A stretch of 19,423 bases of DNA from Octopus sinensis (lineage: Eukaryota): positions 1 through 19,423 of the forward strand of contig NW_021824217.1 in the NCBI RefSeq assembly GCF_006345805.1, given 5' to 3'. The notes under the pieces are model-generated. The model had not been told where the DNA came from. It made no database searches and was given only the letters and a program-made list of their open reading frames with translations. Positions within the stretch are counted from its first letter, which is position 1; each line of letters opens with the position of its first letter. Below are positions 1-19,423 of the stretch, piece after piece. The position numbers and the translations under genes were made by a program.

Positions 1-100
1 CTTTAGCCCCACAACGCCAGGGGTAAGGTCTGCAGACAGGGAGCCCAAGGCGATTGCAGATACCCAAACGGAGTGAATCTCTATCGAAAAATTATAAATA
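1..100 (-). mobile_element. Possible CRE-like (REL-endonuclease) non-LTR retrotransposon remnant; target of the Tc1 insertion, continuing at 4676 to ~4720
   Basis: Removing 101-4675 and one TA gives a continuous minus frame KIGLRPNTYL*FFDRDSLRLGICNRLGLPVCRPYPWRCGAK. From memory this resembles the CRE-clade C-terminal motif (LD..SLRIAVALRLG.P.C.PH.C.CG). The match is short and by eye. Confidence 0.4.
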
Positions 101-310
101 CACTCCTCGCCAAAAAAAATGATTCAAAATTCATATTTAGTTTTTCTTTAAAAATCTTATAAATATTCTAATTTCAAAAAACTTAGTAGATTATTGTAAT
201 TATTATTATTTAATTTTAATAAAATATTTGTTAATTACATTAATTTGGAAAAATTAAAACATGACACACAATATTTAGTATATGTCAGTGACAAAAAAAA
301 GATTCAAAAA
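101..310 (+). repeat. Left long TIR of the Tc1 (IR/DR type)
   Basis: 101 to ~170 is the reverse complement of 4610-4675, and ~163-310 is the reverse complement of 3213-3360. The motif aaaaaaa(t)gattcaaaa occurs at both ends of the TIR (~112-130 and ~292-310). Confidence 0.9.
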
Positions 311-789
311 ATTATCTAAACAAATATCTCTTTATAAGATTTTAATATCTGTATTTTAGGGAAAATCATATGGATGACTTCATGAAAGGAAAAATTATTG
401 CCTATATGAAACCAAAATGCCATTTCGGGCATTTCTTCAAAAGTCGGGGTACATGAGGCAACATTGTCTAATTTTATCCAACGATACAAGAAGACAGGAA
501 AGATTCATCGAAAACCAGATCTGGACGACCAAAAATACTTAATGAAAATGATTAAAAGAATTGATAAAATATTCTGAAGAAAATCCAACAAAAACATCGA
601 AAGAGATCTCAAATGAATCGGGAAACTAACAAATAAAAAATTTCATCATGAACAATTATAAGAAATCTAAATGAAAATGGTATATTTGGGCGTGTCGCTA
701 AAAATAAACCATTTTTGAACAAAAACACTGAAAAAAGATTGAAATAACGAAAAAATTTTTAACCATATCTGATTGACTAGGGCAACCAA

Positions 790-960
790 AAGTCATATAA
801 GTCATATTATTTTTTATTGGTCAATTGATGCTATTTCTATAATTAATAAACTATTATTATATTTTTTAATAGTTTTATTAATTTTTTTAGGTCTTATAGG
901 TCATTTTTATGCCGTTAGGTCATATTATTTTTAGGTCATATTTTTTTGTTAGGTCACTAT
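790..960 (+). repeat. Left subterminal GGTCATAT-like array of the hAT (right array ~2480-2595)
   Basis: Many aggtcatatt/aagtcatat copies in AT-rich context at both ends of 778-2606. Confidence 0.8.
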
Positions 961-1063
961 TTATATTTATTAAATCATATATTTTTATAATCTTTGTTTA
1001 ATTTGACAATTACACGTTTTACACAGTTTTGGTAGTTGGCCGCTTAAATATTATAGATTTTAG

Positions 1064-2424
1064 ATGCCGAAACAAAAGCAATCTAACAATCAAAAGTTAA
1101 TAAATAATTAAACGATACCCGTCTGAATTTCAGATTGATTCGGCTGGACGTTTATTTTGTTTGAAATGCTCAGTTTTTTTTAATTTTACGAAAACGTTAA
1201 ATGTGGTGCAGCACAGGGAAACTACCCGGCTATAAAAAGGAACAGACAAAATTTCCAAACGCAACTCAACACTCTTCCGAAACTTGAAGCAAAGAAAAAT
1301 TTCGGATTTGCTTAGTCGAAGTGATGACGAAGGCGAATATACCTCTTTACAAATAAGAAATGAACACTTTATTAATTTTTTTTAATAATCTCGGATTTAC
1401 TGTTCCCAGAGAAAGTTGGTGCAGAAATATATTTCCAGATTGCATATCAATTGATTGAAATGCTTAAAACAATTATTTCTGGAAAAGATATATTCATACT
1501 TGTTGATGAAACGGAAATAAATAAACAGAAATTTGTTAACGTTCTTTGTGGGACTATTGAAAGTCCTGAAAAAATTTATTTATTAATTGCTTGGAAATTG
1601 AAATTTGTGATGCATCTGCAATTTGTAGAATTGTAGATGAACAATTCGAATTTATGATATAAAAAGGGAAAATTTTTTATTATTTATTTCTGATGCTGCC
1701 GTTATATGACTTTAGCAGCGAGTACATTGAAGGTTATGTATATTAAAATGATTCATATAACTTGTTTTGCTCATCTTCTGCACAATTGTGCATTAAAGAT
1801 TAGATCACATTATAAATATATTGACGACTTAATCTCGTCTATCAAAATGTCGATTGTAAAAAATCCCTCCCGGAGGAGTCTTTTTACAGTTATTGGACTT
1901 CCACCTGATGTTGTTCTAACAAGATGGGGCAGCTGGTTGGGACGCAGCAAAATATTATAGTCGACATCTTTCAAGAGTTCGCGAAATTGTCTTATCCTAT
2001 TGTGGAAAGATTGTGATGAATACGAAAAATGCTGTTAGCTCTGAAAATTTGGAGAAAAATCTGGGAAGAGTTAATGGCTCATACAACCTATTATTGATGA
2101 AATCAGAAAATGGCAAGAAAAATTTTATACAATTAAAGATGCAATTGAATTCATTGATTCCGGTAATTTTGGTGGGGATAATTGTGACATCAACAAGTAT
2201 TTTTTAAAGTGGATAAGTATGTTACCATGGACGATATTAAAAATGCTAGAATTTCTAGTATTTCTCCAGAAACATTTATTTACTTATGGAAATGTCCTTC
2301 AACATCAATATCTGCAGAAAGAAGCTTTTCTATGCTGAATAAATTGCTCAAAAAGGATAGAAACTTCAAGCCAGAAAATATTAAATATTATATGATGCAA
2401 TATTATAATAAATTCATTGATTGA
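1064..2424 (+). pseudogene. hAT transposase pseudogene (ORF-track pieces 1451-1636, 1706-1960, 2013-2207, 2209-2424)
   Basis: Start MPKQKQS at 1064, then a zinc-finger-like LFCLKC..VVQH. Further motifs are ILVDETE, LLFISDAA, HITCFAHLLH (CxxH), VLTRWGSW and PSTSISAERSFS. Frameshifts and stops throughout. Confidence 0.88.
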
Positions 2425-3212
2425 AATGTTTAATTTTTTCATATTTTCAAATTCAGAATATCTAAAAATCAAAATTCGATAGGTCATTTTTGATTTTTAG
2501 GTTATATTTTAATATTTTTAAGTTATATTTTAGAATTTTAAAGTCATAAAGTCATATTTTTTACGGTCATATTTAACTTTTTTAAGGTCATTTTCTGGTT
2601 GCCCTACTGATGACGAATGGAAAAGTACAATTTTTTCGGATGAATGCGTTTTTCACGTGATTCCAAACAAAACAAGAAAATAGTTTATAGGAAAAGCGGT
2701 GAACAATTTAAGTCTAAAAATATTTCAACAACTGTGAAATTTGGAACAGGTGATTTGGTCTGAAATTTTACAGAACAAAAATAGGGAAACTCATGGTATG
2801 GAGATGTTTTTCTTTTAACGGGTTGGAGAATTAGTTTTTGTTGACGGGATATTAAATTTGGCGAATATTTAAACCTTTTAGCCAACAAGCTACAGAGATC
2901 TGTTGCAAAATGGGACTTTGCGATTTCATTTCAGCAGGACAATGCCACCTTGTCATACTGCTAAGTTAATTATGGATTATTTTGAAAAGAAAACATGATC
3001 TGAACCCAATTGAGCATATATGGGCTCATATGAAGGCTGAATTACGCAAAGTCGATGTAAAAAATGTCAAGAACTAAAGCAGGAACTTCTCCATATTTGG
3101 GAAAATATTCCAAAACATTTATTGAAAAACTTATTCTATCAGTTACAAAACGATGCTGGGAAATTTTTACGGCAAAAGGAGAGCATTCCGATATTAATTA
3201 GGAATGGGTTAA

Positions 3213-3360
3213 TTTTGAATCATTTTTTTCACTGACATATACTAACATATTGTGTGTCATGCTTTTAATTTTTCCAAATTAATGTAATTAACAATATTTT
3301 ATTAAAATTTAAATAATAATAGTTCCAACTAATCTATTAAGTTTTTTTGAAATTAGAATA
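3213..3360 (-). repeat. Inner part of the Tc1 right TIR (outer part at 4610-4675)
   Basis: Reverse complement of ~163-310. Joining it to 4615-4675 restores the mirror of the left TIR with a single GAATA. Confidence 0.9.
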
Positions 3361-4609
3361 TGTCACCGGCCACAACTGTTACTCGCCAGATGTGTTACAC
3401 CAACATCAAATGTCAAGTTGGAAAAAACTTAAAACATGAATCCTTTGGTATATTTCTATGAAATCAAAGAAAACTTATAAATTTTTAAAAATATTGATGT
3501 TTTTTAAATTACAAATACACGTTAAAATGCGTTTAGTGCAAGTAACAAAGGAAGACTTAGAATTACTTAAGGAACTTAAGAGCAATCCTGAGCTCGTATT
3601 CGTCAGCAGGACGCTTTCGCGGATGCAAAGATCAAGACTACTGAATTAGCAAATAAATTTGATTTTTTGGATGGAGCTCCTATATCACTAAAGATGGACT
3701 TAAATTAAGATTTTTCTGCAGCGATGAAGCTGAACTTAAAGATAAATATATTGAAGTTTGCATAATAAATGTTTATTTCAATTGGCTGAACATAATTTGA
3801 ATCATTTTGGTCGAGACCGGTTGTTTTCAAAATTGGCGCGCTTATACCACGGAATATCACGTGCAGAGATCAATCGTGTCATAAAACGATGTATTCCTTG
3901 CCAGGTTTTAAGTTTTTTTTATTAATGCAAAATGATGACATAGAATATTTGGAAGAGGAAAGGAATGAAGCGTATGTAAATATTCTGTTGGCAGCTGATA
4001 AAATGGCTCAGAGAAGAAAATGGAAGTATGACGAGGCTACTTTTAGTGTAGGAGAGATAGTAATCTTAAGGTATTTGGGATGTATAAACATGTAATTTAG
4101 GCAAGATAATGACGCTAACAAACGACAATATCCACTTTATGATGGATTAGAGATGGTGAAATACACAATTGTGGCAAAAGACGATTTTGTAGTAACAATA
4201 CAAAGTGAGACAGGTGACATGTATGAGAAATACATGTTTCACGCTTAATTAAAATTGGGAATGATCCTTCTTTTTTGTGATTCCTTGATAGAAAACGTTT
4301 TAAACTAATAAGAGGCTTTTAAAATTTTTTTTATTAAAAAAAAAGAATAATTATTTAATAAAAAAAAGATATGGATAAGCCAAAATTAAATAGATTGCTA
4401 AATAATTTAAAACTCATATTTTACACGGTATGTTGGTTTTTGGGAAAAAATTCATGTTTCAGTCCAAATTTTTTCTATTCAGAAAAGCATATTTTTGCGA
4501 ACAATTAGGTTATGCTTTGTATTAATTTTTAATTTTAAAAGTTTTTATTTCTATTTATATGAATTTTAGTGTAACATATCTGGCGGAGTAACAGTTGTGG
4601 CCTGTGACA
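3361..4609 (+). mobile_element. Non-autonomous Ginger-like (gypsy-integrase-related) DNA transposon, 1249 bp
   Basis: TIRs TGTCACCGGCCACAACTGTTACTC-GCCAGATGTGTTACAC (3361-3400) and the reverse complement at 4569-4609 (2 mismatches, 1 indel). 5-bp TSD GAATA at 3356-3360 and 4610-4614. Integrase HHCC piece EHNLNHFGRDRLFSKLARLYHGISRAEINRVIKRCIPCQ at 3788-3904 and a C-terminal FSVGEIVILR piece. No DDE core visible. Confidence 0.82.
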
Positions 4610-5264
4610 GAATATTTATAAGATTTTCAAAAAAACTAAATATGAATTTTTGAATCATTTTTTTGTCGAGGAGTGTAAGTATTGGGGCGTAACCCTATCT
4701 TACTTAACGTGCATTTTCTCGCGATTACTGTTTTGAATTTCTTGGTACAAAGGAAGGATTAGAATTGTTGACATTCTGGAAAAAGTTTTTAGAAGTAATG
4801 TTAATATTGTAGGTCTTTTTATGAAGCTCCAACAGTGGATACATTATAAAAAATTCTAATTTTACTATGCTCGAAAATTCAAATCATAACATCTGCCATC
4901 TACAATTAAATAAAATTTAATAAATCACATAACTTTCCATTTATTTCATCTTGTTTATTTCAAATTGAAAAAGATATACTTGAAATAAATGAAGTAGATC
5001 TTACGGGTGTACTTTTTCCGTAAAAGTTTATGATTTACCTTCAAGTATCCAAGAATAGCTTAATCGATTTTTTGGTTTTTTTCCGACAACATATCTCTGT
5101 AAACAAAGACTTATTTAATTCAAAATCAGTCCATCGTGCGAGATCAGTCCATCTTTCACTAACAGATCCAAAAATAGAAGGTTAGTCATTGTCGTATATT
5201 ATATCGTCCGGGCAGTTTATATCGTCCGGGTGATGATTTACATTAATCATCTTTAATCTTAGAC

Positions 5265-5303
5265 ACCAAGGGGTATGCGAAACAAAAAGTTTGAGAACTA
5301 CTG
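5265..5303 (+). mobile_element. Orphan terminus of a Buster/Charlie-like hAT element
   Basis: AGGGGTATGCGAAACAAAAAGTTTGAGAACTACTG; its reverse complement CAGTAGTTCTCAAAC matches the CAGTGGTTCTCAAAC-type end. It is followed by CTCTAATG (NNNTANNN target). The other end was not found in the window. Confidence 0.55.
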
Positions 5304-6537
5304 CTCTAATGTAAAGTTAAATGAATATTAACTAGATATCTAGTCAATTTAAACAACTCATATTTGCAATCAAGGTATGATTTTGCAAATTTATTTAATT
5401 TGTTATTGCTTTGAATAAAGCACATTAATCGATATCTGCCAGAATTTTGAACAGTCTTTCTGGGACGAGTTCGCTGGTTGGGGTGGATTCTAAAATCTAT
5501 TGACTATTACTCGACAGAATAATCATACATTGTGCGGAAATGTGTGTACAGTTAGTGTACAATGCTGCCAGAAAATTCTGTAAATATGGCAGTCTACTCT
5601 CCTTTCACAAGTCCTTATAAAAAATCATAAGATTTACCTTGTACACGACGGACAGTTGGTTACTGCTTTATGAGCTCCGTCTGACCCAAAGGTTCATTAC
5701 GAATGAGGGACCTATTCGTCTTTTCTCTTTTTTGAGTTCATGTCCTACAGATTGGGCGTTCATTCCCCAATTCACATGTTTTAGAGACGGACCATGCTCA
5801 TCGACTACAACCAACACGCATGAACCGCTCAATTATTCTAGCAAAAAATAATTGTGGTGGGAAATTCCTGCTATTCCAGATTCAATGACTATTCCCGCTT
5901 CTGACGAGTAAGATAGATCTTTGATTACGTAAATGAGATGGTTGAGATGGCCTACATCTCCGAAGTGGTGGCTAATAATATCATCCCCAGTCGCTTTCCT
6001 TGCCAGATGTGATTATCTCCACTACTCTTCGCGATCCCCAGTTCCAGTTATAATGATTATCATAAAAGATCTGGGATTATTTCATCCACGGGAATAAGGA
6101 TTTGCCATTCAATATCGACTCTTTCGTTTTGCCCGTTTCCAAATATTAATGACCTGCAACCGAATTGTCTGTATGGGAATCGTGTTCGGATTATATGTAA
6201 GCAGGTGGATTGAATAAAAATACGTGTCATGATAAAACCAGTTTTACCGTTCTGCAAGATGCTAAAATTAATTTTCTTTATAAATATTTTTCAAGGATGG
6301 CGGCCATTTCAAGCACATCGAGGAACAGAAGTGTAGATATATGCAACAGATTTCTTTGTTTCTATATGAAGTTTTTAAAATCGGACTGAAAATAACCTGC
6401 AATTCGAGTTTGTCATAATTATAACAGAAATTAGATAATTTGAGTCATTTTGTCAAGGAGGTCAAACGAGATAAACAAGTGGAGCTTACATCACTCGATT
6501 CTCCACTCTCTAACGTTCTTTAATTTAGCAAACAATT

Positions 6538-8110
6538 TTAGTTAGTTAGCTCTTTCGCGTCGCCCTAGAAGGGTTTCGCCTGAGGAATGCCTAGAGCCAT
6601 GCTCCCCGCCATCTTCACCCACGTTCTTTTGTTTCTGGTCTTCATTCGAGCGTCGTACAGATCGTCCGCCGCGACCAGTTTACCGGCGATTGTTGCGTAG
6701 TTTTTCTTTTAGCATGTTGCAAGCGTATTCCTGGTCGCCCTCGATACTCATGAACTTCCGGAGTGGACATATTCATCCATTATTTTGTTACATGATTTAG
6801 AAGGATATGTCCAAATAGTTGCCATCTCGATAAAATAACGTCCATAATGATTTGTATAGATTTACATATATTGTATAATTTTTCTTGGCCAGAAGATTCT
6901 GATCAGTTTACGGAGTTGGTTTTTATGAAATGCATCTAGCTTCTTTAAATCTTTTTTGAAGAAAATTACAGAGCAATATTGGTTTCACAAAAGTATTATA
7001 TAATCTGATGCAAATTTTCATCGGAAAATGCTTTTTTCTTAAACAGATGTGCAATTTTTTAAAGGATGTTGTGGCAAACATCTTTCCTCGGCATCCTAAA
7101 GTAGTAAGCCAAGTTTTTTGTATGTTTCCAATGCTTGTCATTTCTTGATATTGTTTGTTCGATTCGTGTAAAGTCAGTCTTCTTAATGTTTATACGTAAA
7201 TTCAATTTATTCAATATATTTTTGGCCTTGTGTTAAACTTTGTCAACTATTTCCTGGTCAGTAAAGGCAAAGTATACATCGTCAGCGTATAGTAATTCGG
7301 TAATGTCTTCATATTTGGATCCCAGCTCTCCTCGAAATATATGATGATTAGAATAAGAGATTGAGAATTGTGGAGTGCCCATATTAGTGCTAAATCTCCC
7401 TGACTGCTTAGTTCCAATTTTCACAGATAGATCCGTTTTAGAAAGTAATAGACTTATTAGTCTTAGACAATCTTCTTCAAGTTCCTTTAGAACATTCATG
7501 AGTTTTTCTTAATTAATGCTGTCGAAGGTCTTCGTAAAGTCAAATTCTGAAATGTATATGACTTTTGAGTATTTTTGGCATATTGATGTAAGACATCTAT
7601 GGCTCCACACGATATCCGAGATAGATCTTTTACTTCAAAACCCACGTTGACTTTGAGAAAAGTATTTTTCCATAGGCTCTCGTATCCGGTTAAGCACTAT
7701 AATCGATAAAGTTTTCCTGATGGTTGACAGTAGAATAATTGGCCTTAGTCCATCTAGTAATCTTTCTTTTTTCCAGATTGGTGTATTGGGATTAAGACTA
7801 ATGGAAGGGAACAATGAAACTCCATTGACTCGTTTAATATGTTCCTGATTATATTTCAAACGATAGTCGGGGCGTGTTTTAGTAACTCGCCCGGTATACC
7901 ATCAAGCCCGCTGATCGATTGCCTTTAAGGTGCATGAATGCATTGGTTACTTCCCATGTTATAAATTTGGTTATCGTTTAAGCTTCAATCTAGAAACTGT
8001 CAGTTTGTGGTCACTGTCATTTACCGTTCCTCCACAACTTCTAGCGTCGGACAACAATCTCTATAATGAGATTGGGAAGGTAATATAGTCGATTTGATTG
8101 TATATACACA
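6538..8110 (-). mobile_element. Degenerate LINE copy A (APE endonuclease + RT, RTE/RTEX-like), 5' truncated, with 3' tail
   Basis: Endonuclease YNQIDYI (8082-8099) and SDHKL (~8001-8015). RT pieces LSTIRKTLSIIVLNRI, FTKTFDSI, TNMGTPQ and YADD (7278-7289). C-terminal RWQLFGHIL and YRGRP, then a (CTAA)n tail at 6538-6549. Internal deletions and stops. The clade call is tentative. Confidence 0.88.
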
Positions 8111-8114
8111 GCCT

Positions 8115-8450
8115 TTATTGTTAGCTTTAGACCATTGATTAGAACTTCCGAAAACGTAGTAAGTAAACGACTTCGAAACTTTTCTCTAAGTATTTCAAAG
8201 AATTATTCCATGAAGATATTTTCAGGCGTTTCCTGTTCCATTCTTAGAAGATGTCTAAACAACTACCAACGCATCTCCATGATTAGGGTACAGAAGAGGC
8301 CTGAGTAACATCCTTGATACAATAAAATCCTTTACTTCGTTGGCCGTTATTTCCTTTTCGTTAATTTTTCAATAAGAATATTAAAAAATTTTTCTTTACC
8401 AATATCAGTCTTATTTACTTTTTATGAATTAACAATTTGATTATTTCATT
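8115..8450 (-). mobile_element. Second LINE fragment (copy B), RT C-terminal region of a related but distinct family
   Basis: IHKK*IRLIL, LLYQGC..IMEMRW*LFRHLLRMEQETPENIFME..KFRSRLLTTFSEVL parallels the C-terminus of copy A but is clearly diverged. Boundaries are approximate. Confidence 0.65.
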
Positions 8451-8850
8451 AGCTTGTCTTTCGGCAAAAATTTTGACATTGTTTCGACATTTTAATTCTG
8501 AAGGTAACCCGAATCCAATAGTATAAAAATTTATTAAGGGAGGATATCGTAGTTTATATAATGAAATATTCCCCAAAAAAGAGCTTAAGTTAAATTTAGT
8601 AAAAAATCATTCGTACTAAGAGTAAGGAAAAAACTTTTAAGCCCTTTTTTAGTCTCGTTAATATTTTAAATATATTTGTGATTTTTTAAAAAATGCTACA
8701 AAATATAGCATTGATTACAACATAAAGCTTCACTGGGAAATTGAAAATCATTGGGAAATTAATGGACTTTGCAACTTTTATATATCTAAGCTTATCTTTA
8801 TCTGCATTAAAATAATGTATTCCATTTGATAACTTAAGAAATAACGTAAT

Positions 8851-8856
8851 TTTATT
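8851..8856 (-). promoter_or_regulatory. Candidate AATAAA polyadenylation signal of DNAAF5
   Basis: Plus-strand TTTATT, 10 nt past the TAA stop. The region is AT-rich, so a chance occurrence is possible. Confidence 0.4.
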
Positions 8857-8866
8857 AGCCAAACAG

Positions 8867-11555
8867 TTAGGCACAGTCTTCATCCAATCTTTTAAGTAGC
8901 ATATCACAGTAATGAGTCACTCGATGCCTTCCACAAACTTTGACAAGTTCCGCTCTCAACAAATGCCCGTTCACATCAATCAAACTCATCAAGAGCCCTA
9001 ACATTTACTAATAATAAAATAACCACAAACAGACTCCTGAACTGCAACATCGTCCATGTGAATAAGCAAGCATCGAAATATAAACTCAAAATAACTCTCA
9101 CGCTTGTTTGCCAGACCAAAATGACGAATGCAATCGAAATACGAATAAAAAGCTTCCAAAACTTCAAGTCGAATATTGTCGTCACTGTCGTCCATTCGTT
9201 TAAGCAAATTTTCACTGAAGGCAAACAACTTTTCCTCGATGTCAAAATCACAGTTGTTTGTCGGAATTTTTGAAAATATCAACATCAAACTGCTACATAT
9301 TCTGACAGAGAAAAGACGACTCATCGAGTTACTGTCCTCCAAACAAGACGTCAGTGAATTTAAAAGACCAAAGTAAATGTTAGGGGAGAACTCTGCAGAA
9401 ATATTTCGTTGTATGATTTGTTGACTCATCACAGTCCAAAGACAGGCCAAAGCAGCAATTCTCACTGCTGATGCAGAACGACCAGCCTTCCATACTATAT
9501 TGGGAGCAATCAGTCGACCAATAACCCACTCAATTCTACAGATGACCGCCAATCACTTACTCCTCCGAATTAATTATCGTATCGATTTCTTCCAATTGAA
9601 TTACTTTCAAAACAAATCTTGAAAATAAAGATAATATTCGTAATCGAAGGTTTGGGTCACATTCAGTGCTTAAATTTTGTTCAAAATAGGGCCTCGCAAG
9701 ACTCCAAGACGAGACTGTGACTAAAAATAAAATTTAATATAATAGAGACTCGATTCAGAAACAAGACAGTCAAAGAATTTTCCTTCAGGAGAAAAAACCG
9801 TCCACTGAGCATTTGAACCCAACGAGCCAAATAATTGTATAGAGAATTTGTTAACAAGATCTTTAACTGAACCCAGACCTTCCGCCTCTGCCATTTTCTC
9901 CCAAAATAGTTTAATCTCTAATCCCAGTTCTCGATCCTCGGTAATGGAATATATGTACAAACTTCCTTTAAGAACTTCAAAAGTATATTTATAAAAATCA
10001 TCCCCTAAAATATTCCACAATGATACATAACACTCAAACAACGCCCTTTGAGTTAGAGCCTAGGAGTAATAAAATTCCAATACAATTTCAGAGTGGCAGA
10101 CATCATTAAAGGAATTTAATATATTCGGCGCTAACTTATGTAAGAATTTTTCAAATACGTCTTGTGGAATTCCTTTAATCAAGGCACTTAGTACAAAAAG
10201 AGTGCTCTGCGTCAGAATAGGAGACGATAAATTTTTTGAAAGATGACCCAAACATATATCGACTGACAAATCAGGAGATATAAAAAAGCCAGCTATATTG
10301 GCTGCTTTCTGTTAACTAGAATCGAGAGAAATACTTTATAGGAGAGTGTCTGTTCACTGTCAGCTGATATTTTAATGATAATTTGAATAATCAGCTCGGT
10401 ATGTTGAGTCATGTATTCACCAGCATTGATCAGGAGGTAGGGGAGAAGGTCAGCTGCTTTAGAGCGAGTGGAGACAAGCCAGTCTGAAAGATCAGCCATA
10501 AGAGCAAGCAGAATACGCCCAATATTCCTTTTCACAAGCTCACAACAACCCAAATTACATATTTCGTCTAGGATTAGAAACAAAAGATAAAACAAGTAGT
10601 ATCTCCTATCCTAAGGGGCTCACTGCTGTAGGAATATTCCATAAAATCCATTTTATCCTTCAAATCCTCTTCATTTTCTTTCATAAATTTAATTCCCGCA
10701 TCATTCCACAGTGACATCCCCACATTAACAATTGAAGGCTGTCTATCACTGAGGGAGGTAAGAAGAAGAGGAATTAGATTATGGAAGTAGGAGTATCTGT
10801 CAGGCAATTCGATAAGCCACATTCCAACGACACGTGTTGCAGCCTCCCGGACTGTGTGGTTGGGATCAAAGAATCGTTGGGCCAAATGCGGCAATGCCTC
10901 AGTCAATAATTTTCCATTTCCTCTCAAAAGCAGCACGCCTTTGAACATAACACAAAACAAAACCAATTGTCTCCACAATCGTCTTACGTAATTTGGAGTG
11001 CTGATGAACGACGGAGACCAAGAGAGATTTGAGGATAGCCTCAGTCTGGCTATAAATGTGACCTATCTCGGCAAGACGCACTACACAAGAACAAGCCACG
11101 TGTCTGATGGCCGGAAAGGGATCAGTAAGGAATGCGAGCGTAATTTTCCCAACATCTTCAAAAAATGTCATTTCTGGTACAATGAATGAAAGAACGAGTT
11201 GTGCTGCTTGTAGTCTAACTTCTTCGGAGTCTTCAATAAGTGGTTGTTGCGTGTATCTTTGGTGGAAAACTGGGACTATGTATTGCAGAGCTGTTTTCTG
11301 AGCAGAGATGAGAGGGAGGTAGCTGGAGAGAAGAGAAAGAGCCAGTTCTCTGCAGGATTCTACCGGGTCGGATACTATTCTTAGTAGGGGAGTGATTATG
11401 TCGCTAAAAAAGAGTTTCTCAAATTCCTCTCTGTTCATTGCCTTATCGATTGCTTCATGTTGAATACCCAGTAGTGCTTTTTTTCTAATCATTTTGTTTT
11501 CCTCACCCAAACAGTTAATGTGTCGGGCTATTGGCTGGTATATCATGTTTTTCAT
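8867..11555 (-). CDS. DNAAF5: Dynein axonemal assembly factor 5 (HEATR2), HEAT-repeat protein, about 835 aa, 8 exons
   Basis: Exons 11555-10964, 10938-10594, 10567-10335, 10308-10084, 10059-9750, 9720-9561, 9535-9024 and 8997-8867 sum to 2508 nt in frame. Motifs match recalled DNAAF5: DRYSYFHNLIPLLLTSLSD, KENEEDLKDKMDF, LGCCELVKRN, DLSDWLVSTRSKAADLLP, LIAPNIVWKAGRSASAVRIAA, LLKRMDD, LLIHMDD, RHRVTHYCDMLL. A possible extra 5' exon lies at 11625-11584. Confidence 0.95.
8998..10963 (-). other. Seven GT-AG microintrons of DNAAF5
   Basis: 10939-10963 (25 nt), 10568-10593 (26), 10309-10334 (26), 10060-10083 (24), 9721-9749 (29), 9536-9560 (25), 8998-9023 (26). Each restores the reading frame and the homology. 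Confidence 0.9.
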
Positions 11556-12520
11556 AATCAACTTGAATGTTGTTGGATACTACTCTATTATTTCTAGGAA
11601 TAAATGATATATTATTATCTTTCATGATTAAATATAATAATTAACAGAATAATTTGTCCTTAAGACAATTCTGCTATTTGTTGTGATATCTACATTTGGC
11701 AATCTTAGACAAGAAGGCGTCACGTGTTTCACGTAAATGGTCCACTTACAACCAATCCAAAAACTAATTTAATTTTAAATTAACCTGCTTTTCTGGCATG
11801 TTATTAAGTCAGAAGTTCGGCGGAGAATTTCAGAAAATTATGTCACAAACAGGGGGCTTTTTCCAAAAGGATGAAAAGATACGGGAAAATTTCGTTTCCG
11901 CGGTTAACAAGAAGGGGAAAAAATCACGTATCATATATTACTCTTTTCATGATGTCATTGAGCAATGAATGCCAGAGAAACCCCTTTTTTGTCGTATTTT
12001 CAAATTTGTAAACGTTCATTCATTTTAAGTATTTGAAAATATCGTTAAGTAACATAATTAATATTTCTCGCTACTAAGTGTTTCACCGATTTCTGAAATT
12101 CTACAAACTAGAGCTAGAATTACACAAATGTTCTCATGACTCTTTGAAAAACCGTGTTTTGGATATCTACGACCTGATTGTCCAAAAGAGTGATTTGGCC
12201 TTTTCCCTTCATTTCAAAAATTAGTATTCCGATTTAAAGAGACTTTATTGTTTTTGTATAATAATCTGTTCCACATACAGTAGCAATCTATAAAATTTAC
12301 TAATGTTCTGCCAGGAAATTTTCTAAAGAAAAATAAATTCATCTCCTTTCAGAAACTGATGAATTGCATTTCAAGAGGTTTTACTCATCCAAAACCGTCC
12401 ACCCTGACAATAGACATCTAACAATTATCTGATTTTCCCCCATACGAGCAGATTTATTTCATTTAATCGTTCAGCCTCCTATAAAATAATAATTCACGTT
12501 AAAACAATTACGTTAGCCTA

Positions 12521-13300
12521 ATGGCCCAAATGAGGATGTTTATTAAAACTGATACAGAGTACAATCCACTAAAATCCGTTCTTGAAGGTCAAGACGTAAA
12601 TATTTCAAAAGTTAAAAATTTCCGGGTAAGAAAGAAAGCTGAAAATTTCATTCTTATTCACGGAAAGCCATATCTGCGAAATAATAATCGACTTCACAAG
12701 CTTTTCATAGCTTTAACAAGCACAGAAGAAATGAAAATCATTGCTTAAGAAATTCACGAAACAAATCATTGTGGGCATAATGCTCTGGATGCACTTTGCA
12801 GAAGGAGATTTTTTGTAATCAAGCGAAACATCATTCGTCAAGTCGTAACTGAGTGCAATATATGCAAGTTTGCTGTGCAGTATGACGATTCGAGCCATAT
12901 TGTCGCTGATTTACCTGATGAAAGGTTTCAATTCGATTTAATTAATCTTAAAAGTTTTAAAGTTTATTGGTTATTATTGTAGATTTAAGAATCAAAATGA
13001 TCATTTTTCTTGATTAATTTCTGTAGTCGAAATATGCATTCACTAGGAACATTCTGAACAAAAGTGGAAGAGAAGTGGCCGACAAATTAGAAGAAATTTT
13101 TGTGAATTTAACATTGGAAATAAAGTATCAACAACTCCACACATTGACTGGAATCTACTAGCAAAAAGAAATTTCAAAGGAAAATTTATATTCGAGATAT
13201 AAATCCACCCCAATCCGCTACTCTATTAACATGGAAATTATTTGACTTGAACGCGAACACGCAGTTTAACAAATAATGGAAGAATACTTCTACTGCAGCG
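12521..13300 (+). pseudogene. Degenerate retroviral-type integrase gene (Ginger-like or gypsy-derived)
   Basis: After the TAA at 12746-12748 the frame continues EIHETNHCGHNALDALCRRRFFVIKRNIIRQVVTECNICK (HHCC). It is followed by IVADLPDERFQFDLINL, NQNDHFS*LISVVEI and NKSGREVADKLEEIF (start of the rve core). No TIR, LTR or RT found. The end is approximate. Confidence 0.8.
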
Positions 13301-13507
13301 AAGGCAACAGATTTTAGAAGAGAACAAGTAAATTTCTCTAAGAACTTTATATTAAAATTTCTGATATTTTTAATAATTTTAAATAAACTATTAAAAAATA
13401 GGACGACTAATGAATATTCCATGTCCCATTTACATAATCAGCGAAGTGAATGATATTAAAGTTTCTTAAAAAAATCAGTTAATTAATCGTATAGTTTAAA
13501 TCATAGA

Positions 13508-19423
<5,916 letters not shown>

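Follow-up and report, generated by a model that had tools for sequence, protein, structure and literature searches.

The stretch of DNA analysed here (the window, 19,423 nucleotides) raises two questions: whether the very short segments that interrupt its two genes are true introns, and whose genome it comes from. The window is the unplaced 19-kb contig VCDQ01007178.1 of GCA_006345805.1, deposited as Octopus sinensis. A first-pass annotation had proposed that two intron-rich animal genes in this contig contain 29 introns between positions 8998 and 19334, all of 23-29 nt and none longer than 29 nt. Our analysis reproduced both the count and the range, the proposed span being that of the outermost intron ends. 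We consider it highly probable that the window carries conserved metazoan genes for non-muscle myosin II (NMII) and DNAAF5, that their ancestral introns have shrunk to 23-29 nt, and that the source is most likely a dicyemid.

The raw open reading frame (ORF) track of the window was fragmented. Introns were called by protein-guided spliced alignment, which allowed any length from 12 to 300 nt and used no length prior, so the narrow length range was not imposed by the method. This aligner replaced a search for the stop-free path with the fewest introns, which showed that introns of at most 35 nt suffice and which chose wrong frames and skipped exons. A codon-usage dynamic programme was rejected because it dropped short real exons. 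Two in-frame 'introns', at 10205-10225 (21 nt) and 9215-9226 (12 nt), removed no stop or frameshift and appeared in only some alignments; these were discarded as gap artefacts. An Rfam scan of the window found no RNA gene, and its reverse-transcriptase-like fragments were not recognized by Pfam.

The two genes, both on the minus strand, encode an NMII heavy chain and DNAAF5 (dynein axonemal assembly factor 5, or HEATR2). The spliced myosin product has 1,788 aa and ends in ...PDEDE*; because the gene is 5'-incomplete, the protein is at least this long. It matched Pfam Myosin_head (803.6 bits) and Myosin_tail_1 (504.7 bits, profile positions 2-1076 over residues 688-1762), and it has the motor domain, IQ neck and long coiled-coil Myosin_tail_1 rod (1,075 residues) of a class II myosin. 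The product is colinear with residues 148-1935 of human MYH10 and is 42-44% identical to the NMII of many animals at 98-100% coverage, its best full-length relatives being 'myosin heavy chain, non-muscle', zipper and MYH9/10. Its GESGAGKT motif and its DIAGFE switch II region, both catalytic, are intact. The DNAAF5 product (stop codon at 8867-8869) is 34-37% identical to mollusc DNAAF5 at 99% coverage, with references of 828-842 aa, and the Pfam domains TPR_DNAAF5 (297.2 bits) and HEAT_DAAF5 (120.1 bits) span its full length. Its best matches in a protein search were molluscs and a nemertean. With 4.1 (myosin) and 2.8 (DNAAF5) introns per kb of coding sequence (CDS), both metazoan genes are intron-rich, as had been claimed. 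The warning that gene finders would miss such introns also proved right. For this contig the deposited annotation predicts pieces of 258, 342, 390 and at least 122 aa, where our models give an 835-aa DNAAF5 and a myosin of no fewer than 1,788 aa.

Table 1. Genes and introns of the window. "Exact" denotes the same alignment column and the same phase. Myosin introns were compared with Haliotis and Lingula NMII, and DNAAF5 introns with oyster and octopus (O. bimaculoides) DNAAF5; DNAAF5 support is given as the number of five reference-protein alignments.
Feature	Coordinates	Strand	Length (nt)	Phase	Remarks
NMII heavy chain gene	13508..19423	-			5' end lost at contig end; 23 exons, 22 introns
Myosin intron 1	19310..19334	-	25	2	exact in Haliotis and Lingula
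Myosin intron 2	19190..19212	-	23	0	removal clears stops and frameshift
Myosin intron 3	19073..19096	-	24	0	exact in Haliotis and Lingula
Myosin intron 4	18985..19008	-	24	1	splicing restores ...GGASVMTYLLEKSRS; exact in Haliotis and Lingula
Myosin intron 5	18864..18888	-	25	1	exact in Haliotis and Lingula
Myosin intron 6	18697..18719	-	23	1	same phase, 1 column off Haliotis and Lingula intron owing to gap
Myosin intron 7	18456..18478	-	23	0	exact in Haliotis
Myosin intron 8	17658..17681	-	24	0	exact in Haliotis
Myosin intron 9	17439..17465	-	27	0	exact in Haliotis
Myosin intron 10	17250..17277	-	28	2	exact in Haliotis
Myosin intron 11	17116..17140	-	25	0	exact in Haliotis
Myosin intron 12	16888..16911	-	24	0	exact in Haliotis
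Myosin intron 13	16715..16738	-	24	2	exact in Haliotis
Myosin intron 14	16572..16599	-	28	0	frame restored, tail colinear with PDB myosins; no Haliotis counterpart
Myosin intron 15	16391..16415	-	25	0	tail colinear with PDB myosins; no Haliotis counterpart
Myosin intron 16	15859..15883	-	25	0	exact in Haliotis and Lingula
Myosin intron 17	15626..15651	-	26	0	no counterpart in Haliotis or Lingula
Myosin intron 18	15345..15367	-	23	0	exact in Haliotis and Lingula
Myosin intron 19	15040..15063	-	24	2	exact in Haliotis and Lingula
Myosin intron 20	14840..14864	-	25	0	same phase, 2 columns off Haliotis and Lingula intron, beside 2-residue gap
Myosin intron 21	13881..13907	-	27	2	exact in Haliotis and Lingula
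Myosin intron 22	13575..13601	-	27	2	exact; last rod intron of Haliotis and Lingula
DNAAF5 gene	8867..11555	-			complete; 8 exons, 7 introns, 835 aa
DNAAF5 intron 1	10939..10963	-	25	1	5/5 alignments; exact in oyster and octopus
DNAAF5 intron 2	10568..10593	-	26	1	acceptor directly before E-x-x-NLGC, as in oyster and octopus
DNAAF5 intron 3	10309..10334	-	26	0	same phase, 2 columns off oyster and octopus intron
DNAAF5 intron 4	10060..10083	-	24	0	exact in oyster and octopus
DNAAF5 intron 5	9721..9749	-	29	1	longest of 29; 4/5 alignments
DNAAF5 intron 6	9536..9560	-	25	2	5/5 alignments; no counterpart in oyster or octopus
DNAAF5 intron 7	8998..9023	-	26	1	5/5 alignments; exact in oyster and octopus

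As shown in Table 1, the set comprises 22 myosin and seven DNAAF5 introns. Their lengths average 25.2 nt (SD 1.6, n = 29) and are distributed as 23 (four introns), 24 (seven), 25 (eight), 26 (four), 27 (three), 28 (two) and 29 nt (one). Every intron begins with GT and ends with AG, and in both genes this pair gave the top homology score among all 256 combinations of donor and acceptor dinucleotides. The introns are AT-rich, with 31% GC against 40-44% in exons. Once they are removed, the 7.9 kb of CDS contains no stop and no frameshift, and the full-length products are colinear with their orthologues. The frame validation asserted by the first-pass annotation was thereby reproduced, with the intron at 13881-13907 resting on homology and position.

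That intron, the twenty-first of the myosin gene, is itself in frame and free of stops, so it depends on homology and position conservation rather than frame. Its retention would add nine residues (LLCCNKNSR replacing R). Against PDB NMII, the spliced form scored 65.8 bits and the retained form 51.4 bits, and splicing restores 145 versus 144 residues. The following intron, the last of the gene, contains the TAA stop at which the unspliced ORF terminates, and its removal yields the 25-residue tailpiece. Boundaries rest on the genomic sequence and homology, and two of the 29 introns have alternatives. Myosin intron 2 (19190-19212) falls within a variable loop, and neither Haliotis nor Lingula has an intron corresponding to it; a second possible donor at 19209, 3 nt downstream, would shorten it from 23 to 20 nt, making the boundary ambiguous by 3 nt. 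For DNAAF5 intron 2, a donor at 10623, 30 nt upstream, would give 56 rather than 26 nt; the aligner preferred this donor, but the additional 30 nt have exon-like composition, and the case is ambiguous. DNAAF5 intron 5 matches the oyster intron in exact column and phase and lies one gap column off that of octopus. A 20-nt, phase-2 alternative to it (9702-9721) was rejected because the orthologous intron is in phase 1 and coincides in position with the 29-nt form.

Intron positions were widely shared with other animals. In comparison to Haliotis (abalone) NMII, a gene with 35 introns of 185-24,788 nt, 16 of the 22 myosin introns have an exact match in both position and phase, and two more are near. 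Haliotis was included because the Lingula (brachiopod) locus is masked for residues 396-1166; among the 13 introns testable in Lingula, nine are exact and two near. Four of the seven DNAAF5 introns are exact in oyster and O. bimaculoides, with two near. The binomial probability of the exact matches arising by chance is about 4e-31 for myosin (16/22) and 6e-9 for DNAAF5 (4/7). Judged by these alignments, 22 of the 29 microintrons are demonstrably shrunken orthologues of mollusc and brachiopod introns of 128 to approximately 25,000 nt. The contraction is such that 91% of a myosin CDS spanning 62 kb in abalone occupies 5.9 kb in the window. Because positions and phases match introns of abalone, oyster and octopus, and because GT-AG outscores the other 255 dinucleotide pairs, we conclude from sequence comparison that the 29 segments are true introns. 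Protein searches returned no near-identical, junction-spanning product that would demonstrate splicing.

Microintrons of this kind have precedents, and the earlier statement that very short introns were already reported for Dicyema is right (PMC2222250, PMC6543705, PMC6736024, PMC13644364). In Dicyema acuticephalum, Aruga et al. 2007 described introns of 26.2 ± 1.9 nt, verified with cDNA and located at conserved positions (PMC2222250). Microintrons were also documented in D. japonicum (Ogino et al. 2010 Gene 449:70; Lu et al. 2019, PMC6736024), and the median in Dicyema sp. is 27 nt (Zverkov et al. 2019, PMC6543705). Since dicyemid microintrons have been known from a genomic/cDNA comparison since 2007, with genome-wide confirmation in 2019 and 2026, the phenomenon is not new, and the contribution of the window is a clean, homology-anchored example. 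Among 51 animal genomes, introns this short were found only in dicyemids and in myxobolid myxozoans, namely Henneguya salminicola, Thelohanellus kitauei and Myxobolus (Hadjez et al. 2026, PMC13644364). Beyond animals, Paramecium introns measure about 25 nt and those of Stentor 15-16 nt, and the Bigelowiella nucleomorph has microintrons too (cited in PMC2222250 and PMC13644364).

The window resembles dicyemids in several respects: its intron lengths (25.2 ± 1.6 nt) are close to the published 26.2 ± 1.9 nt (median 27), its GT-AG termini have little extended consensus, its genes are intron-rich with conserved intron positions, and its proteins are highly divergent and of spiralian affinity. The host also agrees. 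Dicyemids are kidney parasites of Octopus sinensis, and D. japonicum was isolated from the renal sacs of this species (PMC6736024). Among the differences, the window record is filed under the name of the host, and its likeness to Dicyema is one of architecture, not sequence identity. Protein searches returned no Dicyema sequence among the matches, and our literature search turned up no paper describing the O. sinensis assembly as contaminated with dicyemid DNA. The GC content of the window is 36.0% and that of the D. japonicum genome 36.7%. Octopus genomes have similar GC, so this match does not discriminate between host and parasite. Taking the host, the architecture of the introns and the spiralian affinity together, we infer that the source is most likely a dicyemid (Dicyemida). 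Its DNA was probably assembled along with that of its host and then deposited as an unplaced octopus contig. The 'animal' of the first-pass annotation is therefore most likely a dicyemid contaminant rather than the organism on the label.

Another octopus-associated organism with microintrons, such as a myxozoan, a ciliate (e.g., a renal chromidinid) or an undescribed reduced spiralian, would account for the short introns as well, given that introns below 30 nt also occur in myxobolids and ciliates (PMC13644364) and that the protein searches yielded no Dicyema sequence for comparison. Myxobolids share with the window a median intron length of 22-27 nt, GTa/AG signals with a weak A-run before AG, conserved intron positions and the status of parasitic animals; they are, however, cnidarians in which shortening was convergent. 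The presence of DNAAF5, its best matches in molluscs and the agreement of 16 of 22 NMII intron positions with those of a mollusc suit a spiralian with cilia better than a myxozoan. Myxozoans, to our knowledge, have no motile cilia, and a conserved DNAAF5 would thus be unexpected in them. Ciliates and the nucleomorph have uniformly tiny GT-AG introns whose retention usually gives a premature stop, but they are not animals. Ciliates also use variant genetic codes, and in the window TAA, TAG and TGA all act as stops, as colinearity is restored by removing stop-bearing segments. We know of no class II myosin in ciliates, and a class II myosin with so long a rod beside a DNAAF5 best matched by molluscs and a nemertean points to a bilaterian or spiralian animal. 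Taken as a whole, this alternative appears improbable, although an undescribed dicyemid-like spiralian and Dicyema itself cannot be separated with these data.

It is still harder to maintain that the contig is genuine O. sinensis nuclear DNA, either a second, divergent set of microintron genes or a horizontal transfer from a parasite. In its favor, the record carries the name O. sinensis, and there is a RefSeq protein annotation on the window contig and also on a second, 65.6-kb contig. However, the DNAAF5 of O. sinensis itself (XP_029649683.1) lies on a chromosome-scale scaffold of 30 Mb and is only 33% identical to that of the window, and the DNAAF5 orthologue of O. bimaculoides has nine introns of 128-1,120 nt; for these reasons we regard the contig as foreign to octopus. 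The O. bimaculoides and O. sinensis DNAAF5 proteins cluster together at ≥ 90% identity. Moreover, the window is a small unplaced contig without an identifiable octopus gene, one foreign architecture is common to both of its genes, and intact, conserved, full-length ORFs favor a living genome over a transferred relic. We consider an octopus origin very unlikely.

Two readings without RNA splicing can be set aside almost completely. Excision of the segments from DNA, akin to the short internal eliminated sequences (IESs) of Paramecium, would fit their size range, yet none of the 29 can be expressed as a TA-bounded excision even when all equivalent shifts are allowed, the uniform GT..AG termini are the best of 256 pairs, most segments sit at the position and phase of spliceosomal introns in other animals, and, in Dicyema, cDNA set against genomic sequence has confirmed introns of such size (PMC2222250). 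Decay into pseudogenes with insertions, or assembly error, would explain the fragmented ORF track, but not discrete GT..AG blocks of 23-29 nt at conserved intron positions, the undisturbed 7.9 kb of CDS left by their removal, or the intact myosin catalytic motifs.

The preferred reading, splicing of ancestral introns in a probable dicyemid, leaves the matter of how such short introns would be recognized. At intron position +3, 24 of the 29 introns have A or T, the two bases being equal in number. The acceptor is YAG in 26 of 29, with mostly T at position -3. An A occurs at position -8 in 17 introns, while A makes up 27.5% of intron interiors (uncorrected P = 4e-4), a weak signal at n = 29, and T[AG]A[CT] is present in 19 introns against 11.8 ± 2.7 in shuffles (P = 0.0055; n = 29). 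When compared with the description in PMC13644364, the splice-site consensus is reduced (GTa ... AG, without a polypyrimidine tract), and it agrees with the 'GTa ... AG' and upstream A-run of D. japonicum reported there. Ancestral spliceosomal introns have in all likelihood been kept at ancient positions while shrinking to a uniform 23-29 nt. They would be removed by a conventional U2-type spliceosome through intron definition. The signals would be minimal: a donor GT with A or T as the next base, a YAG acceptor and, roughly 8 nt before the 3' end and 17-18 nt from the 5' end, an A resembling a branch point. The length of the introns and their high AT content may themselves aid recognition. 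Retention of 27 of the 29 introns would lead to a premature stop, either inside the intron or within the next 30 codons, which could permit quality control by nonsense-mediated decay. Separately, nine of the ten introns with a length divisible by three carry an in-frame stop; we leave this ratio uninterpreted, since stop-free introns of such lengths are under-detected by frame-based methods.

These results bear on how the assembly is used. If the source is, as seems most likely, a dicyemid, pieces of parasite genes now stand in RefSeq and UniProt as octopus proteins, one example being 'myosin-11-like'. Loci of this kind will be misread by users of the assembly and by pipelines that require introns to be at least around 30 nt long.

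In one respect the window departs from published dicyemid annotations, in which about one third of introns are ≥ 30 nt and the mean is 38 nt. All 29 introns here are below 30 nt, and the genome-wide tail is absent. If one third of introns were truly ≥ 30 nt and lengths were independent, the probability of this outcome would be about 8e-6. A possible, though doubtful, explanation is that dicyemid intron length is a hard window of approximately 23-29 nt acting as a splicing ruler, with the published long tail being largely an annotation artefact. If so, a substantial and possibly undescribed dicyemid genome would be recoverable from the public Octopus sinensis assembly.

GT..AG segments of ≤ 35 nt alone sufficed for a stop-free path across the two intron-bearing genes, which both lie on the minus strand and appeared in the raw ORF track as fragments of 50-417 aa. 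Models based on minimum introns and codon usage chose wrong frames or missed short exons and were dropped. We therefore wrote a protein-guided spliced aligner using BLOSUM62, GT..AG introns of 12-300 nt, a flat intron penalty and no length prior, with homologues from the protein database as references. This placed 13 introns of 20-28 nt in the myosin motor domain and neck and seven consistent introns in DNAAF5, and frame restoration yielded seven more in the myosin tail. The 27-nt segment at 13575-13601 holds the TAA that terminates the unspliced myosin ORF. Another 27-nt intron, 13881-13907 (minus strand), is in-frame and stop-free, and was detected only because the rod had nine surplus residues relative to solved non-muscle myosin II (NMII) structures. 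If retained, it would substitute LLCCNKNSR for one Arg in the coiled-coil rod (+9 residues) and break the heptad phase; splicing it out improved the PDB NMII score from 51.4 to 65.8 bits (145 versus 144 aligned residues).

The final set comprised 22 introns in the myosin and seven in DNAAF5, exactly the 29 counted in the first-pass annotation, whose limits of 8998 and 19334 are the far ends of the last DNAAF5 and the first myosin intron and whose range of 23-29 nt holds for every member. Lengths were 23 (n = 4), 24 (7), 25 (8), 26 (4), 27 (3), 28 (2) and 29 nt (1), with a mean of 25.2, a median of 25 and a standard deviation of 1.6 nt. Phases 0, 1 and 2 were represented by 15, 7 and 7 introns, and lengths modulo 3 of 0, 1 and 2 by 10, 10 and 9. 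GC content was 31% in introns versus 44% (myosin) and 40% (DNAAF5) in exons. Boundaries were ambiguous at 19190-19212, in a variable surface loop of the myosin where 20 nt is possible, and at 10568-10593 in DNAAF5, where a 56-nt option shares the same acceptor. An in-frame stop occurred in nine of the ten multiple-of-three introns (the exception being 13881-13907), a ratio subject to detection bias.

The predicted products are colinear with their homologues, DNAAF5 over its full length and the myosin over all but its cut N terminus. Spliced myosin (1,788 aa) aligned in a single stretch to residues 148-1935 of human MYH10, and its whole rod was alignable to smooth-muscle myosin with a single gap of two residues. 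Pfam recognized Myosin_head (803.6 bits) and Myosin_tail_1 (profile positions 2-1076 over residues 688-1762). Full-length matches with 42-44% identity (98-100% coverage), named "myosin heavy chain, non-muscle", zipper or MYH9/10, came from arthropods, molluscs, a brachiopod and vertebrates. Spliced DNAAF5 (835 aa) matched TPR_DNAAF5 and HEAT_DAAF5 in Pfam, and mollusc DNAAF5 proteins (828-842 aa) at 34-37% identity and 99% coverage.

Random sequence abounds in GT..AG pairs with a spacing of 23-29 nt, and therefore their presence alone is no evidence of introns. We applied three controls. When the stop-free search was run with each of the 256 combinations of donor and acceptor dinucleotides and the products were scored against a reference protein, GT-AG ranked top in both genes, and the runners-up were mostly the same segments shifted by one base. 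Although the aligner permitted 12-300 nt, all robust introns fell within a 7-nt range. The decisive control was conservation of position, for which orthologue exon-intron structures were rebuilt from genomic loci and intron positions were projected onto protein alignments.

NMII of Haliotis asinina covers 62 kb with 35 introns of 185-24,788 nt (median 514), and 16 of the 22 myosin introns matched it exactly, with two more in the same phase at most three columns away. Against Lingula, whose locus was readable for ~60% of the protein, nine of 13 were exact and two near. The weakly supported introns 13881-13907 and 13575-13601 had exact matches in Haliotis and Lingula alike. DNAAF5 has nine introns of 154-440 nt in oyster and nine of 128-1,120 nt in Octopus bimaculoides, the octopus orthologue read here. 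Four of the seven DNAAF5 introns in the window were identical to these in column and phase, two were in the same phase but 2-5 columns off beside alignment gaps, and one was unique. Binomial probabilities of exact coincidence were ~4e-31 (myosin) and ~6e-9 (DNAAF5). Conservation of both position and phase argues that these microintrons are ancestral bilaterian introns made shorter, neither gained nor imagined.

Five introns lacked a mollusc counterpart: 19190-19212, 16572-16599, 16391-16415 and 15626-15651 in the myosin, and 9536-9560 in DNAAF5. Those at 15626-15651 and 19190-19212 had none in Lingula either, and 16572-16599 and 16391-16415 fall within the masked part of its locus. These five were either ancestral and lost in the compared lineages or gained in the parasite lineage. 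In the other direction, the window genes lack 16 abalone NMII introns and three mollusc DNAAF5 introns.

Splice signals were sparse. All 29 introns begin with GT and end with AG, position +3 was A in 12 and T in 12, and position -3 was T in 19 and C in seven. The set showed neither an extended GTAAGT-type donor consensus nor a polypyrimidine tract apart from general T-richness. At -8 from the 3' end, 17 of 29 introns had an A, compared with an A frequency of 27.5% in their interiors (uncorrected P = 4e-4); A was also enriched at +17 (13/29) and +18 (15/29) from the 5' end. The enriched A may be the branch point; at intron lengths of 23-29 nt, spacing from the 5' end and spacing from the 3' end are indistinguishable. 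T[AG]A[CT] was found in 19 of 29 introns versus 11.8 ± 2.7 in composition-preserving shuffles. These signals agree with the reduced pattern of D. japonicum and myxobolids, in which the 5' signal is only "GTa", the 3' signal "AG", and a short, weakly conserved A run lies upstream (PMC13644364). Conventional U2-dependent splicing by intron definition would excise the microintrons, with length and AT-richness probably contributing to recognition. If retained, 27 of the 29 would introduce an early stop codon, located in the intron itself or no more than 30 codons beyond it. DNA elimination instead of splicing was rejected, as TA-bounded excision is possible for none of the 29.

The window is the entire contig VCDQ01007178.1 (19,423 bp) of GCA_006345805.1, filed as Octopus sinensis, with four annotated fragments of 258, 342, 390 and at least 122 aa. 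The octopus's own DNAAF5 (XP_029649683.1), located on a 30-Mb scaffold of O. sinensis, clusters with that of O. bimaculoides at ≥ 90% identity and shares just 33% identity with the window DNAAF5. Judged by these comparisons and by the 128-1,120-nt introns of the O. bimaculoides gene, the window genes are foreign to octopus. A copy of the 258-aa fragment (17670-18446, minus strand) that differs by one residue (H in the window, Y in the copy) is encoded on a separate 65,625-bp contig; RefSeq (XP_029653842.2) and UniProt (A0A6P7TX27) list it under the name "myosin-11-like [Octopus sinensis]". The O. sinensis record therefore contains more than one parasite-derived contig, the second copy reflecting another haplotype or strain, or a co-infecting species.

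Indirect pointers make a dicyemid the very probable source, with no named Dicyema sequence among the protein database matches to the window products. The nearest DNAAF5 relatives were molluscs and a nemertean, which agrees with the spiralian placement of dicyemids and was counted as one such pointer. DNAAF5 acts for motile cilia, and dicyemids are covered by such cilia. The only animals reported with introns < 30 nt are dicyemids and myxobolid myxozoans (PMC13644364). Cephalopod renal sacs are the dicyemid habitat, and the D. japonicum material used for sequencing came from O. sinensis (PMC6736024). Introns of Dicyema verified by cDNA measure 26.2 ± 1.9 nt and have conserved positions (PMC2222250). 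GC content (36.0% versus 36.7% in D. japonicum, PMC6736024) agrees yet is non-discriminating.

Genes and element-like pieces in the window
Feature	Position	Strand	Remark
Class II myosin heavy chain	19423 down to 13508	-	N-terminal ~147 residues lost at contig end
DNAAF5 (dynein axonemal assembly factor 5 / HEATR2)	11555 down to 8867	-	Gene complete
Integrase H2C2 zinc-finger	3755-3922	+	Above Pfam cut-off
Integrase H2C2, weaker match	12749-12979	+	Between myosin and DNAAF5; in-frame stop just upstream
hAT dimerisation, weak match	2188-2421	+	
Reverse-transcriptase-like pieces, YADD motif	7236-7508, 7638-7901	-	By eye; no Pfam recognition
Tc1/mariner-like pieces	410-574, 2534-2680, 3041-3232	+	By eye

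Positions 1-8860 and 11600-13500 held no intact gene, only short ORFs resembling decayed transposable elements, consistent with D. japonicum, for which a repeat content of 49% has been reported. The left quarter (1-5000) is AT-rich, with 26-31% GC versus 40-44% in the gene-bearing right half, which may reflect repeat decay or a chimeric join.

The microintron finding is real and cleanly confirmed, and is an instance of an already described architecture. The first-pass annotation rightly regarded the phenomenon as known in Dicyema, where reports run from 2007 to 2026: 16 introns in Aruga et al. 2007 (PMC2222250), 40 genes with "conservative exon/intron structure" in Ogino et al. 2010, a median intron of 27 nt in Zverkov et al. 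2019 (PMC6543705), and further descriptions in Lu et al. 2019 (PMC6736024) and Hadjez et al. 2026 (PMC13644364). Our literature search found no paper on dicyemid contamination of GCA_006345805.1. In two respects the results extend a little past the literature consulted. First, all 29 introns are < 30 nt, whereas one third are ≥ 30 nt in dicyemid annotations, which hints, from a small and correlated sample of two genes, that the long tail of published dicyemid introns is possibly artefactual. Second, this contig and at least one other from the parasite lie inside a public octopus assembly, and their gene fragments have been propagated as octopus proteins.
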